From an uncultured Gemmatimonadaceae bacterium (GTDB lineage Bacteria; Gemmatimonadota; Gemmatimonadetes; Gemmatimonadales; GWC2-71-9): 49,700 nucleotides of DNA. Of the stretch, positions 1 through 49,700 are shown in pieces (position 1 is the stretch's first letter; every line of letters begins with the position of its first letter). The DNA lies in assembly GCA_964446395.1 (NCBI GenBank), contig CAYUOK010000002.1:1-49700 (forward strand). Direction: 5' to 3'. The notes under the pieces are model-generated. The model worked only from the letters and a program-made list of their open reading frames with translations, was not told the DNA's origin and ran no database searches. Position numbers and translations under genes: made by a program.

Positions 1-1
1 G

Positions 2-493
2 GCATCGGGCTCGGAGGCCGCCACCCTGGCCGCGGCCGCGGCGGAGCCTGGCGCCCCCGCCGCCATCGAGAAGCTGCTCGAGGCCGGCGCCGACCCGGAG
101 TTCCCCGCCGCGTTCCTCGTGCACCGGTTCCGGCAGTTCGTGCGGGAAAGCTTCGAGATCATCCCCGCGGCGGCGGCCGCACTGGAGCGCGGAGACCTGG
201 CCGCATTCGGGCGGCAGGTGGACGCGTCGCAAGCCGGTGCCGAGGAAGGCCTGGAGAATCAGGTGCCCGAGACGATTCACCTGGCGCGCCGGGCGCGCGC
301 GCTCGGGGCGCACGCGGCGTCGTCCTTCGGGGCCGGATTCGGCGGCAGCGTGTGGGCGATGGTGGAACGCGATGCCGTGGACAGCTTCGGCCGCGCGTGG
401 ATGGACGGCTACCAGCGGGAATTCCCCGCCGCCGCGAGGCGCGCGCAATGCTTCCGAAGCGCGCTCGGGCCTGGGGCCCGGCGGCTCGACTGA
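2..493 (+). CDS. GHMP-family sugar kinase, C-terminal fragment (gene begins upstream of window)
   Basis: The frame is open from the window edge and continuous with ORF 119..493. It contains a GHMP motif-3-like 'SSFGAGFGGSVWAMV'. A sugar-related oxidoreductase gene starts 21 nt downstream. Confidence 0.6.
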   Translation, partial: ASGSEAATLAAAAAEPGAPAAIEKLLEAGADPEFPAAFLVHRFRQFVRESFEIIPAAAAALERGDLAAFGRQVDASQAGAEEGLENQVPETIHLARRARALGAHAASSFGAGFGGSVWAMVERDAVDSFGRAWMDGYQREFPAAARRAQCFRSALGPGARRLD

Positions 494-514
494 AGATTCC
501 GATCGGAGAAGACG

Positions 515-1870
515 ATGAGCGACTTCACGGACGAGACCCTTTCGCGGCGCGACTTCATCGGCGCGGGAGCGGCCGCAGCCGCGGCGGCCGGGTTCCTGCC
601 CTCCCCGGCGCCGGCCCCTGGGCACTCAGCCGCAACGCGGATGATCGGCGTCCCGTTCGAGGCCCGCGACGTGGTGCGCATCGGGCTCATCGGGGTCGGC
701 GGCCGGGGTCGGAGCCTCCTCCGCGACCTCCTGGCCATCGACGGCGTGCGGATCGCCGCCCTCTGCGACCTGGTGCCCGACCACGCAGCCCGGGGGGCCT
801 CGATGGTCCAGGAGGCCGGCCAGCGCGCCACACCCGCGCTCTTCGACGGGAGCGACGACGCCTGGGAGCGGCTGGTCGCCCTCGACGACCTCGACATCGT
901 CTACATCGCCACGCCGTGGAGCTGGCACGTCCCGATGGCGGTCGGCGCCATGCGCCAGGGAAAGCACGCGGCCGTGGAGGTTCCGGCCGCCGTGACGCTC
1001 GACGACTGCTGGACCCTGGTGGACGTCTCCGAACGGACCCGCCGCCATTGCGTCATGCTGGAGAACTGCTGCTACGGCTACAACGAGATGCTGGTGCTCA
1101 ACATGGTGAAGGCCGGCAAGTTCGGCCGGCTCACCCACGGGGAGTGCGCTTATATCCATGACCTCCGCGAACTCCTCCTGAGCGACGAAGGAGAGGGACT
1201 CTGGCGCCGTTTCCCCCACCTGCAGCTGGACGGGAACCTCTACCCGACGCACGGCCTGGGGCCGGTGGCCAACTACCTGGCCATCAACCGCGGTGACCGG
1301 TTCGACTACCTCGTCTCGATGAGCAGCCTCGAGGCCGGGTTGACGGAGTATCGCGACGAACATGTGGCGCCCAGCGACCCCAAGCGGCAGGAGCGCTACC
1401 GCACCGGCGACATGAACACCTCCCTCATCAAGACGGCCCTTGGGCGGACCGTCATGCTCCAGCACGACGTGGTGAGCCCCCGGCCGTACAGCCGCATCAA
1501 CCTCATCTCGGGCACGCGGGGCACGTTCGCCGACTACCCGGCGCGGATCATGCTCGAGGGGCAGCCGGAAGGGGACAAGTGGACCGGGCTCGACGCCTAC
1601 AAGGCGGAGTATGAGAGCCCGCTCTGGACGCGGGTCGGGGAGCTCGCACGGAAGCTCGGCGGGCATGGCGGCATGGACTTCATCATGAACTACCGGATGG
1701 TGCAGTGCCTGCGGGAGGGGCTGGTGCCGGACATGGACGTGTACGACGCGGCGGCCTGGAGCGCGCCGGGACCGCTCAGCGTCACGTCGGTGGCGAAGGG
1801 GAGCAAGCCGGTGGACGTGCCTGACTTCACGCGCGGCGCCTGGAAGACGCCGCGGGCGGTGATGGGCTAG
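515..1870 (+). CDS. Gfo/Idh/MocA-family NAD-dependent oxidoreductase / GH109-like glycosidase with Tat signal
   Basis: ATG is preceded by GGAGA. 'LSRRDFIGAGAAAAAAAGF' is a twin-arginine signal and 'RIGLIGVGGRGRS' is a Rossmann motif. The 'MLENCCYGYNEMLVLNMV' block matches my recollection of GH109/Gfo-Idh-MocA proteins. Confidence 0.8.
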   Translation: MSDFTDETLSRRDFIGAGAAAAAAAGFLPSPAPAPGHSAATRMIGVPFEARDVVRIGLIGVGGRGRSLLRDLLAIDGVRIAALCDLVPDHAARGASMVQEAGQRATPALFDGSDDAWERLVALDDLDIVYIATPWSWHVPMAVGAMRQGKHAAVEVPAAVTLDDCWTLVDVSERTRRHCVMLENCCYGYNEMLVLNMVKAGKFGRLTHGECAYIHDLRELLLSDEGEGLWRRFPHLQLDGNLYPTHGLGPVANYLAINRGDRFDYLVSMSSLEAGLTEYRDEHVAPSDPKRQERYRTGDMNTSLIKTALGRTVMLQHDVVSPRPYSRINLISGTRGTFADYPARIMLEGQPEGDKWTGLDAYKAEYESPLWTRVGELARKLGGHGGMDFIMNYRMVQCLREGLVPDMDVYDAAAWSAPGPLSVTSVAKGSKPVDVPDFTRGAWKTPRAVMG

Positions 1871-2529
1871 GCGCCGTTCGCGGCAAGAACCAGCGCGCGG
1901 ACCTCGGCGGCGTCGGCGGGGGTGCGGCTGTGGATCTCGGCCACGCCGCTCGAGCGCACCAGCGCGGCCGCGTTGTGCGCACGGACCGACCCGCCCGCGA
2001 GGATCACGATCCGGCCTGCGGCCTGGCGCACCAGCGCCCGGAGCCGATCCACGCCGTCCGCGGCGGTCGGGGCGCCTCCCGAGGTCAGGACCCGCCTGAC
2101 GCCCAGCCCGATCAACTCCTCCAGCGCGGCCGCCTGGTCGGGCACCTGGTCGAACGCCCGGTGAAAGGTCAACGGGAGCGCCCCTGCGGCGGCCAGGACC
2201 GCCTCGACGGCCACTCGGTCCACGGCGCCCTCGTCCGTCAGCGCCCCAGCCACGACACCCGCCGCCCCCAGGTCGGCCGCCCGCCGGACCTGCTCCACCA
2301 GTAACCCGAGTCCCGGGCGGCCCACCACGAACGATCCGGGCGTGGGGCGGACGAGGACGAACACCGGGATCGCGAGCCGCCGGAGGCACTCTCGGACGAG
2401 CTCGTCCGGCGGAGTCACGCCCCCGACCTCTAGCGAGGCACAGACCTCCACCCGGCCCGCCCCGCCCTGCTCTGCCGCGAGGGCGGCGGCAAGCGATTCA
2501 ACGCAGGCTTCGAGGACGATGCGCGGCAT
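1867..2529 (-). CDS. cutC: copper homeostasis protein CutC family
   Basis: The internal start 'MPRIVLEACVESLAAALAAEQGGAGRVEVC...FHRAFD...RVLTSGG' aligns along its length with my recollection of CutC. Its stop overlaps the convergent upstream gene's stop in a CTAG tetranucleotide (1867-1870). Confidence 0.85.
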   Translation of the reverse strand: MPRIVLEACVESLAAALAAEQGGAGRVEVCASLEVGGVTPPDELVRECLRRLAIPVFVLVRPTPGSFVVGRPGLGLLVEQVRRAADLGAAGVVAGALTDEGAVDRVAVEAVLAAAGALPLTFHRAFDQVPDQAAALEELIGLGVRRVLTSGGAPTAADGVDRLRALVRQAAGRIVILAGGSVRAHNAAALVRSSGVAEIHSRTPADAAEVRALVLAANGA

Positions 2530-2663
2530 CGGGACAAGATCGCTCCCCAAGGCGCCCGGCGGCAGGGCCCGCCACGACCCTTCCCTCCACGCGCCGCGCA
2601 CTGCATCTTCAACCCGGTGCCGGCCAAGCGGCCGGCGAGTGATCCACCACCTGGAGGAACACC

Positions 2664-3221
2664 ATGCTGAGCCTTACCCTGCTGGCCCTGGTCGGCGCCC
2701 TGACCGCCGCGCCGGCGGACACCACATACAACGGCGTGAAGCTGCCGGGCACGGTCGACGTGGCCGGTCACGCACTGGTCCTGAACGGCGTGGCGCTTCG
2801 CAAGAAGGCGGTCTTCAAGGTGTACGTGGCGGGCCTGTACCTCACCGCCAAGTCCACCGACGCCGACGCGGTGCTGGCGGCGGACGCCCCGCGCCGGATG
2901 GTGATGCAGTTCCTGCGCGACGTCGGCAAGGACAAGATGTGCGAGGCGTGGGACGAGGCGCTCGCCAACAACACGCCGAACGCCTCCGCCCAGCTCAAGG
3001 CGGAGTTCGTGACGCTGTGCGGCTACATGGAAGACATCAAGGACACCCAGCAGTTCGTCTTCACCTACGTGCCCGGCACCGGCACCGAGGTGAGCGTGGC
3101 TGGTGTCGTGAAGGGCACCATCGCCGGGAAGGACTTCGCCGACGCGCTGTTCAAGGCGTGGATCGGTCCGAAGCCGGGCCCGGGCGAGGGGTTCAAGAAG
3201 AATTTGATGGGAACGAAATAG
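2664..3221 (+). CDS. chalcone-isomerase-like family secreted protein
   Basis: ATG follows GGAGGA. The protein has an N-terminal signal peptide. 'VFKVYVAGLYL' and 'FADALFKAWIG' are typical of bacterial chalcone_isomerase-like proteins (recollection). Confidence 0.7.
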   Translation: MLSLTLLALVGALTAAPADTTYNGVKLPGTVDVAGHALVLNGVALRKKAVFKVYVAGLYLTAKSTDADAVLAADAPRRMVMQFLRDVGKDKMCEAWDEALANNTPNASAQLKAEFVTLCGYMEDIKDTQQFVFTYVPGTGTEVSVAGVVKGTIAGKDFADALFKAWIGPKPGPGEGFKKNLMGTK

Positions 3222-3234
3222 GGCGGGACAGTCC

Positions 3235-3336
3235 GGCAGCGGGGCAGCGGGGCCGTCGGCTCCGATGCAGGACGGGCGGTCGCCACCTCGGCGCACCGCC
3301 CGTTTCACTTCCTGCCCCCCTGCCCCGCAGCCCCCC
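3235..3336. repeat. inverted G-rich/C-rich octamer blocks between convergent genes
   Basis: 'GGCAGCGGGGCAGCGGGG' (3235-3252) and 'CTGCCCCCCTGCCCCGCAGCCCCCC' (3312-3336) lie in inverted orientation around about 60 nt. Together they fill the gap between the stops at 3221 and 3337. The same octamer family recurs at 9153-9190, 9482-9513 and 9763-9890. Confidence 0.7.
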
Positions 3337-6300
3337 CTATTTCTTTTCCCCCGCGAGCTCCGCCATCCGCGCGCGTGCGTCCTTGACCTGGGGCTGCAGC
3401 ACCGGGTCCGCGTCCCGCCACAACTCAGCGAACTTTCCGTAATACTCCAGCGCCTTGGCGCGGTCGCCCTTCACCTCGTACATCTCGCCAAGCCGCTTGT
3501 AGGTGGGCCCCAGCGTCCATGCCTCGTCGCCGTTATTCGCCCGCTCGACGGTTTCCGTGACCGACCGCTCATACCGCACCAGCGCGGAATCGGCCTCGCC
3601 CGCGCGGTCCCAGGCCCGCGCGGCGTCGGTCAGGGTGCAGCTCGGGCATCTCGTTCGGTTGCGGTACTCGTCGTAGGCCATGGCGGCGTCCCGCCACCGA
3701 CCTTCGGCCTGGGCATTCAGCGCCGCCCAGTAGATCGAATCGGCCGCCGAGCGCTCCTCCTGCGGGCGCGCCCGGGTCCATTCGGCCTGAAGTTGCCGGA
3801 CCTTGTCCGCTCGACCGGCCAGGGCGTACGCGTACCCGAGCGCCTGATAGGGCCGTTCGGCGACCGGAAGGCTCTCGAGCACAGGCCGCGGAAAGAGCGA
3901 GTCGGCGGCCCGCGCCATCGCCTGGGTATCTCCAAGGAAGAAGACACCGACTTGCGCCGGGATGCTCTGCAGGTAGAGGGCGTTCCCGCGCGCGCCGACG
4001 GCGGCCATCGCCGGGGCGAGCTGGGCTGCCATCCGTTCCGACTCCGCAACCCGCCCCAGGGCCATGGCAACTCCCATCCGCTCGAACTGCATCGTAATTC
4101 GTTGCGCCTGCGCGGTCGGGACCCGAAGGGCCGGGTCCTTGAGGAGCGAGTCCACGGTGTGGTAGTCGCGCTGCATGTAGTACCCGACCCGAATCATGTC
4201 ATCGGGACGGGTGGACTCCGGCCAGCGCCGCCGGAACTCGGCCAGCACCGAGTCGGCCGCGGCCCGCTTCCCCTGCCCCATGAGCGACACGGAAAGATTC
4301 AGGAATCCGCCCTGAAGACTCGTCGTTTCCACGAGATGCCGGAGCAGTGGCTCGGCCTCCGCCGCGCGGCCCTGGTCGTTCAGCATCAGCCCGAGGTTGT
4401 TGAGCGCGGTCGGTTCGTCGGGGTCCGCGGCCAGCACGGCCCGATACGCCGCCTCTTCCTTGTCGATGTCACCGGTGACGGCACTGTGATAGTAGGCCTC
4501 GGTGAGCCCCCGTTCGACCGGGGGGAGCCGGTCGCGGAAGTCGTAGGCCCGCTTCGCGGCATCCTTTGCTTCCGCGCCACCGCCGATGACCGCCTGTGGC
4601 AGCACTACCGCCAGCTTCCGCCACGCCATCGCGAAGGTGCTGTCCACGCCGACCGCCTGCCGCAGCAGCGTGACGGCGTCTTCCGGACGGCCCGCCGCAT
4701 GGGCCCGCACCGCCTCGGTGTAGAGCCGCAGCGCCTCCAGCGAGGAGGTGGTGACCTGCTCGAGCCGGTCGCCGCCGCGGATGTTGCCGAGTGACTCGCC
4801 GACCCGCTCACGGAGCGCCTTGGACAGCCGGTCCACCGCCGAAATGAGCTGGGTGGCGTCGCTGGCGGTCTCCCGGAGCGGCACCAGGGTCTCGCCATTC
4901 GTGGCATTGATCACCCGCGCAGCGAGGGAGTACCCCGAACCGAGCGAGGTGATCTCCCCGGTGATGATCGCCTTGATCCCCTCGCGCCGCGCCACCTCAG
5001 TTGCCAGCGCCTGGTCGAGCCGCGCGTCGGCCGACTGGCCCATCCGCTGCAGCGCCGCCTGCAGGTCGTTCGGCTCCACCACCCGCATGACGTTCGACTG
5101 GCCGAGGTCGATCCGGAGCGCCTCCGTCACCGAGGCGCCCAGGCTGGCATCGCTGGTCCGGTTGTCGAATTCCACCAGGATGATGCGGTCCTGGGCCGCG
5201 AGCACTCCCGTGCTCATCAGCGTGCTTCCGGGCCCGATGCCGAGCTTCCGCGAGACCAGGTAGCCTCCGGCGAGGACCGCGACCAGGCCGAGCGCCAAAC
5301 CACCCCCGAGAATCGTCCGCCGCCAGGTGAACCAGCCGTGATGCGCAGGCTCCGGCTCGAAGCGGAGTGTCCCCATGGTCATGGCCACGGCGCGCTTCCG
5401 TTCCACCCGACCGGTGTATGCGATGATCGGCAGGCCGATGGCCATCGCGGCGGCGGCCCCCTGCCAGATCCAGTCGGGCAGGTCGAAGATGCGCGTCAGG
5501 CCGTATGCGGCGGCGATGACCGCCGCGGAGGCGAGCGCGAAGAGCCCCAGCACGCGCGCGGGGGAGGACCGCCGGACCGCGGCTGCGGCGTCGTGGCGCG
5601 CGGTGGAGACCGGTGTGCTGGAGATCGGGGTCGTCCCGCCCGTCGGCGTGGCCATCGAATCGAGCCGGGCGGCGATCTCGTCCGCGCTCTGGATCCGGTC
5701 GGCGGGGTTCTTCTCCAGGCAGCGGAGGACGAGGTCGTTCATCGCGGGCGGGATGGTGTTGCGATACCGCGCGGGCGGTTCGGGGCGCTCGGCGATGTGC
5801 GCCGCCAGCATCCCCTGCGGCGTGGGCGCCACGAACGGCGTCCGGCCGCAGAGCATTTCGTACGCCATGGCACCGACGGCGTAGATGTCGGCGCGCTGGT
5901 CCACGCGCGGGTCCGCCGCCGCCTGCTCGGGCGACATGTACGCCGGAGTGCCGAGCGCGATGCCCAGCGAGGTGAGGTTGGTGTGGCCGTCGCCGCTGGA
6001 GGCGCTCACCGCCTTGGCGACGCCGAAATCCGTCACCAGGGCGTGCTTCCCGGACAGCATCACGTTGTCGGGCTTGATGTCGCGATGCACCACGCCGTGC
6101 CGGTGGGAATAGGCGAGCGCGTCCACCACGTCGTGCAGGATCCGGAGCACTTCGCTCATCGGCAGTGCCCCCTCGCGCGCCAGGCGCGCGCGGAGCGACT
6201 CCCCGTCGATGAAGGGCATGACGTAGTAGGCGAGGTCGGCGTTGGCGCCGGCCGTCAGCAACTGGACGATATGCGGATGCTGGAGGGAGGCCGCGAGCTG

Positions 6301-6492
6301 GATCTCGCGCTCGAACCGCTCGGCGTTCACGCCCGCGGCCATGTCGGGCGGGAGCACCTTGATGACGACGCGCCGGCCGAGCCGGGCTTCCTCGGCCAGG
6401 AAGACGCGGCTCATCCCGCCGCCCCCGAGTTCCCGGAGAATGCGGTAATTGTCGCCGAGGGCCGCGTGCAGGCGGTCCGACAGTTCGGCCAT
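3337..6492 (-). CDS. Ser/Thr protein kinase with TM segment, periplasmic domain and C-terminal TPR repeats
   Basis: The internal ATG gives 'MAELSDRL...YRILRELGGGGMSRVFLAEE..VVIKVL' (Gly-loop and VAIK-like Lys). 'HRDIKPDN' and 'DFGVAK' are also present. The long C-terminal region is TPR-like. Confidence 0.9.
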   Translation of the reverse strand: MAELSDRLHAALGDNYRILRELGGGGMSRVFLAEEARLGRRVVIKVLPPDMAAGVNAERFEREIQLAASLQHPHIVQLLTAGANADLAYYVMPFIDGESLRARLAREGALPMSEVLRILHDVVDALAYSHRHGVVHRDIKPDNVMLSGKHALVTDFGVAKAVSASSGDGHTNLTSLGIALGTPAYMSPEQAAADPRVDQRADIYAVGAMAYEMLCGRTPFVAPTPQGMLAAHIAERPEPPARYRNTIPPAMNDLVLRCLEKNPADRIQSADEIAARLDSMATPTGGTTPISSTPVSTARHDAAAAVRRSSPARVLGLFALASAAVIAAAYGLTRIFDLPDWIWQGAAAAMAIGLPIIAYTGRVERKRAVAMTMGTLRFEPEPAHHGWFTWRRTILGGGLALGLVAVLAGGYLVSRKLGIGPGSTLMSTGVLAAQDRIILVEFDNRTSDASLGASVTEALRIDLGQSNVMRVVEPNDLQAALQRMGQSADARLDQALATEVARREGIKAIITGEITSLGSGYSLAARVINATNGETLVPLRETASDATQLISAVDRLSKALRERVGESLGNIRGGDRLEQVTTSSLEALRLYTEAVRAHAAGRPEDAVTLLRQAVGVDSTFAMAWRKLAVVLPQAVIGGGAEAKDAAKRAYDFRDRLPPVERGLTEAYYHSAVTGDIDKEEAAYRAVLAADPDEPTALNNLGLMLNDQGRAAEAEPLLRHLVETTSLQGGFLNLSVSLMGQGKRAAADSVLAEFRRRWPESTRPDDMIRVGYYMQRDYHTVDSLLKDPALRVPTAQAQRITMQFERMGVAMALGRVAESERMAAQLAPAMAAVGARGNALYLQSIPAQVGVFFLGDTQAMARAADSLFPRPVLESLPVAERPYQALGYAYALAGRADKVRQLQAEWTRARPQEERSAADSIYWAALNAQAEGRWRDAAMAYDEYRNRTRCPSCTLTDAARAWDRAGEADSALVRYERSVTETVERANNGDEAWTLGPTYKRLGEMYEVKGDRAKALEYYGKFAELWRDADPVLQPQVKDARARMAELAGEKK

Positions 6493-6626
6493 GCGTTCTC
6501 CGGTCGGGGAAATCACGGGAATAATGTCCTCGAAGGGCGCCGCAGGGAAGGAAGCCCCCCGGCGGCTCCGGGACGCCTTGCCAACCGACGGCCGGGAGCG
6601 GAAGTTGGGGCCAGAGGAGAGCCCCC

Positions 6627-7493
6627 ATGCCCGAGAGCGGCGCCAGTCAGCAACGCCCGACACGGAAGGACGTGGACATCTTCGGGATGTGCCACCTGGG
6701 CCTCGTGCGGAAGGTGAACCAGGACCATTTCCTCGTCGCCAGCCTTCACAAGTCGATGCAGCTCCACCAGACCACCCTCCCCAACGACGGCCTCGGCTCG
6801 CTGGTCAGCGGCGCCCGAGGCTACGTCTTCCTTGTGGCCGACGGCGTCGGGAGCACCCCCTGGGGCGAGCAGGCCAGCGGCTCCGCGCTCCGCGCGATCG
6901 CCGATTACGTGATTCACGGCATGGACCTCGAGTCCGTCCCCGACACCGACCACGAACACCGCGTGGTGGACCGGCTCCGCCGCTCCGTCGAGCACGGGCA
7001 CCAGGCCATCCGCGACGCGGGAGAGGCCGAGGGCAAGCGGGGCATGGCCACCACCCTCACGATGGTGACCATCCACTGGCCGCGGGCCTACGTGATTCAC
7101 GTCGGCGACAGCCGCGCCTACCGCCTCCGCAACGGCACGCTGACCCAGATCACCAAGGACCAGACCATGGCGCAGGCCATGGTGGACGCCGGCGCGCTGA
7201 CCCAGGCCGCGGCCGAGCAGAGCCGCCTCAAGCACATCCTCTGGAGCGCGCTCGGCGGCAAGGAGGCGGCGCCGGAGGTGACGACGCTGGACTGCGAGTG
7301 GGAGGACGTGATGCTCCTCTGCAGCGACGGGCTCACCAAGCACGTGTCCGACGACGAAATCCGCGAGCACCTGCTCCGCGGCGATTCCGCCGAGGTCTGC
7401 TGTCACGCCCTCGTGGACCTCGCGCTGGCGCGGGGAGGCAGCGACAACGTGACCGTCGTCATCGGGCGGCTCCGGGGCCCACGGCCCACTTGA
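6627..7493 (+). CDS. PP2C-family Ser/Thr protein phosphatase
   Basis: ATG is preceded by GAGGAGA. PP2C motifs 'VNQDHF', 'FLVADGVG', 'LLCSDGLT' and 'GGSDNVTVV' are present. The gene is divergent from the kinase gene. Confidence 0.9.
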   Translation: MPESGASQQRPTRKDVDIFGMCHLGLVRKVNQDHFLVASLHKSMQLHQTTLPNDGLGSLVSGARGYVFLVADGVGSTPWGEQASGSALRAIADYVIHGMDLESVPDTDHEHRVVDRLRRSVEHGHQAIRDAGEAEGKRGMATTLTMVTIHWPRAYVIHVGDSRAYRLRNGTLTQITKDQTMAQAMVDAGALTQAAAEQSRLKHILWSALGGKEAAPEVTTLDCEWEDVMLLCSDGLTKHVSDDEIREHLLRGDSAEVCCHALVDLALARGGSDNVTVVIGRLRGPRPT

Positions 7494-7569
7494 CCGGCGC
7501 GGGGCGCGCCCCGATTCTTTCACCCGCCCGCCGTCCCAAGCCCCGGCCACCTGCCATCCAGAGGCGTCC

Positions 7570-8010
7570 ATGCGTCACCGGTTGCTCGTCACCCTGTTCG
7601 CCATCCTCCTCGCCGCCCCGCTCGCAGCGCAGGGAGGCGCCGCCGCCGCGCCGGTTGCGAGGCTCGACTCGGCGGCCACGATCCTGGCCGGCCGGAAGTA
7701 CACCGACTGGTTCTATGCCGACCTCGGCGACAGCATCGTCGCCCACAGCTCGCCCCAGGTGAAGGAAAAGGTCACCGCGGCGCAGCTCTCCGAGATCCAG
7801 GGCCAGCTCACGGCCCAGGTCGGGATCGAAGCGCAAGTCATTTCCGAGACCGTCGTCGCCTCCGACACGCTGTCAGCGTATCTCCGCGAGGTGAAGTTCG
7901 AGCTGATGGACGAGCCGCTGGTGCTGGCGTTCACCCTCGGCCGAACCGGGCTGATCTACGGCTTCTTCATCCGCCCGAAGAGCCAGATGCCCGCCGAACC
8001 GGCCCAGTAG
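7570..8010 (+). CDS. secreted hypothetical protein
   Basis: The signal peptide is 'MRHRLLVTLFAILLAAPLAAQG'. Amino-acid composition is normal, and the gene is followed by a strong hairpin. Confidence 0.6.
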   Translation: MRHRLLVTLFAILLAAPLAAQGGAAAAPVARLDSAATILAGRKYTDWFYADLGDSIVAHSSPQVKEKVTAAQLSEIQGQLTAQVGIEAQVISETVVASDTLSAYLREVKFELMDEPLVLAFTLGRTGLIYGFFIRPKSQMPAEPAQ

Positions 8011-8027
8011 CGTCGGGTGAATGCGAG

Positions 8028-8061
8028 AGCGGGGGTGCGCCGGACTCGGCGCACCCCCGCT
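8028..8061. terminator. bidirectional intrinsic-terminator-like hairpin
   Basis: 'AGCGGGGGTGCGCC-GGACTC-GGCGCACCCCCGCT' forms a perfect 14-bp stem. It sits between convergent genes and is followed by 'TCGTTCGTT'. Confidence 0.75.
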
Positions 8062-8081
8062 TCGTTCGTTCCGGGTCCTGA

Positions 8082-9077
8082 TCAGGTCCGTGCTGGTGGA
8101 GCGGCAGGAGCCGGAACCCCGGGGGTCGGCGCGGCGGGCGCCGCAGGCGCCCCTGGCGCCACCTTCACCTTCACCCTCGGCATCGACCCGGGTGCCGCCG
8201 GAGCGCCCGGAGGCGCGGCGCTCCGCCACCGCATCCCGCCCGGCATCTTCATGTGGGTCTGCGCGGGCACCGTCCACGACACCGTGCTCTTCTTCTTCAT
8301 GCGCATGATCTCGAACTTCGCGACGTCGCCGCCGTCGTAGCTGGCGAAGATCCGCCGGGCCTGCCCGACATCGGCCGGGACCCGCCCGTCGATCGCGAGG
8401 ATGACGTCGCCCGCCTTGATCGGCATCGTGGAGTCCGACGGGTTCTCCAGGACGAGGATCCCCTTCGAAGTCCCGAAGTACTCGCCGAGTCCCGCGTTCA
8501 TCTCGGCCAGTTCGAGCCCGAAGCCCCCACCGAACCGGAACGTGAACTGGTTCCCCATCCCTGCCATGGATCGCTCCATGTCACGAAGGGCGAATCCCTG
8601 GTCGCGCATCACACGGGCCCGTTCCCGCATCAGGGGCTCTATCTCGATCATTTCGGCGCCATCGGGGCGGGGCGCCCAGGCCCACGCGGTCCTGCCAAGG
8701 TCCGCCGCGACGATCGTGGCCGAGCGGTTCGCGGTGCCCCGGCGGTATTCGACCTTGACGGTGTCACCGGGGGAAAGCGCCTGGGCAAGCTCCACAAGCT
8801 TCTGCCCGGGATTGGTGCCGCCGAGCGCGGTGCCGTTGAACTTGGTGATGATGTCACCTGCCTCGAGCCCGGCCTTGGCCGCCGGACCGTCGGGCGTCAC
8901 CGACCCGACCGTGGCGCCGATCTTGTCGTTGGCGGCGCCGGCGTCGGTGTTCACCATCACGCCGATGCGGGGGCGGTCGGTCACGGTGAACACGGCGACC
9001 TCTTCGTCCTGCGCAAACCCGGCGCCTGGCAGGAGGACCAGGGCGCCGAGCGCCAGGGTGATCCAGGAACGTCTCAT
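8082..9077 (-). CDS. secreted protein with two PDZ domains
   Basis: The signal peptide is 'MRRSWITLALGALVLLPGAGFA'. Two PDZ-like blocks are present: 'GPAAKAGLEAGDIITKFNG' and 'MPIKAGDVILAIDG'. The C-terminal tail is Pro/Ala-rich. Confidence 0.8.
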   Translation of the reverse strand: MRRSWITLALGALVLLPGAGFAQDEEVAVFTVTDRPRIGVMVNTDAGAANDKIGATVGSVTPDGPAAKAGLEAGDIITKFNGTALGGTNPGQKLVELAQALSPGDTVKVEYRRGTANRSATIVAADLGRTAWAWAPRPDGAEMIEIEPLMRERARVMRDQGFALRDMERSMAGMGNQFTFRFGGGFGLELAEMNAGLGEYFGTSKGILVLENPSDSTMPIKAGDVILAIDGRVPADVGQARRIFASYDGGDVAKFEIMRMKKKSTVSWTVPAQTHMKMPGGMRWRSAAPPGAPAAPGSMPRVKVKVAPGAPAAPAAPTPGVPAPAAPPART

Positions 9078-9152
9078 ACGCTGTCTCCCTCGAGTGGTTG
9101 TCGGTTACGGGGGATTAGATGCGGATCGGGGGGGGATGGTCGCGAGGGGGCG

Positions 9153-9190
9153 GCGGGGAAGCGGGGAAGCGGGGAAGCGGGGAAGCGGGG
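9153..9190. repeat. tandem octamer array (GCGGGGAA)x4 plus a partial unit
   Basis: Read directly from the sequence: five GGGG tracts are separated by 4-nt loops. The array lies between the PDZ gene start and the antitoxin promoter. Confidence 0.9.
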
Positions 9191-9213
9191 CGGAGCCTGA
9201 TATATCGCCACCA

Positions 9214-9258
9214 TTGACTCAAGGAGATAGACCTTGTACGTTTTGTACGAAGCGTACG
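9214..9258 (+). promoter_or_regulatory. sigma70-like promoter with three GTACG operator-like cores
   Basis: TTGACT (9214-9219), a 17-nt spacer and TACGTT (9237-9242) lie in an unusually AT-rich patch. GTACG cores occur at 9236, 9245 and 9254, a 9-nt spacing. AGGAG lies 6 nt before the ATG at 9288. Confidence 0.5.
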
Positions 9259-9287
9259 TTTTCGTGAAATTGATCTCAGGAGCGCCG

Positions 9288-9476
9288 ATGGAACGGACCA
9301 CCCTGCCAGTCTCGATGGCCCGGAGCAGCTTCTCCGACCTCCTCAACGAGGTCCTGGTCTATGGGGAGCGGATCGTGCTGGAGCGCCACGGGAAGGCGGT
9401 GGCGGCTATCGTGTCGGTGGCCGACCTGGAGCGGCTGGAAGCGATGGAGGGCGCACCCAACGAGGGGGACAGATGA
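9288..9476 (+). CDS. Phd/YefM-family type II antitoxin, with no cognate toxin gene downstream
   Basis: 'ARSSFSDLLNEVLVYGERIVLERHGKAVAAIVSVADLERLE' matches the Phd/YefM N-terminal fold signature (recollection). The internal ATG has an SD sequence. Confidence 0.7.
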   Translation: MERTTLPVSMARSSFSDLLNEVLVYGERIVLERHGKAVAAIVSVADLERLEAMEGAPNEGDR

Positions 9477-9481
9477 ACATC

Positions 9482-9513
9482 CTGCCAGCCTGCCCCGCTG
9501 CCCCGCTGCCCCG
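9482..9513. repeat. tandem octamer array (CTGCCCCG)x3 plus a variant unit
   Basis: 'CTGCCAGC CTGCCCCG CTGCCCCG CTGCCCCG' was read directly from the sequence. It is the C-rich counterpart of the G-rich array at 9153-9190. Confidence 0.9.
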
Positions 9514-9552
9514 CCCAGAAATGAAACTGCCCAAGGCTCATCACCTTGGGCA

Positions 9553-9625
9553 TTGCCCCGCCTGGGATCGAACCAGGACTCTCCTGATCCAGAGTCAGGC
9601 GTGTTGCCAGTTACACCACGGGGCA
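9553..9625 (-). tRNA. tRNA-Gln (anticodon CUG)
   Basis: A 73-nt cloverleaf was folded by hand. The acceptor is TGCCCCG/CGGGGCA, the D arm GTGT..ACAC, the anticodon stem CCTGA/TCAGG with loop CT-CTG-GA, and the T arm CCTGG-TTCGATC-CCAGG. Confidence 0.9.
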
Positions 9626-9633
9626 GAAAGACA

Positions 9634-9706
9634 TGGAGCTGAGGGGGATCGAACCCCTGACCTCTGCAGTGCGATTGCAGCGCTCTCCCAGCTGAGCTAC
9701 AGCCCC
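9634..9706 (-). tRNA. tRNA-Ala (anticodon CGC)
   Basis: A 73-nt cloverleaf was folded by hand. The acceptor GGGGCTG/CAGCTCC contains the G3:U70 Ala identity pair. The anticodon stem is CTGCA/TGCAG with loop AT-CGC-AC, and the T arm is AGGGG-TTCGATC-CCCCT. Confidence 0.9.
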
Positions 9707-9762
9707 CAGCGAGCCGGGGTAAAGTAGTGGGCCGGGGGGTGGAGGTCAACGCGAAAAGGCGC

Positions 9763-9890
9763 GGCAGCGGGGCCGGTCGGCAGCGGGACCGTCCCGGACC
9801 CGATTAGAATACCCTGCCTCAGGGGTCGCGCTGCATAGGGCCACGGAGCGGTTCCGTGTCGTCCCGGCCCTGCTGCCCCGCTGCCCCGCC
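9763..9890. repeat. inverted octamer blocks flanking about 85 nt, directly upstream of a kinase start codon
   Basis: 'GGCAGCGGGG' (9763-9772) and 'GGCAGCGGG' (9779-9787) face 'CTGCCCCGCTGCCCCGCC' (9873-9890). The right block ends 6 nt before the ATG at 9897. Confidence 0.7.
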
Positions 9891-9896
9891 TTCGAC

Positions 9897-11405
9897 ATGC
9901 CCGACTTCTCCTCCCAGCTCGCCGCCGCCCTCGCCCCGGACTACACCCTCGACCGGGAACTTGGCCGCGGCGGCATGGGGGCCGTCTTCCTGGCCCACGA
10001 CACCAAGCTCGACCGCCAGGTCGCCATCAAGGCCCTGCCGCCCGAACATGCCGTGCGCCCGGAGCTCCGCGAGCGCTTCCTCCGCGAGACCCGCACCGCG
10101 GCGTCCTTCTCCCATCCGAACATCGTGCCGGTGCACGGGGTCGAAGATCGCAACCAGATCCTCTGCTTCGTCATGGGGTTTGTCGATGGCGAGACGCTGA
10201 CGCAGCGCGTGCATCGCGCCGGCCCCCTCTCGGCATCCGAAGCCGGGCGCATGATCCAGGAGGTGGCCTGGGCCCTCTCCTACGCCCACGGGCGCGGGGT
10301 CATCCACCGCGACGTGAAGCCCGACAACATCATGATCGAGCGGGCCACCGGCCGCGCGGTCGTCACCGACTTCGGCATCGCCCGCTCCGATGCCGCGAGC
10401 GGCCTCACGGCCGTCGGCGAGGTGATCGGCACCCCACACTTCATGAGCCCGGAGCAGGCCGCCGGCGAACCCCTCGACGGACGGAGCGACCTCTATTCTC
10501 TCGGGTGCGTGGCCTTCTTCGCCGTCACCGGGCACCCCCCGTTCGACGCGCCAAGCACCACCGGCCTGCTGGCCCTGCATCTCACCCAGCGCGCGCCCGC
10601 GGTGCTCTCCAAGCGTCCCGACCTCCCTGCCCCCCTCGCCGCGGTCATCGACCAGCTGCTGCAGAAGGAGCCGGTCCGGCGCTTCGCCTCCGGCGAGGAA
10701 CTGGTGGCGAAGCTGGCCGCATTGCACGCCGCCCGGCCGGAGATCGCCCCCGCCCTGCGGCTCTTTCACCAGCGGAGCGCGATGACTCTCCGCGGGATCC
10801 TCATCTTCGTCGCCTTCACCCCCGCCCTCCTCTCCGGTGCTCGCCTGACCGGCGAGGGACTGATCGTGCCAGTGGCTCTCCTCACGGCGCTCGCCATGAT
10901 GGCCACGACCCTCATGGAGAACGTCCAGCAGCTCCTTCGGCAGGGATTCGGTTACGACGAGGTGTCGGCCAGTGCGCTCGCGCTCGGTGCGGAGCAACAG
11001 GAGGCCGTGGCGGCGCTCCGGAATTCCCCGGATTTCGCCGGCCGGAGCCGGCGGCGAACCATCAGGTCGGTGGTCCTCCTGTCGATCGCCCCGGTCGTCT
11101 TCCTGATCGCCAACTTCTTCCTGAGGACGCCGGAGGGCGATGTCCATTTCCTCACGGTGCCCGGCATCGCGGTGGTCGCGCTTGCCGCAATGCTGTTCGT
11201 GGCCGGCATCGTCACCCTCGCCACCGACGAGCGCCGCCAGCTTCGGTTCGAACGCCGGCTCGAACGGATCTGGACCGGGAAGCTCGGCTTGCTCCTCTTC
11301 CGCCTCGCCGCCTGGGGCGTCGGGCGGGAGCGGGCCAGGGTCGCCAGGCGGAAGGAACGGCTCGAGCAGGAACTGCGGACGCTCGACGGGCGGTCGGACA
11401 AATAG
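9897..11405 (+). CDS. Ser/Thr protein kinase with multi-TM C-terminal region
   Basis: Kinase motifs 'LGRGGMGAVFLA', 'VAIKAL', 'HRDVKPDN' and 'DFGIAR' are present. Hydrophobic segments follow after about aa 300. Confidence 0.9.
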   Translation: MPDFSSQLAAALAPDYTLDRELGRGGMGAVFLAHDTKLDRQVAIKALPPEHAVRPELRERFLRETRTAASFSHPNIVPVHGVEDRNQILCFVMGFVDGETLTQRVHRAGPLSASEAGRMIQEVAWALSYAHGRGVIHRDVKPDNIMIERATGRAVVTDFGIARSDAASGLTAVGEVIGTPHFMSPEQAAGEPLDGRSDLYSLGCVAFFAVTGHPPFDAPSTTGLLALHLTQRAPAVLSKRPDLPAPLAAVIDQLLQKEPVRRFASGEELVAKLAALHAARPEIAPALRLFHQRSAMTLRGILIFVAFTPALLSGARLTGEGLIVPVALLTALAMMATTLMENVQQLLRQGFGYDEVSASALALGAEQQEAVAALRNSPDFAGRSRRRTIRSVVLLSIAPVVFLIANFFLRTPEGDVHFLTVPGIAVVALAAMLFVAGIVTLATDERRQLRFERRLERIWTGKLGLLLFRLAAWGVGRERARVARRKERLEQELRTLDGRSDK

Positions 11406-11408
11406 AAG

Positions 11409-11436
11409 GGGCCGGGAGGAGCGATCCCCCCGGCCC
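11409..11436. terminator. short GC hairpin between convergent genes
   Basis: GGGCCGGG (11409-11416) pairs with CCCGGCCC (11429-11436). The stem is short and the T-tract is weak. Confidence 0.4.
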
Positions 11437-11455
11437 GATTCCATCGGCGATGCTG

Positions 11456-12151
11456 CTAGTTCTTGTCGGCGAGCACGATCGCGCCAAACGGAGCGCCGCC
11501 GCCTGCGGCATCGAGCGCGACGCCGGTACGGATCTGGCCCGCGGTGACCGCCAGGGTGCCGGTGTCAAGCGCTACCGTCTTGGTGCCGGTCGGCGTGATC
11601 CGAACCTGGTAGCTGCCGGCAGGAACCTCGAGGTAGCCCGAGAACCCGCGGAAGGGCACGTCGACCAGCGTCGGGGCGATGCCGGAGATGTCTGCGCCCG
11701 GGGCCGTCACGTAGATGTCGACGTTCGGCGCGCTCGGCGCGCCGTGGACCAGGCGCACCTTCACGTTGCCCGCCGCCGGATTGGCGTAGTCGTCAGTCAA
11801 GACGAGCGGCTGGATGGTCGCCACCGGCCCGGTGGCCATGACGGTGTAATACATGCCCGAGGCCACCGCCACATCGGCGTCGATGACCGTCGTCGTGGTG
11901 CCGGTGGCGCGCACCTTGAGGTTCCGGGTGCCCGCCGGGACGGACAGATAGCCGGAGGCGGCCTCGTACGCCACGTTGGTCAGAACCACGACGTTGTCCA
12001 CCAGCACGTCCACGTTCGGGGCGTCAGGCGAGGCGTGGACCACCCGGACGTTCGCGGTCACGGTGGTCGGCTCCGTCGTATCGTCATCGCTGCAGGCGGT
12101 GCCCGCGACACCGACCGTGAGGGCCAGGGCGAGCAGGTTGGTGAGTTGCAT
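11456..12151 (-). CDS. DUF4397-domain lipoprotein
   Basis: The lipobox is 'LTVGVAGTAC' and GGAGGA lies upstream of the ATG. Two repeats of 'VR.VHASPDAPNVD...GYL.VPAG' are as I recall for DUF4397. Confidence 0.8.
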   Translation of the reverse strand: MQLTNLLALALTVGVAGTACSDDDTTEPTTVTANVRVVHASPDAPNVDVLVDNVVVLTNVAYEAASGYLSVPAGTRNLKVRATGTTTTVIDADVAVASGMYYTVMATGPVATIQPLVLTDDYANPAAGNVKVRLVHGAPSAPNVDIYVTAPGADISGIAPTLVDVPFRGFSGYLEVPAGSYQVRITPTGTKTVALDTGTLAVTAGQIRTGVALDAAGGGAPFGAIVLADKN

Positions 12152-12211
12152 TGGTCGTTCCTCCAGAGGTGCGACTTGGTTGGTTGCGTCGAGCCGTCAA
12201 ATCGGCTTCGT

Positions 12212-12243
12212 GAACCGAATACACCGAATATTTGTATAGGTTC
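12212..12243. promoter_or_regulatory. imperfect palindrome in the AT-rich photolyase upstream region (candidate operator)
   Basis: 'GAACCGAATACA-CCGAATATT-TGTATAGGTTC' has nested inverted arms GAACC/GGTTC and ATACA/TGTAT. It lies 56 nt upstream of the ATG at 12299. Confidence 0.35.
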
Positions 12244-12298
12244 CAAGCCATAAACCTTGAACAAAAAACGGCTCGAACCACCCCCCCCTGACCGGGGT

Positions 12299-13807
12299 AT
12301 GCCAGTCATGCCACCCAAGTCCCCCGTCACCGACCACCGGATCCACGTCGGCCGGCGCACCCAGCCCGTTCCAGGGGACTATGTCCTGTACTGGATCCAG
12401 ACCACCCTGCGGTCCCGCGAGAACCCCGCGCTGAACTTCGCCGCGGAGCGCGCCAACGAACTGGGGCTGCCCCTGGTCGTGTATCAGGGACTCCGGCCCG
12501 ACTACCCCTGGGCGAGCGACCGATTCCATGCCTTCATCCTGGAGTCGGCGGCGGACATGGCCGCGGATTTCGCCGATCGGGGCATCCCGTACGGCTTCCA
12601 CCTCGAGCGCCGGAGGCGCGAGGCGGGCGAGCCGCGGCCCGAGTCGCCGCTCCAGCAGCTGGCGGGCCGGGCGGCGTTCGTGGTCACCGACTACTTCCCG
12701 ACCTTCATCGTCCCGCGGCAGACGCGACGACTCCGCGAGCGCATCGACGCGCCGGTCGTGGCCGTGGATTCGTGCACCATCGTGCCGATGGGGTACATCA
12801 GCCGGGCCCATCCGACCGCGCGGGGCTTCCGGACCGAGGTGGTCGCGGCCCTGCCCCACTTCCTCCATCCCGTGGGCACCGTGGAGCCGCGGACCCGCCG
12901 TGCGTTCGAGTTCCCGTTCGAGTCCGCCCTGCCCATCCGCGGCCCCGTCCCGGCAGCCGAGCTTGCGGCCTCGTGCGACATCGACCATGCCGTGGGGCCC
13001 TCACCGAGCATCCGCGGCGGCCAGCGCGCGGCCGCAACGAGGCTCGCGGCTTTTCTCGAGACCCGGCTCACCCGCTACGCCGAGGATCGTGGCGATCCCA
13101 ACCACCCCGAGGCGGTGAGCGGCCTGTCGCCGTATCTCCACTTCGGCAACATCAGTCCGCAGGAGGTGCTCCTCCGCGTACGCGACGTGGCCCCGCCCGC
13201 GCAGTACGAGCGCTTCCAGGACGAGCTCCTCGTCTGGCGCGAGCTGGCCCACAACTTCTGCCACCACGATCCGGCGCACCGGACGCTCGCAGCGACGCCG
13301 GCGTGGGCCCGCAAGGAGCTCGACGACCACGCCGCCGACCCGCGGCCGGCGCTGTACTCGATGGAGGAACTGGAACGGGGGAAGACCGGAAGCGTGCTGT
13401 GGAACGCGGCCCAGCGCGCCTACGTGCGCGACGGCACGATGCCCAACTACCTGCGGATGCTGTGGGGGAAGGCGATCCTGCACTGGAGTGCCGACGCCGG
13501 CACGGCGCTCCGGACGATGGAGCACCTCAACAACAAGTACTCACTCGACGGGCGGGACCCGAACAGCTACGCGGGGTTCCACTGGATCCTCGGCAAGTTC
13601 GACCGGCCGTTCTACCGGCGTCCCGTCTTCGGGACCGTCCGCTACATGTCGCTCACCGCAGCCGAGAAGAAGTTCGACGTGAAGGCGTGGCTCGCCTCGG
13701 AAGCGAAGCGGGACGCGCCCGCCGGGCTCACCGCCCCGACGGCAGCCGTGCCAGCTGGCGGTCGTGCGCGCGGGAAAGGACGAGGAGCGCCGACGCCGCC
13801 CCGATGA
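12299..13807 (+). CDS. phr: class II deoxyribodipyrimidine (CPD) photolyase
   Basis: 'YVLYWIQTTLRSRENPALNFA' and the C-terminal 'NYLRMLWGKAILHWS...HLNNKYSLDGRDPNSYAGFHWILGKFDRPF' are class II photolyase hallmarks (recollection). The track start at 12257 is a TTG right after a stop. I prefer the ATG at 12299, but the start remains uncertain. Confidence 0.85.
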   Translation: MPVMPPKSPVTDHRIHVGRRTQPVPGDYVLYWIQTTLRSRENPALNFAAERANELGLPLVVYQGLRPDYPWASDRFHAFILESAADMAADFADRGIPYGFHLERRRREAGEPRPESPLQQLAGRAAFVVTDYFPTFIVPRQTRRLRERIDAPVVAVDSCTIVPMGYISRAHPTARGFRTEVVAALPHFLHPVGTVEPRTRRAFEFPFESALPIRGPVPAAELAASCDIDHAVGPSPSIRGGQRAAATRLAAFLETRLTRYAEDRGDPNHPEAVSGLSPYLHFGNISPQEVLLRVRDVAPPAQYERFQDELLVWRELAHNFCHHDPAHRTLAATPAWARKELDDHAADPRPALYSMEELERGKTGSVLWNAAQRAYVRDGTMPNYLRMLWGKAILHWSADAGTALRTMEHLNNKYSLDGRDPNSYAGFHWILGKFDRPFYRRPVFGTVRYMSLTAAEKKFDVKAWLASEAKRDAPAGLTAPTAAVPAGGRARGKGRGAPTPPR

Positions 13808-14351
13808 GGGCCAGGAACATGTCCCACTGCGTGTCCCACACGTCGCCCTGCGTCCCGAGGAAGGCGGTCGACGAGGCCCCCGCGAGCACCGCCGTCCACC
13901 ACTCGATCATCTCGTAGAACGCGCTGAACGCCAGGCAGAAGGCGACGACCACGAAGGGCAGCCAGCGACTGCCACGGAGCGGCGACGTCCGCACCAGGAT
14001 CTCCCTGGCCAGGATGGCGGGGATGAACCCCTGGGCGAAGTGCCCGAGCCGGTCGTAGTGGTTGCGCGCGAGGCCGAGCGCGTCGCTGACCCAGAACCCC
14101 GCCGGCACCTCCGCATAGGTGTACTTCCCCCCGACCATCAGGATGCAGGCGTGCACCGCGAGCAAAGTGTAGAGCAGCGGCGTGAGCGGGAACCGCCGGC
14201 CGGTGGCCAGGAGAACCGGCACCCCGATCAGGACAGGCGCGACCTCCAGCACCCAGGTGAAGCGGTCGTGGGGAGCCACGCCGGACCAGGCGAGCACCGC
14301 CAGCACCAGCGCCAGGAGGGTGAAGGGAAGCCGGTTCGCGGTCGCAGTCAT
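13728..14351 (-). CDS. YjdF/DUF2238-family inner membrane protein
   Basis: The internal ATG gives 'MTATANRLPF...'. 'GGKYTYAEVPAGFW...LGLARNHYDRLGHF' and 'FLGTQGDVWDTQWDM' match my recollection of DUF2238. The ATG overlaps the rnz stop (ATGA). Confidence 0.8.
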   Translation of the reverse strand: MTATANRLPFTLLALVLAVLAWSGVAPHDRFTWVLEVAPVLIGVPVLLATGRRFPLTPLLYTLLAVHACILMVGGKYTYAEVPAGFWVSDALGLARNHYDRLGHFAQGFIPAILAREILVRTSPLRGSRWLPFVVVAFCLAFSAFYEMIEWWTAVLAGASSTAFLGTQGDVWDTQWDMFLALIGAASALLVLSRAHDRQLARLPSGR

Positions 14352-15280
14352 GGGGCGGCCTCGGCGTCGGGAAAGGGGACATCCACGATCAACCCGTCGC
14401 GCGCCACGATCGAGGCAGGAAAGATGGCCTGGGCCTCCGCCAGCAGTTCGGGCGCCTCGCGCGTGTAGCGCGCGGAAATGTGGGTCAGGACCAGGCGACG
14501 CACGCCCGCGTCGCGCGCGATGCCGGCGGCGTCCGCGGCGGTGCTGTGCCCGGTCTGGTCGGCCTTTTCCGACTCCTCGGCCGAAAAGGTGGCCTCGTGC
14601 ACCAGCAGGTCGGCGCCGGTGGCCGCGGCGCCGATGACCGGGCTGGGGCGGGTGTCCCCCGAGATGACCACCTTCCGCCCCGGCCGCGGCGGACCGACCA
14701 GGTCGGTGGGCCCCACCCGGCTCCCGTCCGGCAGCTCCACCGTCTCGCCGCGGTGCAGGCGTCCCCACAGCGGCCCTTCCGGCACGCCGAGTTCGCGCAC
14801 CCGCTCCGGCTGGAAGCGGCCGAGCCGGGTGTGCTCGACGAGGACGTAGGCCAGCGAGGTCGCGCGGTGGTCGGCCTCAACCGCCACGACGTCGTAGTCC
14901 GGCCGGCTCACCCGGTCCCCAGGGGCGAGCTCCAGGATCTCGACCGGGAACTTGTTCCGTTCGATCCCGACGGCCAGCGCGTGCTCCAGCACGCGGCGGG
15001 CACCACGCGGGCCGTACAGCCGCAAGGCATCGGTCCGGTCCTGGAGCCCGAGCGTCCGCACCAGGCCGGTGAGGCCGAGCAGGTGATCGGCGTGGAAGTG
15101 AGTGAAGAAAAGGTCCCGGACGGAGAAGCTCACCCCGTACCGCATCATCTGGCGCTGGGTCCCCTCCCCACAATCGAACAGCAGGGTCTCCCCCTCGCGG
15201 GCCACCGCGAGGGACGCGACGTTGCGATCGAGGGAGGGGATCGCCGCACCGGTGCCGAGGAAGGTGAGGGTCAGGGTCAT
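14348..15280 (-). CDS. rnz: ribonuclease Z
   Basis: 'LTFLGTGAAIPS', 'FTHFHADHLLGL' (HxHxDH) and the metallo-beta-lactamase fold length all fit RNase Z. Confidence 0.9.
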   Translation of the reverse strand: MTLTLTFLGTGAAIPSLDRNVASLAVAREGETLLFDCGEGTQRQMMRYGVSFSVRDLFFTHFHADHLLGLTGLVRTLGLQDRTDALRLYGPRGARRVLEHALAVGIERNKFPVEILELAPGDRVSRPDYDVVAVEADHRATSLAYVLVEHTRLGRFQPERVRELGVPEGPLWGRLHRGETVELPDGSRVGPTDLVGPPRPGRKVVISGDTRPSPVIGAAATGADLLVHEATFSAEESEKADQTGHSTAADAAGIARDAGVRRLVLTHISARYTREAPELLAEAQAIFPASIVARDGLIVDVPFPDAEAAP

Positions 15281-15389
15281 GGCGGGTTCAAGATAACCCC
15301 GGGGGAGGAGCCCGGAAGCGGGGAGTCGGAACCTTTTTCCCGGGGACCGGGTTCTACTGAGACGACCCCAACTTCATCCGGAGCGCTGC

Positions 15390-15980
15390 ATGGCCGTTGC
15401 GCGACTGCCCTGGACCCAGCCCCCCGCGGAGACCCGCTTCCAGTCGGCGGTGCGGGACATGCTCGAACTGGTCGGTGAGGACCCCGACCGCGACGGGCTC
15501 CTCAAGACGCCCGAGCGGGTCGAGCGCGCGATGCGCTGGCTCACACGGGGCTACGACCTCGACGCCGCCGAGGTCATCGGCGACGCGCTGTTCGAGGAAA
15601 CCCACCAGAACATGATCGTGGTGCGGGACATCGAGTTCTACTCGATGTGCGAGCACCACATGCTGCCGTTCTTCGGCAAGGCGCACGTGGCCTACATCCC
15701 CGACGGGCGGATCGTCGGGCTCTCCAAGGTGGCGCGCGTGGTGGACGTATTCGCCCGGCGGCTGCAGGTCCAGGAGCGGCTCACCGACCAGATCGCCGAG
15801 GCGCTCGAGGACGCGCTCGCGCCCCGGGGCGTGGGCGTGGTCCTCGAGGCGTCGCACTTCTGCATGATGATGCGGGGAGTGGAGAAGCAGGGCTCCCGGA
15901 CGCTCACGAGCGCATTGCGCGGCGCCTTCCGGGAGGATGCCAGCACGCGGGACGAGTTCCTGCGGCTGGTGCAGCGATAG
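15390..15980 (+). CDS. folE: GTP cyclohydrolase I
   Basis: 'GLLKTPERV', '[22 protein letters not shown]', 'GLSKVARVV' and 'RLQVQERLT' are canonical FolE motifs. Confidence 0.95.
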
Positions 15981-15987
15981 GGCCCGC

Positions 15988-16872
15988 TCAGAACATCTTT
16001 ACCTGCACGGTGAGCTTGCCCGGCTTGGCCTGGATCGAGTCCAGCAGGGCCTGCATCGACTCCAGGGTGGCCGTGAGCTGGTCGTAAAGCGCGGGGTTGG
16101 TGGCCACCTGTCCGAGGGTCCCCTTCCCCGCGTTGATGTTGCGCACCAGCGTGTCCATCCGTGCCGTGGTGGTGGTCAGCTGGGTGGTCAGTCGGGTCAG
16201 CCCCGCCGTGGCGCTGTCCATGTTCTGCATGGTGCGCCCGAGCGACGGGTTGGCCAGCGTCGAGTCGAGGCGCGCGCTGACCGACTGCAGCGACACCATG
16301 AGCCGCGTCATTTCCGCCGTGGGGCCGGTGCGGGTGTCGGCGTAGACGGCCATGAGCCGCTGCATCGACTTGAGGGTCTGGTGGAGGTCGTCGGCCATCC
16401 GCTCGTTGAGCAGCGTCTGCGCGCCGACCATGACCGCCCGGGCCTGGTCGCCGAGCTCGTTCACCATCCCGCCCATCCCGGGCGCGGTGAGTCCCTGGAG
16501 GTAGTCTCCCGGCGCGAGGGGCACGCTGTCGGTGCCGGGGTCGAGCACGATCTCCACGTCGCCCAGGACGCCGACGGCCTCGATCGTGGCCGACGCGTCC
16601 CGCTGGAGCTGGACCGGCTGGGTGAGGGCCAGGTCCACGCGCACGCTGCCCACCCCCTCGAAGACGATCCGGTCCACCTTCCCCACCTGCACGCCGGACA
16701 CCTTGACCGGCGTGCTCGACTTGACGTTGCCGATGTCCGTGAACCGCACCGGCACCAGGTTGTCCCGCCCGAAGCTCTTGCCGCCCAGCCACATCGTGCC
16801 GACGACGAAGATCGCCGCCCCCGCGAGCACGATGGAACCGACCAGAGCCTCACGCTTGTAGTGCAGGTCCAT
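15988..16872 (-). CDS. mlaD: MlaD/MCE-domain protein
   Basis: An N-terminal TM segment is followed by the MCE block 'VKVSGVQVGKVDRI'. The gene lies downstream of mlaF and mlaE. Confidence 0.85.
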   Translation of the reverse strand: MDLHYKREALVGSIVLAGAAIFVVGTMWLGGKSFGRDNLVPVRFTDIGNVKSSTPVKVSGVQVGKVDRIVFEGVGSVRVDLALTQPVQLQRDASATIEAVGVLGDVEIVLDPGTDSVPLAPGDYLQGLTAPGMGGMVNELGDQARAVMVGAQTLLNERMADDLHQTLKSMQRLMAVYADTRTGPTAEMTRLMVSLQSVSARLDSTLANPSLGRTMQNMDSATAGLTRLTTQLTTTTARMDTLVRNINAGKGTLGQVATNPALYDQLTATLESMQALLDSIQAKPGKLTVQVKMF

Positions 16873-16878
16873 AGGGCC

Positions 16879-17631
16879 TCAGGCCGCGAAGGAATGTGGT
16901 TCGAAGTCCCGCTCGAGGAACGCCTTGATGCGCGGGTCCTCGGACGCGAGGAACTCCTGGGGCGTCCCCTGGAGCACGATCTTGCCGTCGCTCAGGAGCG
17001 CCACCCGGTCCGAGACCCGGAACGCCCCGCGGACGTCGTGCGTCACCATGACGCTCGTGACGCCGAGCGTGTCGGCGAGGTGCTTGACGAGGCTGTCGAT
17101 GATGTCCGCGTTGACCGGGTCGAGCCCCGAGGTCGGCTCGTCGTAGAGCAGGTACTTGGGGCGGCCCGCGATGGCCCGCGCGATGCCGACCCGCTTCCGC
17201 ATGCCGCCCGAGAGCTGGGCCGGGTACTTCTCGGCCACCTCCGGCGCGAGGTTCACCAGCGCGAGGCACTCCGGCACCCGCCTGGCGCAGTATTCGGCGT
17301 CGCGGTTGGCCTTCTCGTCGGTGATGCCGAGACGGATGTTCTCGAAGACGTTCATCGAGTCGAACAGCGCGCCGTTCTGGAACACGTACCCGATGGTGCT
17401 CCGCAGCGCCGCGAGCTCCTTCCGGCCGAGCGTGGAGACGTTGAGGTCGTCCACGATGATCGTCCCGGAGTCCGGGTGGATGAGCCCGATGATGTGCTTC
17501 AGGAGGACGCTCTTCCCCGTGCCCGACGGCCCGAGCAGCGCGACCGTCTCCCCCTCCTCGACCGAAAAGTTGACCCCGTCGAGGATCACCTGCTGCCCGA
17601 AGCGCTTGTGGACGTCGCGAAGCTCGATCAT
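16879..17631 (-). CDS. mlaF: ABC transporter ATP-binding protein (MlaF-like)
   Basis: The internal ATG gives 'MIELRDVHKRF'. Walker A 'GPSGTGKS', signature 'LSGGMRKR' and Walker B 'LLYDEP' are present. The ATG overlaps the mlaE stop (ATGA). Confidence 0.9.
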   Translation of the reverse strand: MIELRDVHKRFGQQVILDGVNFSVEEGETVALLGPSGTGKSVLLKHIIGLIHPDSGTIIVDDLNVSTLGRKELAALRSTIGYVFQNGALFDSMNVFENIRLGITDEKANRDAEYCARRVPECLALVNLAPEVAEKYPAQLSGGMRKRVGIARAIAGRPKYLLYDEPTSGLDPVNADIIDSLVKHLADTLGVTSVMVTHDVRGAFRVSDRVALLSDGKIVLQGTPQEFLASEDPRIKAFLERDFEPHSFAA

Positions 17632-18425
17632 GGGTGCAGCAGCAGCTTGGCGAGGAGCGTGTCGAGGATGAGGATGGTCACCGAGGTGGCCACCACCGCG
17701 GTCGTGGTCGCCTTGCCGACGCCCTCGGCGCCCTGCTGCGCGTTGAATCCCATGTAACAGGGGATGAGGGTGATGGCCCCCGCGAAGAAGAACGCCTTGA
17801 TGATGGAGTAATAGGCGTCGAACGGCCGCCAGTAGTACTGGGCGCCGTAGGTGAAGTCGGCGTTGCCGATCGGGAGCACCTGCTTGGCCGACCACCAGCC
17901 GGCCAGGACCCCGATCGCGTTCGCGAAGATGGTGAGCACCGGAATCATCACGAGCCCCGCCAGCACGCGCGGGATGATGAGGTGCGACATCGGCGAGCGG
18001 CCGAGGCTCTCCAGCGCGTCGATCTGCTCGGTGACGCGCATGGTGCCGAGTTCGGCGGCATACCGGGCCCCGATGCGCCCGGCGAGGACCAGGGCGGTCA
18101 GCACCGGCCCCAGCTCGAGCACGATGGACTCGACGACCAGCGTCCCGACCACGTAGTAGGGCAGGTTGCCCTGGAACTGGTACCCCGTCTGCAGCGCCGT
18201 GACCGCGCCCGCGAAGGACGACACCAGGAGCACGATGAAGAGGCTGCCGGCGCCGATGTTGCGGGCTTCGTCCATGGTGCGGGGGAGCCAGATCCGCCAT
18301 TCCCCGAGGACGCGGAACAACTCGGCGACCATCAGGCTGAAGCGACCGATGTGCGCCAGGGAGCCGATGACGGACCGGCCCACGGCACGGGGGAAGCTGA
18401 GAATGGCGGTCTGCGCGGTCTGCAT
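17628..18425 (-). CDS. mlaE: ABC transporter permease (MlaE-like)
   Basis: The protein is multi-TM, and 'MRVTEQIDALESLG' is the conserved MlaE motif. I chose the internal ATG ('MQTAQTAIL'). Confidence 0.9.
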   Translation of the reverse strand: MQTAQTAILSFPRAVGRSVIGSLAHIGRFSLMVAELFRVLGEWRIWLPRTMDEARNIGAGSLFIVLLVSSFAGAVTALQTGYQFQGNLPYYVVGTLVVESIVLELGPVLTALVLAGRIGARYAAELGTMRVTEQIDALESLGRSPMSHLIIPRVLAGLVMIPVLTIFANAIGVLAGWWSAKQVLPIGNADFTYGAQYYWRPFDAYYSIIKAFFFAGAITLIPCYMGFNAQQGAEGVGKATTTAVVATSVTILILDTLLAKLLLHP

Positions 18426-18445
18426 CGCTATTATCTTGCCCTCCC

Positions 18446-19135
18446 ATGCCAGCGAAGTCCACCCCGAGTCGCACACCCTCGACCGCGCCGGAGTTCCGCC
18501 GCCGGCTCCTCCGGTGGTTCCGCGAGCACGGGCGCGACCTCCCCTGGCGGCGTACCCGCGATCCCTACGCGGTGCTGGTGTCCGAATTCATGCTCCAGCA
18601 GACGCAGGTGTCGCGGGTCGAGGCGTACTGGCCGCGGTTCCTGGCCCGGTTTCCCACCGTGGACGCCCTGGCACGAGCGCGGCCGTCGGCGGTGCGGGAG
18701 AGCTGGGAGGGCCTCGGCTACTACCGGCGCGCCGCCAACCTCCACAAGCTGGCGCGGGTCGTCACCGATGAGCAGGCGGGCGCGATCCCGTCCGACACCA
18801 CAGCGCTGCGGCGGCTGCCGGGCATCGGGCGGTACACCGCCGGCGCCGTGGCGAGCTTCGCGTTCGAGCGCGCCGAGCCCGCGGTGGACACCAACGTGGC
18901 CCGGGTGCTCCGGCGGGCGTTTCACCCGCGGGCGCGCGGCGCCGCCGGCGAGCGCCGCCTCTGGGACACCGCCGCCGGGTTGCACACACGGCACGGCCGC
19001 CCGGCGTGGGCGTTCAACCAGGCGATCATGGAACTGGGAGCGCTGATCTGCACGGCGAGAGTTGCGAAGTGCGGGGAGTGTCCGGTACGGGGGGCGTGCA
19101 AGACGGGCAAGAAAGGACTGAGGACTGAGGACTGA
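18446..19135 (+). CDS. HhH-GPD base-excision glycosylase, MutY-like catalytic domain only
   Basis: 'DPYAVLVSEFMLQQTQV', 'LPGIGRYTAGAV' (HhH) and the 4Fe-4S cluster 'CTARVAKCGECPVRGAC' are present. At 229 aa there is no NUDIX-like C-terminal domain. Confidence 0.8.
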   Translation: MPAKSTPSRTPSTAPEFRRRLLRWFREHGRDLPWRRTRDPYAVLVSEFMLQQTQVSRVEAYWPRFLARFPTVDALARARPSAVRESWEGLGYYRRAANLHKLARVVTDEQAGAIPSDTTALRRLPGIGRYTAGAVASFAFERAEPAVDTNVARVLRRAFHPRARGAAGERRLWDTAAGLHTRHGRPAWAFNQAIMELGALICTARVAKCGECPVRGACKTGKKGLRTED

Positions 19136-19193
19136 GGACTGAGGACCGGCATCCTCTCGCACTCAGTCCCCAGTCCTCAGTCCCCAGTCCTCA
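19115..19193. repeat. inverted heptamer arrays forming a long hairpin between convergent genes
   Basis: (GGACTGA)x4 plus GGAC (19115-19146) is followed by a 14-nt loop and then 'ACTCAGTCCCCAGTCCTCAGTCCCCAGTCCTCA' (19161-19193). The stop codons of both flanking genes lie inside the arms. Confidence 0.85.
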
Positions 19194-20447
19194 CTTCTCG
19201 TTCGAAGCAATCTCTCCGATCATCCCCACCACTCGGTCGACCTCGTCCGGCGTGTTGTACACGTGGGTCGAGAGGCGCACGTAGTCGAGGTTGTGCTCCC
19301 CGACGAGCCGGACCCGCACCGGCCCCATCTTCCAGAGCCGCTGCACCACCTCGGCTCCCGTCACGCCGTCCACCTGGAACGAGACCATCGCGCTCCGCAC
19401 CTCGGGAGCTGCGGGCGAGACGACCCGCACTCCGGGCTGCGCCCGGAGGCCGGCGTCGAGCCGGGTCGCGAGGCCGCGGCAGCGGCGCTCCACCCGATCC
19501 GTCCCGATGGCGTTGTGGAACCCGAGCGCCGCCTGGAACCCCACCAGCAGGCTGTCGTTCCGCGTGCCCACGTGGTCGAAGCGGTCTCCCTTGAGGGCGA
19601 GATCGTCCCACCCGCCGCTGGCGATCAGCGGCCAGAGGCGGTCGATCCACTCCGGGCTGATGTAGAGGAAGCCCGAACCCTTCGGCGCCAGAAGCCACTT
19701 GTGCGGGCTCGAGGCGTAGAAGTCGCAGCCGAGGCCCTGGATGTCCACCGCGAGCATGCCGGGAGGATGGGCGCCGTCCACCACGGTGACGATGCCCCGT
19801 TCGCGCGCCCAGGCGGCCAGCCGCCGCACCGGCTGGATGGCGCCGGTGCTGAAGAAGACGTGCTGGACGCTGAGCACGCGGGTCCGCGGCCCCACCTGCG
19901 ACGTCCACGCCTCGAACAGCGCGTCCTCGCTCGGCGCCGGCACCGGCGGAGAGAACTGGCGCAGCACCAGGCCGTGCCGCGCCGCGACCAGCTCCCAGCA
20001 GCACCGTCCCCCGACATGCTCCTGCGTCGTGAGGAGAATCTCGTCCCCCGGGCGGAAATCGAGCCCGCGGGCCACGACGTTCATCCCCTCGGTCGTGTTA
20101 CGCGTGAACGCGAGGGTCTCGGGCGGAGCACCGACGAGCGTGGCGAGCTGGGCGCGAAGGGCGTGGACGTCGAAGGGCGCCTGGTGGAAGACGGTCTCGA
20201 AGGCGCGCATGTGCGCCTCGAGCGCCTCGAGTACCGGGACCGGCAGCGCGCCCCAGGTCCCGGTGTTCATGAAGATGCCGTCGGTGATCAGGAACTGCCG
20301 GCGGATCTCGGCCCAGTACGCCTCGTCGTCGGGGAAGTGACGGGGAAGCGGCACCTGCGCGCCCCGCGTGTCGGGGGTGCCGGCCCGGGGGAGCCAGGCC
20401 GCGGCCGGGAAGAGCGCCGCCGCACGCAGCAAGTCGCGTCGGTGCAT
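19191..20447 (-). CDS. class V aminotransferase-fold PLP enzyme with Tat signal
   Basis: The internal ATG gives 'MHRRDLLRAAALFPAAAWLP' (twin-Arg). The PLP lysine block is 'SSPHKWLLAPKGSGFLY'. The start overlaps the upstream gene's stop by 1 nt. Confidence 0.85.
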   Translation of the reverse strand: MHRRDLLRAAALFPAAAWLPRAGTPDTRGAQVPLPRHFPDDEAYWAEIRRQFLITDGIFMNTGTWGALPVPVLEALEAHMRAFETVFHQAPFDVHALRAQLATLVGAPPETLAFTRNTTEGMNVVARGLDFRPGDEILLTTQEHVGGRCCWELVAARHGLVLRQFSPPVPAPSEDALFEAWTSQVGPRTRVLSVQHVFFSTGAIQPVRRLAAWARERGIVTVVDGAHPPGMLAVDIQGLGCDFYASSPHKWLLAPKGSGFLYISPEWIDRLWPLIASGGWDDLALKGDRFDHVGTRNDSLLVGFQAALGFHNAIGTDRVERRCRGLATRLDAGLRAQPGVRVVSPAAPEVRSAMVSFQVDGVTGAEVVQRLWKMGPVRVRLVGEHNLDYVRLSTHVYNTPDEVDRVVGMIGEIASNEK

Positions 20448-20905
20448 CAGCGGAGCGGGAAACTCGCGGCGATCAGGGCCAGCAGTCCGAGCGAGCCGGA
20501 GATGATCGAGATGGCGACGTGCCGGCGCCGGATGGCCTGGTAGAGCGGCGCCGTCTGCCCCTCGGGCGACACCCGGGCCAGCCGCGCGATCGTCGGCATC
20601 CCGAAGGCGAGCACGATGAGCGCACCCAGGAGTCCGGCTCCCTGCATCACCAGCATCCACACGGTGGGCGCCATGCCGCTCATCGCCGAGCCGTACATCC
20701 GGAGCGAGAGCATCACCCCCGAGAGGATCATCAGGAAGGCGCCCGGGCCGATCAGCAGCTTGTGCACCGCCACCTGGCCCCTGGCGATGACGCCGAGCGC
20801 CGCCCCCGATTCCTTCTTGCCGACGATGCCGTACACCATGGAGCCGAGGCCGGCACCAAGCCACATCACCTGCCCCATGTAGTGCAGAAAGAGCCAGGTT
20901 CGCAT
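20447..20905 (-). CDS. small integral membrane protein (4 predicted TM helices)
   Basis: The internal ATG gives 'MRTWLFLHYMGQVMWLGAGLG'. There are four hydrophobic stretches, and the gene is tightly packed in the operon. Confidence 0.6.
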   Translation of the reverse strand: MRTWLFLHYMGQVMWLGAGLGSMVYGIVGKKESGAALGVIARGQVAVHKLLIGPGAFLMILSGVMLSLRMYGSAMSGMAPTVWMLVMQGAGLLGALIVLAFGMPTIARLARVSPEGQTAPLYQAIRRRHVAISIISGSLGLLALIAASFPLR

Positions 20906-20906
20906 G

Positions 20907-21347
20907 TCAGGTCGTTTCCGAGAAGAGGTGAGCGTCGATCGGCTGACGGCCGGCGAATCCGCCGTCGATGTCGTGCCAGTGGGACACACGGTGTTCGCCG
21001 TGGCGCCAGCAGAGATACACCGGGCGGTCGTCCCGCAATGAGAGAAAATCCACCAGGCCGGCATCGAAGCCCTTGAAGAGGCACCCGAGGTCGGCCAGTT
21101 CAGTCATGAGTTCCTGGATCCTGGACGCGTGCGCCTCCGCCACGAGCCGCGCGGCCATCACCGCGGGCGGCTCCGCCGCCGCCTCGTCGCCCGGTGCGCC
21201 GGGGTCCGCGGCGACGGCCAGCTCGAACCGCTCGACCGCCTGGCGCCAGGCGGCGTGTTCCGCCATGAGGTCGCCCACGATCGGGCGGACCAGCGGAAGG
21301 GCCCGGTTCGCCTCGTCCACCGTGAAGAGCCTCGGTCCGTCAGCCAT
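20907..21347 (-). CDS. DUF2203-family protein
   Basis: 'LFTVDEANRALPLVRPIV' and 'GCLFKGFDAGLVDF...YLCWRHGE' are as I recall for DUF2203. An alternative ATG lies at 21356. The start overlaps the patatin gene's stop. Confidence 0.7.
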   Translation of the reverse strand: MADGPRLFTVDEANRALPLVRPIVGDLMAEHAAWRQAVERFELAVAADPGAPGDEAAAEPPAVMAARLVAEAHASRIQELMTELADLGCLFKGFDAGLVDFLSLRDDRPVYLCWRHGEHRVSHWHDIDGGFAGRQPIDAHLFSETT

Positions 21348-22179
21348 GGTGTCCATCCTTGGCAAGCGCCTGGCGCGCGGTGTCGTATCCCGCCTGCTCA
21401 AATTCCCCGAACAGCTCGGCGGCAAAGGTGGCGCGCCGGGGGAGCGGCGGCCGGACGTGAACCAGGCGGCACCGGCCGGGGGTGGCGCGCCACCGAGCCA
21501 GGGTGTCCTGCGCCTGTTGCGCCATGAGCGCGCCCTCCCCCATGTCGTGCGCCAGCAGCAGGGCGGGTGCGCGTATGGGATGCTCGGGCTGGGGCTCGTC
21601 GAATCCCGGGCCGACATCCACCGCCACGACCAGGTCCGCCTCGAAGCCGGCCGCGACGTCGAGCGGCAGGACCGCCCGGAGCCCGCCGTCGGCCAGCCGC
21701 CGCCCACCGACCTCCGCGGGGGGATAGTACACCGGGAGAGCGGTCGTCGCCGCGAGCGCATCCTGCAGGGGCATATGGAGGCCGCCGTCGCCGAGCAGGA
21801 GCAGTTCGCGCGTGTCCACGTCCACCGTGGTGAGGGTCAGCGGGCAGGCCAGGTCGGAAAATGCCCGCTCCGGCACGAGCCGGGCGATCGTCTCCCGGAG
21901 CGGCTCGGGCCGCAACAGCGAGGGGAGCCAGAGCCCGGCCACGGGCGTCAGCGCTCGGGGCCGCGCGACTTCCGTCACCTTGACCGACCGGAATCGGCGG
22001 GACAATTCGTCGGCGGAGGCGCCGGATGCCGCGCCCGCGGCGATCACGCCGCCCATGGACGTCCCGACGTAGCGCGCCGGTCGAAGCCCCGCCTCCTCGA
22101 GTGCACGCAGCGCCCCGATCTGGGCGGCAGCCTTCGCGCCGCCGCCGCCGAACACGGCCGTCACGCGCATGGAGCTCAC
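21340..22179 (-). CDS. patatin-like phospholipase
   Basis: The oxyanion motif 'VFGGGGAKAAAQIG', the GxSxG motif 'GTSMGG' and the 'DGG' dyad Asp are present. The start is either the GTG at 22179 (GTGA overlap) or the ATG at 22170. Confidence 0.85.
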   Translation of the reverse strand: MSSMRVTAVFGGGGAKAAAQIGALRALEEAGLRPARYVGTSMGGVIAAGAASGASADELSRRFRSVKVTEVARPRALTPVAGLWLPSLLRPEPLRETIARLVPERAFSDLACPLTLTTVDVDTRELLLLGDGGLHMPLQDALAATTALPVYYPPAEVGGRRLADGGLRAVLPLDVAAGFEADLVVAVDVGPGFDEPQPEHPIRAPALLLAHDMGEGALMAQQAQDTLARWRATPGRCRLVHVRPPLPRRATFAAELFGEFEQAGYDTARQALAKDGHHG

Positions 22180-22640
22180 GGGCGGCGGAATCCCTCGCGG
22201 TGCTTGCGAGCCGCCTCGAACCGGGCCTGCTCCTCCGGCGTCTCCGCCACGAGGCGTGGCACGCGCGTCGGCTTCCCGTTCTGGTCGATGGCCACGAACA
22301 CGATGTGGGCCGTATGGGTGTGGCGGCGCTCTCCCGTGCTCACCTTTTCCGAGTACACCTCGACCGTGATGTCCATCGAGCTGTTCCCGACGTAGTCCAC
22401 CGTGCCGACGAGCGTGACCAGCGCGCCGATGGGGATCTGCTCCCTGAAGTCCACCCGGTCGATGGCTGCCGTCAGGACCGGTCCGCCCGCATGGCGGATC
22501 GCTGCCACCGCGGCGGCCTGGTCCACCATGGCCATCAGTTCTCCCCCGAACAGGCTGCCCAGCACATTCTGCATGTGCGGCATCACGAGCAGAGTGAGCT
22601 CGGCGCGGGAGTAGGACATCGGGCGTGATTCGGGGGGCAT
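22176..22640 (-). CDS. acyl-CoA thioesterase (hotdog fold)
   Basis: 'NVLGSLFGGELMAMVDQAA' and 'ITVEVYSE' are YciA/Acot-like hotdog signatures (recollection). Confidence 0.85.
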   Translation of the reverse strand: MPPESRPMSYSRAELTLLVMPHMQNVLGSLFGGELMAMVDQAAAVAAIRHAGGPVLTAAIDRVDFREQIPIGALVTLVGTVDYVGNSSMDITVEVYSEKVSTGERRHTHTAHIVFVAIDQNGKPTRVPRLVAETPEEQARFEAARKHREGFRRP

Positions 22641-22650
22641 GGCTGGTTCC

Positions 22651-24417
22651 TCAGTAATCCACGGGGCGGAGGTAGTACTCGCCGATGGCGGTCTGGCTCA
22701 GCATGGCCACCGTGGGGAGACGGCGCTTCCAGTGCGTGCCGTCGAGCCTGGCGCGAACCAGCTCGACCTCGTCCTTCGTGTACCCCATCGCCGCGACCTG
22801 TTCCGGTCGGTAGCCTGACAGGAGCCAGTGCAGGATTCCGTCCGCGCGCTCGTAGGTGATCCCGAAGTCGGTCTCGTCGGTCTGCCCCTGCACCAGGTCG
22901 GCGCTCGCCGGCTTGTCCACGATGACAGCCGGCACTCCCACATGGCGGGCCAGCGCCCAGACCTGCGTCTTGAAGAGGTCGCCGATCGGGTTGACCGGAG
23001 GCGAGTCGTCCGCGTGCCAGGTGAAGTAGCCGAACAGCCGCTCGGTCTTGTTGCCGGTGCCGATCGGCAGCGCCCGGAGCCGGGCCGACAGGTCGAACAG
23101 CGTGATCATGCGCATTCGCGCCATGATGTTGCCCAGCGCGGCTGGCGTGGGCGGCTCACCGATGGCCCCCGCGATGCCGTCCACGCCGGCGGAAATGTCC
23201 ACCGTGCGAGTCGGCAGGCCGAGCGCGTCGATCACCAGCTGCGCGTGGGCGAGGCTGTCCGGGCTGGAGGTCCGGTACGGCATCCGCACCGCGGTCACGT
23301 TCCTGGCGCCCAGTGCCTCGGCGGCCAGGTAGGCCACGAGCGCACTGTCCACACCGCCCGACAGGCCCAGCACCACGCCGTCGAAGCCCCGCCGGCGCTG
23401 CACCTCGTCGCGGATGAACTCCACGAGCCATCGGCGCGCCAACTCCGCGTTGATGGTCAGCGGGTCGGCGGCTGGCGGCGGGACGACCATCCCCGGCCTG
23501 GCCCTGCCTGCGGCACGCCCCTCCCAGGTCGCGCTCGCGGCCGCCGCGGCTCCCGGCGCGCGCCCCAGCTCCGCGAGCAGGCGAGGCAGCCGGTTCCGCA
23601 GGTCGGAAAGCAGCGGCTGGTCCGCGCGCACCCGGGTGATCTCCTCGAAGTCGAGGTCCACGCGGGTGATGCCCGACTCGAAGAGCGGGCCGCGCGCCAG
23701 GATCCTTCCCGAGGGCCCCGCCACCACCGACCCGCCGGCGAATGCCTTCCCTCCCTCGAAGCCGACCAGCTGCGCCACCGCCACGTACATCCCGTGCTCG
23801 GAAGCCGAGTCGGCGGCCAGGCGCTCCCATCGCTCCAGGTTGGCGGGGGCTTCCGGGCTGTCCAACCCTCGCGCCGGCGTGGCGCTCACCACGAGGAGCA
23901 GCTGCGCGCCATCGAGCGCCGCCAGCGTCGGCATGAGCGAATGCCAGGCGTCCTCGCAGACCAGCATCGCGGCCCGCCCCCACGCCGTGTCGAACGCGCG
24001 GACCTCCGCGCCCGCCTCCACGAATCGCTCCTCGTCGAAGACGCCATAAGTGGGAAGGAAGACTTTCCTGTGGACGTGCCGGATGAGTGGCACGCCGGCG
24101 CCGAGGCTCAGGTAGAGGCAGCTGTTGTAGTGGCAGTTCCGCCAGAGTTCGTAGAACCCGATCGCGAGGTCCACCGGCGGCGCGCCGGAGGCACGGTGCG
24201 CTTTGGCGATGTCCTCGGCGATCTGTTCGGCGGTCCGCGCCTGCTCGCGCACCCCGCCCTCGAGGAAATACCCGCTGAGCGCAGTCTCGGGGAGGAGGAG
24301 CAGGTCGGGAGGTTCGCTCAGCGCGCCGGCCTCGCGAAAGCACGCCTCGAGTTGTGCGAGATTCTCCGCGTACGCGCCCTTGCGGGGCCGGAATTGCACT
24401 ATCGCGAGGCGAAGCAT
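22651..24417 (-). CDS. nadE: glutamine-dependent NAD+ synthetase
   Basis: An N-terminal CN-hydrolase domain ('LLLLPETALSGY', 'LVCEDAWH') is joined to a C-terminal NAD synthetase P-loop ('LGLSGGVDSA'). Confidence 0.95.
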   Translation of the reverse strand: MLRLAIVQFRPRKGAYAENLAQLEACFREAGALSEPPDLLLLPETALSGYFLEGGVREQARTAEQIAEDIAKAHRASGAPPVDLAIGFYELWRNCHYNSCLYLSLGAGVPLIRHVHRKVFLPTYGVFDEERFVEAGAEVRAFDTAWGRAAMLVCEDAWHSLMPTLAALDGAQLLLVVSATPARGLDSPEAPANLERWERLAADSASEHGMYVAVAQLVGFEGGKAFAGGSVVAGPSGRILARGPLFESGITRVDLDFEEITRVRADQPLLSDLRNRLPRLLAELGRAPGAAAAASATWEGRAAGRARPGMVVPPPAADPLTINAELARRWLVEFIRDEVQRRRGFDGVVLGLSGGVDSALVAYLAAEALGARNVTAVRMPYRTSSPDSLAHAQLVIDALGLPTRTVDISAGVDGIAGAIGEPPTPAALGNIMARMRMITLFDLSARLRALPIGTGNKTERLFGYFTWHADDSPPVNPIGDLFKTQVWALARHVGVPAVIVDKPASADLVQGQTDETDFGITYERADGILHWLLSGYRPEQVAAMGYTKDEVELVRARLDGTHWKRRLPTVAMLSQTAIGEYYLRPVDY

Positions 24418-24434
24418 GCGGGTAATCTAATGGA

Positions 24435-24824
24435 ATGATCTTCTGGGTCGCATTGGGCAGCGCGCTCGGCGGGGCGGCGCGATATTCGCTCGGGGGCCTC
24501 ATCCAGCGGCTGGCACCCGGCGAGTTCCCCCTCGGCACGCTCACTATCAACGTGCTCGGATCCCTGGTGCTCGGGTTCATCGTGCGGTACGCCATGGAGA
24601 CGCCTGCCGTCGGCAGCGAGGCCCGGGCCTTCCTGACCGTCGGCCTCTGCGGCGGATTCACCACCTTCTCCACGTTCAGCTACGAGAGTGCCGTGCTCCT
24701 GGAGCGTGGCGAGTGGTCGCGCCTGGCGCTCTATGTCGGCCTGAGCCTGCTGCTCACCATCGCCGGGGTCGTGGCCGGCGGTGCGGTTGCAGGGCAGGCG
24801 CTCACCCTCAGGCGCTCGATCTAG
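24435..24824 (+). CDS. crcB: fluoride channel CrcB/FluC
   Basis: 'GTLTINVLGSLVLG' and 'GLCGGFTTFSTFS' are CrcB hallmarks. Confidence 0.9.
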   Translation: MIFWVALGSALGGAARYSLGGLIQRLAPGEFPLGTLTINVLGSLVLGFIVRYAMETPAVGSEARAFLTVGLCGGFTTFSTFSYESAVLLERGEWSRLALYVGLSLLLTIAGVVAGGAVAGQALTLRRSI

Positions 24825-24834
24825 GAGGCGCGGC

Positions 24835-25176
24835 ATGCACGGCCTGGCCGGGGAAGGCACCCTGATGCGGATCCACATCGGCGAGCGGGACAAGCACGAC
24901 GGCAAGCCGCTGCACGCCGCCATCGTCGAGCTGCTCCGGTCCAGGGGGCTGGCCGGCGCCACCGTCACGCGTGCCATCATGGGGTACGGCGCCACGGCCC
25001 GCCTTCACACGGACTCCGTCCTCCGGCTGTCGCTCGACCTGCCCATCGTGGTGGAGTGCGTGGACACGGAAGAGAAGATCCAGGCCGTGTTGCCCGATAT
25101 CGACGCGATGATGGGCGGCGGGCTCATCACGCTGGAGCGCGTGCGCATCATCGCCTATCGGGGAGATCCCCAGTGA
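24835..25176 (+). CDS. DUF190-domain protein
   Basis: AGGAGG lies 7 nt upstream of the ATG. 'LMRIHIGERDKHDGKPLHAAIVELL...GATVTRAIMGYG' matches DUF190, a family that commonly neighbours crcB. Confidence 0.8.
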   Translation: MHGLAGEGTLMRIHIGERDKHDGKPLHAAIVELLRSRGLAGATVTRAIMGYGATARLHTDSVLRLSLDLPIVVECVDTEEKIQAVLPDIDAMMGGGLITLERVRIIAYRGDPQ

Positions 25177-25646
25177 GCCCCGACGATCCGCTGCTCGCCG
25201 CCGTGTCCGGCATCGCCAACGCCTGCTGTCCGCTGCCCGGGCTCGTGACCGGCGGCCAGCCCAACGACGCGCAGTTCCGCGCCGCCCGCGCCGCCGGCGC
25301 GGTGACGGTCCTGGATATCCGCGACTCGATGGAACCGCGTCCGTTCGACGAGCCGGCCCTCGCGGCGTCCCTCGGGCTCAGGTACGTGAACATTTCGGTC
25401 ACCGGCCACTCGCTCGACGACGCGACGCTGGAAAAGATCCTGGCGGTGCTGCGCGACGAGTCCGCCGCGCCGGTGTTCTTCCACTGTGGGAGCGGGAACC
25501 GGGTGGGCGGGGCGCTGATTCCCTATTTCATGCTGGACAAGGGGATGGCAGAGGACGACGCCGTGGCGCTGGCCATGCGGATCGGGCTTCGCGGAGCGGA
25601 TCTGCTGCAGTGGGGGCTGGACTACACCCGGCGACACGCCGGGTAG
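25173..25646 (+). CDS. DUF442/TIGR01244-like putative phosphatase (Cys-loop)
   Basis: The GTG start overlaps the DUF190 stop (GTGA). A 'FHCGSGNRVG' active-site-like loop is present. Confidence 0.7.
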   Translation: MSPDDPLLAAVSGIANACCPLPGLVTGGQPNDAQFRAARAAGAVTVLDIRDSMEPRPFDEPALAASLGLRYVNISVTGHSLDDATLEKILAVLRDESAAPVFFHCGSGNRVGGALIPYFMLDKGMAEDDAVALAMRIGLRGADLLQWGLDYTRRHAG

Positions 25647-25652
25647 TCGAAC

Positions 25653-26402
25653 TCAGGGCAGTTCGGCTCCGGGCTTTCCGCCCCCGGCTGACCCTCTGCT
25701 CCCGCCACCGCCCGATGTGGAGCGGGAATAGTCGCCGGCGGCGTGGGCAGTGCTCGGCGCTGAGCCGCCGAAGTTGCCGGACCCCCCGTAGGCAGGGCCG
25801 GCAGAACTGGAGGTCCGTGCTCCTGCTCCTGCGGAACTCCGAGAGCCACCCACGCTCGCAGCCTCCGCGAGTTCCGCTCCTCTCCGCAGCCCGTAACTCG
25901 TCTCGGCGAATTCCCGGTTCTGCTGTTGCTGGACCACGTAGGCGTAGAAGTCGCCCCACGTATAGAAACCGTTCAGGCCGTACGTCCAGCGCCAGGTGCA
26001 CTCGCCACCATAACAGAAGAGTTCGGCCAACCGTTCAGCGCCCGAGGGCGCCAGAACCGGATCACCCAGCCGGACCGTTGCCGCCGCGGTGAGGAGCAGG
26101 TCGCTGCTGCTATGCACGGGAACATGCCGGCACAGGCCGCCCCAGTAACCGGGACCAAGGCAACCTCGCTCATCCACCCACAGCAGAGACTGGCGGAGCT
26201 GGGTCGCGTGAGGCTTCGCGGCAACGGAAGCCACCGCGAGAATCGGATGCGCAGGGCCGAGGAACAGCTCCCAGACCGATTGATATGTGTCCGGGTAAGC
26301 CGCTCTAGCGGGCGCGGGCGGGGGGGGCTCGTCGTGGGCCACTGGAGTCGATCCAGACGGCCCTTGCAAGAGTACCCAGGCGAGGAGGAGTGGAGCGGTC
26401 AT
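25653..26402 (-). CDS. secreted Cys/aromatic-rich protein with Gly/Ser-rich tail (paralog A)
   Basis: GGAGG lies 5 nt upstream of the ATG. The signal 'MTAPLLLAWVLLQGP' is shared with ORF 26533..27108. I recognise no homology. Confidence 0.55.
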   Translation of the reverse strand: MTAPLLLAWVLLQGPSGSTPVAHDEPPPPAPARAAYPDTYQSVWELFLGPAHPILAVASVAAKPHATQLRQSLLWVDERGCLGPGYWGGLCRHVPVHSSSDLLLTAAATVRLGDPVLAPSGAERLAELFCYGGECTWRWTYGLNGFYTWGDFYAYVVQQQQNREFAETSYGLRRGAELAEAASVGGSRSSAGAGARTSSSAGPAYGGSGNFGGSAPSTAHAAGDYSRSTSGGGGSRGSAGGGKPGAELP

Positions 26403-26465
26403 GCGAGCCTCCGGAGCTGCCTCCAACGTACGGTGCGGTCCGGTGGCACACAAGAGCCGAAAGAA

Positions 26466-26498
26466 GCGGGCCCCGGCGCTCTTGCCCCGGGGCCCCGC
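26466..26498 (-). terminator. intrinsic terminator after paralog B
   Basis: 'GCGGGCCCCGG...CCGGGGCCCCGC' forms the hairpin. The minus strand continues 'CTTCTTTCGGCTCTTGTG'. Confidence 0.7.
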
Positions 26499-26532
26499 TT
26501 GCCTACGCTCGCCTCGGTGTAAGCGGCGCCTC

Positions 26533-27108
26533 TTACTGTCGGTCACCCCGCTTGGCTGGCGCGGAGGACTTGGTCGTGGCCCCTCCCGTGGAGCTCCGCG
26601 GAGCGGGGGTGTACATCCCGCCACTGAAATTCGACGACGCCCCGGCGGGGCGCGGTTGCGCCTGTGTGCCGCCCGACCCGGCCTGCGCTGTGCTTGCAGC
26701 CGAGGGCTGAGCCGTCGCAGGCTGCGTCCGCTGCGCCTCGAGGCGTCGACTCTCGTTGGCGCGCACGGCAGCCCGGACGCGGATTTCCATTTCCTTCGCG
26801 ATATCCTGCTGCACCTGCCAGAGCAGATAGTCCTCGCGCGCACCCCCGATGATCGTGCCGTTACGGAGCGCCCTGAGGGAACAGTATTCGACGCCGGCGA
26901 TGTACGTGTAGTACACGCAAGGCGCTGGTGCTACCGCAATGGGGCCGCCGGACGCGGGACCAGCCGGGGCCAGTTCGGACCGGACCTGAATTCCCCTGGC
27001 AAGCACAGGCACGGGGGTCTTCGGCAGCGCAAGAGCACTATCGTCAACCTGAGCCGTGGACGTCGGTCCCTGGATCAGCACGAGCGCGAGGAGGAGTGGA
27101 GCTGTCAT
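26533..27108 (-). CDS. secreted protein with Gln/Ser/Ala-rich tail (paralog B)
   Basis: The signal is 'MTAPLLLALVLIQGP'. The SD, 5'-UTR and upstream terminator duplicate those of paralog A. Confidence 0.55.
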   Translation of the reverse strand: MTAPLLLALVLIQGPTSTAQVDDSALALPKTPVPVLARGIQVRSELAPAGPASGGPIAVAPAPCVYYTYIAGVEYCSLRALRNGTIIGGAREDYLLWQVQQDIAKEMEIRVRAAVRANESRRLEAQRTQPATAQPSAASTAQAGSGGTQAQPRPAGASSNFSGGMYTPAPRSSTGGATTKSSAPAKRGDRQ

Positions 27109-27175
27109 GCGGAGCCTCCGAGGTTGATGCCAAGGTAGGGTCTGGTCCCGGTGCGCACAACAGGCAAAAGCCAGA

Positions 27176-27203
27176 GGGCCCCGGAGCGCTCGCCCCGGGG
27201 CCC
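27176..27203 (-). terminator. intrinsic terminator after the DUF4384 gene
   Basis: GGGCCCCGG (27176-27184) pairs with CCGGGGCCC (27195-27203), 7 nt past the stop. The minus strand continues 'CTTTTGCCTGTTGTG'. Confidence 0.7.
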
Positions 27204-27210
27204 CCCGCCC

Positions 27211-28806
27211 CTACCGTCCCCGCCGCCCGCCACCACCGCCACCGCCACCAGACGGTGCGGCACTGCCCCGACCGCCGCCGCCCCCTCCACCACCACTACT
27301 GGGCCGGGCTCCGCCGCCGCCACTCGGACGACTGCCCCCAGCGCTGCCTCCGCCGCTCCGCACCGCCGGCGACCCGCCCGAGGATCGACCCTGCGGCTGG
27401 GCGCTTGGCTGGCCGCCGGAACCGGAGCGACGGGATGGGCTTGCGCCGCCGCTTCGAGACCCAGTCGCCCCTCCCGGACTGGGGTTGGCAGTCCGTCCGC
27501 TACCAGGGGCGGAGGGTGAGATTCTCGGCCGGTCTCCAACCGAGGGCCGCGGCGAGCCGTCCGAACTCCAGCCCCGGGCACGCGCCGCCCCTCCCCCGTT
27601 GCTGGGCTCGGAGCGGGTGCGGGTCGATGGAGCCGCCTGCCCCGAGGGCGCGCGCCTGGCCCCGCCAGGGTTGGCTCCCGTGGCCGCCCCACCAGTGGCA
27701 CCAGTCGTCGGGCGGCGGGCAGCGCCGCCGGCCGATGCGCCGGTCCGGCCAGACTCGGCATTCGGCGCGGGGCGGGCGGCCGGCCGGCGGCCGGCCTCGG
27801 CACGGCCCGTGACAGTTGCGGCGTCGGTCCGGAGCCTGTCCGTGCCCGTCAGGCCGTAGCTCGGCCGGTCACGATAGGTGCTCTGAAAGACGGAAGACTG
27901 GGGCGCGAAATTGTCTCCCCGCGGCCGGTACGGATTTCCGGGAGAAGTGATGGTGCCGCCAGGCTTGAAGGTGTACGGGCGGTACCCTGTTCCCGCATAG
28001 CCATACCCTGGGTAACCGGGATGGTAGCCAGGATAGCCATACCCAGGATAGCCGTAGCCAGGGTAGCCATACCCGGGATAGCCCCAACCGTAGGCCGGGT
28101 ACCCCCAGCCGTAGGCCGGATAGCCCCAACCATAGGCGGGATAGCCCCAGCCGTACGCCGGGTAGCCCCAGCCGTATCCATACCAGGGGTCGTAGCAGCA
28201 TCCAAAACCGAACCCGATGCCGATGCTCCAGCCCCCGGTGTAGTAGGTCGGCCAGGGCCAGCCAGAGACACCGATGTAGGTGGTGGGCGCCTCGGAGACG
28301 AAATCGGCGAGTGAATAGACGATGTACCGATCCACGGCGTAGTCGAAGCCCTGGTCGGTGAAGCGCAGGACGAAGTCCGTGAGCTGGCTCTCGGGATCCT
28401 CGCTGGCATTGTACTGGTCGAAAACGGTGTAATCCCAGTGATCGGCGCGCACGAATTCAGCAAAGCGGAACTGGGACTTCGACCAAGCGGCGTAGACCAT
28501 TCCGCCACCGCCGGCCTGATCGAGATAGAACGCACCCCGGTCGTCACGGCCGACGATCTTGTAGGTCTTTCCTCCGCGAATGAAGTTGTCGTCGCCTGGA
28601 TCGAGTGGGAAAAGGACGCGGATGCGTCCGTCCTGGTCGGCCCGGAGGAGGAGAACGTACCCGTCAGCGGCGGCCCGGAACTGCACCTGCGCGTACTCGC
28701 CGCGGCTGTACTGGCCGCCGTCGCTGAGCGAAACCGTGATCGGGGGAGGCGGCCCGTCAACAAGGGACGCCGCAACCGCAATTGACGCGAACAGGGTGGT
28801 GAGCAT
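27211..28806 (-). CDS. DUF4384-domain secreted protein with aromatic-Gly-Pro repeats and a long Arg/Gly/Ser tail
   Basis: AGGAGGG lies 3 nt upstream of the ATG, and a short signal peptide follows. 'GEYAQVQFRAAADGYVLLLRADQDGRIRVLFP' is DUF4384-like (recollection). A terminator lies directly after the stop. Confidence 0.75.
   Translation of the reverse strand: MLTTLFASIAVAASLVDGPPPPITVSLSDGGQYSRGEYAQVQFRAAADGYVLLLRADQDGRIRVLFPLDPGDDNFIRGGKTYKIVGRDDRGAFYLDQAGGGGMVYAAWSKSQFRFAEFVRADHWDYTVFDQYNASEDPESQLTDFVLRFTDQGFDYAVDRYIVYSLADFVSEAPTTYIGVSGWPWPTYYTGGWSIGIGFGFGCCYDPWYGYGWGYPAYGWGYPAYGWGYPAYGWGYPAYGWGYPGYGYPGYGYPGYGYPGYHPGYPGYGYAGTGYRPYTFKPGGTITSPGNPYRPRGDNFAPQSSVFQSTYRDRPSYGLTGTDRLRTDAATVTGRAEAGRRPAARPAPNAESGRTGASAGGAARRPTTGATGGAATGANPGGARRAPSGQAAPSTRTRSEPSNGGGAARARGWSSDGSPRPSVGDRPRISPSAPGSGRTANPSPGGATGSRSGGASPSRRSGSGGQPSAQPQGRSSGGSPAVRSGGGSAGGSRPSGGGGARPSSGGGGGGGGRGSAAPSGGGGGGGGRRGR
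27982..28185 (-). repeat. in-frame 21-bp and 15-bp tandem repeats encoding (GWGYPAY)x5 and (GYGYP)n
   Basis: Plus-strand units 'GTAGGCCGGGTACCCCCAGCC' and 'CCAGGATAGCCATAC' were read directly from the sequence. They encode 'YGYGWGYPAYGWGYPAYGWGYPAYGWGYPAYGWGYPGYGYPGYGYPGYGYPGYHPGYPGYGY'. Confidence 0.9.
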
Positions 28807-28958
28807 GTGCCCTCCTGGCAGTACCGGCCGGGCTCTCGGTGAGTCCGTCTGCGATCCCTATCGCCAACAGCGAGGGTCGTGCCAAGATTAAACACGTTGT
28901 ATTGCAACAACTTAAGAATGGAGCGAAGCTCGCCTCCGTCCGGGCGAGTGGACGGATC

Positions 28959-29393
28959 TCAGCCCTCCCGTCCCCCCGCCCACCGGTGCCAGTACATCCG
29001 GAGTTCAGTGATCTTGCCGTCGGCCGTTTCGCAGAACATCGCCCCTCGCGCCTCGACCCACTCCCCGGTACGCCTGCGCCGGAAGGTGACCTTGTATTCG
29101 GCGGAGAACCAAGGGCCCACGCTGAAGATCTCGCCGCTGGTGAAGGTGACCTCGGCCTGGTGCACCGGAACATCCCGCCAGTAGTTCAGGATGGCTTCCC
29201 GGCCCTTCCGCGGGTGGGCGAACGGGGTCTCGATGAAGACCGCGTCGTCGCTGAAGACCGACATCAGCAGCGGCACGTCGCCCTTGGCCCAGCCCTTGCC
29301 AAAGGTGTCGACAAGAATGCGGCCCAGCCCGGCGGTATCGGTCGCGGCGCTTGCCGCCGGCGTCACGGGGTCCGACATTGGGGTCATCTCCAT
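28959..29393 (-). CDS. SnoaL/NTF2-like fold protein
   Basis: The internal ATG gives 'MEMTPMSDP'. 'GREAILNYWRDV...FSAEYKVTF...GKITELRMYWH' shows the typical NTF2-like pattern. Confidence 0.7.
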   Translation of the reverse strand: MEMTPMSDPVTPAASAATDTAGLGRILVDTFGKGWAKGDVPLLMSVFSDDAVFIETPFAHPRKGREAILNYWRDVPVHQAEVTFTSGEIFSVGPWFSAEYKVTFRRRRTGEWVEARGAMFCETADGKITELRMYWHRWAGGREG

Positions 29394-29412
29394 GCGTTCG
29401 AATCTATCACTC

Positions 29413-32025
29413 ATGAGCGGGGGCTGCACCCTCGTGGCGCTCGCGCTGGGCCTCGGCGTGGCGCCAGCCGCCGCACAAGGGCGCTGCCCCGAGGGAACCG
29501 CCGCCCTCCTCGATGCGGGATGGCGCGCATACCGGGCGGACTCACTCGACGCGGCAGCGGCGCGGTTCGACCCCCTGGCCCGCTGCGGATCGAACGGCGG
29601 CGTGATCGGTCTCGGTTTCGTGGAACTCCGCCGCGGTCGACTGACCACTGCGGACTCCCTATTCGCCACCGCGCTGGCCCGCGACTCGTCGCTCGTCGAC
29701 GCGTGGGAGGGGGCGGCGAGGACGGCCTGGCGGCGCGGCGACGCCGCCGCGACCGAGCGTGCCGCGCGGCGTGCGCTCGCGCTGGCGCCGGGACGGGCAG
29801 ACCTGAGCGCTCTCCTCACCGACGCCGCACCCGACTCGGACCGTCCCCCGCTGGCGCCGCGGCAGAGACCGGACACCCTCACGCTCGTGTCCCGGACCGT
29901 CGGGACGGGGTTCGAGGTGCGGGACGCGATGGGGCGCTGGGTCCCCTTCTACATGCAGGGGGTGAACCTCGGTGTGGCGCTTCCGGGCAAGTTCCCCTCC
30001 GAGTTTCCGAAGGACTCCGCGACCTACGCGGGCTGGCTCGACACGCTGTCCGCCATGAACGCCAACGTGGTCCGGACATACACGATCCTTCCCCCCTCCT
30101 TTTACCGGGCTCTCCGTGCGTGGAACCTGACGCACCCGCGGCAGCCGCTCTGGCTCGTGCAGGGGGTCTGGACCGAGTTGCCTCCCGATCATGACTTCGA
30201 CGATCCGGCCTGGAAGGGCGCCTTCCGGTCGGAAATGCGGCGCGTGGTGGACCTGATCCACGGTTCGGTGGAGTTGCCATCCCGCCCGGGCCACGCCTCG
30301 GGCCGGTACGATGCGGACGTGTCGCGGTGGACGGCGGCGTACATCATCGGCCGTGAGTGGGAACCGTTTGCGGTCAAGGCCTACGACTCGCTGCATCCCG
30401 GCGACATCCGGTATGCGGGCCGCTACCTGGCCGCCGATGCGGCACCCGCCATGGATGCCTGGATGGCGGAGCAATGCGATTACCTGCTCGCCTACGAGGC
30501 AGACCGCTGGAACGCGCTGCGCCCCATTGCTTACACGAACTGGCCGACGCTCGACCCGCTGTATCACCCGACGGAATCGAATACGGCGGAGGAACGGGCG
30601 TGGCGCCGACGGAGCGGACGCCCGATCGCGGGCCAGAAGCTCGAGTACGAGAACGACGCGATCGGGCTCGACGCCAACCTGGTGCGTCCGACCGCGAAGA
30701 ACCCGGCGGGGTGGTTCGCGAGCTATCACGCCTACCCGTACTACCCGGACTTCCTCCTGTACGACCCGGGTTACCGGCAGGCGCGCTCGAGCGAGGGCCC
30801 ATCGAACTACTTCGGCTACCTGAGCGACCTCCGCCGTCACCACGCCGGCATTCCGTTCGTCATCTCGGAATACGGCGTCCCTTCGAGCCGGGGGAACGCC
30901 CACCGGCAGCCCCAGCGATGGGACCACGGCGGTCACGACGAGGTCGCGATGGCCGCCATCGACGCGCGCCTTACCAGGGAAATCCGCGAGAGCGGCGCCG
31001 CGGGTGCCATCATCTTCGCCTGGATGGATGAGTGGTTCAAGAAGAACTGGATCGTCATTGATTTCGAGCAGCCGGCCGAGCGAAACCGGCTCTGGCTGAA
31101 CGCGATGGACGCCGAGCAGAACTACGGCATCCTCGGGCAGTATCCCGGTGAGCGCGGAACCAGCCCGACGCTCGGAGGCGACCCAGCGCGCTGGCGGGCG
31201 CTCGAGCCCGTGCAGTCCGGCGGCGGGCGGGTGAAGTCCTTCCGCGCCGGCAGCGACGAGGGGTACCTCTACCTGGCGATCGAGCTGCCCGAAGGCCCGA
31301 TCGACTGGGACTCGCTCGGGATCCTGGTGGCGATCGACACCTACCGGCCCGGAGCGGGGCAGCTGACCCTTCCCGGCGCGATGCTGCGGAGCGAAATCGG
31401 CTTCGAGTTCCTGCTGGAGCTCCGGGGCCCCGCGGACGCCACGCTCCGCATCCTGCCCGCTTACAACCCGTATGCGGGGGAAGCCGTCATCCTGCAGGGC
31501 GACGACTTCGGCCGGTTCTACCGGCGACCCGCGACGATCGGCACGGAAACCGACGGGCGGTTCGACCCGATGTTCGTCATCACGAACCGGGCGCGGTTCG
31601 GGCGCGACGGGACTTTCTATCCCGCGCAGGGTTACGACAGGGGTGTGCTCTGGTTCGGGACATCCGCTGAGAGTTCCCTCGCCGACTGGTATGCCGATCC
31701 GGCTGCCGGCCTGCTCGAGATCCGGCTTCCGTGGGGACTCCTGAACGTGACCGACCCCTCGAGCCGGACGGTCCTTTTTGATCGCGGCGACCAGCTGGAA
31801 GGTGAATTCGGCACCGCGGTGACCGACGGGTTCCGGATGGGGGTGGTCGTCTACGACAAGTCCAACCCGCAAGCCCCGGTCGCCTCACTTCCCGCTGCGG
31901 TGGACGGCCGATGGCGGTCGGCAGATTTCACCACGTGGACCTGGGCCCCCTGGGAGGCCCCGACGTCGCACGGGCGGCTCAAGCCGGTGTACGATTCACT
32001 GCAGGCGACATGGAAGCCACGGTGA
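29413..32025 (+). CDS. secreted TPR protein fused to a clan GH-A-like (beta/alpha)8 glycosidase-like domain
   Basis: The signal peptide is 'MSGGCTLVALALGLGVAPAAAQG', with an alternative ATG at 29392. A TPR-like N-terminus is followed by candidate acid/base 'IIGREWEP' and nucleophile 'FVISEYGVPS' motifs. The family assignment is an inference. Confidence 0.65.
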   Translation: MSGGCTLVALALGLGVAPAAAQGRCPEGTAALLDAGWRAYRADSLDAAAARFDPLARCGSNGGVIGLGFVELRRGRLTTADSLFATALARDSSLVDAWEGAARTAWRRGDAAATERAARRALALAPGRADLSALLTDAAPDSDRPPLAPRQRPDTLTLVSRTVGTGFEVRDAMGRWVPFYMQGVNLGVALPGKFPSEFPKDSATYAGWLDTLSAMNANVVRTYTILPPSFYRALRAWNLTHPRQPLWLVQGVWTELPPDHDFDDPAWKGAFRSEMRRVVDLIHGSVELPSRPGHASGRYDADVSRWTAAYIIGREWEPFAVKAYDSLHPGDIRYAGRYLAADAAPAMDAWMAEQCDYLLAYEADRWNALRPIAYTNWPTLDPLYHPTESNTAEERAWRRRSGRPIAGQKLEYENDAIGLDANLVRPTAKNPAGWFASYHAYPYYPDFLLYDPGYRQARSSEGPSNYFGYLSDLRRHHAGIPFVISEYGVPSSRGNAHRQPQRWDHGGHDEVAMAAIDARLTREIRESGAAGAIIFAWMDEWFKKNWIVIDFEQPAERNRLWLNAMDAEQNYGILGQYPGERGTSPTLGGDPARWRALEPVQSGGGRVKSFRAGSDEGYLYLAIELPEGPIDWDSLGILVAIDTYRPGAGQLTLPGAMLRSEIGFEFLLELRGPADATLRILPAYNPYAGEAVILQGDDFGRFYRRPATIGTETDGRFDPMFVITNRARFGRDGTFYPAQGYDRGVLWFGTSAESSLADWYADPAAGLLEIRLPWGLLNVTDPSSRTVLFDRGDQLEGEFGTAVTDGFRMGVVVYDKSNPQAPVASLPAAVDGRWRSADFTTWTWAPWEAPTSHGRLKPVYDSLQATWKPR

Positions 32026-32062
32026 CGATGATCGGTCCCTCCCCATTGCGGCCGGAGCTGAC

Positions 32063-33637
32063 GTGAACAGCACCTCCAAGCGGCTCCTCGTGGCCGCGGC
32101 ATTCCTGCTGGTTCCGGCCGCCGCCTCGGCACAGGTCGCGGAGGCCGATGCCGCCTGGAACCAGGGGCGCTACGGCGCGGCTCGCGAGGCGTACCTTCGC
32201 GCGTTGACGCAGGACCCTGCGTCCGTCCGGGCGAGCTACCGGCTCGGCGTCCTCGCCGCTTGGGACGGCAACCTCGACTCCGCGCTGACCTATCTCGCAC
32301 AGGCACGCGCCGCGGATCCCGACGATCCTGACGTGCGCGCCATGCAGGCGCAGGTGCTCAGCTGGGCCGGGCGCTACCCTGAGGCGATCGCCAAGTGGGA
32401 CAGTCTCATCGCGCTGTACCCGGACCGGCTCGACGGGCTGGCCGGGAAAGCTCGCACCCTTTCTTGGGACGGTCAGGAGCGGGAGGCGGACTCACTCTAT
32501 CGAGTAGTGCTCGAGCGCGACCCGACGAACGGCGACGCGCTGGTCGGCGCGGCGCAACTCGCGTACTGGGACGGCAGGACGAAGGAGGCGATCGAAGGGT
32601 ACGAGCGCGCCCTCTCCTACCGCCCGGGCGACGTTGCCGCACGCTCGGGCCTGGCCCAGGTCTACCTGGCGACCGGCCGGCAGCTCGATGCCCAGGCCGA
32701 GGCGGACAGCGCCGTCGCGATCGCCCCGGGCAATCGTGAGGCGGTGCGGGCCCAGACCAGCATCGGACGAACGGTGCAGTCCTCCGCCGACCTGACGCTT
32801 GGTTGGAGCGACGACTCCGATGACAACGTGATGTGGTGGCAGGTCATTTCCGCCACGACGCCGCTCTCGAACCGGGTGCGTGGCTTCGGGTCGGTGGGTG
32901 CGTTCGAGGGAAGCAGCACGCCTGCAGTCACCGCCGCGCGCGGCGCCGCCGAGTGGGGCGCCACCTACACGCAGGATCGCTGGCAGCTGACCGGAGCCTT
33001 CGGGGTACAGGGGCTCTGGCCCGAGGCGGGTATGACGAGGAGCGTCCTGACCGGGCGGCTGGGCGCGAACTACCGCATCCAGCCGGATGTCGCCGTCGGG
33101 GTGAGCTACGCGCACTTCCCCTTCGCGGAGACCGCCTACCTGATCGGCTCGGGCATCGACATCGATGCCGCGGACGCCACCGTGGACGCCACCCTGGGTT
33201 CCGGCCTTTCCCTCAGCGCCGGCGGCGGCGCGGGCTGGTACAGCGACGGCAACCAGCGAGGCTCGGCGGTGCTGGCCGTGACGAAGCAACTCCCACGGCA
33301 TTTCTTCGCCGGCGGGCTCGCCAGGATGGTGTGGTATGAGGAAACGGAGGCGGGGTACTTCTCGCCTGACCGCTTCACGGTGGTGGAAGCGCGCGGAGGG
33401 TATGCGCGCGTCGGGCAGGACTGGGAGACGCGCCTGAGCGCCGGCGCGGGCGTGCAGCAGATCACCAGCAGCGGCACCTGGGAGTTCGAGGGCCACATCG
33501 AGGGTCGCGCGGCCTGGTGGTTCTCCAGGTGGAACCGGATCGAAGCCTTCGCGGGGGTCAGCAACAGCGCGTACCTCTCGGCGACGGGCGCGTACCGGTG
33601 GGGCACGGCGGGGCTGGTCTTCCGCCTCGGGCTTTGA
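32063..33637 (+). CDS. TPR-repeat plus C-terminal beta-barrel outer-membrane protein (PgaA/PelB/BcsC-like architecture)
   Basis: A GTG start follows GGAG. A signal peptide and about 220 aa of TPR are followed by alternating beta-strand-like sequence ending in an aromatic ('GLVFRLGL'). Confidence 0.65.
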   Translation: MNSTSKRLLVAAAFLLVPAAASAQVAEADAAWNQGRYGAAREAYLRALTQDPASVRASYRLGVLAAWDGNLDSALTYLAQARAADPDDPDVRAMQAQVLSWAGRYPEAIAKWDSLIALYPDRLDGLAGKARTLSWDGQEREADSLYRVVLERDPTNGDALVGAAQLAYWDGRTKEAIEGYERALSYRPGDVAARSGLAQVYLATGRQLDAQAEADSAVAIAPGNREAVRAQTSIGRTVQSSADLTLGWSDDSDDNVMWWQVISATTPLSNRVRGFGSVGAFEGSSTPAVTAARGAAEWGATYTQDRWQLTGAFGVQGLWPEAGMTRSVLTGRLGANYRIQPDVAVGVSYAHFPFAETAYLIGSGIDIDAADATVDATLGSGLSLSAGGGAGWYSDGNQRGSAVLAVTKQLPRHFFAGGLARMVWYEETEAGYFSPDRFTVVEARGGYARVGQDWETRLSAGAGVQQITSSGTWEFEGHIEGRAAWWFSRWNRIEAFAGVSNSAYLSATGAYRWGTAGLVFRLGL

Positions 33638-33652
33638 GCTCCGCCGACTCCG

Positions 33653-34414
33653 CTACTCCGGGCCCGCCGAACCGAGCGGGTGCTCGAAGCTCAGGTAAAG
33701 AAGGACCGCATCGGCCTCCTCGCGCCGGGCCAGCGCAATCGGGAAGGAGAAGCCTGGCACGATCTGCAGGGCGCCAGCGTTGATCGCAAATCGTGCCCCG
33801 GGGTTGACGATGTAGACCGGCGGCGTCCCCTCCTGGCCCACCCAGATCCCCTCGACGAGCAGGTTGACGGTGGGTGTCGCCAGCCAGACGACGCTCGCCC
33901 CCGCGCTCGCGATCGGCTTGAAGGGCCCAAGCGTGACACCGAGGTTCCAGTGCGTCACAATCGATGAGGTGAGCACGGCGGTCATCGGCAGCGCGGCCTG
34001 GGCACCGAGGCCTGCCGGGCTGCCACCGGGACCGTCCTCCGCCTGGAGCCAGAGCGCCGACAGCCGCGGCGCCACGAGAAGGCGGGACTCAGGCCCGCCC
34101 ACGAGTTGCCGCCGGTAGCCGAGTTCGACGTCCCCGAACCGAGTGCCCCCACTCGCATCGAGGGCCGCCAGGCTCAGACTCAGTTGATCGCGCATCCCGC
34201 CCAGCGGCCATTCCTCGTCGACGCCCGCCGCCCACCCGCCCTTGCGTCCCATGGCGAACGTGCCGACGTGCTGCACAACCCCACCATCCTGGTTGTAGGC
34301 CTCCTCGACGAGAAAACTGTTGTCGCGGATGGGCGCCGCCGCCTGGCCCTGCAGGGCATGGGGGGCAGCCAGGCAGAGCGCCACACCTGCCCCAGCCACG
34401 AGGCTCAGAGCCAT
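33653..34414 (-). CDS. outer-membrane beta-barrel protein co-transcribed with mntH
   Basis: The signal is '[24 protein letters not shown]'. Amphipathic strands run to a C-terminal '[10 protein letters not shown]'. The start overlaps the mntH stop by 10 nt. Confidence 0.6.
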
Positions 34415-35760
34415 CCGCGGAACGTCTCGACCAGGAGCCAGGCGTTGAGCGAGCCGATGAGGGCGGCCACGAACCAGGCCAGCACCTTCACCCACCGTGG
34501 ATTCACGAACGCCCCCATCTTGGCCTTGTCGCTCGTGAACATCACGAGCGGCACCACCGCGAACGACAGCTGCATGCTCAGGATCACCTGGCTCAGGATG
34601 AGCAGCTGGCCGGTGCCACGCTCGCCGGCGACCGCCGTCACGATGACCGCGGGGATGATGGCGATGAGCCGGGTGATGAGGCGCCGGAGCCACGCCGGCA
34701 GCCGGATGTTCAGGAATCCCTCCATCACGATCTGGCCCGCGAGCGTCCCGGTGATGGTCGAGTTCTGCCCTGAGGCCAGCAGCGCAATCGCGAACAGCAC
34801 GCTCGCCATGGTGGTGCCCAGCAGGGGAGTCAGGAGCTGGTGGGCGTCGCCGATGTCAGCCACGCCCTGGTTCCCGGTCGTGTGGAAGGTGGCCGCCGCG
34901 AGAATCAGGATGGCGGCGTTGATGAAGAAGGCGAAGAAGAGCGCAAGCGTGGAATCGATGGTGGCGTACTTGATGGCCTCCCGCTTCCCCGCGTCGGACC
35001 GCCCGAAATCCCTGGTCTGCACGATGGAGCTGTGCAGGTAGAGGTTGTGCGGCATGACGGTAGCGCCGAGGATCCCGATGGCGATGTACAGCTTCGCAGG
35101 ATCGAACACGATGTCCGGCGTGGGCACAAGGCCGCGCACCACCTCCCCGATCACCGGCTGCGCCAGCAACAACTCGATACCGAAGCAGACGCCGATCGTG
35201 GCGACGAGGGCGATCACGAACGCCTCGAGCCAGCGGAAGCCGCGGTGCTGGAGCAACAGGATCAGCAGAACGTCCACGGCGGTGATACACACGCCCCAGA
35301 GGAGCGGGATCCCGAAGAGCAGGTTCAGCGCGATGGCCGAGCCGATGACCTCGGCGAGATCGCAGGCGGCGATCGCGATTTCGCAGAGTACCCACAGCAT
35401 CAGGTTGACCGGCCGGGAGAAGTGATCGCGGCAGGCCTGGGCGAGGTCTCGCCCGGTCGCGATTCCCAGCCGGAGGGCCAGCGCCTGGAGGAGAATGGCC
35501 ATGAGGTTGGACAGCAGGATCACACTGAGCAGGGCGTAACCGAACCGCGACCCGCCGGCGAGGTCGGTGGCCCAGTTTCCGGGGTCCATGTACCCGACGG
35601 CGACGAGATACCCGGGGCCGGCGAAGGCCAGCATCTTCCGCCACCACGGCGCGCCGGCCGGGATCGACACGCTGCGAAACGACTCGGGGAGGCTGGGCGA
35701 GACGCGGGCAAGCCGCCACCCGGCCGTCATCTCCTCGATCGGGGGGCCGCTGGCGCTCAT
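34405..35760 (-). CDS. mntH: Nramp-family divalent metal (Mn2+) transporter
   Basis: '[15 protein letters not shown]' and '[12 protein letters not shown]' are Nramp hallmarks. The ATG overlaps the mntR stop (ATGA). Confidence 0.95.
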
Positions 35761-36443
35761 CGGGCCTCCGCGCGGGCGCACAGAAGCACGCCGGCCAGCT
35801 CGGCCCCAAGCAGCTGTTCACGACCAGAAGCGCTCACCCGGATCGGCCCACCGAAGGGCTGGCGGTCCAGCACGACGACGGCCGCACCCGGCACCAGCCC
35901 GTGGTCGGCAAAGAACCTGAGCCGGTCCGCCTGTCCTGTTTCCACACGCCGCACCTCGACCCGCTCGCCGACCGGGACTTCCGACAGCGGGGTGTACACC
36001 AGTTCGACCATCGTGCCGTCGGGAGCGGGGATCGGGTCGCCGTGGGGATCCACGCTCGGATTGCCAAGCGCCGTCGCCATCCGCTCGATCAGTGCGTCCG
36101 ACACGGCATGCTCGAGCCGCTCCGCCTCTTCGTGGACCGCATCCCAGGTATAGCCGAGGAAGGCCACGAGGTACGACTCGAGGACCCGGTGGCGCCGGAC
36201 CATCCGGAGCGCGGCCCGACGTCCCCCCGGGGTCAACTCGACACCCTTGTAGGGCACGTGCTCCAGCAAACCCTGCTCGGAAAGGCGCTTGACCATCCCC
36301 GTGACGGAGGCCGGCGCGAGGTCGAGGAGGTGGGCGATCTCGGTTGTGCCTGCGGGGGCGCCCCCGAGGGAGAGATGGTAAATCGCCTTGAGATAGTCCT
36401 CGACGGACCGGGTCAGCGTTGCTGGGATCGGTGGTCGCGACAT
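35757..36443 (-). CDS. mntR: DtxR/MntR-family metal-dependent repressor with FeoA/SH3-like C-terminal domain
   Basis: '[11 protein letters not shown]', '[14 protein letters not shown]', 'HRVLESYL' and '[12 protein letters not shown]' are DtxR-family motifs. Confidence 0.9.
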
Positions 36444-36456
36444 GAAGGCACCAGAA

Positions 36457-36475
36457 TTAGGGTTGCCTAAACCTA
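36457..36475. promoter_or_regulatory. DtxR/IdeR-type operator box
   Basis: 'TTAGGGTTGCCTAAACCTA' lies 14 nt upstream of the mntR ATG in an AT-rich patch. It resembles the 19-bp consensus TTAGGTTAGCCTAACCTAA (recollection). Confidence 0.6.
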
Positions 36476-36496
36476 TTTTACTGTGTCCCTAAAAGC

Positions 36497-36524
36497 AAAT
36501 CCCCCGAGGATCATCGGGGGATTT
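36497..36524 (-). terminator. intrinsic terminator after the NUDIX gene
   Basis: 'AAATCCCCCGA-GGATCA-TCGGGGGATTT' forms a perfect 11-bp stem. The minus strand continues 'GCTTTTAG'. Confidence 0.75.
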
Positions 36525-36552
36525 CCTTGGAATTCGGCTGGTTTGACCTGAG

Positions 36553-37140
36553 TCAGTCGGCGGCGAGCAACTCCACCAGGGGGGCGAGGATCCGCTCCGT
36601 CATCCCCCAGACCGGAATAGGGCTGACATGATAGGCGGGGAACTCCCGGACGGTTCCGCGCAGCGCAATCAAGTGAGGGCGGTAGGACTCGGGATGCACC
36701 AGCGAGACCCACTCGACCCAGAGGTGCTCCGCGACCTCGCTGTTGGGCGTGACGACCGGCCGGCGAGACAGCACGAAGAGGAACGGCCGCACCATCAGGG
36801 GTGGCAGGTGAGGGGACCGGGGCGCGACGTCGTCGAGCGGCCCGACCAGCTCCTCGCGCCGCAGCGAGATGCCGACCTCTTCGCGTGTTTCGCGAATCGC
36901 GGTCTCAAGCAGGTCTGCGTCTTCCGGACTGCTCCGCCCCCCGGGGAGTCCCATCTGCCCGGACCAGGGGTCCCCCGGACGCTCGGCGCGCCTGATGAGC
37001 AGGAGGGCATCGGGATCCGGCACGACCACCAGCGCCACCGCCGCCCGCGCGAGGAGCGGGTCCTCGACCGTGGTCGGCGCCCGGCCGGCGAGCCGGCTGA
37101 CCAGCCGTGCCTGGAATGAGGTCAACCGGGGTCGGGCCAT
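36553..37140 (-). CDS. NUDIX hydrolase (CoA pyrophosphatase-like)
   Basis: The Nudix box is 'GLPGGRSSPEDADLLETAIRETREEVGI'. Confidence 0.85.
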   Translation of the reverse strand: MARPRLTSFQARLVSRLAGRAPTTVEDPLLARAAVALVVVPDPDALLLIRRAERPGDPWSGQMGLPGGRSSPEDADLLETAIRETREEVGISLRREELVGPLDDVAPRSPHLPPLMVRPFLFVLSRRPVVTPNSEVAEHLWVEWVSLVHPESYRPHLIALRGTVREFPAYHVSPIPVWGMTERILAPLVELLAAD

Positions 37141-37151
37141 CGCCTACCTGG

Positions 37152-37643
37152 TCATGGTGCGGTGTTCAACTGCGGCGACGAATCGGGATTGCCCCCGTCG
37201 AAGACGACCTTCCAGCTCCCGTCGGCCTGCTTCCGCCAGATCGTGACGTACTTGCCCGTCGTGACCTGGCCCTTCCCCGCCTCGTTGTAGTGCGTGCTCT
37301 GCCAGGTTCCCAGGGTGTAGCCGAGGTCGCCGGCGGCGCTCGCGAACGCCATCGTCGGCTGCCATGTCAGGCGGAAGGTGGAATCGGCGAAGGCGGGGGC
37401 CATGGCCGCGCGGATGGCTGGGATTCCGGGCGTGAACGGCACGTCGGGTTCCATCTGGATCCCGGTGCTGTCGTACGCGGCGAGCCAGCCCTCGAGTCCC
37501 TTCTCCGCAGTGGCTGCGGCGAAGGCCTGGTCCGCCGCCATGAGCGATGCCCGGACGGCCTCGGGATCAGGGGGTGGTGGCGGCTCGGCCGGCGAGCAGG
37601 CGGCCAACGCGAGCGCGGCAAGAGAGTATCGCAGGATTCGCAT
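37152..37643 (-). CDS. DUF4440/SnoaL-like lipoprotein
   Basis: The lipobox is 'LALAACS'. 'GKYVTIWRKQADGSWKVVFD' is typical of DUF4440. Confidence 0.75.
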   Translation of the reverse strand: MRILRYSLAALALAACSPAEPPPPPDPEAVRASLMAADQAFAAATAEKGLEGWLAAYDSTGIQMEPDVPFTPGIPAIRAAMAPAFADSTFRLTWQPTMAFASAAGDLGYTLGTWQSTHYNEAGKGQVTTGKYVTIWRKQADGSWKVVFDGGNPDSSPQLNTAP

Positions 37644-37716
37644 GGGGCCTCTTGGTCGAAATCGGATGGTCGGGGACGAATTCGGTACGTGCCGGCACTG
37701 CTCGCGGATTCACGCC

Positions 37717-38553
37717 CTAGCGAAGATGGCGCCCGAACCATCCGACGGAGGCGTCGGTCACCGCCTCGAATGCCGGCGTGGGACCCTGCCACGGATGGAC
37801 GGCCTCGAAGGTGTGGCCGGCACCCGGCACCACCATGAGCTCCGCGCTGCCTCCGCCGGCGGCGTGCAGTACCCTGGCTTCGGCGACGGGGACGGTGACG
37901 TCGGACTCGCCGTGGATGATGAGCCAGGGCACTTCGAGGCGGCCCGCCGCGGCGCGAATGTCGAGCAGCGTCGAGCCGTGTCGGACGACGTCGTCGAGCA
38001 CGTCGGTCAGGAGCGTCAGCACCTGGCCGGTGCGGGAATTCAGGATGTCGAGCTGGCCCCGCGCACGCCACGCCACGACCTCCTCCGGCGAGTGGCGGTG
38101 CACATTGCTGATGGCCGCCCAGGTCACCAGCGCCCGGATGCGCGGTTCCGCCGCGGCGGCCAGCACACCCAGCCCCCCGCCGCGGGAATGTCCCAGGAAC
38201 CCGATCGAGGTGGGCGGCTGGAACTGAAGCGCGCCGCTCGCTACCGCATCCACGACGCGCCCGATGTCGCCGAGGTCCCCGCTGAAGGTGGCTCGCGCGA
38301 ATCGCTCCGGAAAGGCGAAATCTCCCGCATCATCGACGCCGCTGCCGCTGAGGTTGAAGCTGACGGCGGTGAAGCCCGCCCTGGCCAGGCGCTCCGCCAA
38401 TGGAGGAAACATCCCCCAATCCTTGAATCCCTTGAACCCGTGCAGGACCAGCACGGCGGGCCGGGGCCGAGCACGGTCTCCGGTGCGGACATCCACGAGG
38501 ATGTCCCCCAGGTAGCCCGGCAGGCGGTGCCGCGAGAGGCTTGGCGTCGCCAC
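37717..38553 (-). CDS. alpha/beta hydrolase
   Basis: GTG start. 'VLVLHGFKGFKDW', the nucleophile elbow 'GHSRGGG' and 'IIHGESD' are present. Confidence 0.8.
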   Translation of the reverse strand: MATPSLSRHRLPGYLGDILVDVRTGDRARPRPAVLVLHGFKGFKDWGMFPPLAERLARAGFTAVSFNLSGSGVDDAGDFAFPERFARATFSGDLGDIGRVVDAVASGALQFQPPTSIGFLGHSRGGGLGVLAAAAEPRIRALVTWAAISNVHRHSPEEVVAWRARGQLDILNSRTGQVLTLLTDVLDDVVRHGSTLLDIRAAAGRLEVPWLIIHGESDVTVPVAEARVLHAAGGGSAELMVVPGAGHTFEAVHPWQGPTPAFEAVTDASVGWFGRHLR

Positions 38554-38556
38554 CGG

Positions 38557-39519
38557 CTACCGCACCGCCCCGTCGAGGATTTCGAGCTCGCCAGCGGTGG
38601 CATCGAGGCGGGCGTTGACGCCGAGCGGAAGTGTCCACTGGTCGTCCACGTGGCCGGTCGGGAAGCCGTAGGCCACGGGGACCTTGAGCGGGGCCAGGTA
38701 GGTGGCGAGCACCTCGTCGAACCCGAGCGCACCATCGTCGGTGCCGCGCTTCAGTTCGGTGAACTGTCCGACGATGACACCGGCCACCTTCTGCAGCGCC
38801 CCGACGGACCGCAGCTGCGCCAGCATCCGGTCCACCGAGTAGAGGTCCTCGCCGACATCCTCGATGAAGAGCAGGGTCCCGCTCAGGTCAGGGAAGTACC
38901 TGGTGCCGATGAGACACTGCAGGAGCGTCAGGTTCCCGCCAACCAGCGGCCCGGTGGCCTGCCCCGGCACCAGCGTGACGATCCGGCCGCTCGTCGGCAC
39001 CAGCACGTCGGCTGGCGGGGCCACGCGGCCGAGCCGGCCGGCGGGGTTGACGGTGGTGAGGACCCGGTCGAAGTGCCAGCGGCTGAACGGGGTGAGCGGC
39101 GCGCGCGCCATCGGGGCATGGAAGGTCACGAGCCCCGCCGCGACCTGCGCGGCGTTGAGCAGCGCGGTGATGTCGGAGAAGCCGATGATGGCCTTGGGGC
39201 GCTTCCGGAGCGGCGCGAAGTCGACCTGGTCGAGGATGCGCGTCATGCCGTAGCCCCCGCGGAGGCACCAGACGGCGTCGATGCGCGGATCGGCGATGGC
39301 GGCGTTCAGGTCGCTGAGCCGCTGCTCGTCAGTGCCGGCCAGGTATCCGTAGTGGCGGTAGGCGTTGGGGCCGAGCACGGGCTCGAAACCGAGCGCCCGG
39401 CAGAGTTCCTCCCCGCGGAGGAGGTCGTCGTGTTCGAGCAACGGCCCCGCGGGGGCGAGGAGGGCTACGCGGCTTCCCGCGCCGAGGACAGGCGGCCGGA
39501 CGAAATTCTTTGACCCCAT
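38557..39519 (-). CDS. ldcA: LD-carboxypeptidase (peptidase S66)
   Basis: 'IDAVWCLRGGYG' and 'IIGFSDITALL' (Ser nucleophile) are present, along with a C-terminal His/Glu region. I chose the internal ATG 'MGSKNF'. Confidence 0.85.
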   Translation of the reverse strand: MGSKNFVRPPVLGAGSRVALLAPAGPLLEHDDLLRGEELCRALGFEPVLGPNAYRHYGYLAGTDEQRLSDLNAAIADPRIDAVWCLRGGYGMTRILDQVDFAPLRKRPKAIIGFSDITALLNAAQVAAGLVTFHAPMARAPLTPFSRWHFDRVLTTVNPAGRLGRVAPPADVLVPTSGRIVTLVPGQATGPLVGGNLTLLQCLIGTRYFPDLSGTLLFIEDVGEDLYSVDRMLAQLRSVGALQKVAGVIVGQFTELKRGTDDGALGFDEVLATYLAPLKVPVAYGFPTGHVDDQWTLPLGVNARLDATAGELEILDGAVR

Positions 39520-39605
39520 TCGGACTCCCGTACTAGATTGAAGGCGACACTTCCAGGAGAAACGCACTGCGCGCTTCCCATCCGGCTCTCCAGGCCGCCA
39601 GCCGC

Positions 39606-40124
39606 GTGATCTTCGACCTGCGCGACGAGATGGTCACCCAATGGGCTGACTGGCTGGGCGACCGCATGCAGACCTCCTCCACAATACCCCGCCCAATCAT
39701 CGAGCGGGAGTTGCGGCTGATCGTCGAACTGCTCGGCGAGATGGTCGGGCCCGTCCGGCGTGAGACCAAGCCGGTCTGGTACCACGCCTGCGAGCATTAC
39801 GGCCGGCTCGCCGCGACGCGAGGCCTGGCGGCCGGCGAGGTCGTGGACGAAATGCAGTTCCTGCGCGAGCTCCTGATCCGAAACCTCGCCCCGATCCTGG
39901 CCGCGATGCGGCCCCGGCGGGCCATGGCGATCATGCTGGAACTGAATCGGGTCCTCGACAAGGGGATCGGCGTGGCGGTTGTGGGGTACACGGACGCACT
40001 GGTGGCCACCATCTTCGCCCAGAACGGGGTGCCCAGCCCGGGCACCGCGGTGGACGCGGAGGAAGTCGGCCGTCAGCTCGAGCAGCTCGAAGGCGAGCTC
40101 GCGGCCGTCACCCGAAACCGGTAG
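39606..40124 (+). CDS. hypothetical protein
   Basis: The composition is normal and helical-looking, with no motif I recognise. The start is uncertain (GTG at 39606 or ATG at 39630). The GT2 gene follows 5 nt downstream. Confidence 0.5.
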   Translation: MIFDLRDEMVTQWADWLGDRMQTSSTIPRPIIERELRLIVELLGEMVGPVRRETKPVWYHACEHYGRLAATRGLAAGEVVDEMQFLRELLIRNLAPILAAMRPRRAMAIMLELNRVLDKGIGVAVVGYTDALVATIFAQNGVPSPGTAVDAEEVGRQLEQLEGELAAVTRNR

Positions 40125-40129
40125 GTCCC

Positions 40130-41275
40130 GTGGTCTCCGTGCCTCCGTACCTGGCTGCCCTGCCCTGGGCAGTGCCCTTCCTCGCCTTCATCCGCCTCGC
40201 CCGCCATCGCCCCGACCTGGCGCGCGCCCCGCTCGCCGGCGGCCGGCTGGTTTCGGTCATCGTCCCCGCGCGAAACGAGGAGGACAATCTCCCCACCCTG
40301 CTTGATTCGCTGCTGCGGACACGATACGACAAGGTGGAGATCCTCGTCGTGGACGACCGCTCGACCGACGGGACCGCCGCCGTCGCGCGAGGCTACGCCG
40401 ACCGGGATCCGCGGGTTCGGCTCATCGAGGGAACCCAGCTGCCGGCCGGGTGGTTCGGGAAGCCGTGGGCCTGCGTCCAGGGCTACCGCGAGGCGCGGGG
40501 TGACCTCCTCCTCTTCACCGACGCCGACACCCGGCACTCTCCCGAGCTGCTTGGCCACGCGGTCGGGGCGCTCGAATCGGAGCGCAGGGACCTCGTGACC
40601 GTCATCGGCCGGATGATCTGCGGCTCGTTCTGGGAGCGCGTCATCATGCCGATCATCGGCGCGCTGCTCGCCATCCGGTTCCATCCCACCGTGGTCAACC
40701 GGGCGCGGCGGGCGAGCGAAGCCATCGCGAACGGGCAGTTCATCCTGGTGACGCGCGAGAGCTACGAGGCGGTGGGGACGCATGCGGCGGTGAAGCACGA
40801 GGTGGCCGAGGACCTGGCGATGGCGCAGCTGTATTTTCGCGCCGGCCGGCCGCAGCTGTTCGCCTTCGGGCTCCGGCTGCTGGGGACCCGGATGTACACG
40901 AGCCTGGCAGGGTTGGTGGAGGGGTGGTCGAAGAACGTCTATGTCGGCGGGCGCCGGTCGTACCCGGATGAGCCGGTGCTCCGCGCGCTCATTCCGGTGA
41001 TGTTCGCGTGCGGCGCGCTCTTCTGGCTGCTCCCGCCAGCGGCTCTCCTGCTGGCGCTCGCGGGCGCGACGCCGGCGCTGCTGGAGCCGGCGGCCTGGGC
41101 CACCGGCCTGAGCGTGTTCTTCTGGATCCTGTTCAACGCGGGCTTCGGGATCAATCCGCTGTACGGGTTCAGCTATCCGCTCGGCGTCGTCATGACCGGC
41201 TGGATCTTCGCCCGCTCGACCCGCCGCGGGGAGCAGCGGATCGAATGGCGGGGCCGCACCTACACGTCGGGGTGA
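40130..41275 (+). CDS. membrane-bound family 2 glycosyltransferase
   Basis: 'VSVIVPARNEE', 'VVDDRSTDGT' and 'TDADT' (DxD) are present. TM helices lie at both ends. Confidence 0.85.
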   Translation: MVSVPPYLAALPWAVPFLAFIRLARHRPDLARAPLAGGRLVSVIVPARNEEDNLPTLLDSLLRTRYDKVEILVVDDRSTDGTAAVARGYADRDPRVRLIEGTQLPAGWFGKPWACVQGYREARGDLLLFTDADTRHSPELLGHAVGALESERRDLVTVIGRMICGSFWERVIMPIIGALLAIRFHPTVVNRARRASEAIANGQFILVTRESYEAVGTHAAVKHEVAEDLAMAQLYFRAGRPQLFAFGLRLLGTRMYTSLAGLVEGWSKNVYVGGRRSYPDEPVLRALIPVMFACGALFWLLPPAALLLALAGATPALLEPAAWATGLSVFFWILFNAGFGINPLYGFSYPLGVVMTGWIFARSTRRGEQRIEWRGRTYTSG

Positions 41276-41339
41276 GAGCCCGGTTGCGCCCGGCGCCCGC
41301 CCGGCGAATCTTTACCCGACACCACCACTCGGAGATGGC

Positions 41340-41591
41340 ATGCGCCTGACGATCACCGAAGAGATGCTGACCGCGCTGGAGCGGGCCTCGGACAAGCCGG
41401 ACTGGCTCATCGCGCAGGTGGAGCGCATGCGTGCCGGCGGCTCCCCGTACGTCCTGCCCCTCGGCCCCGAGCAGAGCACCGCGCTGGAGGAACTCTGCGC
41501 GATGAACATCCGATTCACGCCCGACGGCAAGGTCAAGCCCGAGCATGCCGCGCTGGACGCCCTGTCCACGCTGGTGCTGGAGAACTACTAG
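41340..41591 (+). CDS. small hypothetical protein (83 aa)
   Basis: GGAGA lies 6 nt upstream of the ATG. The composition is balanced, unlike GC artefacts. The stop overlaps the convergent RidA stop in CTAG. Confidence 0.5.
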   Translation: MRLTITEEMLTALERASDKPDWLIAQVERMRAGGSPYVLPLGPEQSTALEELCAMNIRFTPDGKVKPEHAALDALSTLVLENY

Positions 41592-42070
41592 GGTACCACC
41601 GCCACGCACTCCACCTCGACCCGCGCCTTGAACGCCAGCCCGCTGCTCCCCAGCGCGCTCCGGGCCGGGTACGGCGCCGTGAAGAACTCGCGGTAGACCA
41701 CGTTGAACGCCCCCCACTCCCCCATGTCGGCCAGGAACACCGTGCACTTCACGACGTCCTTGAGCGCCGCGCCGTGGCGTTCGAGGATGGCGCGGATGTT
41801 CTGCAGCGTCTGCCGCGACTCCGGCCCGATGCCACCCGGGGCGAGCGTCGAGGTGCCGGGCAGCACCCCGATCTGACCGGACAGGAAGAGCAGGTTCCCG
41901 ACCTGCACGGCTTCCGAGAACGGCAGCGTCTTCATCAGGGAATCGCTCGAGACGAAGAACTGGGGCTTCACCGCCGGTGCCTGCGACGATTGGCTGGCAC
42001 AGCCGATGAGCGGTGCGGAGCACAGCGCCACGACGGCGGCGTACCCCAGTGACCTGCGATGAATGCGCAT
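41588..42070 (-). CDS. RidA/YjgF-family protein with lipoprotein-type signal
   Basis: 'LFLSGQIG', 'NIRAILE', 'VKCTVFL' and 'YPARSAL...VEVECVA' fit RidA. The lipobox is 'LIGCA'. Confidence 0.85.
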   Translation of the reverse strand: MRIHRRSLGYAAVVALCSAPLIGCASQSSQAPAVKPQFFVSSDSLMKTLPFSEAVQVGNLLFLSGQIGVLPGTSTLAPGGIGPESRQTLQNIRAILERHGAALKDVVKCTVFLADMGEWGAFNVVYREFFTAPYPARSALGSSGLAFKARVEVECVAVVP

Positions 42071-42226
42071 ATCGGGAGCTCCTTTGATGCCTGAATAGAC
42101 ACCGCGAGGGTACGCTCCGCCAGCCTCCTCCACGACGTCGATGAATCGCCCCGCGTTGCGCTCCCGGGATACCGCCGCCCGAAACCCCAACCACCATCCT
42201 GAGGGCCACTCACACGGGACGCGAAC

Positions 42227-45200
42227 GTGCTGCCTGCACACGCCCTCCAGTCGATCCTCGCCATCCACGACCTCCCACAGCTCGTCGCCGCGTTCGGCCA
42301 TGAGCCACTCTGGGAGCCGCTCGAGGCCGGATTGCTGGACTTCGGCAGGCGGTCCGATCCCCCGGAAGACGCGGCCATCGTCGGCCGGCTCGCCGGATTC
42401 ACCTGGTACGCCGTCGCCTCGCGCGAGCCGGCCCGGAGCGCGCCCAGACTGGCCCGCCGCCTCGCCGAGCGGGGACGCGTATGCGGCGTGTTCGGGCTGG
42501 ACGCGGGCACGAGGCAGCTCGTGGTGTCCGTGGCGTTCGACGGCACGCCGACGCTCGCCGTGGACCTCGACCGCCCGAGCCCGCTGGCAGTCAGCTGCCT
42601 CGCCCGCATCGGCAGGACGGAATCCGGTGGCTCACTCGGCATCGCCTCGCGAACCGCCGAGGCGCTGTCCGGCGCCGGCCTGGGACGCCAGTTCTTCTCG
42701 GCCTTTCGCGCCACCCTCGACCGTTTCATCTGCGCCCTGCCCGACGGCATCCCTGCACGCCACCGGCACGAGCTCGCCCTGCTGCAGCTCACCCGAATGC
42801 TGTTCCTGTATTTCGTCCAGGCCAAGGGGTGGCTCGACGGGACCGAGCATTTTCTCCGCCGGCACGTCGACGACTGCCTGTTTCATCGACGGCCGATCCA
42901 CCGGCACCTCCTCCTGCCGCTCTTCTTCGGCACGCTCAACCAGCCGGTCTCCCGCCGGCGGGGCCTTGCCCGGGCGTTCGGCAGGGTCCCGTTCCTGAAC
43001 GGCGGATTGTTCGAGGCCCACCACCTCGAGCGACTTCACCGCCCCGACATTTCGGACGCGACGTGGCGAGACGCGTTCGACACGCTGTTCGAGCGATATC
43101 ACTTCACGGCCTCGGAAGCCGCCCCGGGAAGCATCGCGCCGGACATGCTGGGCCGGGTGTTCGAGGGCGTGATGGAGCCGGGCGTACGGAAGCAGAGCGG
43201 CACTTACTACACGCCGAAGGCGCTGGTGCGATCGGTCCTCGATGCCGGGCTCGCCGGATTCGTCGGCGGCCGGCTCGGCGTCTCCGACGCGGATGCGCTC
43301 CGCCGCCTCTCGGCGGGTGACGAGCGGGCCGTCGGGCTGCTGGACGACATCACCATCCTCGACCCCGCGGCAGGTTCCGGCGCCTTCCTGCTGGGAGCGC
43401 TCGAGCGCCTGACCGCGTTCCGGATGGCCGCGGGGAGGGACGCGGCCCCCCGGGCGATCGTGGCCCGAAACCTCTACGGCGTTGACCTGAATCCGGCGGC
43501 CGTCCGGCTCTGCGAGCTGCGGCTCTGGCTGGCGGTCATCAGCGCGGAGGCAGACGGCTCGCCGGACCGCGTCGAGCCCCTGCCCAACCTGGATGCGTTC
43601 GTGCGTCAGGGAGACAGCCTGGCCGATCCGATGCGCCTGATGCTGCAACACCCGCTGAGGTCGCCTCGGCACGCAGCCGCCCTGGCGGCGGCACGCCGTG
43701 CCGCCGTGGAGGCGAGCGGTCGCGCCAAGCGTGAGGCTCTCCGGCTCCTCCGTCAGGTGGAGATGGACGCCGCGTACGAGCGGTTCGAAGCCGCCATCAG
43801 CGAACGCGAGGCCCAGGTCAGGGAGATCCTCGCATCAGGGCGTGACTCCACCCTGTTCGGGGACCGACGCAACCTCGACCCGCGGGCAGCCAGGGCGCTG
43901 CGCGCCGCGCGGACGGGGTTGAAGGAGCTCAGGCGCCTTCGCCGGGCGCTTCGAGAGGAGGGCGCGGCTCCATCGTTCGATTTCGACACTCAATTCGGCG
44001 ACGTCACGGCCGCTGGGGGATTCGACGTGGTGGTCGGGAATCCGCCCTGGGTCCGCGCGGAATCGCTGCCGGGATCCGCACGAGCGCAGTTCAAGGAGCG
44101 CTTTCGCTGGTGGCGCACCGGGAGCGGCCGGGGCTACGGGCACCAACCCGACCTCGCCGTGGCGTTCCTGGAGCGGGCGTGGGAACTCACCCGGCCCGGC
44201 GGCGTCATGGCCATGCTGGTGCCGGCAAAGGTGGCGACAGCGGCCTACGGCGCCGCCGCACGGACCGCACTGAGCGAGGGCGGGACCGTGCTCGCCGTCG
44301 CCGACCTCACCCACATGCCGGACGCCTCATTCGATGCGACCACCTACCCCCTCGCCATCGTGGTCCGGTCGGATCGACCGTCAACCGACCATCGCCCCCG
44401 GCTCGGCCTGGACCCGGGGTCCGGAGCCGCCCTGCGAGAAATCGCGGCGGGTGGGGCACCATGGATCCTGGTGCCGAATACGCTCCAGGGCGCCCTGGCG
44501 CGCCTGCGGAGGCATCCACCGTTGTCAGAGTCGACCCGCATCCAGTTGGGCGTGAAGACCGGAGCGAACCACCTCTTCCTGGCACCAACGGCGGAGATCG
44601 AGAGAGAGCTCCTTCGACCCGCGGTCCACGGGAAGGATCTCCGCCCGTTTCTCGCCACACCCTCCGGTCAAATCGTCTGGACGCACGACGCCCACGGCTC
44701 GGTGCGCCTGTCGCTCCCACCCCAGGCCTCTCGCCACTTCAAGCGCCACGCCGACGCCCTTCGTGGGAGGTCCGACGATGGGGGAGCTGTTCCGTGGTCT
44801 CTCTTCCGGGCCGCCGCCGGACGCCGCGTACCGCGCGTGATCTGGGCGGATCTCGCCCGGCGACTCGAGGCGGCGTGCCTGGTCGAGCCGCCGGCCCTCG
44901 AGTGGGTTCCCATGAACAGTTGCTACGTCGTGCTGGCGGACTCGACGGCGGGGGCCCTGGCGCTCTGTGCCTGGCTCAACTCGACATGGATACGCGCGGC
45001 CGCGCGCGCGACGGCCGACCCCGCCAGCGGGGGCTTCGCCCGCTTCAACGCCCGCGCCGTCGGCTCCGTCCCCCTGCCCCCTTCCGCGCTCGGGGATGAG
45101 CGGCTGTCCGCGCTGGCACGTCTTGGAGGTTGTGGAGATGACGTACAGGTCGAGCTCGACAAACTGGTCGGGGATTGGCTCCACCTTCGACCGGGCGATC

Positions 45201-45316
45201 AGCGGGCGCTTGCCGAGGTGGTGGGGGTGGGCGCCGAGCGTCGTCGCCGAAGGGCTGATGCCGCTGAGAGACCCCCTGGCCGGAATCCTCGACCCCGGGC
45301 CGTCCGCACCCCCTGA
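42227..45316 (+). CDS. PglX/DrmMI/type-IIG-like gamma-class N6-adenine DNA methyltransferase with C-terminal target-recognition region
   Basis: GTG start. The protein carries 'MLFLYFVQAKGWL', 'VPFLNGGLFE', 'IAPDMLGRVFEGV' and 'SGTYYTPKALV'. Motif I is 'ILDPAAGSGAFLLGA', followed by 'NLYGVDLNPAAV' and motif IV 'VVVGNPPWV' (nt 44036-44050). The TRD-like block is 'QLGVKTGANHLFL...LLRPAVHGKDLRPF'. Confidence 0.9.
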   Translation: MLPAHALQSILAIHDLPQLVAAFGHEPLWEPLEAGLLDFGRRSDPPEDAAIVGRLAGFTWYAVASREPARSAPRLARRLAERGRVCGVFGLDAGTRQLVVSVAFDGTPTLAVDLDRPSPLAVSCLARIGRTESGGSLGIASRTAEALSGAGLGRQFFSAFRATLDRFICALPDGIPARHRHELALLQLTRMLFLYFVQAKGWLDGTEHFLRRHVDDCLFHRRPIHRHLLLPLFFGTLNQPVSRRRGLARAFGRVPFLNGGLFEAHHLERLHRPDISDATWRDAFDTLFERYHFTASEAAPGSIAPDMLGRVFEGVMEPGVRKQSGTYYTPKALVRSVLDAGLAGFVGGRLGVSDADALRRLSAGDERAVGLLDDITILDPAAGSGAFLLGALERLTAFRMAAGRDAAPRAIVARNLYGVDLNPAAVRLCELRLWLAVISAEADGSPDRVEPLPNLDAFVRQGDSLADPMRLMLQHPLRSPRHAAALAAARRAAVEASGRAKREALRLLRQVEMDAAYERFEAAISEREAQVREILASGRDSTLFGDRRNLDPRAARALRAARTGLKELRRLRRALREEGAAPSFDFDTQFGDVTAAGGFDVVVGNPPWVRAESLPGSARAQFKERFRWWRTGSGRGYGHQPDLAVAFLERAWELTRPGGVMAMLVPAKVATAAYGAAARTALSEGGTVLAVADLTHMPDASFDATTYPLAIVVRSDRPSTDHRPRLGLDPGSGAALREIAAGGAPWILVPNTLQGALARLRRHPPLSESTRIQLGVKTGANHLFLAPTAEIERELLRPAVHGKDLRPFLATPSGQIVWTHDAHGSVRLSLPPQASRHFKRHADALRGRSDDGGAVPWSLFRAAAGRRVPRVIWADLARRLEAACLVEPPALEWVPMNSCYVVLADSTAGALALCAWLNSTWIRAAARATADPASGGFARFNARAVGSVPLPPSALGDERLSALARLGGCGDDVQVELDKLVGDWLHLRPGDQRALAEVVGVGAERRRRRADAAERPPGRNPRPRAVRTP

Positions 45317-47420
45317 GGCGGTGGCGAGGGCTCTCGCACAGTCGCTGGCGCCTCCTCGGGCATCCGATCGCGCGCCACCCTGGCTCGACGCCGCCCAGGC
45401 GGACGCCTTCCGGATCCTGCTGCACGCCGTCCGGTCGCACGGAACCGCGCTGTGCGCCGACCCGGTCGGCAGCGGAAAGACCTATCTCGCGCTTGCCGTG
45501 GCACGGGCGCTTTCCCCAGAACCTCCCGTCTGCTTCGTGCCCGCTGCGCTGGTGCCGCAGTGGGAGGCGACCGCCGCGCGGCTCGACGTTCCAATCGTGG
45601 CCTGGTCGCACTCGCGGCTGTCGCTCGGGCGCTTGCCGGCGGCCGCCCCGTCGTTCGTCATCGTGGACGAAAGCCACCATTTCCGCAGCCCTGCCATCCG
45701 GAGGTACCGGACCCTCGCACCCTGGCTGATCGGGCGGCGAGTCCTCCTGTTGAGCGCCACACCGGTCGTGAACAGCTCACAGGACCTGTACCATCAACTC
45801 CATCTCGCCGTGCGTGACGACGCCCTGGCCGATTCCGGAGAGGCGTCGATGCGGATCGCCTTCGATCGAGACGCAGTCCCCCCGGCACTGGGGCGATTCG
45901 TGATCCAGCGCCTGGGCACGACGCCGGGGCCGTCACGCCGGGAGCGGGTGGAACCGCTCGACAGTGGGGCGACGGCGCTTCTCCCGGCGCTCGACAATCT
46001 GGCTCTCTCGTCCTCGGCCGACATCGCCGCCCTGGTCCGGACCGGCCTGTATTGGGCGGCGGCTTCAAGCGCGAGCGCACTCCTTGCCGCGCTGCGCCGC
46101 TACCGCTCCCTGCTGTTGCACGCGCAAGACGCCTCCGTGACCGGTCCGACTCCGAACCGCCGGGAACTTCGCCGCTTGATCGGAGACGCCGGTGCACAAC
46201 TGGTGCTCTGGTCTCTCCTCGATCTCACGCGAGAAGTCGGTGAACTACGGGTCGACGACCTGCCCGCCGTCGAGGCGCTCATCACCGAGGCACGGCGCAG
46301 CGCCGACCTGCGCGACGCAAAGGCGGCCCGGCTCGACGAGCTCCTGCGGGACCAGGTCCCTGCGCTGGTCTTCGTCACCGCCAGGGAGACCGTCTCCTAT
46401 CTCCGCCGCCAGCTTCCCGACCGGTGGCTGGCGTGGTGTTACGGCGACCGCGCCGGCATCGGCGGAACGACGCTCTCGCGACGCGACGTGCTGTCGTGGT
46501 TCAGGCCGGAGGCGCGACGCAGGCGCGACCTGCCCGGCGTGCCGCGAACCCTGCTGACCACTGATGTCTCCGCCGAGGGACTGGACTTGCAGGAGGCCGG
46601 TCGGGTGGTGCACTACGACCTCCCCTGGACGGAGGTCGGGCTGGAACAGCGCAATGGCCGTGCGGTGCGCAGGGGGTCAAGGCGAGCAGAGGTCGAGATC
46701 GTCAGGTTTCTTCCGGGCGCCGAGTTTGAAGCACGAATCCACCAGCAGGTCATCCTGGTGCGGAAGGCGGAGTTACCCTCCCGGAACGGAATCGGACCGA
46801 TGGCGCGCCACCGATGGCGCTGGCGGCGGGAGGTGGCGGAGGCAATGTCGGGCCCGGCGCTCGCGGGACATTCGGCCGTCCAGGCAGACGATGACGGCGC
46901 ACTCGCTGGCATCGCGCTGGATCGAGATGGATGTCCGATCACGTCCGAAGTGCTCTGGCGCGACGGAGCCGGCAACTGGACCGACGAACCAGCCTTGGTG
47001 GAGCGCCGCCTCCTCCAGGTGGCACGCTGCCCCGCCGCCAACCCTCCGTCGCCCGCGGAACTCCGCGAATTGCTTGGGTCCCTTGCCGCACCGGTGCGGG
47101 AGCGGATGCGCGGCGCATCAGCCCGGAACATCGGAGCTCCGGCCCCGAGTCTGACCGTGCTTCGATTGACGAGCCGACTGCGGACGCTCGGCGCGCGGGC
47201 GGCGCGGCGCCGCGATGCGGCGATGCTCGCCGTCCTGGAACGCGCGCTCGCCTTTTGCGCAACGGGACACACCGCCGGCGAGGCCCTGCTGCTCGACTCC
47301 CTCCCGATGCTCGACGACGAGGCCCTCCTCGACCGCCTCCCGCTCTTGCCCGAACCGCCCGCGAGGCCGTCTGCGCTCCGGCCCCGGATGACGGGCCTGA
47401 TTCTCTTTCGCCGCGGGTGA
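45258..47420 (+). CDS. SNF2-like SF2 helicase/translocase ATPase
   Basis: Walker A 'ADPVGSGKT', motif II 'VIVDESHHF', SNF2-like motif III 'LLSATPVVNSSQDLYHQL', motif V 'LLTTDVSAEGLDLQ' and motif VI 'QRNGRAVRRG' are present. The start is uncertain: the ATG at 45258 overlaps the MTase by 59 nt, and the GTG at 45321 lies 5 nt past its stop. Confidence 0.85.
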   Translation: MPLRDPLAGILDPGPSAPPEAVARALAQSLAPPRASDRAPPWLDAAQADAFRILLHAVRSHGTALCADPVGSGKTYLALAVARALSPEPPVCFVPAALVPQWEATAARLDVPIVAWSHSRLSLGRLPAAAPSFVIVDESHHFRSPAIRRYRTLAPWLIGRRVLLLSATPVVNSSQDLYHQLHLAVRDDALADSGEASMRIAFDRDAVPPALGRFVIQRLGTTPGPSRRERVEPLDSGATALLPALDNLALSSSADIAALVRTGLYWAAASSASALLAALRRYRSLLLHAQDASVTGPTPNRRELRRLIGDAGAQLVLWSLLDLTREVGELRVDDLPAVEALITEARRSADLRDAKAARLDELLRDQVPALVFVTARETVSYLRRQLPDRWLAWCYGDRAGIGGTTLSRRDVLSWFRPEARRRRDLPGVPRTLLTTDVSAEGLDLQEAGRVVHYDLPWTEVGLEQRNGRAVRRGSRRAEVEIVRFLPGAEFEARIHQQVILVRKAELPSRNGIGPMARHRWRWRREVAEAMSGPALAGHSAVQADDDGALAGIALDRDGCPITSEVLWRDGAGNWTDEPALVERRLLQVARCPAANPPSPAELRELLGSLAAPVRERMRGASARNIGAPAPSLTVLRLTSRLRTLGARAARRRDAAMLAVLERALAFCATGHTAGEALLLDSLPMLDDEALLDRLPLLPEPPARPSALRPRMTGLILFRRG

Positions 47421-47555
47421 CCCTGTGGCCGGCAGGGCGGTCCCATCGGATGAAGAAGTTCTCACCGGCGTTTCGCGCTCGGTTGGGACCCGGTTCACCA
47501 ACTTGGATATCCGAGCCGTCATCCGCCCACGCAGCAATGCCTCGGGGAGGGACGC

Positions 47556-48221
47556 ATGCTCACCCAATTCCGTGATCGGCGAGAGGCCGGGCGACACCTG
47601 GCCGGAGCGCTCCGGGTACCCGCGGGACCGCCCGTCCGCGTCCTGGCCCTCCCCCGGGGCGGCGTCCCCGTGGGGTATGAAGTCGCGGCGGCCCTCGGCG
47701 CGCCACTGGATGTCTTCGTGGTGCGCAAGCTGGGGGTTCCGGGCCATGAGGAGCTGGCCATGGGTGCCATCGCCCAGGGCGGGATCCGCGTGCTAAACGA
47801 GGACGTCATTGGGGCGCTTGGCATTCCGGCCGTGACGATCGAGCGGGTGGCGGCCGCGGAGACAGCCGAGCTTGCGCGACGGGAGCGCATTTACCGCGGT
47901 GGCGCTCCCGCGCCGGATCTCCGGGGCCACACCGTCGTGCTCGTGGACGACGGGCTTGCGACCGGGGCGACCATGGCCGCCGCAGTCCGAGGGGTGCGCA
48001 CCCAGTCGCCCGACCGGATCATCGTGGCGGTGCCGGTTGCTTCACGAGAGGCGATGCAGGCAATCGGGGAAGTGGCGGACGAGTGCGTAGCCGTTCTCAC
48101 GCCCAGGTCGTTCGGGGGTGTCGGCCAATGGTACGAGGATTTCCGGCAGACGAGCGACGAAGAAGTAAGGATCCTGCTGGATGCCTCCCGGCAGCGCCCG
48201 CAGGCGGCCCCCCTCGCCTAG
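47556..48221 (+). CDS. phosphoribosyltransferase-family protein
   Basis: GGGGAGGG lies upstream of the ATG. The PRPP loop is 'VVLVDDGLATGATM', and 'VLALPRGGVPVG' is also present. Confidence 0.85.
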   Translation: MLTQFRDRREAGRHLAGALRVPAGPPVRVLALPRGGVPVGYEVAAALGAPLDVFVVRKLGVPGHEELAMGAIAQGGIRVLNEDVIGALGIPAVTIERVAAAETAELARRERIYRGGAPAPDLRGHTVVLVDDGLATGATMAAAVRGVRTQSPDRIIVAVPVASREAMQAIGEVADECVAVLTPRSFGGVGQWYEDFRQTSDEEVRILLDASRQRPQAAPLA

Positions 48222-48249
48222 CTGGGTGGCCGAGTCCCGGAGGAATCAC

Positions 48250-48927
48250 ATGCTACACGCGACCGATGCCGCACCCCATCGCCACATACGCGTCACCGTT
48301 CCCGGTGGGGTGCTGAGTGGCGACCTCGTCCTTCCCGAAGCGGCAGCGGGAATCGTCATCTTCGCGCACGGGAGCGGCAGCAGCAGGTTGAGCCCGCGCA
48401 ATCAGTGGGTGGCGCGACAACTTGAAGCCGCGCACCTGGGGACGCTGCTCTTCGACCTGCTCACCCAGGCCGAGGAGTCAGTGGATGCGCGGACCGGCGC
48501 GCTCCGCTTCAATATCCCGTTTCTCGCGGAGCGACTGGTCCACGTGACCGACCTCGTGAGGGACGACGTGGCAGGCCCAGACGTCAGGCTCGGATACTTC
48601 GGCGCAAGCACGGGCGCGGCAGCCGCGCTCATCGCGGCGGCGGAACGGCCCGCGGGGGTACAGGCGGTCGTGTCACGCGGCGGACGGCCGGACCTGGCCG
48701 GCGCGGCGCTCGTCCACGTGCGGGCGCCGACCCTGCTGATCGTGGGCGGGGCGGATCGCGAGGTGCTGGCCCTCAATACCGCGGCCCTCTCGCAGCTGGC
48801 CTGCCCGAAGGACCTCCAGATCGTGCCCCGGGCCACCCACCTCTTCGAGGAGCCGGGGGCGCTGGAGGAGGTCGCCCGGCTGGCGACCGGCTGGTTCACG
48901 CGGCATCTGGCCGGCAAGCAATCCTGA
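48250..48927 (+). CDS. dienelactone-hydrolase-like alpha/beta hydrolase
   Basis: GGAGGA lies 7 nt upstream of the internal ATG ('MLHATDAAPH'). The nucleophile elbow 'GASTGAAAAL' and 'LLIVGGADREV' are present. Confidence 0.8.
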   Translation: MLHATDAAPHRHIRVTVPGGVLSGDLVLPEAAAGIVIFAHGSGSSRLSPRNQWVARQLEAAHLGTLLFDLLTQAEESVDARTGALRFNIPFLAERLVHVTDLVRDDVAGPDVRLGYFGASTGAAAALIAAAERPAGVQAVVSRGGRPDLAGAALVHVRAPTLLIVGGADREVLALNTAALSQLACPKDLQIVPRATHLFEEPGALEEVARLATGWFTRHLAGKQS

Positions 48928-49036
48928 CGCGGGGATACACTGATCTTGCGCCCCGGTGGCGGGGCCGTATGTTGGCTCCGTTGCCGGGGCGCGCCGTTCG
49001 CCTCGCTTCCCGATCTCTTCCCACTCGGAGGCATGA

Positions 49037-49480
49037 ATGCGTCGCGCTGCCCTGCTGCTCGGTGCCGTGATCCTCGCCGGATGCGCCAAGCCCGAAACAC
49101 CTCCGGTCGCAGAAGCCCCCGCGGCCCCGGCCATCAACCTCGCCGACCTGACCGGCAACTGGACAGGCGTTGTCACCGCCCCGGGCAGCGACACCGTACT
49201 GGTCACCATGACCATCGTGGCCTCGGCTGACCCCGCGGCCTGGACCATCACTCTTCCCGGCCGGGATCCGATGCCGTTCAGCGTCGCCGCGTCGGGGGAC
49301 AGCCTGATCACCGGGATGGGACCGTACGAAAGCGTCCTGCGTCCCGGCACCCAGGTGACCACCGCGGGCGTCCTGCGCCTCGTGAACGGGCAGCTGACCG
49401 GGCCGACGGTGGCGCACTACGTGACGGCGGGCGCAGATTCGACCCTGAATCTCTGGACCACGGCCACGAAGGCGCCGTGA
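49037..49480 (+). CDS. hypothetical lipoprotein
   Basis: The lipobox is 'VILAGCA'. A strong terminator follows the gene. Confidence 0.65.
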   Translation: MRRAALLLGAVILAGCAKPETPPVAEAPAAPAINLADLTGNWTGVVTAPGSDTVLVTMTIVASADPAAWTITLPGRDPMPFSVAASGDSLITGMGPYESVLRPGTQVTTAGVLRLVNGQLTGPTVAHYVTAGADSTLNLWTTATKAP

Positions 49481-49507
49481 CCTAGGCCCGACCTTCGGAG
49501 CCACCAG

Positions 49508-49540
49508 CAAGGGCGCGCCGCGACGAGCGGCGCGCCCTTG
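49508..49540 (+). terminator. intrinsic-terminator-like hairpin
   Basis: 'CAAGGGCGCGCCG-CGACGAG-CGGCGCGCCCTTG' forms a perfect 13-bp stem and is followed by 'TCCGTT'. Confidence 0.7.
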
Positions 49541-49570
49541 TCCGTTCCACAGTCACCCTGGAGCGCCACG

Positions 49571-49700
49571 ATGCAGGCACGTCGACCGGTCGCCGCCTTG
49601 CTCCTCGCGCTCCACATCATGTCGTGCACGTTCTGGACAGCCACGACGACCCCCCTCCCCGAACTCACCGGCGGCGATCAGCCCCCCGCGCTGGTTCGCG
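49571..49700 (+). CDS. N-terminal fragment of a putative lipoprotein (continues past the window)
   Basis: The ATG opens 'MQARRPVAALLLALHIMSCTFW...' and the frame stays open to the window end. This is a hand translation and the ORF is not in the track. Confidence 0.4.
   Translation, partial: MQARRPVAALLLALHIMSCTFWTATTTPLPELTGGDQPPALVR

Follow-up and report, generated by a model that had tools for sequence, protein, structure and literature searches.

The window analyzed here, a stretch of 49,700 nucleotides from an uncultured Gemmatimonadaceae bacterium, carries a minus-strand coding sequence at 27211..28806 for a protein of 531 amino acids, starting with ATG and ending with a TAG stop codon at 27211-27213. 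The gene stands alone, with its own Shine-Dalgarno sequence and its own terminator. The Shine-Dalgarno sequence is as strong as originally predicted, and its context (ccaggagg) is kept in all 15 of the loci of the genus. The terminator hairpin expected after the stop codon was also found, with a T-run, but a hairpin scan places its onset 3 nt past the stop (the core stem lies a few nucleotides further on), as opposed to the 7 nt first claimed; GC-rich hairpins lie 3' of the stop in most genus loci. A module of ~140 bp that holds the terminator hairpin recurs at 26358-26513. A scan for sigma-70 promoters detected none, and Rfam gave no match over positions 25500-29300. Long open reading frames that overlap the gene (26928..27812 on the plus strand, 27105..27803 and 27849..28910 on the minus strand) were set aside as high-GC shadow frames, and the 531-residue frame was chosen over them because of its substitution pattern by codon position. 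The features of the locus, in the direction of transcription, are as follows.

28810..28816, minus strand: Shine-Dalgarno sequence AGGAGGG, 3 nt before the ATG (sequence reading)
28759..28806, minus strand: hydrophobic N-terminal segment, putative Sec signal peptide (residues 1-16), followed by D-G-PPPP
28297..28749, minus strand: folded acidic head (residues 20-170; pI 4.45), predicted Ig/macroglobulin-like beta-sandwich, AF2 pLDDT >90
28474-28710, minus strand: Pfam domain DUF4384 (PF14326), residues 33-111, profile positions 2-80 of 81
27991..28257, minus strand: aromatic/Gly/Pro low-complexity block (residues 184-272), pLDDT <50
28195..28200, minus strand: vicinal cysteine pair C203-C204, the sole cysteines of the protein
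28069..28173, minus strand: five 21-nt units encoding GWGYPAY four times and GWGYPGY once (residues 212-246)
28003..28083, minus strand: 15-nt units encoding GYPGY five times (residues 242-268)
27214..27990, minus strand: disordered polycationic tail (residues 273-531, 259 aa; pI 12.0; net charge +27)
27916..27984, minus strand: family-conserved motifs Y-R-P-Y-T-F-K-P-G-G ... G-N-P-Y-R-P-R-G (residues 275-297), just 3' of the block
27214..27249, minus strand: C-terminal Gly8-RRGR end motif (residues 520-531)
27172..27207, minus strand: intrinsic terminator, hairpin with a 16-pair stem and T-run (hairpin scan)

The protein looks exported, as the original prediction held: its N-terminus is hydrophobic, no transmembrane segment follows after residue 150 (maximum 19-residue KD 0.9; family median 0.65), and the even cysteine count of its family supports export indirectly. 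The putative Sec-type signal peptide has a hydrophobic region (maximum KD hydropathy over 12 residues, 2.4), small residues ahead of D-G-PPPP, and an AF2-predicted helix at residues 2-15; its n-region has neither Lys nor Arg. The same holds in the family, where 169 of 178 members have no K or R in their first 8 residues and the hydrophobic N-terminus is followed by a conserved DDPP. A signal peptide without the usual Lys/Arg counts against export, as does the charge of the tail, since Sec passage of a +27 segment runs against the membrane potential. How the protein is exported, where it ends up, and how it would cohere or adhere as proposed below are our inferences, whereas signs of an oxidizing compartment are seen.

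The head contains the DUF4384-like domain of the original prediction, which Pfam recognizes at 42.8 bits against a gathering cut-off of 27 (E 5.7e-11) and which homologues also carry as a precomputed domain. A family-specific alpha/beta extension of ~60 aa completes the head, and the motif RIRVLFPLDP at residues 61-70 fits the family pattern [RH][IVL]RVLFPLDP. Pfam identified DUF4384 only, NCBIfam models gave 0 matches to the protein, and a sequence-profile search of the PDB returned chance low-complexity matches only (E at least 0.07). Foldseek against the PDB matched the head to generic Ig/MG-like folds only (7ptp S-layer and C3c MG domains), none of them at E <=1e-3. Folds of this type are typical of surface proteins. 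Outside the head, in block and tail, AF2 predicts no strands and no beta-solenoid (pLDDT <50).

Residues 196-272 comprise 26 Gly, 22 Tyr, 11 Pro, and 6 Trp. The block has a summed Wimley-White interfacial energy of -31.9 kcal/mol, includes the family-conserved, strand-like GWS-IGI-FG motif, and contains only 5 [GS]Y[GS]. The repeat peptide had been quoted exactly. The DNA repeats, in contrast, are less alike than the claimed near identity: by TRF, identity is 84% for the 21-bp unit and 82% for the 15-bp unit, with copies 77-89% alike, and heptad copies differ at synonymous sites only, save for a GCC-to-GGG change (Ala to Gly) in the fifth unit. Because they diverged synonymously, the copies are probably old ones held by selection on the peptide. 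Codon changes relative to the closest homologue (29 synonymous, 2 nonsynonymous) show the repeats to be under strong purifying selection. The proposed comparison of copy number in related genomes bore out the expected variation, with 0-6 GWGYPxY copies between related species, but not the near-identical DNA on which that expectation was based. The Tyr count holds steady at 22-31, and selection appears to target aromatic density and tail charge, not exact heptads.

The tail is the low-complexity Arg/Gly/Ser sequence first described, and it finishes GGGGGGGGRGSAAPSGGGGGGGGRRGR, with the two runs of eight Gly and RRGR. It contains 66 Gly (25.5%), 37 Ser, 35 Arg, 34 Ala, 29 Pro, and 1 Lys, with a GRAVY of -0.98 (-0.63 for the whole protein). 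A conservation profile over 83 family members shows 'Y.PYsa+P.......G..aR.R' just past the block and the end motif as the best-conserved portion of the tail; AGRRP (about residues 338-342) and, within the genus, ARGW-SDG (residues 409-416) are further conserved islands. "RGG-like" proved to be the wrong description, as the 259 residues hold 0 RGG, 4 RG, 8 GR, 10 RP, and 7 SR/RS. Without RGG triplets, the analogy with condensate-forming proteins is one of composition alone.

On the sequence-level evidence, the gene is real, the tail is translated, and selection preserves the full length, including the ~260-residue disordered tail. Translation of the tail, as originally claimed, is indicated because differences from the closest homologue (locus L002) pile up on codon position 3: counts at positions 1/2/3 are 6/2/44 in the head, 0/2/31 in the repeats, 3/3/29 in the middle segment, and 19/9/68 in the tail. 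These counts replaced GC by codon position as the frame test, which was dropped because Gly, Arg, Ala, and Pro codons raise GC2 and so confound it. Full-length homologues occur in 15 of 16 same-genus genomes searched, with 57-91% amino acid identity over the aligned length (BLASTP). Ten of the 15 genus loci end in ...GGGGRRGR, and an eleventh, L002, ends in ...GGGGGRR. Alternatively, the tail could be a high-GC open frame that is never translated, or it could stem from an assembly frameshift inside the repeats. Its GC3 is mostly 0.70-0.78 and falls to 0.56 in the last 32 codons, versus 0.86 in a neighboring gene, its GC2 is 0.9, and the ends are shifted or fused in a few homologues from MAGs (L003, L005, L010, and L012). 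However, the high GC2 is explained by Gly, Arg, Ala, Pro, and Ser codons, most genus loci have the frame, end motif, stop, and hairpin in common, and tail composition and end motif are kept over >100 clusters. Together with the codon-position counts, this already refutes the artefact as far as sequence comparison can, and we assign it almost no probability.

The architecture is not the unusual oddity it was thought to be: a large family specific to this lineage is built in this way as a rule. At 50% identity, the family comprises 1064 clusters at E <=1e-3 and 651 at E <=1e-10; 270 genome loci, confirmed by tblastn, fit the head pattern. All 80 genome loci listed belong to Gemmatimonadota MAGs or to a bin labeled only 'uncultured bacterium'; by their record titles, carriers are mostly soil and sediment MAGs. 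Within the order, nearly all genomes of two taxonomic families carry this protein family. From these sequence comparisons, it is a large Gemmatimonadota-specific DUF4384 subfamily sharing one three-part build, which the protein studied here has in full: a hydrophobic N-terminal signal and an acidic head of ~150-180 aa, an aromatic block with 2 Cys, and an Arg-rich tail with the G8RRGR end. Homologues thus share both block and tail, and the original prediction stands on this point. In the best 40-residue window, which lies near residue 215, the median aromatic content is 47%. Tails contain 19% Arg and 0% Lys at the median, and head and tail carry opposite median net charges (-8 and +24, respectively). 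Of 107 full-length members, 97 have at least 2 basic residues among the last 6, in most cases behind a Gly run. Of the 146 members that contain Cys, 144 have an even number, and nearly all Cys lie in the aromatic block, 1-12 residues apart. Forty pairs have CxxC spacing and could be metal or redox sites instead. Some lineages have Phe-based blocks (DPFFF, DPFFFDPFF...) in place of Tyr, and a very distant homologue (f2) retains the head, a Trp-rich stretch, and the basic tail.

Neither domain fusions nor gene neighborhoods indicated a compartment or a partner. Pfam on the ten longest members gave DUF4384 only, duplicated once. Over the 80 loci there was no conserved partner gene, only housekeeping synteny (SnoaL, crcB/DUF190/DUF442, and nadE) and shadow open reading frames, and no conserved adjoining genes for secretion, cross-linking, oxidases, peroxidases, laccases, curli/Fap-type systems, or stress.

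The build suggests glue-like envelope material. We tentatively favor, as plausible but short of probable, an exported protein whose whole mature chain lies outside the cytoplasm as a sticker-and-spacer cohesive or adhesive material of the envelope or matrix. The Sec-type signal would export an acidic Ig/macroglobulin-like beta-sandwich head of ~150 aa, followed by a ~90-aa Gly/Pro/aromatic block with a disulfide-capable Cys pair and a ~260-aa disordered, Arg-biased tail that has a handful of short conserved motifs and ends in a conserved Gly-run-RR(G)R. The aromatic block and Arg-rich tail could make many weak cation-pi and electrostatic contacts with one another, with the acidic heads of neighboring molecules, and with anionic LPS, acidic polysaccharide, extracellular DNA, and mineral surfaces, and the sum of these contacts may let the protein cohere or adhere. 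The variable number of heptads at a steady Tyr count, the Phe-based blocks, and the parts kept by the f2 homologue argue for a grammar over an exact sequence. The resemblance to structural and condensate proteins originally noted holds for composition, which is like that of Tyr/Arg sticker proteins and of structural or adhesive proteins rich in Tyr, but not for the RGG motif, which is absent, nor for amyloid or dityrosine, neither of which is likely to apply family-wide.

A credible if rather unlikely alternative gives the working role to the DUF4384 head and has the tail only place it: the cationic tail, ending in Gly-run-RR(R), would be a portable lineage module that anchors or sorts varied heads to a common envelope site, either LPS or peptidoglycan anions or a receptor or processing enzyme. 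In the same partial genome, the sole other credible open reading frame with such an end encodes a DUF3300 protein (contig C219) ending ...GGGGARGGGGGRRR. It is one of the Gemmatimonadales DUF3300 proteins (PF11737), to which E. coli YacH is distantly related. It carries a signal peptide where our protein has a putative one, and it resembles our protein further in a stretch of aromatic residues and Pro that includes a CC pair, in a disordered Gly/Ser/Arg/Gln tail, and in its GGGGRRR end; the head is unrelated. YacH itself has a helical tail of SASPEQRQ repeats and ends in ...GARRLER. A Gly run with a basic end occurs in 112 of the 120 closest homologues of the DUF3300 protein, all from the same lineage. 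The DUF4384 and DUF3300 families are not homologous: hhalign gave a probability of 33% over 12 columns and BLASTP matches were low-complexity only. A like end on two unrelated exported families, which in ours is the best-conserved part of the tail, raises the idea of a new C-terminal tag. Against it, the terminal Arg cluster resembles the PEP-CTERM, LPXTG, GlyGly-CTERM, and MYXO-CTERM signals only in being basic: no signature motif or transmembrane helix precedes it, unlike all described sortase, exosortase, and rhombosortase signals (maximum KD after residue 150 as given above), no NCBIfam signal model matches, and no sortase-like gene or other candidate processing enzyme adjoins. Moreover, just two carriers were found in one genome of 74% completeness, and a mere tag would need neither the further conserved tail motifs nor the aromatic block.

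Three other readings compete with cohesive or adhesive material. We consider improbable a rigid extracellular structure in which the Tyr/Trp/Gly/Pro repeats form dityrosine links or amyloid fibrils, as first suggested. The 22 Tyr and 6 Trp within ~77 residues, the perfect heptads under strong purifying selection, and the same literal motifs in dityrosine-type wall and adhesive proteins speak for it, but sister lineages use Phe, which is incapable of dityrosine, heptad number varies, Pro and Gly richness disfavors amyloid, AF2 shows no ordered beta structure in the block, and no peroxidase, laccase, other oxidase, or curli/Fap-type export genes adjoin. Given the Phe-based blocks, the lack of a predicted beta-solenoid, and these neighborhoods, neither chemistry is likely to be the mechanism family-wide. 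We give equally little credence to an exported, LEA-like hydrophilin that shields the envelope of a soil bacterium on drying: the tail is predicted disordered, and carriers are mostly from soil and sediment, but against the usual criterion (Gly >6%, mean hydrophilicity >1) a tail with the Gly content and GRAVY given above is borderline in hydrophilicity, no stress genes adjoin, and the aromatic block, paired Cys, strict Arg bias, and end motif are left unexplained. Still less probable is a membrane anchor in which the block is embedded in the inner membrane or spans it, and in which the Arg tail, inside by the positive-inside rule, binds nucleic acid, polyphosphate, or anionic lipid. The charge of the tail, the interfacial energy of the block (about -32 kcal/mol), the lack of positive charge at the N-terminus, and a ppk gene upstream in one distant locus favor it; however, the ppk neighbor is not conserved, the block has a high content of Pro and Gly and no hydrophobic span, and its even, closely spaced Cys point to disulfides and an oxidizing compartment. 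A membrane-spanning block was set aside on hydropathy and Cys pattern.

Returning to the sticker-and-spacer reading, it is possible, but we think doubtful, that it extends to a class of proteins. Gemmatimonadota would then make an undescribed class of extracytoplasmic sticker-and-spacer proteins, in which unrelated folded heads (DUF4384 and DUF3300) are followed by an aromatic block pinned by disulfides and by a disordered polycationic tail with a Gly-run-Arg end. Such proteins could form a cohesive coacervate or an adhesive layer gluing cells to anionic polymers or soil minerals, as a bacterial counterpart of mussel- and FUS-type Tyr/Arg materials, with Gly-run-RRR as a new helix-less anchoring or recognition tag. 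Gemmatimonadota are among the commonest soil bacteria, and their envelope is little known. Should the protein prove to be a cohesive or adhesive extracellular material, bacteria would offer in it a clear example of Tyr/Trp-Arg sticker grammar at work outside the cytoplasm. It could then matter for how soils aggregate, how cells attach to surfaces, or how they tolerate drying, and could be a template for protein adhesives.

In the literature, DUF4384 and DUF3300 appear as unnamed domains only, and we found no paper on disordered secreted proteins of Gemmatimonadota. Published work mentions DUF4384 as a domain appended to caspase-like proteases, Ser/Thr kinases, or Csx30. The head shares with these PF14326 proteins the beta-sandwich accessory domain, but here it is the sole folded domain, stands at the N-terminus of a probably exported protein, is extended, and always precedes an aromatic block and a cationic tail. 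Functional amyloids such as curli and Fap are likewise repeat-bearing and Gly-rich, and they are exported, as our protein appears to be; in contrast to CsgA and FapC, the present protein has no imperfect Gln/Asn-rich repeats, no predicted beta-solenoid, and no dedicated export operon, its neighbors being unrelated. FUS-type proteins with a prion-like domain and RGG regions also combine Tyr-rich and Arg-rich segments in a single chain, both of which are predicted disordered in our protein, but they are cytoplasmic or nuclear and bind RNA, whereas this protein is probably exported and its block is Pro-rich with paired Cys. Mussel foot and oocyst-wall proteins are secreted materials that cohere or adhere via aromatic and cationic residues. 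They occur in eukaryotes and depend on DOPA or dityrosine chemistry, whereas no modifying enzyme is evident here, and the Phe-based relatives argue against Tyr-specific chemistry. The likeness is one of composition, not homology: apicomplexan Tyr-rich oocyst-wall proteins and mussel foot proteins are rich in Gly, Tyr, and Pro (and Trp and Arg). The motifs GYGYPGY and YGYPGY, of the kind found in the block, occur literally in foot proteins of the quagga mussel and in a Tyr-rich oocyst-wall protein of Toxoplasma (PMC8531782, PMC6474901).

We consider it close to certain that the DUF4384 gene is a real, translated and vertically inherited gene belonging to a lineage-specific exported family. The gene and the features around it are as follows.

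28810-28816, minus strand: Shine-Dalgarno sequence AGGAGGG, 3 bases 5' of the ATG
28759-28806, minus strand: N-terminal hydrophobic, signal-like segment (family-wide comparison)
27211-28806, minus strand: DUF4384 gene, 531 aa (ORF call)
27849-28910, minus strand: overlapping ORF, a shadow frame and not a gene
27105-27803, minus strand: overlapping ORF, a shadow frame and not a gene
26928-27812, plus strand: overlapping ORF, a shadow frame and not a gene
26533-27108, minus strand: small exported protein, first of a tandem paralogue pair downstream
25653-26402, minus strand: small exported protein, second of the pair

The protein starts with MLTTLFASIAVAASLVDGPPPP and matches Pfam DUF4384 at aa 33-111 (42.8 bits; cut-off, 27). 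Its head (~aa 20-170) has an estimated pI of 4.45 versus 12.0 for the tail. Between them lies an aromatic block (aa 184-272) that runs ...GWSIGIGFGFGCCYDPWYGY-(GWGYPAY)x4-GWGYPGY-(GYPGY)..., and the 259-aa tail (G 66, S 37, R 35, A 34, P 29; net charge, +27) closes with a pair of Gly8 runs and RRGR. A hairpin with a 16-pair GC-rich stem and a T-run begins 3 nt past the TAG stop, so that the gene has its own terminator as well as its own Shine-Dalgarno sequence. The original prediction had described the Shine-Dalgarno sequence, DUF4384 N-domain, heptads, GYPGY units, Gly8 runs and post-stop hairpin correctly, and was accurate in all but two respects. The DNA repeats, called near-identical, are 84% (21-bp unit) and 82% (15-bp unit) matched, with copies 77 to 89% alike; the five heptad copies differ solely at synonymous sites, except for one Ala-to-Gly codon change. 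The tail, called RGG-like, contains no RGG triplet.

The least weighty of five rival explanations, which we reject, is that the tail is an artefact, either untranslated or frameshifted. The window has 70% G+C, and the gene is overlapped by long shadow ORFs on either strand; the plus-strand one (26928-27812) owes its GC3 of ~0.9 solely to mirroring the second positions of Gly/Arg codons in the DUF4384 gene. The Gly/Arg/Ala/Pro codons also raise GC2 in the tail (~0.9), which confounds G+C by codon position as a frame test; therefore, we compared orthologues instead. Of 16 same-genus genomes searched, 15 yielded a homologue, in most cases full-length (BLASTP identity, 57 to 91% over the aligned length). 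Differences from the closest relative, locus L002, at codon positions 1/2/3 number 6/2/44 in the head, 0/2/31 in the repeats, 3/3/29 in the mid region and 19/9/68 in the tail. The third-position excess in all four regions indicates that every part, the low-complexity tail included, is under purifying selection in the 531-aa frame, in line with the original prediction that the tail appears to be genuinely translated. The end ...GGGGRRGR occurs at 10 of 15 genus loci, L002 being an eleventh with ...GGGGGRR, and a hairpin follows most of them. On these counts and the conserved end we reject the artefact, including the assembly error or frameshift that the original prediction had named as a risk. 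Four genus loci, all from MAGs, have altered 3' ends: L003 (G003:C7) reads through to 803 aa, its C-terminus being that of the second of the small proteins downstream, L012 (G007:C1) has a frameshift that places the tail in another frame, and in L005 (G001:C3) and L010 (G002:C5) the last residues differ and Gly-rich coding goes on out of frame. These may reflect real decay, or local errors of assembly where the DNA is GC-rich and of low complexity.

With the head (aa 20-200) as query, exhaustive phmmer searching returned 1064 clusters (50% identity) at E<=1e-3, of which 651 also reach E<=1e-10. Scanning the species genomes of GTDB for [RH][IVL]RVLFPLDP gave 270 confirmed loci. The 80 loci listed are all from MAGs titled Gemmatimonadota, -ales or -aceae, except one Longimicrobiales and one "uncultured bacterium," mostly from soil and sediment. 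By GTDB family within the order, the gene occurs in 23 of 24 genomes (f1), in 8 of 8 (f3) and, by a strict first look, in none of 8 (f2); a second search of five of the latter gave one weak match, in which a head, Trp-rich sequence and basic tail are still recognizable. The head-block-tail build is constant throughout the family. In median values, Y/W/F make up 47% of the richest 40-aa window, which lies near residue 215, the tail contains 19% Arg and 0% Lys, and net charges are -8 (head) and +24 (tail); at least two of the last six residues are basic in 97 of 107 full-length members, usually behind a Gly run. Outside the head, the conserved elements are, in order, GW..YY..GW.hGh.FG....Y.P, Y.PY..+P.......G..aR.R, a GRR island and a terminal GGGGRR. 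Pfam found no additional domain in the longest members.

Comparison of repeat copy number, as the original prediction had proposed, gave zero to six GWGYPxY copies among genus-level homologues, while the Tyr count of the block stays at 22 to 31. Some lineages have Phe-based blocks (e.g., DPFFFDPFFCDPFFFFHPFFF). Thus, it is aromatic density that is conserved, and neither the heptad nor tyrosine. In P0136, P0157 and P0204, members from other lineages, the block is Phe-based (DPFFFDPFFCDPFFFFHPFFFRPVFF...) rather than Tyr/Trp/Gly-based, and Cys pairs are retained. This variation argues against the second rival by weight, a dityrosine or amyloid wall protein, which the Tyr-rich block would suit; when class membership was tested, the protein fell outside the amyloid class, as well as the RGG and sortase-signal classes.

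The mature protein is probably extracytoplasmic. At the N-terminus, a short hydrophobic helix precedes a conserved stretch of acidic residues and prolines (DDPP), and Lys and Arg are absent from the first eight residues in 169 of 178 family members (P0002-P0230), apparently an atypical design for a putative signal peptide. Such an N-terminus might suit a membrane anchor with a cytoplasmic tail, the fourth rival by weight. No TM-like segment occurs past residue 150 across the family; with nothing downstream of the block to stop transfer, the tail would be expected to be exported along with it. Cysteines are even in number (2, 4 or 6) in 144 of 146 Cys-containing members and lie nearly all inside the block, spaced 1 to 12 residues apart (a vicinal pair, C203-C204, in the window protein). 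This pattern is as expected of disulfides in an oxidizing compartment; CxxC spacing could also mean metal or redox sites.

AlphaFold2, run with an 83-sequence alignment, predicts a beta-sandwich with two helices at aa 20-170 (pLDDT >90) and assigns pLDDT <50 to aa 175-531, rising slightly at ARGWSSDG, a motif conserved in the genus. Foldseek against PDB returned only generic Ig/macroglobulin-like folds (e.g., archaeal S-layer protein 7ptp and complement C3c MG domains), with no match at E <= 1e-3, and a sequence profile against PDB gave no meaningful match. An exported hydrophilin, third among the rivals by weight, would be compatible with so long a low-confidence region and would leave the conserved aromatic density to be explained.

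The upstream neighbour is a SnoaL/DUF4440 gene, with crcB-DUF190-DUF442 and nadE further on, and SnoaL/crcB/nadE synteny recurs at many family loci. The neighbours at the family loci examined include no secretion system, oxidase or other functional partner, and Rfam had no match in the gene region. At the distant locus L022 (4599-7823), ppk (polyphosphate kinase) lies directly upstream of the family gene, an arrangement unconserved at other loci. Both downstream small proteins open with MTAPLLLA... and have Gly/Ser/Ala-rich tails, and in the genus member L021 a small-protein homologue, possibly truncated, comes after the family gene (9761-10021). A module comprising the preceding terminator hairpin, Shine-Dalgarno sequence, 5' leader and first codons is repeated (26358-26513 versus 27064-27221; 71 to 78% identity); one of its copies supplies the terminator of the DUF4384 gene.

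A scan of every ORF in the genome that contains the window (74% complete) for C-termini with a Gly run and RR yielded one other credible case.

Contig C219, 624-1931, plus strand: DUF3300 protein, 435 aa, 239.5 bits

This protein combines a signal peptide with an aromatic/Pro stretch that includes WGGSCCYAGWG (a CC pair), a segment rich in Asn, and a Gly/Ser/Arg/Gln tail whose end, ...GGGGARGGGGGRRR, is of the same kind as that of the DUF4384 protein. A Gly run with basic residues closes 112 of its 120 closest homologues, whereas in E. coli YacH, the named protein with DUF3300, the tail differs and consists of helical repeats. By hhalign and BLASTP, the two families are unrelated. The block and tail seem to form a module portable between heads, which supports a function residing in the module itself, as material or as tether or tag. 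A tail acting as tether or sorting tag is the weightiest rival; the end common to both families speaks for it, and the protein's place outside the sortase-signal class against it.

The three-part composition suggests multivalent contacts. The acidic head, aromatic block and polycationic disordered tail could engage in cation-pi and electrostatic interactions, which would make the protein self-associate and bind anionic polymers of the envelope or mineral surfaces. Family proteins are named only "DUF4384 domain-containing" or "hypothetical" in databases, and the literature searched is silent on this architecture. The nearest parallels in function are, first, the foot proteins of mussels and the Tyr-rich proteins of oocyst walls, in which YGYPGY and GYGYPGY occur literally (PMC8531782, PMC6474901), and, second, FUS-type Tyr/Arg sticker proteins.
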